DNA of 64,000 nt from Planctomycetota bacterium (GTDB lineage Bacteria; Planctomycetota; UBA1135; UBA2386), in contig OZ245838.1 of assembly GCA_965228735.1 (NCBI GenBank), positions 4,928,001 through 4,992,000 of the forward strand, given 5' to 3'. A program made the translations under genes and the position numbers. This document shows positions 1 to 64,000 of the stretch, piece by piece; position 1 is the first letter of the stretch, and the number at the start of each line of letters is the position of its first letter. The notes below the pieces were generated by a model that was not told the origin of the DNA, did no database searches, and saw nothing but the letters and a program-made list of their open reading frames with translations.

Positions 1-375
1 CAGCGGGGCATGGCCCATCAATCGATGCTCATCGAGGGCAGGAAGCGAGGCGATGCCGACGGTGGCGCCGACCGGCGCGCAGCTGAGGCCTGCTTCCGCG
101 AACTCCGGGAGCTCACGGAGCGTTTCGGGGAACTGGACCTGCGCGACAACGCGCTCGCCCTTCGCGCGGTCTACGGAGTCGCCGCCTGCGCCCGGAAGCG
201 CTCACGCACGATGTTGACGGCGCGCCCGAAGTCCGCCACGACGTCGGCCTCGGGGATCGTGTTCGGGATCGCGCCGACGCGGCGCATCAGGCCGAGCGGC
301 TGGCTCTGCAGGCCGGTGATCAAGACCGTGAACCCGCGGCTCTGCAGTAGACGGATTGCCTCTTGGAGCGCGTAG
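1..375 (+). CDS. Possible 3' end of a protein entering from the left edge
   Basis: Frame 1 is open from the window edge and looks helical (AAEACFRELRELTERFG). The stop at 375 implies about 200 bp convergent overlap with the SulP gene, so the call is uncertain. Confidence 0.3.
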   Translation, partial: QRGMAHQSMLIEGRKRGDADGGADRRAAEACFRELRELTERFGELDLRDNALALRAVYGVAACARKRSRTMLTARPKSATTSASGIVFGIAPTRRIRPSGWLCRPVIKTVNPRLCSRRIASWSA

Positions 376-1838
376 AGCCCGCTCTGGTCGACGAAGGGCA
401 CCCGCTTCATGCGCAGGATCAAGAAGCGCGCGTCAGGCAGCTGCGCGAAGCCGTCCTGGAGCTTGGACGCGAAGCCGAAGAACAGCGGTCCGGTCAGCCG
501 CTTCACGATGACCAGGTCCGCGATCTCCGCCGGCAGTTGCTCGTCCGGCCACCTGTGATCGTCCTGGTACGTCCGCATCGACCCGACTTCGACCCCCTGC
601 TCGACGATTTCGCTCATCCGCTTCATGAACAGCACGCAGGCGATGACCATGCCGACGCCGACGGCGACGAGCAGGCTCGAGAACACCGTGATGAGCAGCA
701 CGACCAGCATCACGGCCGCGTCCGAGCGCGGCACCTTGTTGACGTGCAGCATGCCGTGGTAGTCGAGGATGCCGATGCCGACGGTGATCAGGATGCCGGC
801 GAGCACGGGCTTCGGGATGAAGGCCGCGTAGGCGCCGGCGCCGAGCAGCACGGCGAGCAGCAGCAGCGAGTGGATCGCGCCGGACAGCCGAGTCTTGCCG
901 CCTGCGTTGACGTTGACGATCGTACGCATCGTGGCGCCCGCGCCCGGCAGCGCCGCGAACATGCCCGAGATCGAGTTGCCGATGCCCTGCCCGATCAGCT
1001 CACGGCGGCCGTCGTGCTGCGACTTCGTCAGGTTGTCCGCCACGACCGACGTGAGCAACGAGTCGATCGCGCCGAGCGCGGCCAGCGTCGCCGCGTAGCG
1101 GGCGATGACCGGCAGCAGTTCGGGGTCGACGTCGAACAGGCCGGTCGCGCGCAGCTCCGGGAACCCGCGCGGGATGTCACCGATGACCGGCACGTCAATG
1201 CCGCTCACCGCGCTCACGACGGTGAGCGCGAGCAGCGCGACCAGCGCGCTCGGGACGGCCTTCGTCAGCCGGGGGACCGTGTAGATGATGGCGATCGTCG
1301 CCAGCGTGAGCGCCAGCGCGGCGACGTTCGCGCCGGCCGGCAGCCCCCCGAACCCGCGCAGCACACCGACCGTGCCGCCTTCGGGGTTGGGCATGCCGAC
1401 GCCCGGGAACAGCTGCAGCAGGATGATGATCACCCCAATGCCGCTCATGAAGCCGGACACCACCGGATAGGGGATGAACTTGATCAGCGAGCCGATGCCG
1501 GCGAGCCCCATGCCGATCTGGATCAGCCCCGCGAGCACGAACGTCGCGACCAGCGCCGGCATCGCGGCTTCGAGGCCGCCCGTCGCCTCGGCGAGTTCCT
1601 TGACCGCGATCACCGTGACGACGGTCATCGGCCCGGTCGGTCCGCTGATCTGGACCGGCGTGCCGCCGAGGACCGCCGCGAAGAAGCCGATGAAGATGGC
1701 GCCGTAGAGACCGTACTGCGCGCCCATCCCGGACTGCACCCCGAACGCGAGCGCGAGCGGGAGCGCGACGATGCCGGCGGTGATGCCGCCGAAGACGTCG
1801 CCGCGCACCGTCGAGGCGTTCTCTCTGGTGTTGTTCAT
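171..1838 (-). CDS. SulP/SLC26 family anion (sulfate/bicarbonate) permease with STAS domain
   Basis: GDVFGGITAGIVALPLALAFG, QISGPTGPM and RELIGQGIGN motifs; STAS motifs GPLFFG and VPFVDQSG. Confidence 0.93.
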   Translation of the reverse strand: MNNTRENASTVRGDVFGGITAGIVALPLALAFGVQSGMGAQYGLYGAIFIGFFAAVLGGTPVQISGPTGPMTVVTVIAVKELAEATGGLEAAMPALVATFVLAGLIQIGMGLAGIGSLIKFIPYPVVSGFMSGIGVIIILLQLFPGVGMPNPEGGTVGVLRGFGGLPAGANVAALALTLATIAIIYTVPRLTKAVPSALVALLALTVVSAVSGIDVPVIGDIPRGFPELRATGLFDVDPELLPVIARYAATLAALGAIDSLLTSVVADNLTKSQHDGRRELIGQGIGNSISGMFAALPGAGATMRTIVNVNAGGKTRLSGAIHSLLLLAVLLGAGAYAAFIPKPVLAGILITVGIGILDYHGMLHVNKVPRSDAAVMLVVLLITVFSSLLVAVGVGMVIACVLFMKRMSEIVEQGVEVGSMRTYQDDHRWPDEQLPAEIADLVIVKRLTGPLFFGFASKLQDGFAQLPDARFLILRMKRVPFVDQSGLYALQEAIRLLQSRGFTVLITGLQSQPLGLMRRVGAIPNTIPEADVVADFGRAVNIVRERFRAQAATP

Positions 1839-2099
1839 CGGCGGGCGCCCGCGAGGAGACCGGCTCGGCTGCGTGCAGTCAAGCGACGCTTGTTCGTCGA
1901 TAGGCCACCAGCGCGAACGCGGGGCGATGCCGTCGGACCGGCGAGCGTGTGTCTTCCGCGGCGACCGCGACAGGCACGGTCAGCGCCCCGCCGGGTCGCG
2001 GGTTCACGACCGCGATGCCGCTCACGAGCAACAGGACGCAGGATCAAGGACTATGACCCGGCTCTTCGGAATCCACGCCGCTCCAGGCATCTGGTTGTC

Positions 2100-2186
2100 G
2101 TGAACGCGGCGCATCTTCCCCCGGCGGACCTGCAGGCCCTGCTCGAGAACGTCAGCTGGCTTCGCCGCCTGGCGCGGCGGCTGTGA
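2100..2186 (+). pseudogene. Possible truncated N-terminus of an ECF sigma factor (28 codons)
   Basis: GTG-start peptide NAAHLPPADLQALLENVSWLRRLARRL* resembles the start of ECF region 2 and stops just before the 3' end of the neighbouring ECF gene. Confidence 0.35.
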
Positions 2187-2219
2187 GCCGCGCTGAAGGG
2201 ATGTCGGCCCGCTCTCTTC

Positions 2220-5200
2220 TCACTTCGACTCGACCTGCGGCACGTCGATCGTCGTCGGCGCCTCGACGTCCTCGCCGATCTCGATCCAGCCGTGGTAGCG
2301 CAGGCCGTCCTCGGTGTGCGCCTCGACCTGGTAGCGGCCGAAGGCGAACACGTCGCGCACGTACCAGTAGCGGAAGCCGCGCAGGTCCGGGTAGAGCCGC
2401 GTGACGTCCTGCTGCAGCACGATCGAGTCGTCGACGGCTCGGATCGTGACGCGGAGCGGGGTGGTCGCGTCGGGGCGTTCCTTGCCGTCACCGTTGAACG
2501 TGATCTTGCGCGTGCGGCCGATCTTCAGCTCGAGGCGCACCCGCGTCTCGCGGTTCGCCTCCAGCGTGACCTGCTGCGGCGCTGCGATCACGTCGGTCGC
2601 GTTCACCGCGAGTTCGTAGGTGCCGGGTGGGGCCTTCACGGTCAGCCCACCGCTCGCGAACGAGTGCACGGTCGGCACCGAGTTGCCGTCCTGGTCTTTC
2701 AGCAGGATCCCGACCGGCTCGGCGGTCCACGGTCGTCCGGCCGCATCGAGCAGCTCCGGGACGAGCGTGCCCGTGGCGGGCAACACGATGTCACCGCAGT
2801 CGTGCTGTGGCGTGAGCGTCAGATCGATCGGCTCGCCGAGCTGCGCGCGGTTGCCGCCGGCCAGGTGCTGGAGCGTCCAGGTCGCCGCAACGAGGTCGGT
2901 GAACGCGAAACTCCCGTCGGCTGCCGTGTCCGTGCGGCGCGAGCCGCCGCGGCCGCGCCGGAGCAGCATCCGTCGACCGGCGACGGGCAGCCCGTCGGCC
3001 GTGAGCAGGCGACCGCGAATCGAGGCTCGCGGCATGTCGCGCTCGAGGACCTGCAGCTCGACCGTCGCGCCGGCGCGAACGTTGGCCTGGCTGGCTGCTG
3101 CGACGCGCCCGTCATCGGGCCGGGTGGAGATCGTGATCACCGCGTTCGGCGCGACGGGCAGCGCGAACGTCCCGTTCGTGGGCGTGATCGTCGTGGTCTG
3201 CTCCGCGTCGTCGGCTTCGGCAGTGACGCGCCAGCCTGCGAGCGGCTCGCCCGTCGGGCCCACGACCCGTCCCCGAACGAACCGATCCGGATCCAGCACG
3301 AAGTCACAGTGCACGACGCCGGACTCCGCCTCGTCGATCTCACGCGACGCGACGTCGGCGCCGCCGGTGCTGACCACGACCACGAACGGTCGGCGTGGCT
3401 GGTAGCCGAGGAAGAACGTCCCATCGGGGCGCACCCCGCACTGGCTGAAGTGGCCGTTCGTTTCGAGGTCGGGCCGCGACTCGACACCGGCCCGAATCGG
3501 CGACCCGTCGTTGTGGCGCACGGTGCCGACGACGACGACGCCGTCCTTCAACTCGAAGTCGACCGCCCTGGTCTGGCCGGCCGATAGTTCGAGTTTGGTG
3601 AACGCCGAGCACAGTGGTGGTGCCCATGCCGTGAGGTTCTGTTGTCCCGGCGCGAGCCCATCGAAGCGATAGCGGCCGGCCATGTCCGTGCGAACGAGTC
3701 GCCGCACGCGGCCGGCGAGGAGCGTGCCGTCCGCCATGCGCCGGCTGTCGCGTTCGCCGGTCTGCACGGTGACGAGAGCGTCGGCGATCGGCGTTCCCGC
3801 GGCGCCGCGGACGACCCCGGTGATCTTGGCCTCACCGGGCACGAGGACGAGTCGAAGCTCGTTCCGCGCGTTGTTCACGTAGCGCCCGCGCGATTCGCCG
3901 TAGCCACTGCGGTTCGCCGAGACGATCTGCTCTCTGAAGTCGACCGTTGCGATCTCGAAGCGGCCGTCGTCACCACTGACACCGGCGCGCCGACTGGTCA
4001 GTTCGTTCGGCTCCGGGATCATGAACCGACCCAGGCCGCTGCTCCGCTGGAGCCGGATGTCGGCGCCCGGAACGGGGTTGCCACTGTGATCGACGACGAC
4101 TCCGCGCAGCAGCTTGCGCACGGGTTTGCGGAACTCGAGGATCGCCTCTTCGCCGGCCGGCACCGTGACGGTACGGCGGTCGACAGCCGTGGCCGGCACG
4201 CACGCGTTCCAGGTGCCCGGCGCGAGCCCTGCCAGCGCCAGCTCACCGTTGCGATCGGTGCGCAACCTTCGGGTTCCCGCGTCGATCGGCTCGAACTGGG
4301 CCTCGCCGCGCCAGACGACGACGAACGTGCCGGGCAACGGCAGCTCGCGGCCTTCGGCGGTCGCAGTGATCGTTCGGATCCGCAGCGCCCCGTTCGCCGC
4401 CGTGCGATCGCCCGTGAGCTCGGTCACGTCATCGTCGTTCGTCGGCTCGATGGTCTGACCGATCGACGATCCAACCGCGGCGGTCGCGCGTTCGTCGCTC
4501 ATGCCGGCCGCCGGTTGCGGCGGAACTGGCGGCGAGAGCGCCTGCCACGCGACGAAGCAGCACAGGACGACGGCGGCCCAGACGATTCCCTTCTTCATGG
4601 CGAGATACGCTCCCACGTTGCTCGAGACGGTCGCGACGGCGGCAGCGGTCGTGCCGGCCAAGGCCGCAGCGGCGGCGTGTTCTCTTCCTGCCTGCATCAC
4701 CGCCGCGCGAACGACCCCGAGGCCAGAGGCCTGCAGGTTCGCGGCGATCACGCCGGCCAGGCTCGCGGGCAGCAGGCGGCGCAGCGCGCGCAGGCCGCGG
4801 TGGAGCCGCATTCGCACGGTCCCCGCCGGCACCCCGAGCGCTTCGGCGATCTCGGCAGGCGCGAGGCCGTGTTGCAACTGCATGAGCAGCGCCTGCCGCT
4901 GCTCGGCCGGCAGTTCGTCGACGTGCGTGCGCAGATGCGCGACGAGGTCGCGGCGCGTCGCCTCGTCGAGCGGTCCGACGCCGTCCGTGGCGAGATTGGG
5001 CAGCTCGGTCGTTGGCCGGCGCCGCGCTTGTCGCCGCACGTTGCGCGCGACGTTGGTCAGGATGCCGGCGAGCCACGGCTCGAGTCGCTGGTCGGCATCG
5101 AACGTGTCGGCGCGCTCGATCGCGATCAGGAACGTCTGCTGGACCGCGTCCTCGGCGTCGCCGGGATCGCCACACAGGTGCAACGCGACCGGCAGGAGCC

Positions 5201-5288
5201 GCGGCGCGAGGGTGTCGAACACCGTGCCCAACGCGTCCAGGTCACCGCGGGCCCGGAAGCGCGCGAAGAGCTCGGCGGATGGGTCCAT
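2220..5288 (-). CDS. ECF sigma-70 factor fused to a TM helix and extracytoplasmic carboxypeptidase-regulatory-like repeats
   Basis: Region 2 (DAEDAVQQTF, WLAGILTN) and region 4 (AEIAEALGVPAGTVRMRLHRG); TM segment after MKKG; repeated GxVvdxxGxPvaGA...TDxxGxF units. Confidence 0.9.
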   Translation of the reverse strand: MDPSAELFARFRARGDLDALGTVFDTLAPRLLPVALHLCGDPGDAEDAVQQTFLIAIERADTFDADQRLEPWLAGILTNVARNVRRQARRRPTTELPNLATDGVGPLDEATRRDLVAHLRTHVDELPAEQRQALLMQLQHGLAPAEIAEALGVPAGTVRMRLHRGLRALRRLLPASLAGVIAANLQASGLGVVRAAVMQAGREHAAAAALAGTTAAAVATVSSNVGAYLAMKKGIVWAAVVLCCFVAWQALSPPVPPQPAAGMSDERATAAVGSSIGQTIEPTNDDDVTELTGDRTAANGALRIRTITATAEGRELPLPGTFVVVWRGEAQFEPIDAGTRRLRTDRNGELALAGLAPGTWNACVPATAVDRRTVTVPAGEEAILEFRKPVRKLLRGVVVDHSGNPVPGADIRLQRSSGLGRFMIPEPNELTSRRAGVSGDDGRFEIATVDFREQIVSANRSGYGESRGRYVNNARNELRLVLVPGEAKITGVVRGAAGTPIADALVTVQTGERDSRRMADGTLLAGRVRRLVRTDMAGRYRFDGLAPGQQNLTAWAPPLCSAFTKLELSAGQTRAVDFELKDGVVVVGTVRHNDGSPIRAGVESRPDLETNGHFSQCGVRPDGTFFLGYQPRRPFVVVVSTGGADVASREIDEAESGVVHCDFVLDPDRFVRGRVVGPTGEPLAGWRVTAEADDAEQTTTITPTNGTFALPVAPNAVITISTRPDDGRVAAASQANVRAGATVELQVLERDMPRASIRGRLLTADGLPVAGRRMLLRRGRGGSRRTDTAADGSFAFTDLVAATWTLQHLAGGNRAQLGEPIDLTLTPQHDCGDIVLPATGTLVPELLDAAGRPWTAEPVGILLKDQDGNSVPTVHSFASGGLTVKAPPGTYELAVNATDVIAAPQQVTLEANRETRVRLELKIGRTRKITFNGDGKERPDATTPLRVTIRAVDDSIVLQQDVTRLYPDLRGFRYWYVRDVFAFGRYQVEAHTEDGLRYHGWIEIGEDVEAPTTIDVPQVESK

Positions 5289-5492
5289 ACGCCCATCCTT
5301 GTCCGCATCGCGCGGCGCGTCACCGGGTCCGCGAAGAAAACCGGATGGGCGTTGCGGTTCAAAGGGCTGGCAGGAGCGAACCCGGAATCGAGCGAAACCA
5401 CGTTACCGGATCAACGTGGCGGCACCTTGATCAGAGGCGGGTGGGTCGACTTCCGGCCTGCCGCCGCAACCCTTTGCCAACAAGGAACTGAC

Positions 5493-6134
5493 ATGAATGC
5501 CATCCTGAGTCTTTCGGCCTGTGCCCTGACCGGATCGCTCGCATTCGTCGCCGATTCGTCGAGTGTGCCGGTGAGCACCCCCAGCCCGGTCGTCTACGTC
5601 CAACTCCAGGACCCTGAGAACGTCGAGCCGTTGCTCGAGTGCCACTGCGTGGCGTCTACGAAAGCAATGACCGGTTCGGACACCGTGATCGAGTGTTCTG
5701 GAGAAGGAGCCACCAACGGCTCGCTCTTCATCACGAGCCCGGTGCCGGCGACGAACGCTCCGTGCGATGTCGCGAACGGTCAGTGCGCGACCAAGGAAGG
5801 GAGCAAGTGTCGTGCCACGGTCAAGGCCACGGTGCTCTGGCCATCCGGTTGCTGCGGATCCGTGGCCGTGATCGGGCCGACGATCGGCACGACGGCGCAG
5901 CCTTGTCAGGAAGTGCCGAACGGGACCGATCTGGAGCAGGTCTGGGACCTCGAGGCGACCTGCGACGCGAACGGCGATCACAAGGACCAGAGCGCCGATT
6001 GGTTCAAGCTCTGGTGCGGCGGGGCGTGCGTCCAGGGCACCACCGGGAATCCCCCCACGAGCACGCCGCCGAATGGACCTCCCACGGCGAAGTACGCGCC
6101 CGAGCTCACCTGCAAGAAGTGCAGCACGAAATGA
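5493..6134 (+). CDS. Secreted cysteine-rich hypothetical protein (213 aa)
   Basis: AAGGA RBS before ATG 5493; signal-like N-terminus; 14 Cys in the mature part; stop overlaps the next ATG (ATGA). Confidence 0.7.
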   Translation: MNAILSLSACALTGSLAFVADSSSVPVSTPSPVVYVQLQDPENVEPLLECHCVASTKAMTGSDTVIECSGEGATNGSLFITSPVPATNAPCDVANGQCATKEGSKCRATVKATVLWPSGCCGSVAVIGPTIGTTAQPCQEVPNGTDLEQVWDLEATCDANGDHKDQSADWFKLWCGGACVQGTTGNPPTSTPPNGPPTAKYAPELTCKKCSTK

Positions 6135-6955
6135 ACACTCCCAAGATCGTGATTCTCGCGGTCGCCGGTGCGTTGGTGGTCACCCTCGTGGTGACCGCCA
6201 CGGGCCGAACTCCGCCACCCGAGAGTTCGCCGCCCGTGAACTCACCCCCCGTGATCTCGTTGGCGACAACGCAGCCGAGGACCGCGCTTGCTGAATCGGG
6301 CCCGGGCCTCGTGCGGATCGTCGCGACGATGCCCCGCTCGGAGAGCGACGAGTCGACGGACGTGCGCTCCGCGCCGGTGCTGGTCGACGTCGCGCACCTG
6401 GGTCCGCTCGCTGAGTCGGAGGTCGCGGCGCTCATGTCTTCTTGCGAACGGTATCGCGAGCTACGTCGGCGCCAGTTCGCCGAGCGCGATGTCGAGGCGA
6501 CGGATTCGGGCGATCTGCTGCGCGAGGCGGAGATGCACTACGAGTCGGCACTCGCCGACTGCGCGATCGAGGCCGTCGCCAATGGCAGCTACGTCGTGCT
6601 GGCGCAGAGCGAGCCGGCGCCGCTCACGTTGCCCGGCGCCGAGGTGCTCACGACCGGGACGATGCGGAACGGCGAGGCCGTGAACGTCTGCATCGTCGTA
6701 ACGCACGACGCCTACCCGCGCGTTCGCGAGGCGAAGAACTACGTCGGTGACATGCTGTACTTCGACGACTCCGAGAAGGCGCGCAGGTTCAACGCATTGC
6801 CGGACGACGATCGGTCGGCGTTGGCCGCGCGTGTTCGCGAGCTACGCAGTAAGCGGAACAAGACGAAAGTCGATCGCGAGTTCCTGCGCGCGACGATTGG
6901 CCTCCGAACTCGGCTGGTTGGCGCCGGCAACCTGCTCGTTGCATACGGCAAGTAG
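6131..6955 (+). CDS. Hypothetical membrane-anchored or exported protein
   Basis: MNTPKIVILAVAGALVVTLVV hydrophobic N-terminus; Pro-rich linker; translationally coupled to the upstream gene. Confidence 0.7.
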   Translation: MNTPKIVILAVAGALVVTLVVTATGRTPPPESSPPVNSPPVISLATTQPRTALAESGPGLVRIVATMPRSESDESTDVRSAPVLVDVAHLGPLAESEVAALMSSCERYRELRRRQFAERDVEATDSGDLLREAEMHYESALADCAIEAVANGSYVVLAQSEPAPLTLPGAEVLTTGTMRNGEAVNVCIVVTHDAYPRVREAKNYVGDMLYFDDSEKARRFNALPDDDRSALAARVRELRSKRNKTKVDREFLRATIGLRTRLVGAGNLLVAYGK

Positions 6956-7021
6956 TGGCCGCGGGGCCTGGCCCGCTTCGCTGCGCCCCGGGCGGGCTGG
7001 GACTCGTTTCGGAGGCCGGAC

Positions 7022-8044
7022 TTACCCGCCGCGGGTGTGCATCTCGAGATGCGGGTCGCGCTTCAAGCGGTCCGCATCGGCGAGGGGGCCGCGGTTCGGC
7101 GCGGCGAGGCGTTCTTCCGCACCGGCGTCGGCGCGTTCGCTCCAGACCCGTTTGACGAGCGCGGCCGCGCGGTCGGGTCCGTGCTGGCGCAGCAGCGTGC
7201 GCAGGTCGTGACCGGTCGTCGCGTAGAGGCACGTGAACCACATGCCGTCCGCGGTGAGGCGGGCGCGGTCGCAGCTGCTGCAGAACGGCTGCGTCATCGA
7301 GCTGATGATGCCGAACGTCGTGCCGTCCGCGAGCTCGAAGCGTTCGGCCGGCGCACTGTCGGTTCGCGCGATCGGGCGCACGCCATCGCCGAAGTGCTTC
7401 GTCAACGTCGCGAGCATCGCCGTTCGACCGACGACCCGCTCGGGCCGCCACTGCGTCGCGCCGCCCACGTCCATGTACTCGATGAAACGGATCTCGGCCC
7501 CCTGGTCGCGCGCGAACTCGACGAGCGCCGGCAGTTCGCCGTCGTTGACGCCGGCGATCACGACGGTGTCGATCTTGATCGATTCGAAGCCGACCTCGCG
7601 CGCGGCGGCGATGCCGGCGAGCGCCCGGTCGAGATCATCACGGTTGGCCAGCAGCCGGAACGTCGCGGGGTCGAGCGAGTCGAGACTCACGGTGACGCGC
7701 CGCAGGCCGGCGTCGCGCAGCGCCTGCGCGTGCCGCGGCAGCAGCACGCCGTTCGTCGTCATCGCGAGGTCGCGCAGCGCCGGTTTGTCCGCGAGCAGGG
7801 CAACGAGATCCGGCAGGTCCTGCCGCAGCAGCGGCTCGCCGCCCGTGATGCGCACGCGGTCGACGCCGAGCGCCGTGAACACGTCGACGAGCTGCGCGAT
7901 CTCCTCGAACGTGAGGATCCGCGACTTGTCGAGCCACGTGTAGTTCTCCTCGGGCATGCAGTAGCTGCACCGGAGGTTGCAGCGGTCCGTGACGGACAGC
8001 CGCAGGTTCTGCAGCGGGCGGCGGCGGGAATCGAAGAGCGTCAT
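7022..8044 (-). CDS. moaA: GTP 3',8-cyclase (molybdenum cofactor biosynthesis, radical SAM)
   Basis: LRLSVTDRCNLRCSYCMP, TGGEPLLR, PFCSSCDRARLTADG...CL, C-terminal MHTRGG. Confidence 0.97.
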   Translation of the reverse strand: MTLFDSRRRPLQNLRLSVTDRCNLRCSYCMPEENYTWLDKSRILTFEEIAQLVDVFTALGVDRVRITGGEPLLRQDLPDLVALLADKPALRDLAMTTNGVLLPRHAQALRDAGLRRVTVSLDSLDPATFRLLANRDDLDRALAGIAAAREVGFESIKIDTVVIAGVNDGELPALVEFARDQGAEIRFIEYMDVGGATQWRPERVVGRTAMLATLTKHFGDGVRPIARTDSAPAERFELADGTTFGIISSMTQPFCSSCDRARLTADGMWFTCLYATTGHDLRTLLRQHGPDRAAALVKRVWSERADAGAEERLAAPNRGPLADADRLKRDPHLEMHTRGG

Positions 8045-8134
8045 CGGCGAGTTCGCCCCACACCATAGCAAGGCCGGGCCCGCGGACCACTCGCCGGATG
8101 TCCGTCGAATGTCGCGGTTCGGCCCGGCCGCGGT

Positions 8135-9988
8135 TCAGCCCGGCAGCCGCGCGGCGCGACGGCGCAATTCGGTGATGACCCTGCCGTTCGGCGGCTCGGC
8201 CGTGACGGGATCGATCGGTGGCACGGGCAGGTCGAAGGTCCGATACAGCACCCACGCGATCGCCTGCCGGGTGTGCGGCGGGGTGCGCTGGTGCGCGAGG
8301 CTGCGGATCAGTTGCTCGGTGACCCGGCGTCGCGGCAGCCGGACGAGCGCGTTCAGCAGGGCCGGGTCGACGGGCTGTCGCCGCAGCGCGACCTCCAGGT
8401 CGCTGCCGCCGCGTCGGCTCAGTGCGAGCGCGCTCGTGTCGGTCCGGTCGGCGTTGTTCGCGAGGGTGCGGCGGACCCGTTCGAGGTCGCCGTCGAACTG
8501 GCTGCCGAACGCGAAGTCGAGCACCCGCTTCAGCACCTGCTCGTGGTCGGCGAGCGTGACGCAGTGGCCGCGGCCGGCGCGCGCGATCTTCTTGAACTGA
8601 TCGAGCGTGTCCTTGCCGGCGTCGTGCGGCGTCGTCACGAGGGTGTGCACGTAGGAGTTGCCGCGGTTGGTGAACGCCCTGACCTCGCGCATCAATCGGC
8701 GCCATTCGGACTGGTGCGCGGGCGCATCGCCGGCGAGCACGACGACCCGTTTGCTCTTGTGGCGCCAGTGTTGCTGGAACGCGGTGCGCAGCCCGTCGCG
8801 CACCGCTTCGGGCCGGTCGCCGCCGCCCTCGGCGCGCACGCCCTGCACGAAGTTGGACGCCTGCCAGAAGTCGAGGCCGAGCGGGATGTCGCGTACCGTG
8901 TAGTCCTCGTCGACGCCGCGGTCGCGGTAGGTCACGAGGCCGATGCGGGCGTCGGGCACGAGCGACCGCAACACGTGCAGCATCTCCGCGATCGTGCTCT
9001 TCGTGTCGCGGATCGTCGCGCCCATCGAACCCGTGCTGTCGAATACGAAGACGATCTCGAGGCCCGTCTCGCGCAGCTCCTTGACCGTCTTGCGGAAGCC
9101 GGCCGAGCCGATGCCGTCGACGCCACCGTCCTTGCTCGTCGTTCGGAGCGCCCGCGACTCGCTCGACGGCGACCGTTTCGTGATCCGCGGGTTGCTCTGC
9201 ATCTGACCGAGCCGGTCGGGCACGGTCGGCGTCGGCTCGATGACCGGCTGCGGCTCGGTCTCACCGTCGAGCTCGAGGATCGGCTCGTCGACCGCGTCCT
9301 CGGGTTGGACCTCGAGCGGCGGCAGTTCGGTGTCCTCGCCCAGTGCGACGCGGCTGCCCGCGAGATCGAAGCTGACCGTCGCGATGTCGTCGCCGCCGAC
9401 CTCCGGTGTCGGGAACAACAGGTAGAGCAGCAGGAACAGGATCCCGTGCACGAGGGACGACAGCCCGAGCCATGGCGCGCGCCGCAGCTCCTCGGCCATG
9501 GTGTCGGTGAACGACTGCTCCTCGAACCGACGCCCGCCGGGCCCGGGCCCGGGCTGGGGGGGCGGAGGGGGAATCGTGCCGGGGTCGGTGGCGGCCGCCG
9601 GCGCGACGGGGCCAGGGAGCGCGTCCGTGGGCAACGGCGGCGCGATCGCGAGCAGGCGCCGCAGTTCGGCCTGCTGCGCGAGCGCCGGGATCGGCACGAT
9701 CGCCGCTTCGCCGCTGTCCCGGACGACCACGGCCGCGCCCTCGGCGAACTGGATCGAGTCGCCGGGTTCGACGCGACTGCAGGTGATCCGGGCGCCGTTC
9801 CGGTACGTGCCGATCGGGCTGCCGAGATCGATGAGCTCGGCGCCGTCCGACCGCACGACGAGCCGCGCGTGGTGCAGGGCCACGTTCGGCCCGTCGCAGC
9901 GGAAGTCGCAGTCCGAGCCGGCCCCGAGCAGGTAGTCCCGCCCGGGTTCGAGCGCGAAATCCTGGTCCAGGATGCGCAGGGCCAGCAT
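8135..9988 (-). CDS. FHA domain + TM + von Willebrand factor A domain protein
   Basis: FHA-like HHARL...DLGSPIGTYRNG; TM segment WLGLSSLVHGILFLLL; MIDAS motif FDSTGSMG; GGGDRPEAV. Confidence 0.85.
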   Translation of the reverse strand: MLALRILDQDFALEPGRDYLLGAGSDCDFRCDGPNVALHHARLVVRSDGAELIDLGSPIGTYRNGARITCSRVEPGDSIQFAEGAAVVVRDSGEAAIVPIPALAQQAELRRLLAIAPPLPTDALPGPVAPAAATDPGTIPPPPPQPGPGPGGRRFEEQSFTDTMAEELRRAPWLGLSSLVHGILFLLLYLLFPTPEVGGDDIATVSFDLAGSRVALGEDTELPPLEVQPEDAVDEPILELDGETEPQPVIEPTPTVPDRLGQMQSNPRITKRSPSSESRALRTTSKDGGVDGIGSAGFRKTVKELRETGLEIVFVFDSTGSMGATIRDTKSTIAEMLHVLRSLVPDARIGLVTYRDRGVDEDYTVRDIPLGLDFWQASNFVQGVRAEGGGDRPEAVRDGLRTAFQQHWRHKSKRVVVLAGDAPAHQSEWRRLMREVRAFTNRGNSYVHTLVTTPHDAGKDTLDQFKKIARAGRGHCVTLADHEQVLKRVLDFAFGSQFDGDLERVRRTLANNADRTDTSALALSRRGGSDLEVALRRQPVDPALLNALVRLPRRRVTEQLIRSLAHQRTPPHTRQAIAWVLYRTFDLPVPPIDPVTAEPPNGRVITELRRRAARLPG

Positions 9989-10176
9989 GCTCGGGTCGGC
10001 TGCCAAGGGTCGTTGCGGAGGCGGTTTCTGGGATTACGACGTGACAGGAGGCGTCGGAGTTGGTCTAGACGTCGGCCGGCGATCGGTTGCGAAAGTTGCT
10101 TCGGAAGGACCGGCCGGCGAGCATGAACCCGTCGCAGCCGGGGCGACCAGTGAACTCACCCCGGGCGGAATTCAGC

Positions 10177-10857
10177 ATGAGTCTCAAGATCATCGGCGGT
10201 GAATACGGCGGGCGGGCCCTGAAATCCGTTCGTGGCCTCGGTACCAGACCCCTGTTGGGGCAGGTGCGTGAGTCCCTGTTCAACATTATCGCCGAGAAGA
10301 TCGACGGCGCGCTGGTCTGGGACCTGTTCGCCGGCAGCGGCGCGACCGGGATCGAGGCCCTGAGCCGCGGCGCCGAGCGGGCCCTGTTCTGCGAGAAGAA
10401 CGGTCGGGCCATCGACGTCCTGCGGCAGAACCTGGCGGATCTCGGCGATGACGCCGTGGATCGCGCGGTCGTGATGCGCACGGATGCCTGGGACCCGCCG
10501 GTCATGCATCGGGCGGAGTTCGGTGCGAGTCGCGCGGACGCGGACCCGGACTCGGCGAGCGATGCCGAGGTCGCGCCGGACGTGATCTTCCTCGATCCGC
10601 CCTACGCGATGGTGGCCGAGGATCCGGTGAAGTCGATGGCGCGCGCGCGCCGGCTGCTCGAGCGGACGGCCGACGGCGGCGTCCTGGTGTTCCACTTCGA
10701 AGCCGGGGTCCTCGACGAGGACGACTTCGACGACGACCTCGAGGTCGACCTGCGGGAGTGGGGCACGACCGCGATCGCGTTCCTCTACCGCGCCGGGGAA
10801 GCACCCGCGCGCGTCGCGAAGAAGAAGGCCAAGGAGCGCGCGAAGTCGGCCGAGTAG
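10177..10857 (+). CDS. rsmD: RsmD family 16S rRNA m2G966 methyltransferase
   Basis: LKIIGGEYGGR, TRP...VRESLFNI, DLFAGSGATGIEALSRGA, FLDPPY. Confidence 0.9.
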   Translation: MSLKIIGGEYGGRALKSVRGLGTRPLLGQVRESLFNIIAEKIDGALVWDLFAGSGATGIEALSRGAERALFCEKNGRAIDVLRQNLADLGDDAVDRAVVMRTDAWDPPVMHRAEFGASRADADPDSASDAEVAPDVIFLDPPYAMVAEDPVKSMARARRLLERTADGGVLVFHFEAGVLDEDDFDDDLEVDLREWGTTAIAFLYRAGEAPARVAKKKAKERAKSAE

Positions 10858-10876
10858 GTCGGCCGACGGCACGCGA

Positions 10877-12010
10877 TCAGTAGCCGATCACGACCCGTAC
10901 CGCGTTGCTCACGCCCTGGAACGGCGGGTAGGCGTTCGGCAGCCAGTCGAACACGATCGCCTGCGTGTGGATCTCGAGTCCGGCGACGGCCGGGCTGCAC
11001 GTGTTCAGCGGCAGCGGCACGACGGTCTGCATCACGTCGGTCTTCTTCGTGAGCACCGCGAGGATGCGCGTCGCGTCGAGCGAGTGTTCGCAGCTGGCGC
11101 TGGGGAACGCCGGCACGACGTTCGGCTGCGCGGCCGGACGGGCGCCGGCGCTGTAGAACAGCACCATGTTCTCGCCGAAGAAGCCGGTCGTGTTCTCGAG
11201 CACGTAGCCGAAGTCGGCGTTGCCGAGCAACGGCAGCGACGTCGTGCGCAGCGTCGGCGTGCCGACGAGGTGATGACCCGGCACCGTGCAAGCGGGGCCG
11301 TAGGACTCGACCTCGAGGCCCGCGATGTTGGACGCCATCGGCGTCGGTGACGCGTCGAGGAACCACTCGTCGAGGCGGCGGGCGAGCGTGCCGACGGCAG
11401 CCGTGTTGCGAGCGAACGAATGGTTCGGCGGAATCTGCGGCCCGGTCGACCCGAGTTCCCAGACCCCGTTCTGGATCGCGAGGTGCTCGCGGATGAAGCC
11501 GGTCTCGCCCCAGCTGACCCAGTCCGTGATGTGTGACGCCGTGCCCATGTGCGCGCCGGTCTGCGAATCGATGAGCGCGAGCGCGCCGCTCCACGGGCGC
11601 AGCGCTTCGCCGCCGAGGCTGAACAGGTAGCCGTGGGGCGCCGTGCCCGTGTAGAGGCTGCCAGGTGGCGGATTCAGCGGTTCGTCCTGATACCAGAACA
11701 CGCGCACGTACTCGTCCGGCGCGAGCGTCGTTCCGCCGGGGAACGGCCACCAGTAGTTCTGCGGCATGCCGACCGTCTTGGTCTCGAGGTAGAGGCTCCA
11801 GTCGGACAGGTCCTGCGGCGCGGCAGAACGATTGTGGATCTCGACCCAGGTGGCCGTGGAATCGGCGCGGATCTCGCTGAGGATCACGTCCTGGGCGTTC
11901 GCCGCGCTCGTCAGCGTCGGCCCCATCAGGCCGATGCTGGCCGCGAACGAGGCTGACAGTCGAGCAATTCGGCAAGTCCCCGGGCGCGTCTTGCGTTCTG
12001 TGTGGATCAT
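10877..12010 (-). CDS. Secreted lamin-tail-domain protein with C-terminal beta domain (start uncertain)
   Basis: Signal ending ANA-QDV; VILSEI...WVEIHN...DLSDWSL LTD signature; PTPMASN. Confidence 0.8.
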   Translation of the reverse strand: MIHTERKTRPGTCRIARLSASFAASIGLMGPTLTSAANAQDVILSEIRADSTATWVEIHNRSAAPQDLSDWSLYLETKTVGMPQNYWWPFPGGTTLAPDEYVRVFWYQDEPLNPPPGSLYTGTAPHGYLFSLGGEALRPWSGALALIDSQTGAHMGTASHITDWVSWGETGFIREHLAIQNGVWELGSTGPQIPPNHSFARNTAAVGTLARRLDEWFLDASPTPMASNIAGLEVESYGPACTVPGHHLVGTPTLRTTSLPLLGNADFGYVLENTTGFFGENMVLFYSAGARPAAQPNVVPAFPSASCEHSLDATRILAVLTKKTDVMQTVVPLPLNTCSPAVAGLEIHTQAIVFDWLPNAYPPFQGVSNAVRVVIGY

Positions 12011-12275
12011 CGGCAGTTGGCTCTCGTGAGCGTCGTGTTCTGCAACGGTTCGGCGCTCGCTCGGGTGCCCCTTGAGGCGCGCGGGGACGGCCCCTTCGGA
12101 CCGTGCATTCCCGATCGGGTCGGGCCGGCCAGTGGGTTTGCCGGGGCTCGAGTCGCAGCCCGCCGGTATCGGACCGGGGCGTCTCGCGGAGGGCGGGTCA
12201 AGCGGCCACGGTCCGCTGGCCGATAGCTCGCACTGCGGCGTCATCGGGCGCCGCGACGCACCCGGGTCCGACAAC

Positions 12276-12452
12276 GTGACGAAACGCAAGTCCGAGTCGA
12301 TCGAGCAGATCGTGGAAGAGCTGATTGGCAGCGACCTCACGAAGGCGGAGCGCATCAAGCGTCTCCGCGCGCTCGCGCACTCCGACGAAGACGTTCCGGA
12401 CGAATTGATGGATCAGGCACTACGCAGATTGATGGAGCGGATCACGGATTGA
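12276..12452 (+). CDS. Small helical protein, weakly FlgM-like
   Basis: GTG start; high-GC3 codon pattern; ERIKRLRALAHSDEDVPDELMDQALRRLMERI. Confidence 0.55.
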   Translation: MTKRKSESIEQIVEELIGSDLTKAERIKRLRALAHSDEDVPDELMDQALRRLMERITD

Positions 12453-12498
12453 AGGCCGCCCCTTTGCACCCCGACAGCCACACAAACGAGTCAAGATC

Positions 12499-13305
12499 AT
12501 GAGAACCGCAACGCTCGCTACTGTTCTGCTCGGCGTCGCCGCTCTTCCGGCCCAGGACCGTGAGTTCGGTGCGCCGGTCAGCACGACGCTCGATCAGGTC
12601 CGCGCCGAACCGCACGCCTACAAGAACGTGAACGTCAAGTTCACGGTCCAGTACGCGTCGCTCGGACGCATCAGCAACCCGTTCTTCACGAAGTTCACGC
12701 CGTCGGACTTCGCCAACTTCTACGGCTGGGCCGACGAGCAGGCGATCTGGCAGGAGAACAGCTACGAAGACCTGTTCGGCATGCTGTTCCTGAGCAAGTT
12801 CAGCGATCAGCTCGAAGAGCTCTACCAGCTGGAGACCTACGATCGCATCCAGATTCACGGCGTCGTGCGCGCGACGTTCCAGGACATGCCGTGGATCGAG
12901 GTGCTCGCGTTCGAGAAGCTCGACAGCAAGCTCGACACGACCGTGCTCACGCACCTCTACCGCGGCGAGAAGCTGATGCAGCAGCGCCTGTGGCAGCGCG
13001 CGATCTCCGAGTTCTCGGTGGTCCCGGGCGACGACGTGCCGGCGAACGCGCAGATCGCGGCCTTCCAGGGCCTCGGCACCTGCCTGCTCCGCATCGGCGA
13101 GGCGCAGTCGGCCCTCGGCTACCTGCAGACGGCCAAGGACATGACCGACGGCCGCAACCGCCAGATCAACCGACTGCTCGCGATCGCGCAGGAGTCGCCG
13201 GAAGAGGCGATCGATCGCACCGTCGACTCCCGCGTCCTCAAGGACCACGAGCGCCCGATGTGGGAGGCGTTCGACGCGGGCGCCGGCGAAAGCGCCGGCA
13301 TGTAG
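12499..13305 (+). CDS. Exported protein with OB-fold-like N-domain and TPR-like C-terminus
   Basis: Signal peptide; LDQVRAEPHAYKNVNVKF; TPR-like GLGTCLLRIGEAQSALGYL. Confidence 0.75.
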   Translation: MRTATLATVLLGVAALPAQDREFGAPVSTTLDQVRAEPHAYKNVNVKFTVQYASLGRISNPFFTKFTPSDFANFYGWADEQAIWQENSYEDLFGMLFLSKFSDQLEELYQLETYDRIQIHGVVRATFQDMPWIEVLAFEKLDSKLDTTVLTHLYRGEKLMQQRLWQRAISEFSVVPGDDVPANAQIAAFQGLGTCLLRIGEAQSALGYLQTAKDMTDGRNRQINRLLAIAQESPEEAIDRTVDSRVLKDHERPMWEAFDAGAGESAGM

Positions 13306-13372
13306 CTGCCGGCAGACCGATCCCGGATTCTCCGGGGATGCGTCGGCTAGCGCGCGGCGGTTCAATGGGCGC

Positions 13373-15616
13373 ATGACGCCCGACCGCCGCTGCCTCGCCT
13401 ACCCGCTGCTCGCGCTGCTCTGCGCTCTGAGCACCGGGCTCCTCGCCGATCGCGCGGCCGCGCAGGACTCGACGTCCGCGCCGAGCTGGACCGAGCTCGC
13501 GCAACGCACCCCGCCCGCGTGGTTCGAGGATGCCAAGTTCGGCATCTTCATCCACTGGGGTGCCTACTCCGTGCCGTCGATCTGCGACACGAGCACCTAC
13601 AGCGAGTGGTATCAGCGCTGGCTCGACACCAACTCGCACGGCGGCCTCGTGAAGCAGTTCCACGAGCGGGTCTACGGCGCGGACTTCGAGTACCGGCAGT
13701 TCGCCGAGCAGTTCCGCGCGGAGCTGTTCGATCCCGCGGAGTGGGCCCGGATCTTCGAACGCGCGGGCGCGCGCTACATCGTCATCACGAGCAAGCATCA
13801 CGACGGCTTCTGCCTGTGGCCGAGCGCGGTCGCGAGCGAGGTCCGCGGCTATCCCTGGAACGCGCAGGAGACGGGGCCGAAGCGCGACCTGCTCGGGGAC
13901 CTCGCTGCCGCGGTGCGCGAGCGCGGCCTGAAGTTCGGCCTCTACTACTCGTTCATGGAGTGGCACAACCCGGTCTTCGATCGGTCCGTGCCCGAATACG
14001 TCGAGCGCGTGATGTTCCCGCAGGTGCAGGACCTCATCCGGCGCTACGAGCCCGCGATCTTCTGGCCCGACGGCGAGTGGAACCATCCGGACTCGACGTG
14101 GCGCGCGCGCGAGCTGCTCGACTGGCTCTACCGCAACGCCCCGAACCAGGACGAGTTCGTCGTGAACGATCGCTGGGGCAAGGGGCTGCGCGGGCGCGTT
14201 GGCGACTTCTACACGACGGAGTACGGCGACGGCGGTGGCGGCGGCGACAGCTACTCCGGAACGCGGCCGTTCGAGGAGTGCCGCGGCATCGGCCACTCGT
14301 TCGCCTACAACCGCATCGAGGACTACGACGTCTACCTGTCGCGCACGGCGGCGGTGCGCACGCTGATCGACATGGTCAGTCGCGGCGGCAACCTGCTGCT
14401 CGACATCGGGCCGAAGGCGGACGGCACGATCCCGCTGATCATGGTCGACCGGCTGTTCGCGATCGGCGATTGGCTGCAGGTCAATGGCGAGGCGATCCAC
14501 GGCACGATGAAGAGCCCGTTCCGTCAGACGCCGTGGGGGCGCGCGACGCAGAAGGGCAAGACGGTGTATCTGCACGTCTACGACTGGCCGCGGAGCGGGC
14601 AGCTCGTCGTGCCGCTGACCAACGAGCCGGTGAGCGCCCGCGTGCTCGGCGGCGACCCGGTGCCGGCGCGGCAGCAGGGCGGCCGCGGGCTCGTCATCGA
14701 TTTGTTCACGGCCGAGGAACGTGAGCACGCGACGGTGATCGCCGTCGAGCTCGACGGCGCACCGGTCGAGGACGAACGCTTCCGGCCCGATGGCGATGGC
14801 GTGATCACGCTGCCCGTGACGCTCGCCGAACTGAACGGGGACACGATCAAGCTCGAGAAGCGCGTCGACCGCAAGCTGAGCGCGACGCTGCAGAACGTCG
14901 GTTCCTGGAACGAGCCCGGGGAAGGCGTCGCGTGGCCGAACGTTGCGATCGACACGGAGCTCGCGCCGATGCTGATCGAGATCGAGTACGCGGTCGCGCC
15001 CGGCGCCGAGGGCGGCACCCTCGACTGGCAGCTCGGCCGTGACAAGGCTTCCTACGAGTTCGAGACCCACACGGGCGGCTGGCAGAACTACCGGCGGGCG
15101 GTCATCGGCGGCTACACCGAGCACCGCGGCTTGGGCCGGCTGCAGCTCACCTGCAAGAATGTGAAGGGTGCGGGGCTCTGCAACCTGCGGGCGGTGCGGT
15201 TGATCCCGGACCGGACGGGGACGATCCTCGCCTCGGCGATGGATGCGGCGGCGCACCGCGAGGTGGCGAGTCTGCTCCAGGGCATGAGCAAGGCGCTCGA
15301 GGAGGGCCGCCACGCCGACGTCGCGGCCGTCTACGCGGATCACGGCTGGCTCGCCGGGCCCGGCGGCTACCGCGTGACCGGGCGCGAGGCGATCGACGCC
15401 TACTGGGCCCGCCTCGGGCAGGCGAAGCGCTGGCAGCTCGACGTGCACTCGGCGGAGGGCAACGGTGGCATCGTGGTCCAACGTGGCCGGTCGGTCCTGA
15501 CCCGGGATCGCGACGGCCGCAGCCAGACGAGCGCGGTGGAGTTCGTGCTGACCTGGCAGCAGCAGGACGACGGCGCCTGGCGAATCCTCAGCGACGTCTA
15601 CTGGCGCGCGCGCTGA
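13373..15616 (+). CDS. Alpha-L-fucosidase (GH29) with CBM-like and C-terminal SnoaL/DUF4440-like domains
   Basis: PAWFEDAKFGIFIHWG, SKHHDGFCLW, WPDGEW, VVNDRW, VSRGGNLLLDIGP; C-terminal GREAIDAYW...DGAWRI. Confidence 0.93.
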   Translation: MTPDRRCLAYPLLALLCALSTGLLADRAAAQDSTSAPSWTELAQRTPPAWFEDAKFGIFIHWGAYSVPSICDTSTYSEWYQRWLDTNSHGGLVKQFHERVYGADFEYRQFAEQFRAELFDPAEWARIFERAGARYIVITSKHHDGFCLWPSAVASEVRGYPWNAQETGPKRDLLGDLAAAVRERGLKFGLYYSFMEWHNPVFDRSVPEYVERVMFPQVQDLIRRYEPAIFWPDGEWNHPDSTWRARELLDWLYRNAPNQDEFVVNDRWGKGLRGRVGDFYTTEYGDGGGGGDSYSGTRPFEECRGIGHSFAYNRIEDYDVYLSRTAAVRTLIDMVSRGGNLLLDIGPKADGTIPLIMVDRLFAIGDWLQVNGEAIHGTMKSPFRQTPWGRATQKGKTVYLHVYDWPRSGQLVVPLTNEPVSARVLGGDPVPARQQGGRGLVIDLFTAEEREHATVIAVELDGAPVEDERFRPDGDGVITLPVTLAELNGDTIKLEKRVDRKLSATLQNVGSWNEPGEGVAWPNVAIDTELAPMLIEIEYAVAPGAEGGTLDWQLGRDKASYEFETHTGGWQNYRRAVIGGYTEHRGLGRLQLTCKNVKGAGLCNLRAVRLIPDRTGTILASAMDAAAHREVASLLQGMSKALEEGRHADVAAVYADHGWLAGPGGYRVTGREAIDAYWARLGQAKRWQLDVHSAEGNGGIVVQRGRSVLTRDRDGRSQTSAVEFVLTWQQQDDGAWRILSDVYWRAR

Positions 15617-15658
15617 ACGTGAAAATCGGGCCCGATCCCGGCATTCTGCCAGGTCCCG

Positions 15659-16582
15659 ATGAGCACGACCGCCGCTATCCCCGCCGCTGAGCCCGCTTCG
15701 GACCGGGGTCCGTTCCGGCTGGCCCTGGGGGTCGTGATCTTCATCATCCCCGTGATCCTCATGGGGGCGATGACGACGAGCACGGGCTCGGGCATGGCGT
15801 TCGCCGACTGGCCGCTGTCCGACGGCGAGTTCATGCCGGAACGGTCCTACACGACCGTGCCCGGCTTCCTCGAGCACTTCCATCGGGTCGTCGCCGGCAT
15901 GGCCGGCCTCTTCGCGCTCGCGCTCGCGATCTGGCTGCAGGTCGGCCGGCGCGGCTCCGCGGGGGCGCGGCTCACCGCGTGGCTCGGCGGCACGCTGATC
16001 GCCGTGCAGGGCGTGATCGGCGGGACGGGTGTCCTCAACAACCTGCCGGTCTGGTCGTCGGTGACGCACGGCGCGCTGGCGCAGATCATCCTGGCAACCT
16101 TCGCGTGGCTGGCCTACCAGCTGTCGGATCGCTATCGCCGGACCGAGCCCGTGACGAGCGTGCCGCCCGGCACGGGTCGCACCATCGCGACGGTCGCGGT
16201 CGTCATGCTGATCCTGCAGACCCTGATTGGCGGCATCGCCCGTCACGCCAACAGCGCGCACGCGCTCTGGACCCACGCGGGCAACGCGCTCGTGGTGTTC
16301 CTCGTCGTCGTGATCGCGACCGGCTACGCCGCGGCCAAGCTCGAGAAGGTGCCGGGACTGCCCGGCATCGCGCGCTGGCTCGCGTCGCTGCTGATCCTGC
16401 AGATCGTGCTCGGCTTCATCGCGCTGCTCGTGCGCAACAGCGCCGGCAAGACCCCCGAGAACGTGGCCAATCTCGGCACCGCGTCGCTGATCACCGCGCA
16501 CGTGCTGCTCGGCGCGCTGCTCACCGTGTTCGCGACGACGCTCTGCGCCCACGTGTTCCGCGGCAGCCGGCGGCCCGCGTGA
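15659..16582 (+). CDS. ctaA: Heme A synthase (COX15/CtaA family)
   Basis: GAMTTSTGSGMAFADWPLSDG, EHFHR, conserved His in TM helices; adjacent to ctaB. Confidence 0.85.
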   Translation: MSTTAAIPAAEPASDRGPFRLALGVVIFIIPVILMGAMTTSTGSGMAFADWPLSDGEFMPERSYTTVPGFLEHFHRVVAGMAGLFALALAIWLQVGRRGSAGARLTAWLGGTLIAVQGVIGGTGVLNNLPVWSSVTHGALAQIILATFAWLAYQLSDRYRRTEPVTSVPPGTGRTIATVAVVMLILQTLIGGIARHANSAHALWTHAGNALVVFLVVVIATGYAAAKLEKVPGLPGIARWLASLLILQIVLGFIALLVRNSAGKTPENVANLGTASLITAHVLLGALLTVFATTLCAHVFRGSRRPA

Positions 16583-16595
16583 GGCGGCTGCCGTC

Positions 16596-17525
16596 ATGAC
16601 TGCGGCAGCCATCAGCCGAGCCGGCAAGCTCGGGGCCTACTGGGAGCTGTCCAAGCCGCGGCTCTCGGCGCTCGCGGTGTTCGCCGTCGTCGCCGGCATC
16701 TACATGGCGTGGCCGGCGCGCACCAGGCACCCGCCGATCGATCTGCTCGTGATGACGACGCTCGGCACGTTCTGCGCGGCGGCCGGCGCGGCGGCGCTCA
16801 ACATGTTCCTCGAGCGCGATCTCGACCCGCTGATGAAGCGCACCGAGGGCCGGCCGCTCCCGACGGGCCGGTTGTCGCCGCGCGAGGTGCTGATCTTCGG
16901 CATCGTCGCGTCGCTGCTCGGCGTCGGGCTCGTGCTGTTCGGGGCCGCGCCGCTCATGCCGGACGGCTCGCGCCAGCTCGGCACGCTCAACTGGGTGGCG
17001 GCCGGGCTCTGCGCCGCGATCGTCGTGAGCTACGTCGTGATCTACACGCCGATGAAGGTGCGCACGCCGCTCAACACGCTCGTCGGCGCGATCCCGGGCG
17101 CGCTTCCGCCCGTCGTGGGGCACGCGGCGATCGTGGGCAAGCTCGCGATGCCGCAGCTCGTCCTGTTCATGATCCTGTTCTGCTGGCAGATCCCGCACTT
17201 CCTCGCGATCGCGTGGCGCTATCGCGACGACTACGCGCGGGCCGGGATGCAGATGCTGCCGGTCGTCGACAAGACGGGCGTGCGCACCGGGATCACGATG
17301 CTGATCTACGTCGGTGGTCTGGGCATCGCGAGCCTCATCCCGTTCTTCACGGGGATCGCGGGCGAACGCTATGCGTTGATCGCGATCTTCCTCGATATCC
17401 TCTTCTTCGTGCCGACGGCGCACGCGGCGCTGACGCGCAAGGCCGTGGCGATGCGCATGACGTTCATCATGTCGATCATCTATCTGCCGCTGCTCTTCAT
17501 CGCGATGGTGTGGGATCGTCTGTGA
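16596..17525 (+). CDS. ctaB: Protoheme IX farnesyltransferase (heme O synthase)
   Basis: LSKPR, N...ERDLDPLMKRTEGRPLPTGR, YTPMK, GAIPGALPP, WQIPHFLAI. Confidence 0.95.
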   Translation: MTAAAISRAGKLGAYWELSKPRLSALAVFAVVAGIYMAWPARTRHPPIDLLVMTTLGTFCAAAGAAALNMFLERDLDPLMKRTEGRPLPTGRLSPREVLIFGIVASLLGVGLVLFGAAPLMPDGSRQLGTLNWVAAGLCAAIVVSYVVIYTPMKVRTPLNTLVGAIPGALPPVVGHAAIVGKLAMPQLVLFMILFCWQIPHFLAIAWRYRDDYARAGMQMLPVVDKTGVRTGITMLIYVGGLGIASLIPFFTGIAGERYALIAIFLDILFFVPTAHAALTRKAVAMRMTFIMSIIYLPLLFIAMVWDRL

Positions 17526-18499
17526 GCGCTGCCGCGACCGCTGCCGAGCCGGCGATCCGGGCCACCGGCGTGTCGTTCCGCTACGGTGACCGCGAGGCGC
17601 TGCAGGGCGTCGACTTCACGGTCGAACGGGGCAAGGCCTACGGCTTCCTCGGGCCCAACGGCTCGGGCAAGTCGACGCTCTTCCGGCTGCTGTCGACCCT
17701 CGTTGCGCCGCAGACCGGCGAGATCGCGGTGCTCGGGCTCGATCTGCGCAGTTCGGCGGCCGCGATCCGCGAGCGCATCGGGGTCGTCTTCCAGTCGCCG
17801 GCCGTCGACCAGAAGCTGACCGTCCGCGAGAACCTGCGCTACGCCGGCGCGCTGCTCGGCCTGCACGGCAGCGAGCTCGGCTCCCGCATCGACGAGGCGC
17901 TCGCGGCGACGAACCTCACGGATCGCACGAAGGACCGCGTGGGCGAACTGTCCGGCGGCCTGCGGCGCCGCGTCGAGATCGGCAAGTGCCTGCTCGGGCG
18001 GCCCGAACTCGTGCTGCTCGACGAAGCGAGCACCGGGCTCGACCCCGTCGCGCGCGGCGAGATGTGGAGCGTGTTGCGGCAGCAGGATGGCCTGACGGTG
18101 CTGTTCACGACGCACCTCATGGACGAAGCGGCCGAGGCCGATCACCTGACGCTGCTCGACGAAGGCCGCATCATCGCGGCGGGCTCGCCGCAGGAGCTCG
18201 TGCGCGAGGTCGGCGGGCAGGTGCTCGAGATCGAGGGCAGCGAGCTCATCGCGGTGCGCGACGCGATGGCCGGGCGCGCGGACGGTGATGTCACGATCGT
18301 GGACAACGTGCTGCGCATCGAAAGCGGCGAGGTCCACAAGCTCGTGCCCGACGTCATGCAGCAGTTCGGCGATTCGATCCAGCGGCTGCAGCTGTCGCAC
18401 CCGTCGTTGCACGACGTGTTCCTGCACAAGACCGGCAAGCGGTTCGTCGTGACCGAGTCGGAAGAGCCGAAGAAGAAGCGCGGGAGGCGACGGCGATGA
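17522..18499 (+). CDS. ABC transporter ATP-binding protein
   Basis: Walker A GPNGSGKST, LSGGLRRR, LLDEASTGLD, TTH; GTG start overlaps the ctaB stop. Confidence 0.93.
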   Translation: MSAAATAAEPAIRATGVSFRYGDREALQGVDFTVERGKAYGFLGPNGSGKSTLFRLLSTLVAPQTGEIAVLGLDLRSSAAAIRERIGVVFQSPAVDQKLTVRENLRYAGALLGLHGSELGSRIDEALAATNLTDRTKDRVGELSGGLRRRVEIGKCLLGRPELVLLDEASTGLDPVARGEMWSVLRQQDGLTVLFTTHLMDEAAEADHLTLLDEGRIIAAGSPQELVREVGGQVLEIEGSELIAVRDAMAGRADGDVTIVDNVLRIESGEVHKLVPDVMQQFGDSIQRLQLSHPSLHDVFLHKTGKRFVVTESEEPKKKRGRRRR

Positions 18500-19257
18500 T
18501 GCGCGCAACGCTTGCGCTGTGGCACCGCGAGATCGTGCGCTTCCTGCGCGATCGTTCGCGGCTCTCGGGTTCGCTGCTGCAGCCCGTGATCTTCTGGGCG
18601 CTGTTCAGCGGCGCGCTGCACGGTTCCTTCAAGCCGGGGGGCGTCGACTACGGCCAGTACTTCTTCGTCGGCACGCTCGCGATGATCACGCTGTTCACCG
18701 CGATCTTCTCGACGGTCACCGTGATCGAGGACCGCAAAGAGGGCTTCCTGCAGGGCGTGCTCGTCGCGCCCGTGCCGCGCTCGGCGATCGCGCTCGGCAA
18801 GATCCTCGGCGGCGCGACGCTGGGGCTGGGTCTCGCGGTCGTCTTCCTGGCACTCGCGCCGCTCGCGGGCGTTTCGCTGAGCGTGGCGACCGTCGTGCCG
18901 CTGCTCGGAATCCTCGCGCTGCTCGCCATCGCCGTGACCGGCATGGGGTTCGCGCTCGCCTGGGTCATGGACAGCACGGCCGGTTACCACGGCATCATGA
19001 TGGTCGTGTTCATGCCGATGCTGCTGCTGTCGGGCGCGTTCTTCCCGATGGAGCAGGCCCACGTGGCGATGAGCTGGGTGCGGTTCGTCAACCCGATGAC
19101 CTACGGTGTCGGCGCGCTGCGCCACGTCGCGCAGGGTGAGGTCGCGGGCCTGCCTTCGCTCACCGTCTGCCTCGCGGGGACCGTGGTGTTCGCCGTTCTC
19201 ATGTTCGCGCTCGGCACGTGGATCGTGACCCGCCGGAGCGTCCGCAACGCCGCGTAG
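18496..19257 (+). CDS. ABC-2 type transporter permease
   Basis: REIVRFLR, IEDRKEGFLQGVLVAP, LSGAFFP, NPMTYGV. Confidence 0.92.
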   Translation: MMRATLALWHREIVRFLRDRSRLSGSLLQPVIFWALFSGALHGSFKPGGVDYGQYFFVGTLAMITLFTAIFSTVTVIEDRKEGFLQGVLVAPVPRSAIALGKILGGATLGLGLAVVFLALAPLAGVSLSVATVVPLLGILALLAIAVTGMGFALAWVMDSTAGYHGIMMVVFMPMLLLSGAFFPMEQAHVAMSWVRFVNPMTYGVGALRHVAQGEVAGLPSLTVCLAGTVVFAVLMFALGTWIVTRRSVRNAA

Positions 19258-19268
19258 GCCCGACCCAC

Positions 19269-19682
19269 ATGCTCGCCAACTTCGACTTCCGGATCCTCGC
19301 GCACGTCGACGCCGCGCTGAACGGCCTCGCGCTCGTGCTCATCGTCGCGGGCCTGATCGCCGTGAAGGCGGGCAGGATCGAGCTGCACAAGAAGCTGATG
19401 CTCGCGGCCGTCGGCGCGTCGGCCGCGTTCCTCGTCTGCTACCTGATCTACCACTTCAACGCGGAGGCGGTGAAGTACGAGGGCGAGTACGGCGTCGTCT
19501 ACTTCCCGCTGCTGATCTCGCACATCGTGCTCGCCGCGGTGCAGGTCCCGCTGATCCTCGTCACCGTGTGGCTCGGCCTGAAGGATCGCCGAGAACGCCA
19601 CAAGAAGTGGGCGAAGGTCACGGCGCCGATCTGGCTCTACGTCTCCATCACCGGCGTCATCGTCTACCTGATGCTCTACTGA
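19269..19682 (+). CDS. DUF420 family membrane protein (cytochrome oxidase cluster-associated)
   Basis: HKKLM, FLVCYLIYH, LISHIVLA, HKKWAK..PIWLYVSITGVIVY. Confidence 0.9.
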   Translation: MLANFDFRILAHVDAALNGLALVLIVAGLIAVKAGRIELHKKLMLAAVGASAAFLVCYLIYHFNAEAVKYEGEYGVVYFPLLISHIVLAAVQVPLILVTVWLGLKDRRERHKKWAKVTAPIWLYVSITGVIVYLMLY

Positions 19683-19696
19683 TGCCAGTACCGTGA

Positions 19697-19811
19697 TGGC
19701 GCTACCGAACCCGTTTCGATTCCGCCACCTCCCGGTACACAGCACCGCCATCGACACCACGCGTTGCCACGCGGCGCCGATGGCGGATTCGTAACGGGTT
19801 CGGTACCGCCA
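19697..19811. repeat. Paired 31-bp inverted-repeat element, copy A (115 bp)
   Basis: tggcgctaccgaacccgtttcgattccgcca (19697-19727), 53-bp spacer, inverted arm 19781-19811. Confidence 0.92.
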
Positions 19812-19816
19812 GCGCG

Positions 19817-22159
19817 TTAGCGGATCTCGGCGTCGCCGCCGCCGGAGACCGCGTTGATGCTGCCGAACTCGACGACCTGGGTGAAGATGTGCAGGCCGGT
19901 GAACGCGCCGTTGTTGGGGATCGACATGCTCCACGTGGACGAGCCGCCCGCTTGCGGGAGGAACTCGACGGCGTCGGCCTGCGCGATCAGGAGGCAGTTG
20001 GCGGCGAAGCCGAACGGGCTCAGCAGCTGGAAGTCCTGCGCGAGGCCGATCACCATGAACGCCGCGCCGCCGCCGAGGTTGTCGGCGTCGAGCTGGAACG
20101 TGGTGCCGAGTGCCGGCAGGCTCACGAGGCTCTGCTGCGGGATGCCGTTGCTGCCCGTGCAGCCCGCGCCGTACGTCGTCCAGGTCGCGGCGGTGCAGAG
20201 GAAGTCGTCGATGCGGAACGCGTCGACCGCGCCCTCGGTGACCGAGTTGTTCGGCTGATCGGCGATCGAGTAACGGATCACGACCTGGCTCAGGTTGGTC
20301 ACGTAGTCGAGCACCCGGAACTGGTGCATCGCCCAGTCCTGGTCCGAGTTCAGAGTCTCGACCACGGTCCAGTTGCCGCCGCCGTTCTCCGAGATCTCGA
20401 CCGTCATCACGTCCGAACCGGTGGTCTCGAACCACAGCGCGTGGTTCACGATCGGGTCGTTCGTGGTGCTCAGGTCGAACGTCTCCGTCCGCAGCACGGT
20501 CGGGCCGCCGTCGACGTCCTCGTTGTTGCTGTTGCCGGTCACCCAGCACTGGCCGCTGCCGTCGAAGTCGGTGCTCGGGCCGCGCGAATCGATCGGCGTG
20601 CCGCGCGTCCATGCGCCGGTCTGCAGGTTCGAGTTGATCACGGTCCAGCCGGCCGGCGTCGTGTTGAAGTTGTAGTTGCGCAGCGTGGCGGTGTTCTCCG
20701 CCGAGATCGCCGAGTGCACCGTGCCGGGCGCCTGCCGCGGGTCGGTGTAGGTCGTGTTGCCCGCGTCCTGCGCCGAGACGTAGTACTCGACCGTCGTCAG
20801 GCACGCCGAAGTCGGGAACGTGGCTTCGTACTGGCCGCCGCCGAGCGCGGTCGGCGTGAGCACCTGGAACGGGCCGCCCGTCGACACGTGGAAGCGCACC
20901 GAGCCGGCCTGCGCCGGGACGGGGCCGCCGACGTCGAAGCGCAGCGTCGTCGAGCCGTCCGGCGCGACCACGTTCGGGCGCCCGTTCGGGAACGTGAACT
21001 CGATCGACGGGCAGTCGCAGATGCCCTGCGGGTTGGCGAGCGCCGCCTGTAGCGCCGGATGGTTGAGGCCGGTGCTCGCGTTGGAGCCGCCCGACGAGTT
21101 GCAGCCGCCGTGGGTGTGGATGCCGATCGCGAGGTTGGTGCCGTCGACGATCACGGGCGAGCCCGAGTTGCCGCCGGTCGTGTCCGTGACGTAGCGCACG
21201 GTCGTCCCGGAGAACGATGCGAGCGGCCCCGCGTGCGTCTTCTGCACGACGTTCCAGGTGGGTGAGACCGGCGACGAGACCGTGCCGTAGCCCGTGATGC
21301 GGATCGTCGAGAAGCTGGTCGACGGCTGGTTGAGCACGTAGGTCTGGCCACCGTTGGCCTGGAACGGCGTCAGGTTCGTCGTCGAGTTCGCGAACACGCC
21401 GAAGTAGGCCCAGTCGTCGCCGACGCCCTGGCCGCCGTTGGTCTGGAGCGACGCGGGATCGACCGCGTACTGGTCCTGCGGCGGCGGGTTGTTCGAGCTG
21501 CCGCTGCCGCTCGACAGCGGCACGTTGAACTGCACGATCTGGATGTTCGACGCGCTGCCGGCGCAGTGGCCGGCCGTCAGGAAGCAGTGCTGGCAGTCGT
21601 CGATGAGCCAGGACGTGCAGCCCGTCGGCCGGTTGCGTGCCGCGCGCGGATCCGAGCTCAGAACGCGGTCGTCGGTGTTGCCGCAGATCGAGTCCTCGCC
21701 GACGTCCGGTTCGATCTCCGCCCCGTCGATGATCAGGCGGTTGCTGCCGGTCCCGGGCTGGGCCCAGATCTCGACGAGCACGGAGTTGCCGTTGAAGTAG
21801 GCCGACGTCTGCCGGAACTGCTCGACGTGCACGAGGTGCTGCGTCTGGAAGTAGCCGTCACGCAGCGATGTGATCTTGAGGAACGAGCCGTCCGCGCCGC
21901 GGTCGCGCGCGCCGGACAGCAGGATGCTCTCGTACTCGAGGCGGATCGACGCCGCGCCGGGCACGGTCACGACCGTGGACCAGACGACGGCCGGGATGCC
22001 GCGCGCCGTGATCGACGCGTTGGTGTTCGCGACGTAGCCGGAGTCGTGGCGCAGGGTGTGGTGGACGCTGCGGTCGGGAGCGACCTGGGCGGAGAGGGAC
22101 GGGGCGGCGATCAGCAGCGCGAGAGCTGCGACCGCGACGCGGTGGGGAGCGTGTTGCAT
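19817..22159 (-). CDS. Secreted trypsin-like (S1) serine protease with additional C-terminal domains
   Basis: Signal peptide; catalytic triad LTAGHC / DDWAYF / DTTGGNSGSPV; C-terminal YGAGC domain. Confidence 0.88.
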   Translation of the reverse strand: MQHAPHRVAVAALALLIAAPSLSAQVAPDRSVHHTLRHDSGYVANTNASITARGIPAVVWSTVVTVPGAASIRLEYESILLSGARDRGADGSFLKITSLRDGYFQTQHLVHVEQFRQTSAYFNGNSVLVEIWAQPGTGSNRLIIDGAEIEPDVGEDSICGNTDDRVLSSDPRAARNRPTGCTSWLIDDCQHCFLTAGHCAGSASNIQIVQFNVPLSSGSGSSNNPPPQDQYAVDPASLQTNGGQGVGDDWAYFGVFANSTTNLTPFQANGGQTYVLNQPSTSFSTIRITGYGTVSSPVSPTWNVVQKTHAGPLASFSGTTVRYVTDTTGGNSGSPVIVDGTNLAIGIHTHGGCNSSGGSNASTGLNHPALQAALANPQGICDCPSIEFTFPNGRPNVVAPDGSTTLRFDVGGPVPAQAGSVRFHVSTGGPFQVLTPTALGGGQYEATFPTSACLTTVEYYVSAQDAGNTTYTDPRQAPGTVHSAISAENTATLRNYNFNTTPAGWTVINSNLQTGAWTRGTPIDSRGPSTDFDGSGQCWVTGNSNNEDVDGGPTVLRTETFDLSTTNDPIVNHALWFETTGSDVMTVEISENGGGNWTVVETLNSDQDWAMHQFRVLDYVTNLSQVVIRYSIADQPNNSVTEGAVDAFRIDDFLCTAATWTTYGAGCTGSNGIPQQSLVSLPALGTTFQLDADNLGGGAAFMVIGLAQDFQLLSPFGFAANCLLIAQADAVEFLPQAGGSSTWSMSIPNNGAFTGLHIFTQVVEFGSINAVSGGGDAEIR

Positions 22160-22328
22160 CGGAAGCGGAGGAGGCGCAGGCCGCAGAAGCATACCGAAGC
22201 CGCGGCGCGACGGGGGAACCGGCCGACAAGCGGGAGCGGCCGAACGGGCGTTCTCGCCGACGGTTCGGATTCGGCTGCCGGATCGGCTGGTTTGGGTCCA
22301 CGTACCGAGGCATCCTTGCGATCGGCGC

Positions 22329-24056
22329 ATGCTCCACACCCTCCACATCCGCAATCTGGCTCTGATCGACGCGGCCGAGATTCGCTTCGCCGAAGGTCTC
22401 ACTGTGGTCTCCGGTGAGACGGGCGGCGGGAAATCGCTGCTGATCACCGCGCTCGCGCTGCTGCGTGGCGAGAAGGCCGCCGGCCACCTCGTGCGCCACG
22501 GCCAGAAGGAACTGCAGGTCGACGGCGAGTTCCGACTCGGGCACGGCGAGCGCAGCCACGTCGTCGCGCGCATCGTCGCGGAGGTCTGCGACGGCGCGAT
22601 CGAGGACGACCTGCTGCTCGTGACGCGGATCGTCGATCGGCAGGGTCGCACGCGCGTGCGCATCGGCGGGCGCCCCGCGACGCTGTCCGCGTTGCGGCGA
22701 CTCGGCAACGTGCTGCTCGAGATCCACGGCCAGGGGGATTCGCGCGCGCTCATGCGGCCCGAGATCCAGTGCGAGACGCTCGACGCGTTCGCCGGCACGG
22801 CCGGCTTGCGGCGCGAGTTCGCGGCGGCGCTGCGCGTGGCCCGGCAGGTGCGCGAGCGCCTCGACTCGCGCACGGCCGACGATCGTGAGCGGCGCCAGCG
22901 GCTCGAGTTCTTGCGCTTCCAGCAGGACACGATCCGCGAGCTCGACCTCGGCGAAGGTGAACTCACGGGGCTCGAGCAGGAGCATCAGGTGCTCGAGAAT
23001 CTCGGCGCCGTTCAACAGCAGCTCGACGTCGCGCTCGATGCGCTGCAGGACGGCGAGCAGAACGCGACCGACGCGTTCGCGCTGGCTGCCCGGGCCGTGC
23101 AGCAGGCTGCTGCGGTCGACGCGCGCCTCGAGGAGGTCGCCACGCGCCTCGGCGAGATCGAAGAGCTCACGGCGCAGGCGTGCCGCGACCTGCAGTCCGG
23201 CCGCGCGCGGCTCGATCTCGACCCGCAGCGCCTGCACGAGGTGCGGAGTCGCCTCGACGACATCCACGACGTGCTGCGGCGCTTCGGCCCCACCGAGGCC
23301 GAGCTGCGGCAGAACGCGGAGACCGCGGCCGCGGAGTTGCTGGCGGCCGAGGACGAGATGGCCGATCCCGAGGCGCTCGCCGTCGAGCTGCGGGACGCGA
23401 CGAAGGCGCTCGAGAAGCTCGGCACCAAGCTGATCAAGGCGCGCGTCAAGGCGAGCAAGTCGTTCTGTGCGCGCGTTCGCAGCGAGCTGCAGGAGCTCGG
23501 CATGCCGCACACCGAGGTGCGGATCGCGATGCTCGAGAAGTTCGATCCGGCGCGGGTGCTCGACGACGCGACCGATCACGGTCCGGTGCCCGTCGACATC
23601 GAGGTGAGGATCAATCCGGGCGAGCCGTTCCACTCGATGCGCGACACGGCGTCGGGCGGCGAACTCGCGCGCATCGTGCTCGCCGTGAAGAAGACGCTCG
23701 CGGATCAGGACCGCGTGCCGCTGCTCGTGCTCGACGAGATCGATTCGGAGATCGGCGGGCGTCTCGGCCTCGCCGTTGGCCGCATGCTGCACGAGGTCGG
23801 CAAGAACCACCAGGTCGTGATCGTCACCCACCTCGCCCCCGTCGCGGCGTGGGCCCAGCACCACTTCCTCGTGCAGAAGCACGTCGACGCCGACACCGGC
23901 GGCGAACGCACGCGGTCCGTCGTCACGCAGCTCGAAGGCCGTCAGATCGAACGCGAGATCGCCGCGATGGCCGCCGGCGACGAGACGGACGCGGCGGCGC
24001 TGAAGCAGGCCCGGCGATTGGTGGAGAGGGCGCGCGAACTTGGCGAGCAGGCCTGA
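22329..24056 (+). CDS. recN: DNA repair protein RecN
   Basis: LHIRNLALID, SGETGGGKS, EIHGQ, ASGGELARI, LDEIDSEIGG, VTHL. Confidence 0.95.
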   Translation: MLHTLHIRNLALIDAAEIRFAEGLTVVSGETGGGKSLLITALALLRGEKAAGHLVRHGQKELQVDGEFRLGHGERSHVVARIVAEVCDGAIEDDLLLVTRIVDRQGRTRVRIGGRPATLSALRRLGNVLLEIHGQGDSRALMRPEIQCETLDAFAGTAGLRREFAAALRVARQVRERLDSRTADDRERRQRLEFLRFQQDTIRELDLGEGELTGLEQEHQVLENLGAVQQQLDVALDALQDGEQNATDAFALAARAVQQAAAVDARLEEVATRLGEIEELTAQACRDLQSGRARLDLDPQRLHEVRSRLDDIHDVLRRFGPTEAELRQNAETAAAELLAAEDEMADPEALAVELRDATKALEKLGTKLIKARVKASKSFCARVRSELQELGMPHTEVRIAMLEKFDPARVLDDATDHGPVPVDIEVRINPGEPFHSMRDTASGGELARIVLAVKKTLADQDRVPLLVLDEIDSEIGGRLGLAVGRMLHEVGKNHQVVIVTHLAPVAAWAQHHFLVQKHVDADTGGERTRSVVTQLEGRQIEREIAAMAAGDETDAAALKQARRLVERARELGEQA

Positions 24057-24333
24057 GAAGGGGGGGGGCGGCCCGCGGCTGGTGCTCGCGATTGCCGGGT
24101 TCAACGTCGCCGTCTTCCTGGCTGTGTTCGCCGTGACGTTCTCGTTGCTGACCTACACGCCCGAGGCGGAGCGCGGCGGACTCTGGACGGCTGTCGCCAT
24201 CGGCGCGGCGAGCATCGGCTTGGTTGCGCTCTCGTCGCGTCGGATGCCGCGCGGCGGCATCCCGATCGTGATCCCGGTCGTCGGGATCGCTTGCTCGGGC
24301 ATCTGGGTGGCTCTCGCCCGCCTTCTCGGGTGA
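24040..24333 (+). CDS. Small 3-TM membrane protein
   Basis: Three hydrophobic segments; overlaps the recN end. Confidence 0.55.
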   Translation: MASRPEKGGGGPRLVLAIAGFNVAVFLAVFAVTFSLLTYTPEAERGGLWTAVAIGAASIGLVALSSRRMPRGGIPIVIPVVGIACSGIWVALARLLG

Positions 24334-24428
24334 CCTGCCGAATTCGGTATCTCGGCTGACACCGCGAGCGTCACGGCCGCCGCCCGGCGAACACCAAGCG
24401 CTCACCCGCAGTGAGGCGCACGGCTGCG

Positions 24429-24824
24429 CTACTTCTTTGCGGTCTTCTTCGCGGTCCTTTGCGCGCCCTTCTGCGCGCCCTTTTCTTGGCCGGCCTTCGT
24501 CGTCGGCTTCGCCGGCAGCGTCGCGGCGTAGGCGACGCTCCGCTTGAAGTAGCGCGCCAGCGCCTTCTTGTCGCGCTGCAGCTTCGTCGGCACCTCGACG
24601 TAGCCGCGCATCGTCGCCCCGTATTGGATCACGGGGCCGGTGCCATGCTGCTCCATGAACGCGTCCCGTTCTTCGTCTCCGAACCGCAACGCGATCGCCC
24701 CCGCCATCGTGACGAACGCGAACATGTTGCCGTTCATTGCGCAGTAGCGCGACTTGGCGCCCTTCACCTGGACGTCGGGAACGGTCGCCACCATGGCTTC
24801 GAAGTCGGCGCGGGTGTCGGGCAT
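24429..24824 (-). CDS. TfoX/Sxy N-terminal-domain protein with Lys-rich tail
   Basis: NGNMFAF...IALR, GATMRGYVEVP, YAATLPAK; tail KKTAKK. Confidence 0.8.
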   Translation of the reverse strand: MPDTRADFEAMVATVPDVQVKGAKSRYCAMNGNMFAFVTMAGAIALRFGDEERDAFMEQHGTGPVIQYGATMRGYVEVPTKLQRDKKALARYFKRSVAYAATLPAKPTTKAGQEKGAQKGAQRTAKKTAKK

Positions 24825-24949
24825 CGCGGCAGTGTAGCCGAGTGCCAACGGCAAGCGCCCGCGTCCATCGCCAGCCGGGGCTGGTCAACGGACGCGGGCG
24901 CCGCGCGGAACGTGCCGGCGCCGGACAGCGCTGGCCGTTCGAGGGACGA

Positions 24950-26938
24950 TCAGTTGAACGTCGCCGTGTAGACGTCCGTGAACGCCGAGTCGATGCCCGA
25001 GATCGCGCACGCGGCCGGGCTGCCGAGCAGGTCGGCGGCCTGGATGTTGATCGGCAGGCCGGCGAACGCCGTGTCGCACGGCACGTTCAGCGTGACCGTG
25101 TCGCCGAAGATCCAGTTGCCGTCCGTGATCGCGACGCACGGGCAGGCCGGGAACGGCAGGGTGATCGGGCCGAGCAGACCGAAGCCGATGAACGGGATGC
25201 CGGTGCCGCCGGTCGCGGTCGCCGTGACGCTGCTGCCGATGGCGGGCGTGCCCGTGAAGTCGAGGTCGTAGCCCGCGACGTTGCACGCGCTCGACGCCGT
25301 GCTCGTGATCGACCCGGTGCCGTCACCGGTGAGCACCTCGAGCTCGAACTGACCCGCGGCGCCGTTGAAGCCGCCGACACGCACGTAGTAGGTCGTGCCG
25401 TCCGCGAGCGTCGCCGTCGCCGACGACTGGCGGGTGCCGCTGCACGGGCCGCTGCTCGCGTCGTCGTTGCAGGCGAGCGAGGTCAGGCTGCCGCACGAGC
25501 CGTCGAGGATCTCGATCGCCGTGTCGAAGTCCGCGCCGCAGGTGCGGAACGTGTGGGGCGCGTCGCACGTCGCCGTGAACGTGAACCAGACGTCGTTGCC
25601 ACCGGAGGCGCACGGCCACGGCTCGACCGAGGTCGTCGCGCAGCGCGTGTCGAACGGGCCGTTGGCGCCGATCGCGACCGACACCGCGCCGGCGCAGTCG
25701 TCGTTGGCCAGCGCGACCGGGGTCGCCGTGATGTTGACGTCGTGGATGCCGGTAGCCGAGCTGAAGCCGCCGACGCGGATCAGGTAGGTCGTGCCGGCGA
25801 TCACGCCCGTGAGCGCGACCTCGGACTGGACCCCGCCGCCCGCGTCATCGTTGCAGCCAACGGACGTGAGGTTGCCGCAGGAGCCCTCGAAGACTTCGAG
25901 CACGGTGTCGAACGTCGAGTTGAACGTATCGATCGTGAGGTCGCCGCAGTCCGTCGCCGTGTAGCTGTACCAGACGTCGCCGCCGCTCACGAAGCCGCAG
26001 CCCCAGCTCGGGCTCGAGACGCTCGAGCCGGTGCTGTCGAAGCCGACGTTCGGGCCGTTCACGACCGTGGTCGCGCACGCGCACTCGTCGTTGAAGCTGC
26101 CGACCGACGGCGCGTTGACGACCGTCACGTTGAACAGGCCGGTCCCGACCGTGGCGCCGAAGTCGCCGACGCGGAAGATGTAGTCCGTCCCGGCGAGCAC
26201 CGGGATCGTGACCTCCGAGAACAGGCCCGGGCCGCCGTCGTCGTCGCACGCGAGCACGGTGCCGCCGCAGCCGTCCCACGCTTCCATGACGGTGTCCGAC
26301 AGCGAGCCCGCGCCGGCCGAGCTCGTCGTCACGGTCAGCATGCCGTCGCAGCTCGCCGTGTGGACGAACCACAGGTCGCTGTTGAGCGAGCTGCAGGTCG
26401 AAGGCGGCGCCGACGTGGTCGCACCGAAGTTGTCGAACGGACCGTTGAGTCCGTCGAAGATCGCCGTCGCACCCGAGCACTCGTCGGGCGAATCGTAAGC
26501 GACGTTCACATCGTGGATGCCGGTCGCGGTGCTGAAGCCGGCGACGCGGGCGTAGACCGTGACGCCGCCACCGACGAGAACCGTGACCGAGGACTGCAGC
26601 ACGCCGCCGCCGATGTCGTCATTGCAGCCGATGACGCTGCCACCGCAGCTGTCCCAGAGTTCGAGGATCGTGTCGAACGTCGAGTTGATCGTGTCGATCG
26701 TCAGCGTGCCGGCTGGGCCGGCCGGCGTCGTGAACGAATACCAGACGTCGCCGCCGGTCGCGGCCACGAAGCCGCACGAGATCGCGGGTGAGGACACCGT
26801 GGATCCGGTGCTGTCGAAGCCGACGTTCGGGCCGAGGACGAGGGGCGTGGCCGTCGTGCATTCGTCCTGAGCGCTGGCCAGGGAGGACAAGGCGGCAGCC
26901 GTGACGAGCGTCACGAGGCGAGGCAATGAATTCTGCAT
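24950..26938 (-). CDS. Secreted protein with four tandem Cys-containing beta (PPC-like) repeats
   Basis: Signal peptide; four units of DEC..A...GPN...DVW(Y/F)...FDT.LE..D.CG....CNDD......Y..RV.GF. Confidence 0.85.
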   Translation of the reverse strand: MQNSLPRLVTLVTAAALSSLASAQDECTTATPLVLGPNVGFDSTGSTVSSPAISCGFVAATGGDVWYSFTTPAGPAGTLTIDTINSTFDTILELWDSCGGSVIGCNDDIGGGVLQSSVTVLVGGGVTVYARVAGFSTATGIHDVNVAYDSPDECSGATAIFDGLNGPFDNFGATTSAPPSTCSSLNSDLWFVHTASCDGMLTVTTSSAGAGSLSDTVMEAWDGCGGTVLACDDDGGPGLFSEVTIPVLAGTDYIFRVGDFGATVGTGLFNVTVVNAPSVGSFNDECACATTVVNGPNVGFDSTGSSVSSPSWGCGFVSGGDVWYSYTATDCGDLTIDTFNSTFDTVLEVFEGSCGNLTSVGCNDDAGGGVQSEVALTGVIAGTTYLIRVGGFSSATGIHDVNITATPVALANDDCAGAVSVAIGANGPFDTRCATTSVEPWPCASGGNDVWFTFTATCDAPHTFRTCGADFDTAIEILDGSCGSLTSLACNDDASSGPCSGTRQSSATATLADGTTYYVRVGGFNGAAGQFELEVLTGDGTGSITSTASSACNVAGYDLDFTGTPAIGSSVTATATGGTGIPFIGFGLLGPITLPFPACPCVAITDGNWIFGDTVTLNVPCDTAFAGLPINIQAADLLGSPAACAISGIDSAFTDVYTATFN

Positions 26939-27145
26939 GGTCTCCAAAGGGTTGCGGGGCATTCGAGGGGTGGGTCGCGGGCCGTTTTTCATGGCGAGAT
27001 GCGAGTCCCCTTTCGAGCGGCCGCCAGGGATATCCGATCGGAGCGGTGTCGGTCAAAGCCGATTCGCGCGGCCCGTGCAATTCGCGAATCGGTTGAAGAT
27101 GGCGACCTGACTTTCTCGAGAGCGAGCATCGGCTATCATCCCCGG

Positions 27146-28060
27146 ATGTTCCTACCGCTCGTCCGCCGGATCGTCGTCGCTGGCACCACGTTGGGGCTGG
27201 CGGCGCTGCCGGTCGCCCAGGACCGCAAGTCCGACCAGGCGCCGGCCAAGGTCGATCGGCCCGCGCCGCGGCCGCTCAAGGGCTCGAACGAGCGTCACGT
27301 GCCGCAGCCGCCGCGGTTGCTGCCGGGTCGGCCGGGCCGCGATCCCGGCATCGCGGCGGCCAAGCTGCCCGCGGCCGATGCGGGAGTCGTGGCGTTCACG
27401 GCGGCCATGGACCCGCCGGCCGTCGCGCCGGGCGGCGCCGGCACGATGACGGTAGTCATGGCGCTGACCGGGGATGCGGTGCTGCCCGAGCCGCCGCCGG
27501 CGAAGTTCACGTTCGCCGGCCGTCAGGGCGCGCTGCTCGTGACGGGCCAGCCGACGTTCCGACCGGCCGAGTCTCCGGGCAGCGCGCCCGCCCTCAAAGG
27601 CCTGCCGTGCTACGACGACTTCGCGATCTTCGACGTGCCGTTCACCGTCGACGCGGCCGCGCCGATCGGCGTCCACGAACTCGAGGTGGCGATCCAGTTC
27701 GAGCTGTGGAACGGGCAGAAGGGCGGGCTGATCGGTCGGTTTCTCGATCCGGTTTCGGCCCAGGTCACGGTCGCTCGAACGGTCGCCGAGTCCACCGCTG
27801 GGGCGGATGCCGGCGCGCAGTCCCCCGCGCCGACCGACGGCGGGAGCGACGCGATGGTCTCGACAGCCGCTGCCGGGGCCGCGGGCTCGACCGGCATCGG
27901 CGGCGATGGCGGCGACCCGGCGGCAACCGCGCCGGTCGCGGGCACCGACGCGGCGGACGGGCGCGAGCCCGGTGGTCCGTCGTTCGTCCTGCTCCTCGCG
28001 GGCGTCGGCGCGATCGTCGCGCTGCTCGCGATCGTGCTCGCGTCGCGGTCGCGCAGCTGA
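27146..28060 (+). CDS. Exported DsbD-N-like Ig-fold protein with C-terminal TM anchor
   Basis: Signal peptide; beta-rich core; Ala/Gly/Pro linker; terminal hydrophobic helix followed by RSRS. Confidence 0.65.
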   Translation: MFLPLVRRIVVAGTTLGLAALPVAQDRKSDQAPAKVDRPAPRPLKGSNERHVPQPPRLLPGRPGRDPGIAAAKLPAADAGVVAFTAAMDPPAVAPGGAGTMTVVMALTGDAVLPEPPPAKFTFAGRQGALLVTGQPTFRPAESPGSAPALKGLPCYDDFAIFDVPFTVDAAAPIGVHELEVAIQFELWNGQKGGLIGRFLDPVSAQVTVARTVAESTAGADAGAQSPAPTDGGSDAMVSTAAAGAAGSTGIGGDGGDPAATAPVAGTDAADGREPGGPSFVLLLAGVGAIVALLAIVLASRSRS

Positions 28061-28125
28061 CGGTCGCGCCCGCCCGATTACCGCACGCCGCCGCTACCGC
28101 AAGAAGCCCCTAACGCACGAAGCCC

Positions 28126-29304
28126 CTACCGCACGAAGCCGTTGAACACGACGGTCTTGCTCGTGATCTTCGGGTGGTTGAGCGACACCTGGAGTTCGCC
28201 CTTCAACAGGCCACCCGGGAGTCCGGGCGGGGCGATGAGCTCGACGATCACGCCCTGCGCAGTCTTCTTCACGTTGGTCTGGATCTGCTTCGCCGCGGCC
28301 GTCGCGCCGACGACCTGCAGGGCTTCGACCGCGAGGTCCGTGCCGTCCGTCGCGCGGAACACGACCGCCGTGCGCTTGCCGTTCTTCTTGCTGATGCGGC
28401 CGAGGGACAGGAATCCCGGCGACACCGTGACGAGGTCGCGGACGTCCGCGTCGATTCGGACGCTGAAGCCCGTCATGGCCGGGATGTCGGTGGCGAACTT
28501 GAGCGTGCCGCCGTGGCCGGCCCCCTTCGCGATCGGGCCGTAGGTGCCGCGCACGCGCCAGACCGTGCGACCGTTCTGCTGCGTTCTCTCGGGTTCGATC
28601 GTCATGCCCTTCGGCGGCGGGCCGACGAGATCGATCCGAAAGTCGCGGCGGGAGGGGGAGCGCACGAGGAACGAGAAGTCACGTTGCTCGTCGCGACCCA
28701 TGACGCCGAGCTGGATCGACGCCGGCGACACGACGATCGCCGTGTCGCGCTGCACGTCGAGTCGCAGGCGCGACTGGTGTTCGTCCTCGTCCGTGGAGTG
28801 CACGTCGACGGTCAGAACCTTGCGGCCGGGCTTGCCGCGCAGGTCGGCGTGAATCTCGAGGACGCCGGACTCGCCCGCGGCGATCGAGATCTCCTCGACG
28901 GGGCGGCGGTCCACCTTGCCGTCTTCCGTCGCCACGAGTTCGTGGATCTCGAGCGGCTTCGGGCGCAGCCGGTACCGCCGTTCGCCGACCCTGACCTCGA
29001 TGTGCGAGCACGCGCAGCTCGCCGAGACCTTGCGCCACTGCACGGCGTGGTCGCGCGGGTTGCGGAACGCGAAGTCGCCCTTCACCTGATCGCCGGCCTC
29101 GTCGCCGCGGATCGTCTTCAGCGTAGTCGGAAACCAGTCGCTCGCCGGCGGGCGGAGCGCGGTCGGAGTGCGGCGCGCGGGATTCGGGGTGACTGGCCGA
29201 CCGGCCTTCGAGGTCGCGGGCGGTGCGTTCGACTCGGTTTCCGCGGCCTGCGCGGCGAGGGCAGCGGCGAGTGCGAGGGGGACGAACAGGTGGCTGGCGG
29301 GCAT
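28126..29304 (-). CDS. DUF1573-domain exported protein
   Basis: F.FRN...VSASCACS...IAAGESG motif followed by Ig-like repeats. Confidence 0.75.
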   Translation of the reverse strand: MPASHLFVPLALAAALAAQAAETESNAPPATSKAGRPVTPNPARRTPTALRPPASDWFPTTLKTIRGDEAGDQVKGDFAFRNPRDHAVQWRKVSASCACSHIEVRVGERRYRLRPKPLEIHELVATEDGKVDRRPVEEISIAAGESGVLEIHADLRGKPGRKVLTVDVHSTDEDEHQSRLRLDVQRDTAIVVSPASIQLGVMGRDEQRDFSFLVRSPSRRDFRIDLVGPPPKGMTIEPERTQQNGRTVWRVRGTYGPIAKGAGHGGTLKFATDIPAMTGFSVRIDADVRDLVTVSPGFLSLGRISKKNGKRTAVVFRATDGTDLAVEALQVVGATAAAKQIQTNVKKTAQGVIVELIAPPGLPGGLLKGELQVSLNHPKITSKTVVFNGFVR

Positions 29305-29397
29305 GGCGGGCCGAACATGATAGCCGCGTATCGGCGCCAGGGGCGGGTGGTCCGCGCGGGAACCGCGGCGCATGCGCTCCACCCGATCTGACCGGGC

Positions 29398-31128
29398 CTA
29401 CTTGTCGGCGCTCTCGAACTTGAGGTCGGCGCGAATGCTGCAGCCGTTGCCGGCGAACCGACCGCCGAAGTGGGTGTCGGCGTCCTTCACCGTGACATCC
29501 CACCGCGAGCCGGGCGTGACGCGATGCTCGAACCAGACGAAGCCCTTGGACCCGGCGAACCCGCGCTGCACGGGTTCGCCCTCGGGATCGCCGGCTGCGC
29601 GGAGCTCGAAGTGGACGCCGCGATCGCCCGAGTCGTCGTAGCCGTGGCCGATGCCGACCACGAGCCACGCGCGCTCGGGCGCATCGCGCGGGACCGCGAG
29701 CTCGTAGGTGACCTGACGTTCCTGCTCGGGGATGCCGAACTCGGTGTTCGGCAGCAGCTCGCGCCGCTCGAACTGATCGGCGCTGGCGGTCGGCGTGCCG
29801 CCGGTCGTCGTCAGCGCGACGGGCCCGAGCAGGCCGCCGAGTCCGCCGACGTCGTGCACGCGCAACGCGAGCACGTTGTCCTCGCCGAATCGCAACGTCG
29901 AGTTGGCGAGATGCAGCGCGATGTGGTGGTCCCAGACGCTCTGCGTCCTGCTGCCGGCCGTGTGGACCTCGGTGCCGTTGAGCCACAGCGTCCACGAGTC
30001 GGCGACGCCGCCCGTCGTGAACTGCACGTCGCGGTCGCGCCATGATTCAGGCACGAACACGCGCTGCCGCAGCCATACCTCGCCGTCGAGGTCGGCGAAC
30101 CCGAGCCGCTCCCAGGCGTCGCCGGCGGACGCGGGCCGCCATTCCGGCGCGTTGCCCGGGGCCAACTCGTCGAACTCCGGCGTGTGCCACTGCAGCTTCT
30201 CCCCGCCGCCCTGCGGGGCGGGCGCGAGGCGCCAGCCCTGCATCAGGTTGCGGGCCGGCTCCGGGTCTTCGGCAAACAGCTCGAGCTCGGCGAGCACGGG
30301 CAGATGGTCGGACGCGTTGCGCCCCTGCCAGCCGTGTGGCACGACCGCGTGTTGCCGCACGCGGATCCCGTTCTTCACGAAGACGAAGTCGATCTGGCCG
30401 CCGACGTGGGCGGGGTCCCAGCCCGACCAGGTGCCCGTCGGCCCGTAGTCGTGCTCGGCCCATGACCGCGCGTCGCGCAGCGCGAGCGCGCGGTCCTGGC
30501 CGTCTTCGGCGCCGCCGCGGACGATCGTGCGATACGGGGTCGACCAGCGGTCGCAGTTGAAGTCACCCATGAGCACCGTCGGCGCGTCGCCCGCGATCTC
30601 CCGGATCTTCTCGACGAGCAGCTCGGCGCTCTGCTCGCGCGCGTGCGCCGAGCGGTGGTCGAAGTGGGTGTTGAACACGAAGAACACCGAACCCGTCGCG
30701 AGCGAACGGAACTCGCACCACGTGCAGATGCGACGCAGCGATGCGCCCCACGCACGGCTCGGCCGGTCGGGGGTCGGCGAGAGCCAGAACGTCGCGCCAT
30801 TCGTGCGTTCGAGCGCGTTCTTGTTCCAGTAGATCGTCGAGCGCTCGCCGCCGGCGCGGCCGTCGCGCCCCTCGCCGAACGAATCGTAGTCGGGCAGTGC
30901 TGCGTGCAGGTCGACGATCTGCCTCCACAGCGCCTCCTGCACGCCGAACACATCGACCCGGTGCAGCCGCAGCAGCCCGGCGACGCGGTGGCGGCGGAAC
31001 TCCCAGCGGTTCTCGCCGTCGCGTTCGTTGTGGTAGCGGATGTTGAACGACGCGACGCGCAGCGTGTCCTGGGCGACGAGGTCGGTCGCCAGGGCCACGG
31101 CGCCGAGCAGAGGAAGGAGCGACTTCAC
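29398..31128 (-). CDS. Endonuclease/exonuclease/phosphatase family protein fused to a GH2-type sugar-binding domain
   Basis: SFNIRY, GVQE, NTHFDH, MGDFN, IDFVF, SDHLPV; then DGEVWLRQRVFVPESW...GEDNVLALRVHDVGGLGG. Confidence 0.88.
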   Translation of the reverse strand: MKSLLPLLGAVALATDLVAQDTLRVASFNIRYHNERDGENRWEFRRHRVAGLLRLHRVDVFGVQEALWRQIVDLHAALPDYDSFGEGRDGRAGGERSTIYWNKNALERTNGATFWLSPTPDRPSRAWGASLRRICTWCEFRSLATGSVFFVFNTHFDHRSAHAREQSAELLVEKIREIAGDAPTVLMGDFNCDRWSTPYRTIVRGGAEDGQDRALALRDARSWAEHDYGPTGTWSGWDPAHVGGQIDFVFVKNGIRVRQHAVVPHGWQGRNASDHLPVLAELELFAEDPEPARNLMQGWRLAPAPQGGGEKLQWHTPEFDELAPGNAPEWRPASAGDAWERLGFADLDGEVWLRQRVFVPESWRDRDVQFTTGGVADSWTLWLNGTEVHTAGSRTQSVWDHHIALHLANSTLRFGEDNVLALRVHDVGGLGGLLGPVALTTTGGTPTASADQFERRELLPNTEFGIPEQERQVTYELAVPRDAPERAWLVVGIGHGYDDSGDRGVHFELRAAGDPEGEPVQRGFAGSKGFVWFEHRVTPGSRWDVTVKDADTHFGGRFAGNGCSIRADLKFESADK

Positions 31129-31143
31129 GCCCGCAGGATACGG

Positions 31144-32406
31144 CTACCGGATCACGTAGCCGGCGTCGTGGCGCTGCAGTTTCTGTAAGTTGACGGTCGC
31201 GATGGCGCGGACGAGGTCGATGATCGGCGCCCGGGACGCGAAGACGGCGACCGGCTGCGGTTTGGCTCGCGATGCATCGATCGTTGCGTCGAGCTCGCCG
31301 ACGAACGCGAGGAAATCGCCGGGCAGCATGCCTTCGGAAGTCGTCGACGTCGTCGTGCCGGGGTCCTTCGTCGCGATGAGGCGATGGACGTTCGCGTCCA
31401 CCGACTCGACGTCCGCGCGCAGCACGGCGGCGGCCGTGGCGAGCAGATCGGCACGCGCGGGATGCCACAGGCTGCCGAGGAACTTGCCGTCGAGGTTCGG
31501 GGCGACGATCAGGTTCTGGCCTGCGATGAGCGCCCAGGTGTCGAGCAGGTTCGCCGCCGGGGCTGCGGTCTCGGTGTTCATCGTCAGCGGCATGGCGGCG
31601 GTCGCGCCAGCCGGTCGCAGGGCGACGACGACGCCGCAGCCGGTCGGCCGGAGACCCGCGGCTTTCGCCGCTGCGGCGAGCAGCGCGCGCCACGGCACGT
31701 CCTCGACCGCGATGTCGAAGCGCGCGTCACGGGCCGCCGGCATGACGAGATCGATGCCGGTCTGCGCGTGCAGCTTCTTGCCGAGGGCGGTGAGTGTCAG
31801 TCCCTTGGCCGTGAGCGTGATGCGGGCACGCTCGGGCGACGGCGGGCGCGCGTCGGGGTGATCGTCGACGAGGAACACCCGGCCGAACTGCCGGATGGAG
31901 CCGCCGCATTCGTGCGCGATCCGTTCCAGGGCTTCCGCGAAACCGCAGTCCGCGAGGTCGACGCGCGACTCCCGTCCCAGACCTGGGAAACGGGTGTCGA
32001 CGACGACTCGTTCGTGGGTTGCTGCCGCGAGCGCGATGAGGCGTTCTTCGGCGGGCATCGGACCCGGGTCCTCGATCGCCTCGATCTGCGCGCGGACCGT
32101 GGCCGTAGTGATCGCGATCGCCTGCGGGTCCTGGCCAGTGTCGCCCGTGGGCCCAGCCGGGGGTGCCGCCCGGGTCGTGGCACCCGAATGCTCGAGCCAC
32201 GCGACGCCGAACACCGCGGTCGCGCCGAGCAGCAGGGCCGCGGCCGGCAGCAGAACCGAACGGCGGCGACGCGGCGCTTCGGCGCCGCACGCGCTGCGGA
32301 TCGTTGCCGCGAGCCCGGCCGGCGTGCCGCGACCGCACGCAGCCTCGAGCGCGGCATCGAGTTCGCGCGTGCGGACCGTGTCGAGAGTCGATTGGGCGTC
32401 GTTCAT
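31144..32406 (-). CDS. Putative anti-sigma factor with TM and STN/secretin-N-like periplasmic repeats
   Basis: Directly downstream of the ECF gene; N-terminal LDAALE, one TM, repeats such as DVPWRALLAA and FAEALERIA. Confidence 0.6.
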   Translation of the reverse strand: MNDAQSTLDTVRTRELDAALEAACGRGTPAGLAATIRSACGAEAPRRRRSVLLPAAALLLGATAVFGVAWLEHSGATTRAAPPAGPTGDTGQDPQAIAITTATVRAQIEAIEDPGPMPAEERLIALAAATHERVVVDTRFPGLGRESRVDLADCGFAEALERIAHECGGSIRQFGRVFLVDDHPDARPPSPERARITLTAKGLTLTALGKKLHAQTGIDLVMPAARDARFDIAVEDVPWRALLAAAAKAAGLRPTGCGVVVALRPAGATAAMPLTMNTETAAPAANLLDTWALIAGQNLIVAPNLDGKFLGSLWHPARADLLATAAAVLRADVESVDANVHRLIATKDPGTTTSTTSEGMLPGDFLAFVGELDATIDASRAKPQPVAVFASRAPIIDLVRAIATVNLQKLQRHDAGYVIR

Positions 32407-33021
32407 TCAGTCGTCTCCGAGGCTCTGGCGAATGCAGGCGGCGAGCCACCGGCGGGTGCGGGCGAGCAGCGTCTTCACTCCGTTCTGCGCGAGGCCGAGC
32501 GTAGTCGCGATCTCCGCGCGGCCGCGACCTTCGCCGTAACTCAGCTGCACGGCGCGCGCGGCCCGACCCTCGAGCCTGGCGACGCAGCGCCGGGCGGCGG
32601 CGACCAGGGCGTCTTCGGAATCCGGTTCGTGGCCGCCGTCGGCCAGTGCGGTCCGTTCGACCCAGCGTTGCTCGGTCAGTGCCGCGATCGCGGCTTCGGC
32701 GCGCCGATCACTGCGCCGCGTCTGCAGCCAGAGAAAGCGGACCGACTTGCGCAGGAACGTCGCGAGCGCGCCGGGCGGCAGGTCGTGCTTGCCCTTGCGC
32801 CACGCGACGACGAACGCCTCCTGCGTGAGGTCGGCCGCGAGCTCACGGTCCGCGCCGAGCGTCCGCGCGAAGCGGTAGATCGCGTCGACGTGCCGCCCGA
32901 TCGGGTCGGCGTCGCTGGCCTTGGAAAGGGGGCCGCGCGACGCCGCGGCGTCGTCAGGTTCGGGTTCGGAGCGGCGCGCGCTGCGTTCGAGCTCGCCCGC
33001 ATCGATCGAGAAGACCTGCAT
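32407..33021 (-). CDS. ECF RNA polymerase sigma factor
   Basis: IYRFAR...AADLTQEAF; AEIATTLG...VKTLLARTRRWL. Confidence 0.88.
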   Translation of the reverse strand: MQVFSIDAGELERSARRSEPEPDDAAASRGPLSKASDADPIGRHVDAIYRFARTLGADRELAADLTQEAFVVAWRKGKHDLPPGALATFLRKSVRFLWLQTRRSDRRAEAAIAALTEQRWVERTALADGGHEPDSEDALVAAARRCVARLEGRAARAVQLSYGEGRGRAEIATTLGLAQNGVKTLLARTRRWLAACIRQSLGDD

Positions 33022-33105
33022 CCTGCGAATACCTGCCGAAACGGCGCCAGGGTATCCGCGTTTCCCCGAAATCGCCGTGAACGAACCGAACCCGGTATCT
33101 TCGTC

Positions 33106-33522
33106 TCAGCGCACGACGACGTCGTAGACCTGAATCCGCGCGGCCGCCGGGGAGAGCACTTCGTCCACGGCGCGCTGATGCACCGGGTGCACGATGTAGT
33201 CGGCGAGCGCCTGAGCGTTGCGGAAGCGCATGACGAACGCGATGTCGAAGCTGTCGTCGACGACCTCGTTGTCGTTCGGCAGCGGCGGCCCGGCACTCAT
33301 CGAAACGATTCCCGGGATCTCGGCCGCGAGTTCGTCGCCGGCGGCCCGGATGCGCGCGAGCGCCGCCTCGTCGCCCGGCTGCTTCAGCCACATGAGCACG
33401 ACGTGCTCGACCTGGAACGCCGCGGGCCGGTGCGGGCCGAACGCCGAGCACGCGCCGAGTGCCGAGCAGGCGAGGAACAGGGCCGCGAGTACCGAGAGCC
33501 GAGCGAGGCGAGCCAACTTCAT
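33106..33522 (-). CDS. Dabb (stress-responsive A/B barrel) family protein, probably exported
   Basis: VEHVVLMWLK, IPGI, FDIAFVMRF, YIVHPVH. Confidence 0.85.
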   Translation of the reverse strand: MKLARLARLSVLAALFLACSALGACSAFGPHRPAAFQVEHVVLMWLKQPGDEAALARIRAAGDELAAEIPGIVSMSAGPPLPNDNEVVDDSFDIAFVMRFRNAQALADYIVHPVHQRAVDEVLSPAAARIQVYDVVVR

Positions 33523-33543
33523 CGCCGGGACTCTACAAGCAGA

Positions 33544-33658
33544 TGGCGGTGCCGAACCCGCTTCAAATCCGCCACGCTGTCGGTGCCGCAACCCGCGGTC
33601 CCGCAGTCGCCACGGCGCGTCGACGGGCGGCGGATTCGAAGCGGGTTCGGTACCGCCA
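33544..33658. repeat. Paired 31-bp inverted-repeat element, copy B (115 bp)
   Basis: tggcggtgccgaacccgcttcaaatccgcca (33544-33574), 53-bp spacer, inverted arm 33628-33658. Confidence 0.9.
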
Positions 33659-33675
33659 AGTCGTATCGCCGTTCT

Positions 33676-35340
33676 CTACAGGCCGACCACGGATGCGAGC
33701 CACATCGCGCCGATCGTCAGCAGCAGCAGCTGGACCATGAGCGGCAGGATGAAGCGGATCCAGCGGCCATAGGGCACGCGGCCGAGCGCGAGCATGCCCA
33801 TGAGCAGCGCGTTCGTCGGGACGACCATGTTCATGAAGCCGTCGCCCGTCTGGTATGCGAGCACCGCGGTCTGGCGCGAGACGCCCGTGACTTCGGCGAG
33901 CGGCGCCATGATCGGCATCGTGACGTAGGCCTGCCCCGACCCGGAGGGAATGAAGAAGTTGGTCACGCACTGCACGCCCAGCATGCCGATCGACGCGACG
34001 AACGCGCCGGCGCCGTCAATGGTCTCGGCGATGCCGTGGATCACCGTGTCGATGACCTGGCCGTCGGAGAGCACGACCTCGATCGTGCGCGCGACGCCGA
34101 TGAGCAGCGCGGTCGTCGTCATCTCCGCGGCACCTTCGCAGAACTTGCGGGCGACGAGGTTGGGGCTGAGCGTGCCGACGACCGCGGCGGCGATGCCGAG
34201 GCCGACGAAGACGGCCATGAGTTCGGTGAAGTACCAGCCCTGCTCGGCGACCCCGTAAACGATCAGCACGATCGCGCCGACGAACAGGCCGAGGACGACG
34301 AGTCGTTGCGGCGTCAGCGCCGTGTCCTCGGGGATCGCGTAGCCCTCCGAGTAGTCGACGTCGCGCACGAGGCTGCGTTCCGGGTCGGCCTGGACCCGTC
34401 GCGCGTAGCGGGTGATGTGAAGCACGCCGAGCACGACCGCCGCGAGCATGAACACGACGCGGAACTCCCAGCCGGAGGCCGGTTCGACTCCCGCGATGTC
34501 CTGCGCGATCAGCACGGTGAACGGGTTGAGGGCCGCGCACCCGTAGCCGACGCCAGCGCCGATGTAGACGATGCCGAGCGCGACAACCGCGTCCATCTTC
34601 AGCGCGAGACTCAATGTCACGAGCAGCGGAATGAACGGCATGTACTCCTCGGCCATGCCGATCGTCGACGAGCCGATTGCGAACAGCAGCGTCATCACCG
34701 CGATGAGCGCGACCGGGCGGGTCGCGAAGTTGCGGATCGCCTGGCCGATGAGCGCATCGATCGCGCCGGTGGCGCGCAGGACCGCGATCACACCCCCGAC
34801 GATGAAAACGAAGAAGATGATGAGCGACGTATCCTCGTCACTGAGCGCTTTCGGCAGCAGCGAGAGCGCGGCGTGCCACGGCAGGTGTTCGCCGCCCTCG
34901 ACCGTGTGGTACGAGTCAGGCAGCACGCGCGCCTTGCCGCCGATGCTGCTCTTCCAGGCCTGGACCTGTGCTGGCGTCGGGGTCGTTTCGGTCTCGATCC
35001 AGGCGTGGAGCAGCGCCCCGACGGCGGCTTCGATGTGACTCCCCGGTCGCCAGGACTCGCCTGCGGTGCGCGGACCCGCCTCCCATTGTGCGACCGTGTC
35101 CTCGGACACCGCGAAGATGCCCGCGACGTCCGCGATCGACAACTCGCGTTCGGCGCGCGCCGCGGCCAGCCGCTCCCGCAGCGGCGCCTTGCCCGCGACC
35201 TCGGTGTAGGCCGAGCCCTTGCTCGGCATCGGCTCCTTCTCGAACTTGCCCTGCGGCAGGAGGTAGGTCGCGATCTGCGCCAGGACGACCATGGCGAAGA
35301 TCAAGACCAGCGGGTGCGGAAACCGGCTCGGCGTGTTCAC
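33676..35340 (-). CDS. YfcC family (DcuC-like) transporter with an inserted HTH-like segment
   Basis: [48 protein letters not shown]. Confidence 0.9.
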
Positions 35341-35480
35341 GGCCGCATCATGGACGAGCCGCGTTCCTGTGTCATGCGTCATGGCTTCGGTGGGTTGCGC
35401 GCGGTAGAACTGCCGGATCGCGCTCCGATGCGCCTTGCCCTGCCGATGGCCACGCTTCCCCATTTCCCCGGTCCGCGACG

Positions 35481-36548
35481 ATGAGTCGGCGCCACGAAGA
35501 TCAGTCGCCGGCCGGTCGCAAGAAGCGCGGCAAGGTCGGTTCGACGCGCCCGACGAAGAAAGGGCCCGCGAAGAAGGGCCCAACCACGAAGGGTCCGGCC
35601 AAGAAGAGTCCGGCCACGAAGGGTCCGGCCAAGAAGGGTCCGACGAAGAAGGGTCCAACCAAGAAGGGTCCGGCCAAGAAGGCTTGGACGAAGAAGCCGT
35701 CGCCGGCGCAGCGCAGTTCGACGACGCGTCGCATGGGCAGCGCGCGGCGGCAGACCGGTCTCGTCGTCACGAGCGCCGGACCCGCGGCGGCGAAGACGGC
35801 GAGCGACGGCAAGGTTCGGCTCAACCAGTTCCTCGCGCAGTGCGGCATCGCGAGCCGGCGCGGTGCGGACGAGCTCATCGCAGCGGGCCGTATCGAGCTC
35901 AACGGCGAGATCGTGCGCGAGCTCGGCACCCGCGTCGACCCGCAGGGCGACGAGGTGCTCTACGACGGCAAGCCCGTGCGCCAGGAGAAGGCGGTCTACG
36001 TGCTCTTCAACAAGCCGAAGGGCGTCGTGTGCACCAATTCACGGCAGGAGCAGAAGAAGCGCGTCATCGACTTCATGCCGACGGTGCGCGGCCGGCTCTT
36101 CACCGTCGGGCGGCTCGACCTCGACAGCGAGGGCGCGATCCTACTGACGAACGACGGCCCGTTCGCGCAGGAGATGACGCACCCGCGCTATGGCGTTCCC
36201 AAGCTCTACAACGTGATCCTGCGCGGGCGCGTGAGCCAGGAAGAGCTGCAGCGTGCGCGCGGTGGCGTGTGGCTCAGCGAAGGCCCGACCGCCGGGATGC
36301 AGCTGCGGGTCGCACGCGCGACGCGCGACAAGACCTACCTCAAGGTCACGCTGCGCGAGGGCAAGAATCGTGAGATCCGACGGGTGTTCGCCAAGCTCGG
36401 CTTCCCCGTCGTCACCCTGAAGCGGATCCGGATCGGCGAGCTGACGCTGCACGGCCTCGGGGTCGGCAAGTGGCGATTCGTTCAGCTGCACGAGATCCAG
36501 GAACTCCGACAACTGGCGCGCCGCGACGAGCTGCCCGCCGAGGAATGA
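35481..36548 (+). CDS. RluB/RsuA family pseudouridine synthase with Lys-rich repetitive N-terminus
   Basis: S4 domain [38 protein letters not shown]. Confidence 0.92.
35553..35700 (+). repeat. About 9 tandem 15-bp units encoding (K/T)KGP(A/T)
   Basis: Units such as aagaagggtccggcc and acgaagggtccggcc. Confidence 0.85.
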
Positions 36549-38005
36549 ACATGACGGATGCGTTGATGCTCCCGGACGTCCGGGAGGTCGAACTCGACAA
36601 CGGCTTTCGCGCGTTGCTCGTGCAGCGCGGCCCGCTGCCCGTGGTCGCGTCGGTGCTCTGGTATGCGGTCGGTGCGCGCGACGAGCGCACGGGCGAGACC
36701 GGGGTCTCGCACTTCCTCGAACACATGATGTTCAAGGGCACCGAGCACTTCAAGAAGGGCGAGATCGACCTGCTCACGAGCAAGATGGGCGGCAGCAACA
36801 ATGCGTTCACCGACAACGACAGCACGGCGTACTACTTCACGCTCGCGTCGGATCGGTGGGAGACCGCGCTCGAGATCGAGTCGAGCCGGATGCGCAGCTG
36901 TCTGCTCGACCCGCAAGAGTTCGCGAGCGAGAAGAACGTCGTGCTCGAAGAGCTCGCGATGGGCGAGGACGAGCCGTGGCGGCCGTTGTTCCAGGCCTGC
37001 GAGGGGCTGCTGTGGCAGGTGCATCCGTATCACCACCCCGTGATCGGGTACCGCGAGGACCTGGAGCGGCTCGGGCCGGCGGGCATGCGCGACTACTACG
37101 ACCGGAACTACGGGCCCAACCGCGCGTTCCTCACGGTCGTCGGCGCGATCGACGAGCAGCGCACGATCGATCGGATCCAGGAGCTGTTCGGCGGCCTGCC
37201 GCGCGCGCAGGACCGGACGTCGCCGCTCAAGGAGCCGGCGCCGGCCGGTGAGCGGCGCGGGATGTTGCGGACGCCGCACTCGGTGACGCGTTTCTGCATC
37301 GGCTTCCCGACGTGTCGCATGGGCGAGCGCGACGACTACGCGCTCGACCTGCTCGCGCACGATCTCGGCAACAGCAAGAACAGCCGGCTCTACAAGCGCC
37401 TCGTGCTGCAGGACGAGCTCGTCACGGACATCAGCGTGATCAACGAGACGCGGCAGGATCCGGGCGGTCTGTTCATCATGGGCGAGCTGCGCCAGGGCGC
37501 CGATCCGCAGCAGGTCGAGAGCGCGATCCGCGAAGAGGTCGCGCAGCAGATTGAGGCCGGCGTCAAGAAGTCTGACCTGCAGCGGATCCGGACGCAGATC
37601 ACCGCGTCGTTCTTGTTCCAGGACGAGTCGGTGCTCGATCAGGCGATGAAGATCGCGCGGTTCCAGGCCGGCACGCCGGGTGGGTATCGCACGCTCGAGG
37701 ACGTGCTGCCGACCTATGAATCGCTCACGGCGCGTGAGCTGAAGCAGGTCGCGGCGCGGTATCTCGACTTCGATCACGCGGCGGTCGTCTGGGCCTTGCC
37801 GGCGCGTCCGCCGGCGCCGGTGCAGAACGGCCGCGCTGCCCGATCCCCGAGCCGCAAGCGGCCGGCAGCGTCCAAGCCGAAGGCCAAGCCCAAGCCCAAA
37901 GCCAAGGCGAAGCCCAAGGCCAAGGCGAAGAAGCCGACCTCGAAGTCGGCCAAGAAGACCGCGAAGAAGTCGTCCAGGAAGACGGCGAAGAAGGTGCGGC
38001 GATGA
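36545..38005 (+). CDS. M16B (pitrilysin) zinc peptidase, catalytic subunit, with histone-like Lys/Ala tail
   Basis: HFLEHMMFKG (HXXEH); NAFT; EKNVVLEE; tail PKAKPKPKAK...KKTAKK. Confidence 0.93.
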   Translation: MNMTDALMLPDVREVELDNGFRALLVQRGPLPVVASVLWYAVGARDERTGETGVSHFLEHMMFKGTEHFKKGEIDLLTSKMGGSNNAFTDNDSTAYYFTLASDRWETALEIESSRMRSCLLDPQEFASEKNVVLEELAMGEDEPWRPLFQACEGLLWQVHPYHHPVIGYREDLERLGPAGMRDYYDRNYGPNRAFLTVVGAIDEQRTIDRIQELFGGLPRAQDRTSPLKEPAPAGERRGMLRTPHSVTRFCIGFPTCRMGERDDYALDLLAHDLGNSKNSRLYKRLVLQDELVTDISVINETRQDPGGLFIMGELRQGADPQQVESAIREEVAQQIEAGVKKSDLQRIRTQITASFLFQDESVLDQAMKIARFQAGTPGGYRTLEDVLPTYESLTARELKQVAARYLDFDHAAVVWALPARPPAPVQNGRAARSPSRKRPAASKPKAKPKPKAKAKPKAKAKKPTSKSAKKTAKKSSRKTAKKVRR

Positions 38006-39252
38006 GGGCGGACATCCAGCTCGAGATCGGGGAGCGGCAGCTGAAGAACGGCCTGACGCTCCTCGCGGTGCGCAACGAGCGAGTGCAGACGTTCGCCAGC
38101 GTGGTATCGCTCGATGTGCGTGCGGCCGACGAGCCCGAGGATCGCTGCGGGCTCGCGAGCCTCGTCGGTTCCTGCCTCGACGAAGGCACGGCGAAGTACG
38201 ACGATCTCGCATTCGCGAAGGCGGCGGAGGCATGCGGCGCGTCCCTGGATGGCAGCAGCTCGGGCGGCGTCGTGATGGCGCCGGCGACGGCGCAGAAGCC
38301 GGCGCTCGCGTTGCTGCGCGAGATGGTGCTGCGGCCGACGTTCCCGAGTCGCGAGTGCAAGCGCGTGCAGGCCGAGACGCTGACCGAACTGGCGGCGGAG
38401 GCCGACGACCCGCGCTCGGTCGCGGCGCGACGCTTTCGCAAGCAGGTCTACGGTGACCATCCGCACGGGCGGCCGTCGCAGGGCACGCCCGACACCGTTG
38501 CCGCGCTGCAGCCGAAGCATCTGCGGGCGTTTCACAAGAGTTGGTTCCAGCCGCACGGCGGCTACGTCGCGATCTCGGCGCCGGACGAGGTCGAGGCCTC
38601 GCTCGATCGCCTGGAGAAGACGTTCAAGAACTTTCGCGGCGGGCCGGTCGAGCATCCGGAGTACCCCGCGGTCGAGCTGCCGGCCGAGCCGTTCAACATG
38701 CACGTCGCGATGCCGCGCGAGCAGGTGCACGTCTTTCTCGGGCACCTCGGCCTGAAGCGCACGGATCCGGACTTCTACGTGCTGTCGGTGATGGACCACA
38801 TCCTCGGGACCGGCCCCGGCTTCACCTCGCGGTGTGCGCGCAAGCTGCGTGACGAGCAGGGCCTGTGCTACGCGGTGAGCGCGGGTATCACGCCGAGCGC
38901 GGGGTTGCAGCCCGGCACGTTCACGGCCTACATCGGCACGTCGCCGGAGCACCGCCAGCGCGCGATCGACGGCTTCCTCGCGGAGATCGATCGCATCCGG
39001 CGCGAGCCGCCGACCGAGCAGGAGCTGCAGGACGTGAAGCAATACCTGACCGGCAGCTTCGTGTTCGCCCTCGAACGCAACAGCAACCTCGCGTCCTACG
39101 CGGTGCGGGCGAAGCGCTTCGGGCTCGGCTTCGACTTCATCCATCGTTACCCCGACCTCGTGCGATCGGTGACCGTCGAGCAGGTGCGGGAGGCCGCCGA
39201 GCGGCATCTGCATCCGGATCGCATTGCGGTGATCAGCGCGGGGGCGAGTTGA
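38002..39252 (+). CDS. M16B peptidase non-catalytic partner subunit
   Basis: Lacks HXXEH; ILG.G..FTSR...LRDEQGLCY R/Y motif. Confidence 0.9.
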   Translation: MRADIQLEIGERQLKNGLTLLAVRNERVQTFASVVSLDVRAADEPEDRCGLASLVGSCLDEGTAKYDDLAFAKAAEACGASLDGSSSGGVVMAPATAQKPALALLREMVLRPTFPSRECKRVQAETLTELAAEADDPRSVAARRFRKQVYGDHPHGRPSQGTPDTVAALQPKHLRAFHKSWFQPHGGYVAISAPDEVEASLDRLEKTFKNFRGGPVEHPEYPAVELPAEPFNMHVAMPREQVHVFLGHLGLKRTDPDFYVLSVMDHILGTGPGFTSRCARKLRDEQGLCYAVSAGITPSAGLQPGTFTAYIGTSPEHRQRAIDGFLAEIDRIRREPPTEQELQDVKQYLTGSFVFALERNSNLASYAVRAKRFGLGFDFIHRYPDLVRSVTVEQVREAAERHLHPDRIAVISAGAS

Positions 39253-40073
39253 TGGCGGTGAGCAAGCGAGGCGCGGCGCGGGCGCCGCTGCCGCCGCTCG
39301 CGCGGGTGCTCGCGGCGATGGGGGAGATCGCACCGCTCGAGCTCGCGGCCGAGTGGGACAACGTCGGCCTGCTCGTCGATCCGCGCGGACTCAACAAGCG
39401 CGTGGAGCGGGTGATGCTGACGATCGACCTCACGGACGACGTCGTGGCCGAGGCGAGCCGCGCTCGCGCCGATCTCGTCATCGCCTATCACCCGGCGATC
39501 TTTCGGCCGCTGCGCCGGCTCACGCAGGGTGACGGCAAGGAACGCGCGGTGCTCAACGCGATCGCTGCGGGCTTCTCGGTCTACTCGCCGCACACCGCGC
39601 TCGACGGTGTGTCGGGCGGCATCGCCGACTGGCTCGCGGACGGCGTGCTCGACGGTGATACGGCGAAGGACCGCTGGCCGTGCGGCGAGGGTGACTTCGG
39701 CCGCGTCGTCGAACTGCCGAAAGCGATCTCGTTCGCGCGCCTCGTCGGTCGCGTGAAGCAACACCTGGGTCGCAAGCACCTGCAGATCGCGCGCCCGCGC
39801 GGGCAGAAGTCGATTCGCCGTGTCGCCGTCGCGGCGGGCGCTGGCAGCAGCATCGTGCGCGATGAACCGGTCGACGCGATCGTCACCGGTGAGATGTCAC
39901 ACCATGACGCGCTCGCGGCAACCGCCGCCGGCACCTCGGTCCTGCTCGCGGGCCACAGCAACACCGAACGTGGCTACCTCCGCATCCTCCGCCGCCGCCT
40001 GAAGAAGGCCCTCGGTCCTCAGGTCCGCATCGAGATCAGCAAGAGCGACCGCGACCCCCTCACCACGACGTGA
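39252..40073 (+). CDS. Nif3-like dinuclear metal centre protein
   Basis: LAAEWDNVGLLV, AYHPAIF, HTALD, TGEMSHH, GHSNTER. Confidence 0.92.
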   Translation: MAVSKRGAARAPLPPLARVLAAMGEIAPLELAAEWDNVGLLVDPRGLNKRVERVMLTIDLTDDVVAEASRARADLVIAYHPAIFRPLRRLTQGDGKERAVLNAIAAGFSVYSPHTALDGVSGGIADWLADGVLDGDTAKDRWPCGEGDFGRVVELPKAISFARLVGRVKQHLGRKHLQIARPRGQKSIRRVAVAAGAGSSIVRDEPVDAIVTGEMSHHDALAATAAGTSVLLAGHSNTERGYLRILRRRLKKALGPQVRIEISKSDRDPLTTT

Positions 40074-40074
40074 A

Positions 40075-40113
40075 CGACGTTGGGTACGGTGCCGGGCACC
40101 GTACCCAACGTCG
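40075..40113. terminator. Perfect 19-bp-arm palindrome between convergent genes (bidirectional terminator or REP-like)
   Basis: cgacgttgggtacggtgcc-g-ggcaccgtacccaacgtcg. Confidence 0.7.
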
Positions 40114-40115
40114 GT

Positions 40116-41504
40116 TCACGTTCCTGAGGGTTTCTGTTCGGGGAAGCGGATGGCGTGGCGCCAGATGTAGTTGACGATCGGGATGCCGAGGAGGAGGCCC
40201 CAGACGCCGAACAGTTTGCCGCCGACGGTCAGCACGATGAGCACGACCACCGGGTTCATGTGCATGTGGTGGCCGTAGATCTGCGGATTGAGGATGTAGG
40301 TCTCGATCGCGTGGATGATCGCGATCAGCAGGATCGCGAGGAGCATCGCCGTCACACCGTCCTGCTGCAGCGCGACGAGGCAGATCGGCGTCGAACTGAT
40401 GAACGTGCCCGCAACCGGGATGAAGCTGCAGAAGAACACGATCGCGGACAGCACGAGCATGTTGGGCAGCCCCATCATCCACACGCCGATCGCGGTGAGC
40501 ATCGTGTTGACGACGGCGATCAGGAGCTGCGCCTCGAGCGCACGGCCGAGCACGCGGCCGAAGCCGGAGATGTTGTCGGCGACCTCGTCGTAGATGAAGC
40601 CGACGCGCGTGCGCGCGAGGCCCGTGACACCGCGCCGGATCTTCGGCAGGTCGAGCACGATCAGGAACGAGAACAACAAGGCGAGCAGGAACGCCGACGC
40701 GTAGCCCAGAACGGACTGGCCGATCGCCAGCGAACTGTCGGTGACGAATTTGCCGAGCGTCTGGAACAGGTCCGCCACGAACGTCAGCGGTTCGCGGGGC
40801 TTGTCCTCGTCGGCGCCGTTCTCCCCGTCAGCCGGGTTCTCTCCGTCGGCCGCGTTCTCCCGGTCGGCGGGTTCACCGTCGCCGGGCTTGCCGCCGGGGT
40901 CTTGCGATGCGCCGCTCTCCCGGTCGGCCCGCTGCTGCCCACCCGTGTCCTCCTTCGGCGCGTTGCCCGGCTCGGCAGGCTGCTGCTCGCCGGGCTTGCC
41001 GGCCGCTTCGTCCCCGTTCTCGGTCGAGGTCTCACCCTCACCCCCTTCATCGATCTTCGGCACGAACGAGCCCTGATTGGCCGCGCGCAGCTGATTCTGG
41101 TGCTGCAGCAGCGAATCGTGAATGGCCGGCCACTGCGCCAGGAACTTGTTGAGCTCCGCGTCGGCTTGCGCGATGTAGGTGTCGCGGTTCTGCCAGAACG
41201 TCTGCCCCTGCTTCATGACCTGCGGCGCGAGCGTGAAGCCGGTCGCGAACAGCGTGCCGAGGAACACGAGGCCGACGATCACGACCCGCAGCGGTCGGCT
41301 CCGGATCCGATGCGCGAGGCCGTCCACGCCGTGCGCCTGGATGTAGGCGAACACGAACGTCAGGAAGATCAGCAGCAGGAACGGCGACAGGATCCACAGG
41401 ACCGCGATCAGGAGGCCCCAGACGAACGTGCGGGTCGCGAGCGAGAAGATGCGATCCCACGGTGGCGGCAGGCTCTTCTCCTGATTGTCGGTTCCGGGCG
41501 CCAT
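40116..41504 (-). CDS. AI-2E (PerM) family transporter with acidic low-complexity insertion
   Basis: LIFLTFVFAYI, SFIPVAG, E.YILNPQIYG, LFGVWGLLLGIP. Confidence 0.9.
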   Translation of the reverse strand: MAPGTDNQEKSLPPPWDRIFSLATRTFVWGLLIAVLWILSPFLLLIFLTFVFAYIQAHGVDGLAHRIRSRPLRVVIVGLVFLGTLFATGFTLAPQVMKQGQTFWQNRDTYIAQADAELNKFLAQWPAIHDSLLQHQNQLRAANQGSFVPKIDEGGEGETSTENGDEAAGKPGEQQPAEPGNAPKEDTGGQQRADRESGASQDPGGKPGDGEPADRENAADGENPADGENGADEDKPREPLTFVADLFQTLGKFVTDSSLAIGQSVLGYASAFLLALLFSFLIVLDLPKIRRGVTGLARTRVGFIYDEVADNISGFGRVLGRALEAQLLIAVVNTMLTAIGVWMMGLPNMLVLSAIVFFCSFIPVAGTFISSTPICLVALQQDGVTAMLLAILLIAIIHAIETYILNPQIYGHHMHMNPVVVLIVLTVGGKLFGVWGLLLGIPIVNYIWRHAIRFPEQKPSGT

Positions 41505-41622
41505 GCGTCCCGCACGGTAGGAAGTGGAGCCGGCCGACGCCAGCCGGTGGGGCGGGAGATTGTGGACCCTCGCCGGCTCGTAGCCGCTGGGCAGTCGCGG
41601 CGCTTGTCGCCATGATGCTCGG

Positions 41623-44600
41623 ATGCGTGGTCTGGTTCCGATCTCGATCGTCGCCCTTGTCGGTGCGACGAGCTGCACGGACGACGAGCCGGCCGGCGGC
41701 CCCGCGCGGCCGGCCGGGCCGGCCCTCGTGGCCACGCCGCTGCCGGCGCGCGCGGCCGTCGACGGTCCGCGCTTTCGCCGGCTCGGCGCCGATCGGACCG
41801 GACTCGAGTTCGCGAACGTGCTGCGGCCGAACAACCGCTACGCCTACGTCTACACCGGTTCGGGCGCGGCGGTCGGCGACTACGACGGCGACGGTCGACC
41901 GGACGTCTACCTCGTCTGCCGCGACGGCCCCAACAAGCTGTTCCGCCAGACGGGGCCGCTCCGGTTCGAGGACGTCACCGCGGCCGCGGGCGGCCTCGAT
42001 GGCGGCGATGCGTGGGGCACGGCGGCTGCGTTCGTCGATGTCGACAACGACGGCGACCTCGACCTCTACGTCGCCAACCTCGAGTCGCGCAACCTGCTCT
42101 ACCTCAACCGCGGCGACGGCACGTTCCGCGAGGCCGGCGGGCCGCGCGGGCTCGGCGTCGTGCGCGCCACCGAGGGCGCGGCGTTCGCCGACTACGACAA
42201 CGACGGCGACCTCGACCTCTACCTCGTCACCAACCGCCTGCTCGGCACGCAGATTCCGCAGGAGATCGTCGCCGAGATGCGGTTGCCGGGCGCGATCGAG
42301 AAGAGCAAGCGCGAGCTGTTCCCGCCGTATCCGCGCTTCGGCAAGGACGGCGACGGCCTCGTGGTGCCGGCGGGCTACGAGGATTTCTTCTTCACGATCG
42401 GCGAACGCATCTACCCGGCCGGGCAGTGCGACGTCCTGTTGCGCAACGATGACGGCGTGTTCGTCGACGTGACCGCCGAAGCCGGGATCCGCGACCAGGC
42501 CAACGGCCTCAGCGCGGTGTTCTGGGACTTCGACAACGACGGCGACCTCGACCTCTACGTCAGCAACGACCTGCAGTCGCCCGACGTGCTCTACGAGAAC
42601 CAGGGCGACGGCACGTTCGAGAACGTGACCGACCGGCTGCCGTGCGTCGCGTTCTTCGGGATGGGTTGCGACTTCGGCGACTTCGACCGCGACGGCCGGC
42701 TGGATCTCTACGTCGCCGACATGTCGAGCACGACGCACTACATGGGCAAGATGCTCATGGGCAACATGGACCAGCACCGGTGGCTCCTGATGAACGGCGA
42801 GCCGCTGCAGCAGATGCGCAACGTGCTGTTCATGAACCGCGGCGTGGGGTTCACCGAGAACGGGCGCATCGCGGGCCTCAGCAGCACGGACTGGACGTGG
42901 AGCGTGCGCTTCGCCGACTTCGACGAGGACGGCTGGCTCGACATGCACGCGACCAACGGCATCCCGATCTTCACGGACAATCCGGATGCCGGCCGCGAGT
43001 TCGATCAGCTGTGGGCGCACGGCGCCAAGAAGCGCGCGCTCGAGCTCTATCGCGAGCTGCCGCGCGTCCTGGAGAAGAACGTCGCGCGTCGCGGCGTGGG
43101 GCCGTTGCAGTTCGAGGATGTCGGCACCGAGTGGGGGCTCGACGAGGAATCGGTCGGGCAGGGCGCCGTCGTCAGCGACCTCGATCGCGACGGCGACCTC
43201 GACGTGCTCGTGAACAACCTCAACGATCCCATGAGCCTGTTCGAGAACCGCACCGCGGGCACGCACCGGGTGCTCGTCGAGCTGCGGGGCGTGACGAGCA
43301 ACCGCTTCGGCATCGGCGCGCGCATCACGATCCGGTCTGGTGAGGTCGAGCAGACGCGGCTCGTGATGGGCACGCGCGGCTACATGAGCGCCGGCGAAGC
43401 CGTCGAGCACTTCGGGCTCGGGGCCGCGACGAAGATCGATGTGCTCGAGGTGCGATGGCCGAGCGGCAACGTGCAGGTCTTCCGGGATCTCGCCGCGGAT
43501 CAGCGACTCGTCATCGAGGAGCGCGCGGATGGCGAGCCGGAGTCGAGCCTGCGGCCGGCTGACCCGCGGTCCCGGGACGGGATGCACTTCACCGCGATGA
43601 CCAGCTCCGGCGGCAGTCACGAGGAGGCCGACTTCGACGACTACGCGCAGCAACCGCTGCTGCCGCATCGACTGTCCCGTCTCGGACCCGGGGTCGCCAT
43701 CGGCGATTACGACGGCGACGGCCGGCCGGACTTCTGGCGTGGCGGCGCGACCGGCCAGCCGGGCGAGCTCTGTCGGTGGGACGGCGAGCAGGGCGCGTTC
43801 GTGCCCGATACGCGGCAGCAGGCCCTGCCGGCCGACAGCGTCAGCGAGGATCTCGGCGCCGCGTTCTTCGACGCCGATGGGGACGGCGACCTCGACCTCT
43901 ACGTTGCGAGCGGCGGCATCGAGCACGACGCGGGCCACGAGGCGTATCGCGACCGACTCTACCGCAACGTCGGGAACGGTCGGTTCGACCGCGACCCGGC
44001 CGCGTTGCCCGACCTGCGGCGCAGCAGCAGCTGTGTCGTCCCGCACGACTTCGACGGCGACGGTGACATCGATCTCTTCGTCGGGACGCGCGTCGTGCCC
44101 GGCCGCTTCCCGCACAGCGAGTCGAGCGTGCTGCTCGAGAACGTCGACGGCAAGTTCGTCGACGCCACGGCGACGATCGCGCCGGGCCTCGCGGAGGCCG
44201 GCATGGTGACGTCGGCGTGCTGGACCGATCTGAATGGTGACGGCGTCGCCGAGCTCGTCGTCGCGGCGCAGTGGCAGCCGCTGCGCGTGTTCGGCCGCGG
44301 CGCCGAAGGCACGTTCACGGATCGAACGGTGGCGCTCGGGATCGACGCCATCCGCGGGCAGTGGAACGCGGTCGCGGCCGGCGACCTCGACGGTGATGGC
44401 GACCAGGACCTCGTCGCCGGCAACCTCGGGCTCAACTCCAAGTATCACGCCGACCCCGAGCACCCGCTGCGGCTCTACGCGCGCGACTTCGACGGCAACG
44501 GCTCGTTCGACGTCGTCGAGGCCAAGACGAAGGGCAGCACCGAGCTGCCGGTGCGCGGCCTGAGCTGCAGCAGCGGCGCGATGCCCTACCTGCGGCAGAA

Positions 44601-45078
44601 GTTCGATACCTACGACAAGTTCGCGCGCGCGACGCTCGGCGACATCTACGGCGACAAGCTCAGCGGGTGCCTCGAGCTGTCCTGCAACGAACTGCGTCAC
44701 CTGGTGTTCGAGAACGACGGCGGCAAGCTCGTGCCGCGCCCGCTGCCGCGGCGCGCGCAGGGGTCGATCGTCAACGCCATCGGCGTGCTCGACGCGGACG
44801 GCGACGGCGCGCTCGACCTCGTGCTGGGCCAGAACTCGGATGCGCCGGAGCCCGAGACCGGGCCGCTGCGCGGCGAGCTCGCGCTCATGCTGCGTGGCTC
44901 ACCGGCCGGGGACCTCGCGTTCGCGGTCGACCCGACGGCGCCGTTCTTCGCGGACCTGCCGCGACCCGTGATGGCGATCGCCGTGGCGGACCTCGATGGT
45001 GACGGCGTGAGCGACTTCGTCGCCGCGACCAACTCGGGGCCGGTCCACGTCATGCGCGGCACGAGGGCCGACAAGTGA
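41623..45078 (+). CDS. FG-GAP/VCBS repeat lipoprotein with central ASPIC/UnbV domain
   Basis: Lipobox ATSC; many D.DNDGDLDLY repeats; NRFGIGAR...HFGLG...VRWPSG. Confidence 0.9.
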   Translation: MRGLVPISIVALVGATSCTDDEPAGGPARPAGPALVATPLPARAAVDGPRFRRLGADRTGLEFANVLRPNNRYAYVYTGSGAAVGDYDGDGRPDVYLVCRDGPNKLFRQTGPLRFEDVTAAAGGLDGGDAWGTAAAFVDVDNDGDLDLYVANLESRNLLYLNRGDGTFREAGGPRGLGVVRATEGAAFADYDNDGDLDLYLVTNRLLGTQIPQEIVAEMRLPGAIEKSKRELFPPYPRFGKDGDGLVVPAGYEDFFFTIGERIYPAGQCDVLLRNDDGVFVDVTAEAGIRDQANGLSAVFWDFDNDGDLDLYVSNDLQSPDVLYENQGDGTFENVTDRLPCVAFFGMGCDFGDFDRDGRLDLYVADMSSTTHYMGKMLMGNMDQHRWLLMNGEPLQQMRNVLFMNRGVGFTENGRIAGLSSTDWTWSVRFADFDEDGWLDMHATNGIPIFTDNPDAGREFDQLWAHGAKKRALELYRELPRVLEKNVARRGVGPLQFEDVGTEWGLDEESVGQGAVVSDLDRDGDLDVLVNNLNDPMSLFENRTAGTHRVLVELRGVTSNRFGIGARITIRSGEVEQTRLVMGTRGYMSAGEAVEHFGLGAATKIDVLEVRWPSGNVQVFRDLAADQRLVIEERADGEPESSLRPADPRSRDGMHFTAMTSSGGSHEEADFDDYAQQPLLPHRLSRLGPGVAIGDYDGDGRPDFWRGGATGQPGELCRWDGEQGAFVPDTRQQALPADSVSEDLGAAFFDADGDGDLDLYVASGGIEHDAGHEAYRDRLYRNVGNGRFDRDPAALPDLRRSSSCVVPHDFDGDGDIDLFVGTRVVPGRFPHSESSVLLENVDGKFVDATATIAPGLAEAGMVTSACWTDLNGDGVAELVVAAQWQPLRVFGRGAEGTFTDRTVALGIDAIRGQWNAVAAGDLDGDGDQDLVAGNLGLNSKYHADPEHPLRLYARDFDGNGSFDVVEAKTKGSTELPVRGLSCSSGAMPYLRQKFDTYDKFARATLGDIYGDKLSGCLELSCNELRHLVFENDGGKLVPRPLPRRAQGSIVNAIGVLDADGDGALDLVLGQNSDAPEPETGPLRGELALMLRGSPAGDLAFAVDPTAPFFADLPRPVMAIAVADLDGDGVSDFVAATNSGPVHVMRGTRADK

Positions 45079-47363
45079 GGCTCATCGGCATCGTTCTCGC
45101 GGTGAGCATGACCGCGGGGTGCTCGAGGGATGTGCCCGCGCCAACGCCAACTCCTGCGCCGGCCGCGGAAGTGAGCGACCTGCCCGACGAGCTGCCAGAG
45201 GAACTGCCCGAGGACCTGCCAGAGGACCTGCCGCAGCCGGTGGAGGTCCCGGAACCGGAACCCGTCGACAGCCACGAACGCATGGTCGCGACCCTCGCCG
45301 CGATCAGTCGGCAGGCGGCGGTCGACAACCCGTTCTTCGGCAGCGGCCGGGTCGCGCAACTGCGCGCGCGGGTCGAGGCTGCGGGTGCCGCACCACCGTG
45401 GCGCCTGCTGCTCGACACCGGACTGGCGGAACTGCAGCTCGGCGAAGAACGCGAGGGCATCGCGACGCTCACGCGTCTGCGCGACGGCCTGCGTGCGGGT
45501 CGCATCCGCGGCGACTTCGTCGCCAACCTGTCGGCGAGCTTCTACCTCGGGGTTGCGTGGCTGCGGCTCGCCGAGACGGAGAACTGCTGCCGGCAGGCCA
45601 ACGCGGACAGCTGCATCCTGCCGTTCGCCGAGGCGGCGTTGCACACGGAGTCCGAGGGTTCGAAGGCAGCGGCGCAGTGCTTCCTCGTCGTGCTCGCGAA
45701 CACCGAGCCGAACGACCGGTTCCACCTCGCCGCGCGCTGGCTCTTCAACCTCGCGCACATGTCGCTCGGCAGTCACCCGGACGGCGTGCCCGAGCGGTTT
45801 CGACTGCCGGCCAGCCTGTTCGATCCCGGCGCGGCAGAGCGTTTCCGCAACGTGGCGATCGAGCGCGGGCTCGCGTCGTTCAGCAATTCGGGCGGCGTCG
45901 TCGTCGACGACCTCACGGGTGACGACCGCTTCGACATCCTCGTGTCCGATTGGCGGCCGGACGGCGCGATGCAGCTCTTCGTGCAGCAGCCGGACGGGGC
46001 GTTCGTCGAGCGCTCGGCCGCGGCGGGGCTCACCGGGATCACGGGCGGGCTCAACCTGCTGCAGGCGGACTACGACAACGACGGCGACCTCGACGTGCTC
46101 GTGCTGCGCGGCGCGTGGTGGTTCGATCACGGCCGGCATCCCAACTCGCTGCTGCAGAACGACGGCAGCGGCAACTTCCGCGACGTGACCTTCGACGCCG
46201 GGCTCGCGGTGGTGGACTACCCGACGCAGACGGCGGGCTGGGCGGACTTCGACCTCGACGGCGACCTCGACCTCTACATCGGCAACGAGCACAGCGAGCT
46301 CGCCCATGCGCCGAGCCAGCTCTTCGAGAACGACGGCGACGGCACATTCACCGACATCGCGGCTGCCGCCGGGGTGACCAACCTGCTCGGCGCCAAGGCG
46401 GTGCACTGGGGCGACATCGACAACGACGGCGACCCCGATCTCTACGTCAGCAACCGTGACGGTAGTAACCGCCTGTATCGAAACGACGGCGATGGCACGT
46501 TCACCGACGTCGCGAAGGAGCGCGGGGTCACGCATCCGATCGAGGGTTTCCCGGCGTTCTTCTTCGACCGCGACAACGACGGCGATCTCGACCTCTTCGC
46601 GTCGAACTACAACACGGGCATCTCGCACGTCACGGCGCACCTCGTCGGCGCGCAGCTGCCGTACGAGCGGCCGCGGCTCTACGACAACGACGGCAGCGGC
46701 CGCTTTACCGACGTCGCCAAGGCGCAAGGCCTCACGTATCCGAGCCTGCCGATGGGCAGCAACTTCGGTGACCTCGACAACGACGGCTGGCTCGACCTCT
46801 ACCTCGGCACGGGCGACACCGACTACGAGACGCTGCTGCCCAACCTCGCGTATCGCAACGACGGCGGGGCGCGCTTCGTCGACGTCACGATGGCGACCGG
46901 TCTCGGCCACCTGCAGAAGGGGCACGGCATCGCGTTCGCCGACATCGACGGCGACGGTGACCAGGACATCTTCGCGGAGATGGGCGGCGCGTATCCCGGT
47001 GATGCGTACGGCAACGCGCTGTTCGACAACCCGGGGAACGGCAACCACTGGCTCACGGTGCACCTCGTCGGCACGACGTCGAACCGGTGCGCGATCGGCG
47101 CGCGGATCCGCGTCGTCGCGCGCGAAGGCGGCGAGGACCGTTCGATCTGGCGCGACGTGAACAGCGGCGGCACGTTCGGCGCGAGCCCGCTGCGCCAGGC
47201 GATCGGACTCGGGAGCGCCGACGAGGTCGTGCGCATCGAGATCCGCTGGCCGCGGTCGAGTAGCAGGGCCGCGGCCGACGATCTCCAGATCGTCGAAGCG
47301 CCCCCGCTCGACGCCACGATCCGCGTCGTCGAGGGCGAAGACGGTTTCACGCGCCTTCCCTGA
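45075..47363 (+). CDS. CRTAC1 family (FG-GAP + ASPIC/UnbV) lipoprotein
   Basis: Lipobox TAGC; ETENCC...SCILP; DNDGDLD repeats; GHLQKGHG; NRCAIGAR. Confidence 0.9.
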   Translation: MRLIGIVLAVSMTAGCSRDVPAPTPTPAPAAEVSDLPDELPEELPEDLPEDLPQPVEVPEPEPVDSHERMVATLAAISRQAAVDNPFFGSGRVAQLRARVEAAGAAPPWRLLLDTGLAELQLGEEREGIATLTRLRDGLRAGRIRGDFVANLSASFYLGVAWLRLAETENCCRQANADSCILPFAEAALHTESEGSKAAAQCFLVVLANTEPNDRFHLAARWLFNLAHMSLGSHPDGVPERFRLPASLFDPGAAERFRNVAIERGLASFSNSGGVVVDDLTGDDRFDILVSDWRPDGAMQLFVQQPDGAFVERSAAAGLTGITGGLNLLQADYDNDGDLDVLVLRGAWWFDHGRHPNSLLQNDGSGNFRDVTFDAGLAVVDYPTQTAGWADFDLDGDLDLYIGNEHSELAHAPSQLFENDGDGTFTDIAAAAGVTNLLGAKAVHWGDIDNDGDPDLYVSNRDGSNRLYRNDGDGTFTDVAKERGVTHPIEGFPAFFFDRDNDGDLDLFASNYNTGISHVTAHLVGAQLPYERPRLYDNDGSGRFTDVAKAQGLTYPSLPMGSNFGDLDNDGWLDLYLGTGDTDYETLLPNLAYRNDGGARFVDVTMATGLGHLQKGHGIAFADIDGDGDQDIFAEMGGAYPGDAYGNALFDNPGNGNHWLTVHLVGTTSNRCAIGARIRVVAREGGEDRSIWRDVNSGGTFGASPLRQAIGLGSADEVVRIEIRWPRSSSRAAADDLQIVEAPPLDATIRVVEGEDGFTRLP

Positions 47364-47389
47364 CGCAGGCCACACGCTAAGACAAGGGC

Positions 47390-48754
47390 GTGAAGCTGCT
47401 CGTCGTCATCGCCGTCGGACTGCGGCCCAAGGACCTCGCTCACGCGCCCGTGCTCCGCGGGCTCGGTGAACACGGATTCATGGCGCCGCTCGACACCGTC
47501 TTCCCGGCCGTGACGTGCACGGCGCAGGCGACGTTCCTCACGGGCCTGCCCGCGTCGGGGCACGGCGTCGTGGCCAACGGGTGGTACTTCCGTGATCTCG
47601 CGCAGATCATGTTCTGGCGGCAGAGCAACCACCTCGTGAACGGCGACAAGCTCTACGACGTCGCGCGCGAACGGTTCGGTGCGCGCACGGCCAAGATGTT
47701 CTGGTGGTGGAACATGTACAGCGGCGCGGACTTCAGCGTCACGCCGCGGCCCGAGTATCACGCCGACGGGCTCAAGAAGCCGGGCATCTACAGCGACCCA
47801 GCCGATCTCGCGGGCAGCCTGCAGGACGAGCTCGGGCCGTTCCCGTTGTTCGACTTCTGGGGGCCGCGCGCGGGCATCAAGAGCTCGCAGTGGATCAAGA
47901 ACTCGGCGCTGTCGGTGATGCGGCGCCACGATCCGGAGGTCGTGCTCGTCTACCTGCCGCACCTCGACTACGACCATCAACGCTTCGGCCCGGACGACCC
48001 GCGCAGCGTGCAGGCCGTGCGGGATCTCGACGCGGAGATGCCGGCGCTGATCGATGCGGCGCGCGAACGCGACGCGCACGTCGTCGTGCTGTCCGAGTAC
48101 GGCATCGAGGACGCGAGCACGCCGATCTTCCTCAACCGGCTGCTGCACGAGCGTGGGTTGCTCGCCGTGCAGGAGACGAGTCACGGGCAGCTGCTCGACG
48201 CGGGCGCGAGCCGCGCGTTCGTCGTCGCCGACCATCAGTGCGCGCACGTCTACGTCAACGCGGAGTCGGAGTTCGGCGCCGTCCGCCAGCTGCTCGAGAA
48301 GCACCCCGGCATCGCGCGCGTGCTCGATCGGGAGCAGCAGAAGGAGCTCGGCATCGATCACGAACGCAGCGGCGAGCTCGTCTGCGTCGCCGAGGCCGGC
48401 CACTGGTTTGCCTATCACTACTGGCTCGACGAGGCCCGGCGGCCCGACTTCGCGCCGACCGTCGACATCCACCGCAAGCCCGGTTACGACCCGGCGGAAT
48501 TGTTCGTCGACCCCGCGATCCGCTTCCCCAGGCTGCGCGTCGCGAAGACGTTGGCGAAGAAGATGCTCGGCTTCCGCTACCTCATGGACGTGATTCCGAC
48601 GGATCCGTCGCAGGTCCGCGGCAGCCACGGCCGGCTCTACGAGGACGACGACGCCGGGCCGATCTTCCTCTGCAGCGACCGGTCGCTCGCGCGCGATCGG
48701 GTCGCTGCCACGGAGGTCAGGGACCTCCTGCTCGGGCTGCTCGGGCCGCGCTAG
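47390..48754 (+). CDS. Alkaline phosphatase / nucleotide pyrophosphatase family protein (EboF-like)
   Basis: PAVTCTAQ, HGVVANGWY, YLPHLDY, SEYGI, VDIHRKPGYDP.ELF, GSHGR. Confidence 0.9.
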   Translation: MKLLVVIAVGLRPKDLAHAPVLRGLGEHGFMAPLDTVFPAVTCTAQATFLTGLPASGHGVVANGWYFRDLAQIMFWRQSNHLVNGDKLYDVARERFGARTAKMFWWWNMYSGADFSVTPRPEYHADGLKKPGIYSDPADLAGSLQDELGPFPLFDFWGPRAGIKSSQWIKNSALSVMRRHDPEVVLVYLPHLDYDHQRFGPDDPRSVQAVRDLDAEMPALIDAARERDAHVVVLSEYGIEDASTPIFLNRLLHERGLLAVQETSHGQLLDAGASRAFVVADHQCAHVYVNAESEFGAVRQLLEKHPGIARVLDREQQKELGIDHERSGELVCVAEAGHWFAYHYWLDEARRPDFAPTVDIHRKPGYDPAELFVDPAIRFPRLRVAKTLAKKMLGFRYLMDVIPTDPSQVRGSHGRLYEDDDAGPIFLCSDRSLARDRVAATEVRDLLLGLLGPR

Positions 48755-48860
48755 GCGGGGCTCGCCGGGCGATTACTGGCGGCGCGTCCCGATTCGTTCC
48801 GGCGCCGGGCGGCGCGCGGGCAACCAAGCAGGTCGAGCCCCGCGTTATCCTGTAGTCGCC

Positions 48861-51449
48861 GTGAGACCCTTCCCGACCCCCGCCCCGCGCGCCCGCCGCG
48901 CGCTCGTTGCGGCAGTCCTCGCGCTGACGACCACCGCGGTCGGGCAGGCGGGGCTGCGCCACGAGGTCGGCTGGCTGCCGGAGCCGAACGGGCCGATCGT
49001 CGCCACGCGGTTCGCGGACCTCGACGGGGACACGTTCCAGGACCTCGTGCGGCTGCGGCCGCGCGCCGTCGAGATGCTGCTGCAGGATCCGACGACCGGT
49101 CGGTTCACGCGCGTCGACTCGGTGGCGCTCGGCACGAGCGCGATGCCCGACCTGCAGGACATCGCGATCGGGCGCCTCGATCCGTCGGGCGATCCGTGGC
49201 CCGACGTCGCGGTCCTGTGGAGCGACGGGCAACTCGACCTGCTGGTGAACAACGCGGGCGCCGGGCTCACCCGCGCCGTGCCGCGGCCCGTGCCCGCGTT
49301 GCCAGCCGCGTCGGCGCAGGCGATCTTCGCGGCCGACCTCGACGGCGATCTGACCGACGATCTGCTCGTGCTGCAGGAGGCGACGCCGCCGCAGCTGATC
49401 ACGCGCCAACCCGCCGGCGGGTTCACCAACGTGACGGCGACGAACATGCCGGCCGCGATCGCCTACCCGCGGCCGCGCGGTACGCTCGCCGATACGGACG
49501 GCGACGGTGACCTCGACCTCATCGTTGCCTCGGTCAATCCGCTGCCGCCGACGCTGCTCAGGAATCAGGGTGGCACGTTCACGCGGGTCGCGAGCGCGTT
49601 CGCCAACAACGCGTTGCCGACGAGCGCGGTCCTCGCGATCGACCTCGCGGGCACGCCGCTGCCGGAGCTCGTGTTCGGTCGGCCCGGAACGGCGAACAAC
49701 GCGCCGATCGTCCTCGCCAACGTCGGCGGTGTGTTCAACAGCGTGATGATCCCGCAGTCGCTGCGCGTGCGCGGCGTGCGCGCGCTGCTCGCGGCGGACA
49801 TCGACCAGAACGGCCACGACGACGTCGTCGTGCTCGAGTCGACGGGGCGCCTCGGGTTCGCGCTGCGCGGCAATGGCGGTCTGCTCGCGGGGCGACCCAC
49901 GAGCACCGCGAACGTGACCGAGACCGTGCCGCTGCTGCCGATCCATCCGGGCCGCGTCGCCGTTGCCGTGGCGGACCTCGAGAACGACGGCGACGACGAC
50001 CTCGTCGCGGGCGGTGACGCGCCCGACAGCCTGCTCGTGCACGGCCCGGGCGTCGAGTTCCACGACGCCGAACGCTTCGCGTTCGAGGCCGGCGCACGCG
50101 TGCGCGACTACGCCGCGACGCTCGCGGACCGCGACCTCGACGGCAACCGCGACCTGATCGGGCTCGAGCCGAACGGCGGGTGGCTCACGTTCGACAACGA
50201 CGGTTCGGGCTACTTCACCGCGTCGACGCCCGCGGTCTCGGTCTTGCCGGCGTTGCCCGCGGTGACGATCTGGGAGCGCGTGTTCGCGATGTCGGTCCAG
50301 ACGCCGGGGCAGCTCGACCTGCTCGCGTTCGGCGACGGCAGCGGTGTCGCGGATCAGGTCGCCGTGCTGCGCAAGACGGCGGGCGGCTGGGTCGACGAGA
50401 CGCAGGTGCGCTTCGGCGGGGCGCAGACCGGCGTCATCGCGGCCGTCGCCGGCTACGAGAACGGCTCGGGGCTCGAGGATCTCATCGTCGGCACGTTCAC
50501 CGGCGAGCTCGAGTTCCACGCCAACGTCGGTGGCATCTTCACCTACCAGCCGGGCCGGTTCCCGAGCGGTCTCGGCCTGTTCAACCTGACCCAGATCCTC
50601 GTTGCGGACTTCACGGGCGACGGCAACAACGACGTGCTCGCGCTGCAGGGCAACGGCCAGCGGCCGCGACTGCTCGTGGCGACGCCGGTCGGCTTCGCGC
50701 CAGCGACGTTCGCGGTGCCGCTCGCGGCGGACGGCGATTTCGGCACGGTCGGCGACGTCGATCAGGACGGCGATCCCGACGTCGTGTTGCGCACGACGGG
50801 GCAGGTCGGCGTGACCGTGCTGCGCTGGCAGGCCGCGACCGGGTCGTTCGCGATGGCCAGCCTCGGCGCCATCGTCGCCGTCAACTTCGAGCCGCGCGAC
50901 ATCGCCGTGCTCACCGTCGACGGCGCCCCGCGAATCGTGCTCGCACGCGATGACGGCCCCGACGCGATCTACGCGTGGAACGGCAGCAGCTACGTCGGCC
51001 CGCTCTCACTCGGCTACCGCGGCACGGTCGCGACCCGCGGCTTCCTGCTCGGCGACGTCGACCGCGACCGCGACCAGGACGTGCTCGTTCTGCGCGCGGG
51101 CCTCGACCCGGCGCTGCTGATGAACGAGACGACGCTCGTCCAGCCGCTCGGCCCCGTGCAGAGCGGTCGCGCCAACCAGGTGCTCCTGCGCGCGCCGGAG
51201 CCCGGTTCGCTCGCGTTCATCGCCTACGGCCTGCCGCGCGACACGCTCACCCCGTGGGGTCTGCTCCGGCTCGACCCGGCGACGATCGGTTCGCTGTTCC
51301 TCGGCGTGCCCCCGGGCCGCGAAACGGCCTGGAACATCCCGCTCGGGCCCGGCCTCCCGTGGATCCGCTTCCCGATCCAGGCTGCATGGATCACGCCGGG
51401 CAACGAGGTGTTCCTCTCCGGCCTGAACCACCTCGTGATCCTGCCGTGA
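48861..51449 (+). CDS. Secreted VCBS/FG-GAP repeat protein with C-terminal beta domain
   Basis: Signal peptide; repeated ADLDGD..D motifs. Confidence 0.85.
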   Translation: MRPFPTPAPRARRALVAAVLALTTTAVGQAGLRHEVGWLPEPNGPIVATRFADLDGDTFQDLVRLRPRAVEMLLQDPTTGRFTRVDSVALGTSAMPDLQDIAIGRLDPSGDPWPDVAVLWSDGQLDLLVNNAGAGLTRAVPRPVPALPAASAQAIFAADLDGDLTDDLLVLQEATPPQLITRQPAGGFTNVTATNMPAAIAYPRPRGTLADTDGDGDLDLIVASVNPLPPTLLRNQGGTFTRVASAFANNALPTSAVLAIDLAGTPLPELVFGRPGTANNAPIVLANVGGVFNSVMIPQSLRVRGVRALLAADIDQNGHDDVVVLESTGRLGFALRGNGGLLAGRPTSTANVTETVPLLPIHPGRVAVAVADLENDGDDDLVAGGDAPDSLLVHGPGVEFHDAERFAFEAGARVRDYAATLADRDLDGNRDLIGLEPNGGWLTFDNDGSGYFTASTPAVSVLPALPAVTIWERVFAMSVQTPGQLDLLAFGDGSGVADQVAVLRKTAGGWVDETQVRFGGAQTGVIAAVAGYENGSGLEDLIVGTFTGELEFHANVGGIFTYQPGRFPSGLGLFNLTQILVADFTGDGNNDVLALQGNGQRPRLLVATPVGFAPATFAVPLAADGDFGTVGDVDQDGDPDVVLRTTGQVGVTVLRWQAATGSFAMASLGAIVAVNFEPRDIAVLTVDGAPRIVLARDDGPDAIYAWNGSSYVGPLSLGYRGTVATRGFLLGDVDRDRDQDVLVLRAGLDPALLMNETTLVQPLGPVQSGRANQVLLRAPEPGSLAFIAYGLPRDTLTPWGLLRLDPATIGSLFLGVPPGRETAWNIPLGPGLPWIRFPIQAAWITPGNEVFLSGLNHLVILP

Positions 51450-51931
51450 CACTGCGCACGACCGGGTTCCGTTTCGTGACTCTGGGCGCTCTCGTTGCGC
51501 TGACCGCGTGTGCTGCGCGGGTCGCTGCGCCGCCTCCGGCGGTCGCTGCGATTCGTTACCGCATCGAGGTCGTGGAGGGCACGTTCGACATCGTGCGCGG
51601 CTTCACGCGCTGGATCGACGAGATCTACCTGCCGGAGCACGGCGTTGCGTGCAACCTCGAGTGGTTGCCGCGGGTCGCCGACAACGGCGAGGTCGATCTC
51701 ATGAACGACGTGCCGAGGTTGCGAGCGTTCTTCGTCCCCGCGTCCAGGCTCGACACGGTCACGGATCGCCGCGACGTGCAACTGCCCCGCGAACTCGCGC
51801 AACACATCGTCGACGTCGCCTCCAAGCGCAAGGACGTCGCCAGCCAGCTGGTCGCCCGCGGGCTACTGCCAGCCCCGGATCATGGCGTTACCGAACCCGT
51901 TTCGAATCCGTCACCCGGCGTGAACCGTTGA
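51446..51931 (+). CDS. Hypothetical lipoprotein
   Basis: GTG overlaps the upstream stop; lipobox LTAC; 3' end runs through a repeat arm. Confidence 0.6.
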   Translation: MTLRTTGFRFVTLGALVALTACAARVAAPPPAVAAIRYRIEVVEGTFDIVRGFTRWIDEIYLPEHGVACNLEWLPRVADNGEVDLMNDVPRLRAFFVPASRLDTVTDRRDVQLPRELAQHIVDVASKRKDVASQLVARGLLPAPDHGVTEPVSNPSPGVNR

Positions 51932-52320
51932 CTCAGGCCCGCGTTGCCCGGGGAATGACCCGGCGGCTGCAGTTGGTGGTTCTGGCGCTCCTCTTGGTGT
52001 CCTCGCTCGGGAACGTGTTCCAGCTGCTCTGGGCGAACGCCGGGCATCGCATCGAGAACGTCACGCGCGGGCAGTTCGACGCGGAGGTCGAGCGTGCCAA
52101 GGTGCTCTCCGGATCGGCGGCGTGGCACTCCGTGCATGTCGACCGCGAGGGTCTGGCGATCCTCGAGACGGGGACGTTGCTGAACTTCCGGAGTCTGCTC
52201 GGGCAGACGCAGGCTTGTCGGCGGGTGTTCATCTGCACCGAGTGACGGTCGCGTCGCCTTGCGGTTTGAACCGCGTACCGTACGCCGGGTGGCGGAATCG
52301 AAACGGGTTCCGTACCGCCA
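51883..52320. repeat. Inverted-repeat element copy D, arms 376 bp apart enclosing an ORF
   Basis: Arms 51883-51913 and 52290-52320; the inverted repeat extends inward by cccggcgt/acgccggg. Confidence 0.85.
51955..52245 (+). CDS. Small hypothetical exported or membrane protein between the repeat arms
   Basis: MTRRLQLVVLALLLVSSLGNVFQLL signal-like start; 96 aa. Confidence 0.5.
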   Translation: MTRRLQLVVLALLLVSSLGNVFQLLWANAGHRIENVTRGQFDAEVERAKVLSGSAAWHSVHVDREGLAILETGTLLNFRSLLGQTQACRRVFICTE

Positions 52321-52326
52321 ACCGCT

Positions 52327-52608
52327 TCACGGTTGGGTGTCTCTTTCCCAGCGCTCGAGGATCGCCAGCGCTTCTTCGCGCGTGTTGCCGCACATCGCGC
52401 GGGATGGGCGCAGGTTGCTGCAGCATTGCGGGCGTTCGGGTTGCCCGAAGATCGCGCACGTGAGGTCGGCGGTGAGGTGAACGCAGCGGACCCCGGCCGG
52501 TTTGCCTGCTGGCATGCCCGGGAACGGTTCGACGATCGATGGCGCGATGCAGCACGCGCCGCAGTCGGGTCGGCAGTCGCCGTTGTCGACGTCCGGGACG
52601 GCTGGCAC
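52327..52608 (-). CDS. YkgJ family cysteine-cluster (Zn/Fe-chelating) protein
   Basis: CRPDCGACCIAPSI..P.PGMP.GKPAGVRCVHL...C.IFG..ERP.CC. Confidence 0.9.
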   Translation of the reverse strand: MPAVPDVDNGDCRPDCGACCIAPSIVEPFPGMPAGKPAGVRCVHLTADLTCAIFGQPERPQCCSNLRPSRAMCGNTREEALAILERWERDTQP

Positions 52609-52623
52609 GGCGCGATGCTACGA

Positions 52624-52661
52624 CAACGGCCCGGCCGCGCGAGCGCGCGACCGGGCCGTTG
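52624..52661 (-). terminator. GC-rich stem-loop downstream of groEL
   Basis: caacggcccgg...ccgggccgttg inverted repeat; no clear U-tract. Confidence 0.45.
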
Positions 52662-52703
52662 CCAGGGTCTCGGGGTCCAGGGACCGGGAGGCAGTGGCGC
52701 TGG

Positions 52704-54386
<1,683 letters not shown>

Positions 54387-54440
54387 GGTGGGGATACTCC
54401 GGGGGAATGTTGGGTTGGGTTCGCGAGCGAGCCGGTGGGA

Positions 54441-54746
54441 CTAGTCGATCACGGCGAGGATCTCGTCCTCACCGAGAATGAGCAGGTCGTCGCCGTCGAG
54501 CTTGATCTCCGAGCCCGCGTAGGACGAGAACAGCACGCGGTCCTTCTTCTTGACCGTCATCGCCTGGCGCGAACCGTTGTCGAGCATGCGGCCGGCGCCG
54601 ACGGCGACGACGATGCCTTCCTTCGGCTTCTCCTTCGCGGTGTCGGGCAGGATGATGCCGCCCTTGGTCTTCTCGTCGGCTTCGACGCGCTTCACGAGGA
54701 CCCGATCGCCGAGGGGGGTAACGGTCGCGGACTTGGTCTTGGACAT
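54441..54746 (-). CDS. groES: Co-chaperonin GroES
   Basis: [25 protein letters not shown]. Confidence 0.98.
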
Positions 54747-54831
54747 TGCTTTGCGTGTGGTTCGGCCAGGCACTGGCTGGCTGCGGGGAATGGTTGTTGA
54801 GACGGAAAGGGAGACCGAGAGCGCGCGCGGG

Positions 54832-55329
54832 TTACGGGCCGCGCGGCGGCTGCTGCGGTGAAGAGGGGAAGTTCGGCCGGCCCAACTGGGAGCCCGGCAA
54901 CTGGGAGCCCGGCAGCTGGCCGCCGGGCAATTGGGGCGGCAACATGGTGAGCGGGCCACCGAAGTGCGTGCGGATCAGCTGCTCGACCGTGCGGCGCAGC
55001 TGGCCGAGCTCGAGCGGCTTGCGCAAGAACGCGAAGAAGCCGGCCGAGCGGGCGGCCATCGCCTCTTCGGACGACGCCAGGCCCGACATCAGGATCGCCG
55101 GCAGCGGCCGCACGCTGGCAAACTGGTGGAACAGCTCGAGGCCGGTCGCGCCGGGCAGATGGAAGTCGAGGATCGAGAAGTCGAACCGCTGCCGATAGAC
55201 CAGGTTCATCGCTTCGTCCGCGGCGCTGGTGGCCGCGACCGCCCAGCCCTCGGAGGCCAGGAACTCGCTGAGACAGACTCGCAGCGAGTCGTCGTCTTCT
55301 ACCAGCAGGATGCGGAACGTCTGAGCCAT
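54832..55329 (-). CDS. Single-domain response regulator (receiver) with QLPG-repeat tail
   Basis: [15 protein letters not shown] (phospho-acceptor Asp), MSG, FLRKP. Confidence 0.9.
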
Positions 55330-55356
55330 GGACCGGGTCGGTGGGCCCGGGCCTGA

Positions 55357-55372
55357 TGCAAGGCTCGTGCCG
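55357..55372 (-). promoter_or_regulatory. Sigma-54 (-24/-12) promoter candidate
   Basis: Minus strand reads CGGCACGAGCCTTGCA, matching YTGGCACG-N4-TTGC(A/T); ends 27 bp upstream of ATG 55329. Confidence 0.7.
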
Positions 55373-55582
55373 CGGCCCGCAGGCCGGCGGAAGTGACGCT
55401 ACTGCAAAGGGTTTGGCCGGCGCCTCCGGTCTTGGGTGCGGCCCGGCGCTGCCATATTGGCCGCCGCGATCGACGCCGGACTGTCATCTTGTCGGCCCAA
55501 CCCGGCAGCTCAGCCCGGCAGCCCAACCTGGCCTCCCGGCGCTGAACTGGCCGAAGCGCTCCGCGCTCACCAGCCGGGGCGC

Positions 55583-55918
55583 TCAGCGCGCCTCGTCGTC
55601 GTCCCCGTCCCCGTCCTCGTCCCCGTCGTCGTCGAGGTCGTCGTCCATGTCGTCGTCGAAGTCGTCGTCGTCGTCATCGACGTCGTCCAGGTCCGCTTCG
55701 TCGTCGCCGTCGTCGCCGTCTTCCCAATCGTCGTCGTCCTCGTCCTCGTCGATGTCGCCGTCGTCGTCCTCGTACGACGCCAGGATCCGGTCCCAGTCCG
55801 CCACCTCGATGGTGCTGTTGCAGACCATGCAGACACTGTCGTTGTCACGTAGGTCCTCGAGCTCTTCGAGGTCCCGGTAGACCTTGCCGCATTCTCGGCA
55901 CTTGACGATCTTGCCCAT
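55583..55918 (-). CDS. Small zinc-ribbon protein with very acidic C-terminal tail
   Basis: CRECG...CMVC followed by about 60 residues that are mostly Asp/Glu. Confidence 0.8.
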   Translation of the reverse strand: MGKIVKCRECGKVYRDLEELEDLRDNDSVCMVCNSTIEVADWDRILASYEDDDGDIDEDEDDDDWEDGDDGDDEADLDDVDDDDDDFDDDMDDDLDDDGDEDGDGDDDEAR

Positions 55919-56051
55919 GGTTCGGTGGTTTCGTTGGGGGTTGGGTGGGTTCCCGGGAGGGACGACCGCGATGTCTACCGGCTCGCCCGGGCAAGGCAAT
56001 GCCCGGCCGCGTTTCTTTTGGCCCGGCGCCCGATTCGCCGATAGGACCCGC

Positions 56052-56582
56052 GTGTCCAAGTCTCCGGTGATCGTAGGCGCGATCGGGCTGGCTGGCTGCG
56101 TCGCCCTGAGCTTCATGATGCGCTCGGCCCTGTCGGTGCAGCAGCAGCGTCAGCGCGACCCCCTCGCCGACGAACTCGAGGCCCGCTTCGGCCGTCGCCT
56201 CGACGGCCCGGTCGAGGTCGGTCGCCGGCTCGTCGACGGCAAGAACCGGCTGGTGATCCAGTTGCGGGTGCATGCCGGCCTGCGCAAGTCGCGCTTCGTC
56301 AAGCCCGCTGGCATCACGGCATGGAACCGCAAGCTCGGCGCCGGGGAACTCCCCGACGAGATCGAGGTCGAGGTGGTCACGCTCGAGCCGCGGGAGACGG
56401 TGAGCCGGCTCGTCGACCCGCCGTGGCCGACGCAACCCGGGTCGTCGGAGCCGTGGTTCGAGCCCCCGAAGGTGGACCCGGGCAAGGCCGAGGACGACCC
56501 CGAGGGCAAGGCCGGCGAGGTGAAAGGCGCCGCGGACGAGAACGCGCCGGCGGCACGGCCCGCCGGGTCACCCGCCAAGTAG
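56052..56582 (+). CDS. Hypothetical membrane-anchored protein (start uncertain)
   Basis: N-terminal TM VIVGAIGLAGCVALSFMM; high-GC3 coding pattern. Confidence 0.6.
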   Translation: MSKSPVIVGAIGLAGCVALSFMMRSALSVQQQRQRDPLADELEARFGRRLDGPVEVGRRLVDGKNRLVIQLRVHAGLRKSRFVKPAGITAWNRKLGAGELPDEIEVEVVTLEPRETVSRLVDPPWPTQPGSSEPWFEPPKVDPGKAEDDPEGKAGEVKGAADENAPAARPAGSPAK

Positions 56583-56609
56583 ACGGGGCCCGGCCGAGCC
56601 ATCGGCACC

Positions 56610-57647
56610 TCAGTTCGAGACGCCGAGCTTCTTCGCAGTGGCCTCGAGTTCTTCGAGGGTCTTCTGCGCGTTGGTGATCGCCTCCTCGAGGCGGCCACGC
56701 ATCTGCTCGTTGTCCTTGTAGCGCGGCCGGTAGCCCTCGAGCATCTCGACGCGTTCCTTGCGGCTCTCGTGGACGCGCGCGTACGCGTACTTGAACGCGT
56801 CACTGTCGTTGTGCTCCTGCGCGGCCTCGATCAGCATCTCGTCGACGAACGCCTGTGGGCTCGACTCGGCCGGCAGGCGCTTGCCCGCCTGGAACGCGGC
56901 GTAGACCTTGCCGCGCGCTTCGGCCATGTCCTCTTCGGACACGCCGCGGCGCTGCACCGACTTCTGCACCTCGCCCATCTCGATGATGAACGCGTTCTGC
57001 ATGGCCGTCTTCTTGGCGTCGCCCTTCAGGCCGAGACGCTCGATCTCGGCGTAGGCCTCGGCCGCCTCGATCTCACCGAGGTCGATCCGCGCCATGAGGT
57101 AGGCCTGCTCGTCGTAGTCCTTGCCGGCCTCCTTGAGCTTGTCGAGCTTGGCGAACGCGCCCGCGGCGGTCACGTAGCGCTTCATCGACGGCAGGTCGCG
57201 CGGCACGCTCTTGGTGAGCGCGTCACCGCTGCTGTCGAGCACGGCGAGCGACGGGAAGCCGCGGAAGCCGTAGGTGCGCAGCAGATCGTCGTCCTCGCGG
57301 CCTTCGATCTTGGTCATGACCGCGGCGAACGGAATCGCGTTGTCCTTGACCCAGCTCTGGAAGTCGTCGGTGGAGAACACCCGGTTCTCCAGGGCGATGC
57401 ACGGCGGTCAAGGGGAGTACGTGCGCGTGAAGTACGCGAAGATCGGCTTGCCGGTCTGCTCGGCTTGCGCCTTCGCGGCGGCGAAGTCCGTGATCCAGGC
57501 ACCACCAGTGAACCACTGGTGTTCCTGCATCGCGGCGTAGTTCGCCTTCATCTTGTCCTGGTCGTAGGTGCGCTGCGCCGCGAGCTCGGGCGCCATGAGC
57601 GCGAGCACCGGGGCGAGCGCCAGGGCGCTGGGAATCAGTCTCGTCAT
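56610..57647 (-). CDS. Exported thioredoxin-fold protein, probable selenoprotein (U80-P-P-C83), 345 aa
   Basis: ORFs 57408-57647 and 56610-57380 are in one frame, joined by a single TGA (57410-57408): ...KPIFAYFTRTYSP-U-PPCIALE...; cis-Pro motif RGFPSL. Confidence 0.85.
57371..57391 (-). promoter_or_regulatory. Candidate bacterial SECIS hairpin
   Basis: mRNA UGGAGAAC-CGGGU-GUUCUCCA; 8-bp stem after a 16-nt gap from the UGA; G at loop position 2. Confidence 0.65.
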
Positions 57648-57872
57648 TTGGGTTCGATTCTGCTGACGTGTCGGTTGGGGATCGCGCGGAACGGACCGCG
57701 CGTCGGGACTTGCTACGCGAGACTAGGGCGCAGGTGCCTGGCTCATAGGCGTGGATCGGGGCTGGTCTATACCTGTTACAAACCAGGCGCCCGGCCCCGG
57801 GCGAACCCGCCGATGGCATCGAACCCTCGGCCCGGTCTTGGGGTTATCCACGGTGAGAGCCGATGTTCGAGC

Positions 57873-59576
57873 ATGGTCGAGGCCATCGTCTACGCCTTCG
57901 CGATCGCCGATGGGCTCGAGCCCGTGGTGGGGGCGGCGCCATACGACGTGCTGTCACGGCAACTTCCGCGCCTGCTCGTCGTGCGGCTCAACGACGACGG
58001 GGATCGCGGCGCGCGCTTCTTCCCGCTGCTCGGCACCGCCGGCGGCAAGCGCGGCTTCCTGCGGTTGACGACGCCGTTCGACCCGGCCCAGCTCATCGCG
58101 CTGCACAAGCAGCAGGACGTGCGGTACGTCTGCGATGGCTGGCTGCGCGCCGGCGAACTGACCTTTCGCTGTCTCGACGGCAGCACCGGCAAGGTGCTGC
58201 GCGAACTGACGCTGCCGTTCGACCCGCGCACGCCGACGGCCGTGCTCGCGCGGCTGCAGTTCGAGCTCATGGACCTGCTCGGCTGGAGCGGGCGACCGAC
58301 GCCGGAGCTGCCGTTCGACGGCGAGCTGCTCGGGTGGTTCCTGATCCTCAAGGACACGGTGTTGCGACTCGAGGCCGGGCTCGACGCCGACGTGGAACAC
58401 GCGGTGCGGGCCGCAGAGCGTTGCTTCGAACTCGACGGCGGCAACCTCGAGATCGTCGACGTCGTGACCGACGTCGCGGCCCACGTTCTCAAGCAGCGCG
58501 AGCATCGCGACTCGATCGCCGCGATGCTGCGGCCGCTCGTCGACAGCAACGAGCTGCCGGCCGACCGGTTCGAGCGGCTCGGTGCGCTGCTGCTGGCCGC
58601 CGGTGACGAACGGTCCGCCGCGACCGCGACGCTGCGCGCGGCGCGTTCGGCGATCGAGCGCGAGGAGCTCGTGGAGCGCTGCGTCGGGTTGCTCTTTCGC
58701 CTCGAGCGCTACGAAGAAGCGGCCGACCTCGTCGAGCTCGCGCGCGAGCGTGGCACCGCGAGCGTCACCGCGCTCGCGCAATACGCCGCGTGCTGCGATC
58801 GCCTCGGTCGCGCCGAGCTCCGCACCGAGCTCTGCGACGAGATGCTCGCGGTGCACGACCTGCCGGTGACCGTCGCGCGCCTGCTCGTCTCGTTCTTGCT
58901 CGAGGACGATCGCGCCGAGCGCGCACGTGCCGTTGCCGAACGCGCGCTAGCAGTCGACCCGACGCAGTCGGTGATGCATCTCGAGCTCGGGCGCGCATGC
59001 CTCGACCTCGACGACAGCGAGCACGCGGCGGCGGCGCTGACCCAGGCGCTGGAGCGCGGCCTGCCGCCCGAGCACGAACACCGCGCGCGCCGGCTCCTGC
59101 GTCTCGCGTCGCAGCCCGGACTGTGGCGCGACGCGCAGAACGTCGAGACCGCGCTCGCGGAGGACGATCTCGACCGCGCGTTCCGTTCGGCGGTGCAGCT
59201 CGCCAAGAACTGGCGCCACTTCGCGGAGGCGTGGTTCCTCGTCGGGCTCGTGCGTCACAAGCGCGGCGAGGACCAGCGCGCCGAGTGCGCTCTGCGCCGC
59301 GCGATCCGCCTCGACGACGCCTTGCCCGACGCGCACAACCGCCTCGGCATCCTGCTCGTCGGCAAGGGCCGGGTCGAAGCCGGTCTCGAGCACCTCGAAC
59401 GCGCCCACGCGCTCGCGCCGACCGAACCGTCGCCGATGCTCCACCTCGCCCAGGGCCTGGCCGCAGCCGGCCGCCACGACGAAGCCCGCCGCTTCATCGA
59501 CCTCGCCGCCCAGAACGGCGCCGAACCCGGCCTCATCGCCGCCGTCCGCCGCGAGATCGAACCGACCCGCCGCTGA
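57873..59576 (+). CDS. Tetratricopeptide repeat protein
   Basis: AEAWFLVGLV, DAHNRLGILL and MLHLAQGLA TPR motifs. Confidence 0.85.
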   Translation: MVEAIVYAFAIADGLEPVVGAAPYDVLSRQLPRLLVVRLNDDGDRGARFFPLLGTAGGKRGFLRLTTPFDPAQLIALHKQQDVRYVCDGWLRAGELTFRCLDGSTGKVLRELTLPFDPRTPTAVLARLQFELMDLLGWSGRPTPELPFDGELLGWFLILKDTVLRLEAGLDADVEHAVRAAERCFELDGGNLEIVDVVTDVAAHVLKQREHRDSIAAMLRPLVDSNELPADRFERLGALLLAAGDERSAATATLRAARSAIEREELVERCVGLLFRLERYEEAADLVELARERGTASVTALAQYAACCDRLGRAELRTELCDEMLAVHDLPVTVARLLVSFLLEDDRAERARAVAERALAVDPTQSVMHLELGRACLDLDDSEHAAAALTQALERGLPPEHEHRARRLLRLASQPGLWRDAQNVETALAEDDLDRAFRSAVQLAKNWRHFAEAWFLVGLVRHKRGEDQRAECALRRAIRLDDALPDAHNRLGILLVGKGRVEAGLEHLERAHALAPTEPSPMLHLAQGLAAAGRHDEARRFIDLAAQNGAEPGLIAAVRREIEPTRR

Positions 59577-59578
59577 CC

Positions 59579-59693
59579 TGGCGCTACCGAACCCGTTTCA
59601 AATCCGCCATCCCGCCAGCCCGCGATCCGCCCGGGGCGACGCGAGTTGTGGCGAGTCGGCGGTGGCGGAATCGAAACGGGTTCGGTACCGCCA
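59579..59693. repeat. Paired 31-bp inverted-repeat element, copy C (115 bp)
   Basis: Arm 59579-59609, 53-bp spacer, inverted arm 59663-59693. Confidence 0.92.
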
Positions 59694-59721
59694 CGATCCT
59701 CGGTAGAACGGTTGTCCCGCG

Positions 59722-60921
59722 ATGAGCCTCGACGACCGCCTGCTGTCCTACCGCGACCGTTTTCCGATCCTGGAACGGAGCAACTACCTGATCAACAACT
59801 CGCTCGGGGCCGTGCCGGCCGCGACGCGGGACGAGCTCGGGCAGTTCTTCGACGAATGGCAGACGCGCGGCGTGCGGTCGTGGGGTGACGGCTGGTGGAC
59901 GATGCAAGAACGCGTCGGTGACACGATCGCGTCGGTCCTCGGCATGCCGGCCGGCACCGTGTCGATGCACCAGAACATCGCGGTCGCGCTCGAGATGATC
60001 CTCTCGTGCTTCCGCTTCGACGGTCCGCGCAACGGCATCGTCTACTCGGCGCTCAACTTCCCGAGCGATCAGTACATCTACGAAGCCCGCGAACGCCGCG
60101 GCGCGCGGCTCGTGCGCACGCCCGCGAGTGCGGACGGACTCGTGACCGATGCAAACGCGATGATCGACGCGATCGACGACACGACGCTGCTCGTCGCGAT
60201 CGATCACGTGATGTTCCGCAGCTCGGCGATCGTCGACGTCGCGCCGATCGTCGAACGTGCGCGCAAGGTCGGCGCGTTCGTCATCCTCGACGTCTTTCAT
60301 TCGGTCGGCACTGTGCCGCTGCGGCTGCACGATCTCGGCGTGCACGCCGTCGTCGGCGGCGCGCTCAAGTGGATGTGCGGCGGCCCGGGCAACTGCTTCC
60401 TCGCCGTCCACCCCGACGAGATCGCGGGGCTCGAACCGACGTTCACCGGCTGGGCCGCGCACCGCGACCCGTTCGCGTTCTCGCCCAACGGGCAGGAGTA
60501 TCGCGACGACGGCGGGCGGTTCTTCACCGGCACGCCCAACGTGCCCGCGCTCTACGCCGGCAAGGCCGGCATCGAACTCGTCGCGGATGTCACGGTCGAT
60601 GCGATCCGCGAACGCAGCCAGCGCCTCACGACGAAGCTCGTCGAAGAAGCGCAGAGCGCCGGCCTCGCCCTGCGCTCGCCGGCCGACGCGATGGCGCGTG
60701 GTGGCCACGTCGCACTCGACGTGCCCGACGGCTACGCGGTCTGCCAGGCGCTGAGCGCGCGCGAGATCGTCGTCGACTTCCGCCCCGACGCGGGCCTGCG
60801 CATCGCCCCGCACTTCTACAACACCGAGGCCGAGGTCGTGACCGCCGTGCGCGCGATCCGCGAGATCCTGGACACCAACGAGCACCAACCGTTCCTCACC
60901 GGCGAACGGAGGCCCGGATGA
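59722..60921 (+). CDS. kynU: Kynureninase-like PLP enzyme (aminotransferase class V)
   Basis: YLINNSLG, NFPSDQY, LD.FHS.G, LKWMCGGPG, GWAAH, RGGHV; adjacent to the cyclase gene. Confidence 0.78.
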   Translation: MSLDDRLLSYRDRFPILERSNYLINNSLGAVPAATRDELGQFFDEWQTRGVRSWGDGWWTMQERVGDTIASVLGMPAGTVSMHQNIAVALEMILSCFRFDGPRNGIVYSALNFPSDQYIYEARERRGARLVRTPASADGLVTDANAMIDAIDDTTLLVAIDHVMFRSSAIVDVAPIVERARKVGAFVILDVFHSVGTVPLRLHDLGVHAVVGGALKWMCGGPGNCFLAVHPDEIAGLEPTFTGWAAHRDPFAFSPNGQEYRDDGGRFFTGTPNVPALYAGKAGIELVADVTVDAIRERSQRLTTKLVEEAQSAGLALRSPADAMARGGHVALDVPDGYAVCQALSAREIVVDFRPDAGLRIAPHFYNTEAEVVTAVRAIREILDTNEHQPFLTGERRPG

Positions 60922-61574
60922 GCGACCCGTCGTCGAACGGTCGCCGGATCTGGGACATCAGCGAGCCGATCGAACCGAAGACGGCGCCGTTCCCGGGTGA
61001 CACCGCGTTCTCGCAGGAGTGGGTGATGCGCCAGGAGAACGGCGCGTCCTGCAACGTCAGCACGATTCGCATGTCGGTGCACGTCGGCACGCATACGGAT
61101 TCGCCGCTGCACTTCGACGTCGCGGGTCGTGACATCGCCTCGGTGGATCTCACCGCGTACCTCGGCCGCTGCCGCGTCGTCGACGTCGAGGGTGTCGGCG
61201 ATCCGTCGCTGATCCCCGCGAGCGCGATCACGAGTGCCGTGACCGACGGCGCCGAGCGCGTGTTGTTCCGCACGAGCAAGAACCACGACCACACGACGTT
61301 CGACAACGGCTTCACCGCGGTTGGTCCCGAAGCTGCGAAGGCGCTGGTCGCCGCCGGCATCCAGCTCGTTGGCATCGACACGCCGAGCATGGACCACAGC
61401 ACGGCCAAGGAACTCGACGGCCACCTCGTGCTCTACGACGGTGGTGTCGCGATCCTGGAGAACATCGATCTCACCGATGTGCCGGCGGGGGATTACGAGC
61501 TCATCGCGTTGCCGTTGAAGATCGTGGACGGCGACAGCAGCCCGGTGCGCGCGATCCTGCGGGAGTTGGCTTAG
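60918..61574 (+). CDS. kynB: Kynurenine formamidase (cyclase family)
   Basis: WDIS.P, PGDT.F, HVGTHTDSPLH, GIDTPSMD, ILEN, DSSPVRAILR. Confidence 0.85.
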   Translation: MSDPSSNGRRIWDISEPIEPKTAPFPGDTAFSQEWVMRQENGASCNVSTIRMSVHVGTHTDSPLHFDVAGRDIASVDLTAYLGRCRVVDVEGVGDPSLIPASAITSAVTDGAERVLFRTSKNHDHTTFDNGFTAVGPEAAKALVAAGIQLVGIDTPSMDHSTAKELDGHLVLYDGGVAILENIDLTDVPAGDYELIALPLKIVDGDSSPVRAILRELA

Positions 61575-61649
61575 GCGATCAGAAGGCACGCGCGGCGAGT
61601 TTCGGCCGCCGGGTTGCCATACAGCGGCCGTCGAGACAAGCTTTGGCGG

Positions 61650-61952
61650 ATGGCGCGCACCCTCTCCACGGACCTCGACGACCCGGACGCGCGTCCGTAT
61701 TTTGTTTGGGACGAAGACCTGACCGTGGCGGAGCTCCGTGATCACTTGGCATCGCCAGATCGTCGGGTGCGGGCTCTGTGGATGGCCCGGGTGATGCGCG
61801 AAGCTCGATACCAGGACGTCTGGAAGCTGCTGCGACTGCGTGATGTCGTCGCCGACTTCGCCGCGATCCAGCCGCACCTCGGTCGGATGCGAGACTTCTG
61901 GAATTGGCTGTTCGACGGCTGGCGCGACGATGGATTCCTCCCCCGGACTTAG
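61650..61952 (+). CDS. Small putative antitoxin partner of the AbiEii-type toxin
   Basis: PYFVWDED...WMARVMREA...DVW; overlaps the toxin start. Confidence 0.7.
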   Translation: MARTLSTDLDDPDARPYFVWDEDLTVAELRDHLASPDRRVRALWMARVMREARYQDVWKLLRLRDVVADFAAIQPHLGRMRDFWNWLFDGWRDDGFLPRT

Positions 61953-62583
61953 CCCGCTGCAGCAAGACGTGCTGCGCGAGTTCTTTGCGCGCGAACGTCG
62001 CTTCGTGCTCACCGGCGGTGGCGCGCTGGTCGGCTACCACTTGCGACACCGAACGAGCGACGACCTGGATCTGTTCGCCAAGCCACCGGTGCCGATCGAC
62101 GAGGCACGGCACGCCATGGCGGCCGCCGCCGAAGCGTTGGGCGCGTCGTTGGAATCGCTGCGCACGTACCCGGACTTCGTGCGCTTGCTCGTTCGTCGGG
62201 GTGACGAGAGCGCGATTGTCGACCTGGTGATCGACCGCGCCCCCGACGTTGATGAGGCGGCCGAGATGGCCGACGGCGTGCGCGTTCATTCGCTGCGCGA
62301 GATCGCCTCGAACAAGGTCTGCACGCTGCTCGGCCGTGGCGAGATTCGCGACTTGGTTGATCTGCGGGCCATCCTCCAGCGCGGTGTTTCGCTGGGGACC
62401 GCTGTCGCCGATGCCGAGAAGAAGGACGGCGGCGTCTCGGCAGCGACGCTGGCTTGGATCCTGGATCAGGTCGCGATCGGCGCGCAAGCGAAGCTGCCAG
62501 GTGTCACCAGCGACGAACTCGAGCAGTTCCGCCGTGAGCTGGTCGAGAAGCTGCGCACGATGGCTCGCCCGGGGCAGGGTTGA
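61930..62583 (+). CDS. AbiEii/AbiGii family nucleotidyltransferase toxin
   Basis: LTGGGAL, HRTSDDLDLF, NK, RDLVDL. Confidence 0.88.
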   Translation: MDSSPGLSPLQQDVLREFFARERRFVLTGGGALVGYHLRHRTSDDLDLFAKPPVPIDEARHAMAAAAEALGASLESLRTYPDFVRLLVRRGDESAIVDLVIDRAPDVDEAAEMADGVRVHSLREIASNKVCTLLGRGEIRDLVDLRAILQRGVSLGTAVADAEKKDGGVSAATLAWILDQVAIGAQAKLPGVTSDELEQFRRELVEKLRTMARPGQG

Positions 62584-62677
62584 CGAGTGCCCTGGTCGCG
62601 TTGTGGCCCATTTCGTTGCATGCGGACGACTCAGCCGAATGATCGACTGTTCGCTGCCTTTCCCCAGAGGTTCCCGA

Positions 62678-63082
62678 GTGACCAAACGCCCCATCAACCC
62701 CGCAGAACTCGCGCCACCCATCGGCTTTCAACACGGCTGGCTCGTCGAGAACGCTACCCAGCGCACGCTGTACCTCGCGGGCCAGTGCGGCTACGACCAG
62801 GCCGGCAAGGTCGAATCGCCCGGTGACCTCGTCGCGCAACTCGATCGCGCACTCAGCAACATCGGCCTGATCCTGCGCGACGCGGAGATGTCCTACGAGG
62901 ACGTCGTGCAGCTCAACTTCTACGTCACGAGTCGCGACGACTACATGGCGGCGCGCAAGGCGATCGGGCAGGTCTGGAAGGCGCACTGCGGGAAGCACTT
63001 TCCGGGCATGGCGATGTTCCAGATCGTTTCGCTCCTCGATCCGGAAGCGCGGGTCGAGGTGCAGGGGATCGCGGCGCGATGA
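62678..63082 (+). CDS. RidA/YjgF family protein
   Basis: INPAELAPPIGF.HG, LYLAGQ, L.PEARVEVQGIA. Confidence 0.9.
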   Translation: MTKRPINPAELAPPIGFQHGWLVENATQRTLYLAGQCGYDQAGKVESPGDLVAQLDRALSNIGLILRDAEMSYEDVVQLNFYVTSRDDYMAARKAIGQVWKAHCGKHFPGMAMFQIVSLLDPEARVEVQGIAAR

Positions 63083-63435
63083 GTGCGCGAGTTGTCACGG
63101 TCGCCGCGCTGCTCGCGTTCGCGACCACCTCCACCAGCTGCTCATTCGCACCGGTGAACACCGACGTCGACCCGGCCGCGATCGTCGAGATCCGTGTGCA
63201 CGGCGACGGCTTCGTCGAGTTCGAGGGCGAACGCGTCCCGCTCGAAGCCGCCGTCCTCACGATGCGACAACGCTTCCGCCCGATGGCCGTGAGCGAACGC
63301 GCGGGTATCGTCGTGCAGCTCAACCGCGCGCCCGTCGCGGACACTCCCGCAGTGCACGCGGCCATCGCCGCCGACTTCAACCGACTGCTCGAGCAGTGTC
63401 AGATCATGGGCGTGCAGCACGCCCGCGTCCTATGA
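63079..63435 (+). CDS. Small lipoprotein, ExbD-like periplasmic fold
   Basis: Lipobox-like STSC; VEIRVHGDG...EGERV...LLEQCQIMGV. Confidence 0.6.
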   Translation: MSARVVTVAALLAFATTSTSCSFAPVNTDVDPAAIVEIRVHGDGFVEFEGERVPLEAAVLTMRQRFRPMAVSERAGIVVQLNRAPVADTPAVHAAIAADFNRLLEQCQIMGVQHARVL

Positions 63436-64000
63436 CCGAACGCCTCGCCGCTCACGTTCCGCCCGACCTCGTCGTCTTCGACTGCGACGGCACGCTGCAC
63501 GACACGTTTCGCTGGTGGGCGCCGATCATCCGCGCCGGGCTGCAGCGCTTCGCCGACGCCGAAGGGATGGACGTCACGATGCCGACCGACGCCGAGGCCG
63601 AGGCCGTTGTCGGCATGCGGGACGCCGGCGTGTGGGCGCCGTTCCTCCCCGAGGGTCACAAGGACCGCTGGTTCGATCTGCGCTCGGTCGTGCTGCCGAT
63701 GGAGGTCGCGGAGATCAGTTCGGGCACGGACTACCTCTTTCCCGGCATCCGGGAGCTGCTGCCGCATCTGCGACGGAGCGGCGTGACGGTCGCGCTCGCG
63801 AGCAACTGCCGCAGCCAGTACATGGGCGGCATGCTCGACGGGCAGGGGCTCCGGCAGCTCAGCGACCACGCGTTCTGCCTCGACTCGGAGAACGTCGACA
63901 GCAAGACCGACATGCTGCGCGAGGCGCAGCGCGTGACCGGCGCGACCCGGCCCGTGATGGTCGGGGATCGGGAGCCGGACCACGAGGCAGCGGTGGCTCT
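63432..64000 (+). CDS. HAD family hydrolase (partial, runs off the window end)
   Basis: Not in the ORF track. Translates as MTERLAAHVPPDLVVFDCDGTL...LFPGI...ASN...MVGDREPD. Confidence 0.88.
   Translation, partial: MTERLAAHVPPDLVVFDCDGTLHDTFRWWAPIIRAGLQRFADAEGMDVTMPTDAEAEAVVGMRDAGVWAPFLPEGHKDRWFDLRSVVLPMEVAEISSGTDYLFPGIRELLPHLRRSGVTVALASNCRSQYMGGMLDGQGLRQLSDHAFCLDSENVDSKTDMLREAQRVTGATRPVMVGDREPDHEAAVA

Follow-up and report, generated by a model that had tools for sequence, protein, structure and literature searches.

On comparative evidence, a gene that is cut by a TGA codon in a 64,000-nucleotide stretch of planctomycete DNA (the window) reads as a single gene, in which the TGA is decoded as selenocysteine (Sec) by the organism's own Sel machinery. 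We put the probability of this reading at about 97%. The predicted product, called the U80 protein here after its Sec residue, is a well-supported member of an unlisted selenoprotein family that is widespread in Planctomycetota. Comparison of its Sec codon with those of other selenoprotein genes also revealed a near-fixed T immediately before the TGA in one taxonomic family, which likely helps Sec insertion in that lineage.

Results

An in-frame TGA interrupts a thioredoxin-like gene

The sequence-only reading of the window had described two open reading frames in the same frame, split by one TGA at the first Cys of a CxxC motif, and translation and Pfam searches bore this out. The only internal TGA (57410-57408) is codon 80 of the frame, lies in the read-through peptide FAYFTRTYSP-U-PPC and coincides with the first Cys of the thioredoxin CxxC motif (Table 1). 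The read-through product alone matches Thioredoxin_7 (PF13899; residues 50-138, 41.6 bits against a cut-off of 27) and Thioredoxin_2 (PF13098; 33.5 bits against a cut-off of 27); the 256-aa downstream frame searched by itself matches neither. On the upstream side of the TGA GC3 is 0.90, and on the downstream side 0.94. TGC or TGT at this site, one of the refuting conditions set by the sequence-only reading, was not seen: assembled contigs from four runs, each of a different study, cover the codon with zero differences, and three of these contigs are possibly the source of the present DNA. The signal peptide was called from hydropathy and an A-x-A/Q pattern only, and most homologues have a similar N-terminus. 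The read-through protein is very likely exported.

Table 1. Features of the U80 gene (window positions) and of the dsbD gene elsewhere in the genome (contig G000:C1)
Feature	Position	Strand	Remarks
Read-through CDS, 345 aa, U80	57647..56610	-	ATG 57647, final TGA stop 56612-56610
Predicted Sec-pathway signal peptide, residues 1-24	57576..57647	-	a single Arg and a hydrophobic core; Q25 likely the first mature residue
Thioredoxin-fold domain, residues 47-168, DsbH/DsbD-gamma-like	57144..57509	-	structure and profile match to 2ju5
T at -1 (Pro codon CCT), lineage-specific U-UGA context	57411	-	22/22 f1 Sec copies vs 3/38 outside
In-frame TGA, putative selenocysteine codon (U80 of U-P-P-C)	57408..57410	-	TGA in 113/139 family copies, Cys in 15
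Resolving Cys83	57399..57401	-	kept in 112/113 Sec copies
Putative SECIS hairpin, 8-bp stem, 5-nt loop (57383-57379), G at loop position 2	57371..57391	-	24-nt spacing from TGA
G-F-P loop, thioredoxin cis-proline position, P132 invariant	57252..57260	-	cis-Pro from alignment to 2ju5
All-helical C-terminal domain, residues 152-345, ending in long helical hairpin	56613..57194	-	conserved in family, P259 invariant
Sec-DsbD	G000:C1:4263182-4265700, TGA 4263499	-	TGA at CxxC of gamma domain

The sequence-only reading had named selA, selB, selD and tRNA-Sec as the machinery to look for, and all four were found in the genome (selA, E 1e-109; selB, E 4e-100; selD, E 2e-109; tRNA-Sec, 76.6 bits). The tRNA-Sec anticodon is UCA, and selD carries an in-frame TGA of its own. 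TGA is the main stop codon, closing 2766 of 4098 coding-like ORFs, and the genetic code is thus unaltered, being neither code 4 nor code 25. The same findings argue against a reading of the TGA as Trp or Cys, whether through a changed code or through leaky readthrough, as does the site itself, which corresponds to Cys in the alignment and is followed by a SECIS element. We give that alternative a negligible chance.

The U80 family is widespread in Planctomycetota and split in public annotation

A family profile of 33 rows detected the family in 75 of 301 Planctomycetota genomes at E <= 1e-25. The U80 protein as such matched 36 of 41 relatives' genomes, weak general thioredoxin matches included. 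As a single query against genome contigs it returned nothing, and homologues were found by closer alignment. Titled records of the family came mostly from Planctomycetota MAGs.

We read the codon at the Sec site from 145 distinct rows that contain the site (loci L021-L178), leaving out 12 rows that do not; six of the 145 were then dropped as DsbH-like GSDWC proteins or because of an N in the codon. Among the remaining 139 copies, 113 have TGA, 15 have Cys and 11 have another residue, the latter two classes having been deliberately enriched by choosing 20 regions listed without a stop. Most homologues show TGA or Cys at position 80, the two states that the sequence-only reading had named for checking, and TAA or TAG occurs at the site in none of the 139. 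Nearly all Sec copies (112/113) retain the full UxxC, and 72/113 have UPPC. When the copies were placed on a midpoint-rooted FastTree phylogeny, the root state was Sec and the non-Sec copies fell into 17 small clades, a scatter that suggests repeated loss of Sec. Paralogues often stand in tandem, frequently beside a Sec copy, and the non-Sec duplicates include proteins with CGAA, SPAS or EVGG at the active site. In some tandem arrays (among L030, L035, L037, L038, L047 and L060), a Sec copy is paired with copies that lack Sec or both redox residues. That 26 of 139 copies are without Sec, several of them also without the second Cys, suggests that the scaffold can be useful without a full redox pair.

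SelA was found in 71 of 74 family-bearing genomes, and in all 44 that are well assembled. It was also present in 7 of 12 genomes of the phylum without the family; SelA is common in the phylum regardless of the family.

Public records of the family break at the Sec codon. All 72 short database homologues stop exactly there, and 38 of the 40 longer matches lack the motif upstream of it. For a close homologue, GenBank holds two consecutive entries, MCR9246064.1 (77 aa) and MCR9246063.1 (267 aa). The prediction that standard annotation would split the gene thus holds for the family. A further suggestion, that the family is uncatalogued, holds for the two catalogues compared, with one caveat. Neither the U80 protein nor any of 33 family members tested reached a cut-off in NCBIfam 20.0, and a 119-entry selenoprotein inventory from 2026 has no entry naming the U80 architecture; the caveat is that the generic PF13098 UxxC entry could absorb the family, and filing as "thiol:disulfide interchange protein, UxxC" is possible because the U80 protein passes PF13098.

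Comparative data support a SECIS element under selection

The sequence-only reading had proposed a perfect 8-bp stem with a CGGGU loop after a 16-nt gap, and we confirmed the hairpin as described: UGGAGAAC-CGGGU-GUUCUCCA occupies +17..+37, beginning 16 nt past the TGA, with a folding energy of -10.0 kcal/mol. That energy is unremarkable on its own. The 21-nt hairpin has a z score of -2.74 and the entire 61-nt region one of 0.15, and the MFE fold of -15..+57 retains just the inner part of the stem. A perfect 8-bp stem exactly at +17..+37 with a loop G occurs at 5 of 134,577 TGA triplets in the genome, and any perfect 8-bp hairpin within the bSECIS window at 90 of 13,457 sampled TGA triplets (~0.7%). 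In the available text of PMC13188914, the bSECIS constraints are a loop of 3-9 nt with a stem of 4-16 bp, a G in the first two loop positions, a spacing of 16-37 nt and an MFE <= -7.5; the U80 hairpin agrees with all four (5 nt and 8 bp, G at position 2, 24 nt, -10.0 kcal/mol).

The decisive evidence for a SECIS is comparative. Among 28 TGA copies, pairing is seen in 94.6% of cells, with 23 double changes, a level reached by none of 500 shuffles and far above that of slid controls, and RNAalifold recovered the identical eight pairs unprompted. Positions +18 and +36 are synonymous third codon positions. In the 89 rows with NTN and TCN codons, this pair is G:C in 64, C:G in 17, G:G in 4, C:C in 1 and other in 3 (Fisher p 3e-13 for covariation, without correction for kinship). 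A hairpin with dG <= -7.5 is found in 106/113 Sec copies compared to 5/15 Cys copies, and the loop U at +27 in 82/113 Sec copies compared to 0/26 non-Sec copies. Kinship inflates these p-values, yet it hardly explains the decay of the hairpin because the Cys clades are scattered. Synonymous covariation and decay in Cys copies both indicate that the predicted SECIS is under selection. The hairpin is therefore conserved in homologues, and the possibility that the TGA is private to this strain, with no conserved hairpin, is refuted by its presence in 113 of 139 copies and by the covariation.

These data also bear on whether the TGA is an ordinary stop, so that the locus would be a nonsense pseudogene or would hold a 79-aa gene and a 256-aa gene that starts from GTG 57380. 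GenBank annotates the close homologue in the latter way (MCR9246064.1 and MCR9246063.1). Termination is also part of Sec biology: in E. coli, according to the available text of PMC7026636, a Sec UGA ends translation for ~60% of ribosomes, so a short product would be made too. An ordinary stop, however, would cut the thioredoxin fold at its active site. Nor does it account for three features of the family: TAA and TAG are absent from the site in all 139 copies, some copies are intact with Cys, and only TGA copies keep the hairpin. We regard it as very improbable and treat U80 as a Sec residue below.

The predicted fold is a DsbH-like thioredoxin with a helical domain

An AlphaFold model in which U was modelled as C had a mean pLDDT of 93.7 and a pTM of 0.84. 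In this model, the (C/U)xxC motif sits at the start of a helix (residues 81-89). The best structural match to residues 47-168 was Chlamydia DsbH (PDB 2ju5; VIA-align Z 12.6, rmsd 2.7, 117 residues aligned), to which the family profile also aligned with an E value of 2.9e-10; DsbD-gamma-like domains and other thioredoxins ranked just after it. The extra helical C-terminal domain of the sequence-only reading is supported as well, residues 152-345 being all helix in the AlphaFold model and conserved in the family. This domain alone gave no structural match at E <= 0.001. In a single-sequence model (pTM 0.54), it resembled generic helical hairpins only (Z <= 9.0), and for TPR repeats there was no Pfam hit, with weak helical-repeat structural matches only. 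The modelled fold is thus a DsbH-like thioredoxin followed by a helical domain.

Like DsbH, the U80 protein has a G-F-P cis-Pro loop and a signal peptide, and DsbD is present in the genome. It differs in sequence (21% identity, and 29.7 bits against the equivalog cut-off of 190 for the DsbH model NF043050, where the best of 33 family members reached E 4.3e-11), in having Sec for Cys and an extra helical domain, and in that its gene is not linked to dsbD. The available text of PMC5193440 classes DsbH as a reducing oxidoreductase of the periplasm.

Thioredoxins with UxxC are the commonest kind of selenoprotein, and we compared the family with curated members. The "Thiol:disulfide interchange protein" selenoprotein entry (representative WP_011366075.1) shares the thioredoxin fold, Sec at the first Cys, an in-ORF SECIS and PF13098. 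The U80 family is set apart from it by domain and motif description, having Thioredoxin_7 as best domain, the motif FTR(S/T)YxxUxxC and a 190-aa helical C-terminal domain. The Trx7/PDZ (NF041199) and VPGUxxT (NF041382/NF041383) proteins also have a Thioredoxin_7-type domain with Sec and gave weak profile matches. Unlike the former, the U80 protein (22.4 bits against a cut-off of 300) has UxxC rather than CxxU and no PDZ domain; unlike NF041383 members, it has the motif YSPU and no MsrA-like part (22.9 bits against 275, compared to 388 bits for a true NF041383 member in the same genome). From these comparisons, the protein appears to work like a DsbH-type thioredoxin, within the broad UxxC class and in no curated family tested.

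A role in envelope disulfide reduction or isomerization is probable

We consider the U80 protein probably a periplasmic reductase or isomerase of envelope disulfides that is fed by DsbD, a role modelled on its fold and likely partners. From established Sec biology, SelB-GTP-Sec-tRNA would bind the NGU/NGG loop of the hairpin and insert Sec at codon 80. The exported U80 selenolate would then attack wrong or oxidised disulfides of envelope proteins, C83 would resolve the mixed bond, and electrons would return via cytoplasmic thioredoxin and DsbD (gamma domain U-G-S-C), while the helical C-terminal domain likely binds client proteins.

The only DsbD found in the genome contains two DsbD-alpha-like segments, and at the CxxC of its gamma domain it has a TGA (NFTGFN-U-GSC) with a hairpin behind it. 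The codon at this gamma-domain site is TGA in 28 of the 31 loci read and Cys in the other 3 (L219-L249). The 2026 inventory names no DsbD-gamma selenoprotein as such, though the selenoprotein TsoB is rhodanese/DsbD fusion-like. In genomes of another taxonomic family (f10), Sec-DsbD is present without a U80 family match, and its co-occurrence with the U80 family is therefore unspecific.

The U80 gene does not adjoin dsbD. Across 138 loci of the family, no neighbour was conserved (the most frequent cluster comprised 7 distinct members from 9 loci), so that gene neighbourhood indicates no partner or substrate. In the window, a divergent TPR-repeat gene (57873-59576, +) lies beside the U80 gene, an arrangement found only in three same-genus loci. 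The groES-groEL genes (52704-54800, -) and a single-domain response regulator that ends in a short Pro/Gly/Gln repeat (54832-55329, -) are not conserved neighbours of the family. Positions 55583-55852 (-) encode a small zinc-ribbon protein whose tail is a long run of Asp/Glu. A promoter scan at the U80 gene found none, and an Rfam scan of the locus gave one chance miRNA match far under the gathering score.

The main rival to the reductase reading is a selenoprotein that acts chiefly as a redox-linked holdase, with U80 forming protective transient mixed bonds and the helical domain binding unfolded envelope proteins. YbbN/CnoX and ERp29 share the layout of a thioredoxin domain followed by an all-helical domain, and Foldseek returned 3qdn (E 3.6e-4), 3qou (E 1.7e-3) and ERp29. 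The persistence in 17 clades of duplicates without Sec, some without both redox residues, would also fit such a role. CnoX is cytoplasmic. The resemblance does not extend to the whole chain, as the YbbN matches have a TM of about 0.2 and an rmsd >19 A, which means that the thioredoxin part alone matches, and the helical domain by itself has no specific match at E <= 0.001. Moreover, retention of the complete UxxC in 112/113 Sec copies is expected of an oxidoreductase that turns over. We find a primary holdase function doubtful.

Alternatively, the exported selenoprotein could be a disulfide-forming oxidase that substitutes for DsbA. A Pro after the nucleophile, present in most copies as UPPC, is common in DsbA according to the available text of PMC5193440. 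The modelled thioredoxin domain lacks the DsbA-type helical insertion, though, and shares its G-F-P cis-Pro loop with DsbH. Neither DsbB nor VKOR was found for re-oxidation, an absence that is unproven because the genome is 93% complete. This makes an oxidase improbable, and a DsbD-fed reductase or isomerase the preferred reading.

The genome encodes many candidate selenoproteins

A scan for coding potential plus a hairpin, with TAG and TAA as controls, yielded 40 regions for family scans; a genome-wide read-through score that took no account of hairpins could not tell TGA sites from TAG controls. Six regions (L211-L214, L217, L218) were rejected as ordinary stops between genes by appearance. 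Family matches, some of them weak, extend across the TGA in 23 genes (25 sites), including the U80 gene and dsbD, and 13 further candidate genes (14 sites) have no family match. Many of the candidates start with signal-peptide-like sequences. COX1 gave two strong matches in the genome.

Several candidates merit description. A methionine-synthase-II-like, cobalamin-independent protein (PF01717; G000:C1:1761498-1762646, +; TGA 1762143; L216) has a TGA within the domain and a strong hairpin, and is not in the 2026 inventory. One TGA lies inside the match in 6 of 13 genomes with a PF01717 match, its position having been read in the present genome only. Three GHPLG(C/Q)T-U-xNG paralogues (G000:C1 TGA 3484699, +; 4855623, -; 6929513, +; L197-L199) have no Pfam or NCBIfam match and likely represent another unlisted family of thioredoxin-like selenoproteins. 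FG-GAP repeat proteins (G000:C1 TGA 3065085, +; 5872224, -; 5458926, +; L188, L189, L210) have an in-frame TGA that adjoins a Cys codon (U-C or C-U) and a SECIS-like hairpin. Two proteins have two in-frame TGAs each (G000:C1 2372 and 2123, -; 583337 and 583577, +), located in repeated heavy-metal-associated-like domains. Seven more read-through candidates (G000:C1 TGA 5497385, 5150736, 2546238, 4643014, 4375233, 3235945 and 7165651) look exported, have a hairpin and mostly a T at -1; three match Thioredoxin_7 weakly and four have no family match.

A near-fixed U precedes the Sec UGA in one lineage

We compared the nucleotide before the Sec TGA in the taxonomic family of the window organism (f1) with that in other families. 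In the U80 family, T is at -1 in 22/22 f1 Sec copies compared to 3/38 outside f1. The same difference is seen in DsbD (18/19 compared to 0/9) and SelD (3/3 compared to 2/24). VPGU proteins and AhpD were examined after the idea had formed and serve as prospective confirmation: the preceding codon is GGT in 9/9 f1 VPGU proteins compared to 0/7 elsewhere, and TAT in 4/5 f1 AhpD proteins compared to 0/11. Altogether, T precedes the TGA at 56/58 orthologous Sec sites in f1 and at 5/89 outside it, across five gene families; 54 Sec rows without a taxonomic family label, 26 of them with T, were left out. Cys copies within f1 have T at this position in only 1/17 cases (1/9, 0/3 and 0/5).

In the genome under study, 21 Sec sites with family support allow a synonymous choice; T is at -1 in 18 of them, where 1.7 were expected, and in 12 of the 13 sites without family support. 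Hand choice of candidate sites may have favoured T, but the automatic candidate list shows the bias too (28/73 TGA sites compared to 0/44 TAG sites). Sec is preceded by various amino acids (P, A, G, H, Y, F, N or T), and inheritance of one codon is therefore no explanation.

Other sources of the bias were considered and rejected. U is not avoided before true stops (97 observed and 100 expected before TGA stops), the bias is confined to position -1 rather than part of a wider motif, and T is not generally frequent at third positions (68/904 at codons -2 to -9, and 4.7% genome-wide). The SelD count outside f1 speaks against a phylum-wide rule. An enlarged anticodon loop of tRNA-Sec is not the cause, since f1 genes have the standard 7 nt. 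As a separate observation, tRNA-Sec is 95 nt long in 16/16 f1 genomes compared to 92-94 nt in 15 others (L013, L280-L309), with the additional nucleotides located around the variable arm. Alignments contain f1-fixed columns in RF2 (two, one of them SPFDG next to the codon-reading SPF) and in SelB (nine), which are leads only because ancestry alone predicts such columns. In RF2, Gly stands two residues past SPF in 15/15 f1 genomes and mostly Ala elsewhere (L310-L341), and prfB retains its CTT-TGA frameshift site.

The lineage-specific U-UGA context is thus statistically strong across the orthologous sites compared. The -1 U likely helps Sec insertion in this lineage as an extra recoding signal, and we infer that the bias results from selection for efficient Sec insertion that acts on the P-site codon. 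U-UGA would act through the P-site codon or through a lineage-specific feature of SelB, tRNA-Sec or RF2. The SECIS model, as described in the available text of PMC13188914, has no 5' requirement at the UGA, in contrast to the near-fixed U at -1 in f1.

Discussion

The U80 gene adds a large unlisted family, present in 75 of the 301 genomes sampled from the phylum, to a common selenoprotein class, and it corrects a systematic split of that family in public annotation. Its SECIS elements, which combine synonymous covariation with decay upon loss of Sec, make a good test set. In print, six putative selenoproteins have been reported from one planctomycete genome, as far as the available text of PMC4807772 goes. 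Our literature search, with most subscription journals outside its coverage, returned nothing on the U80 family, Sec-DsbD or the -1 U. Aerobes rarely keep selenoproteins according to the available text of PMC13188914, a statement that Sec-DsbD and many exported Sec enzymes beside cytochrome c oxidases fit badly.

The side result on the -1 U matters more than the gene itself. In the available text of PMC7026636, a review, it is described as unclear what makes only a fraction of ribosomes insert Sec at a UGA with a SECIS, and a near-fixed synonymous -1 U allows the role of P-site context to be examined with reporters that differ by one base. The -1 U could also aid selenoprotein prediction and the yield of recombinant selenoproteins. 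For the organism itself, the evidence leaves evenly balanced the proposal that its family has evolved U-UGA as an extra cis-signal outside the SECIS. This signal would serve a largely exported selenium redox network of 23 to 36 genes, including Sec-DsbD, the U80 family, MsrA and peroxiredoxins, in an oxygen-respiring host.
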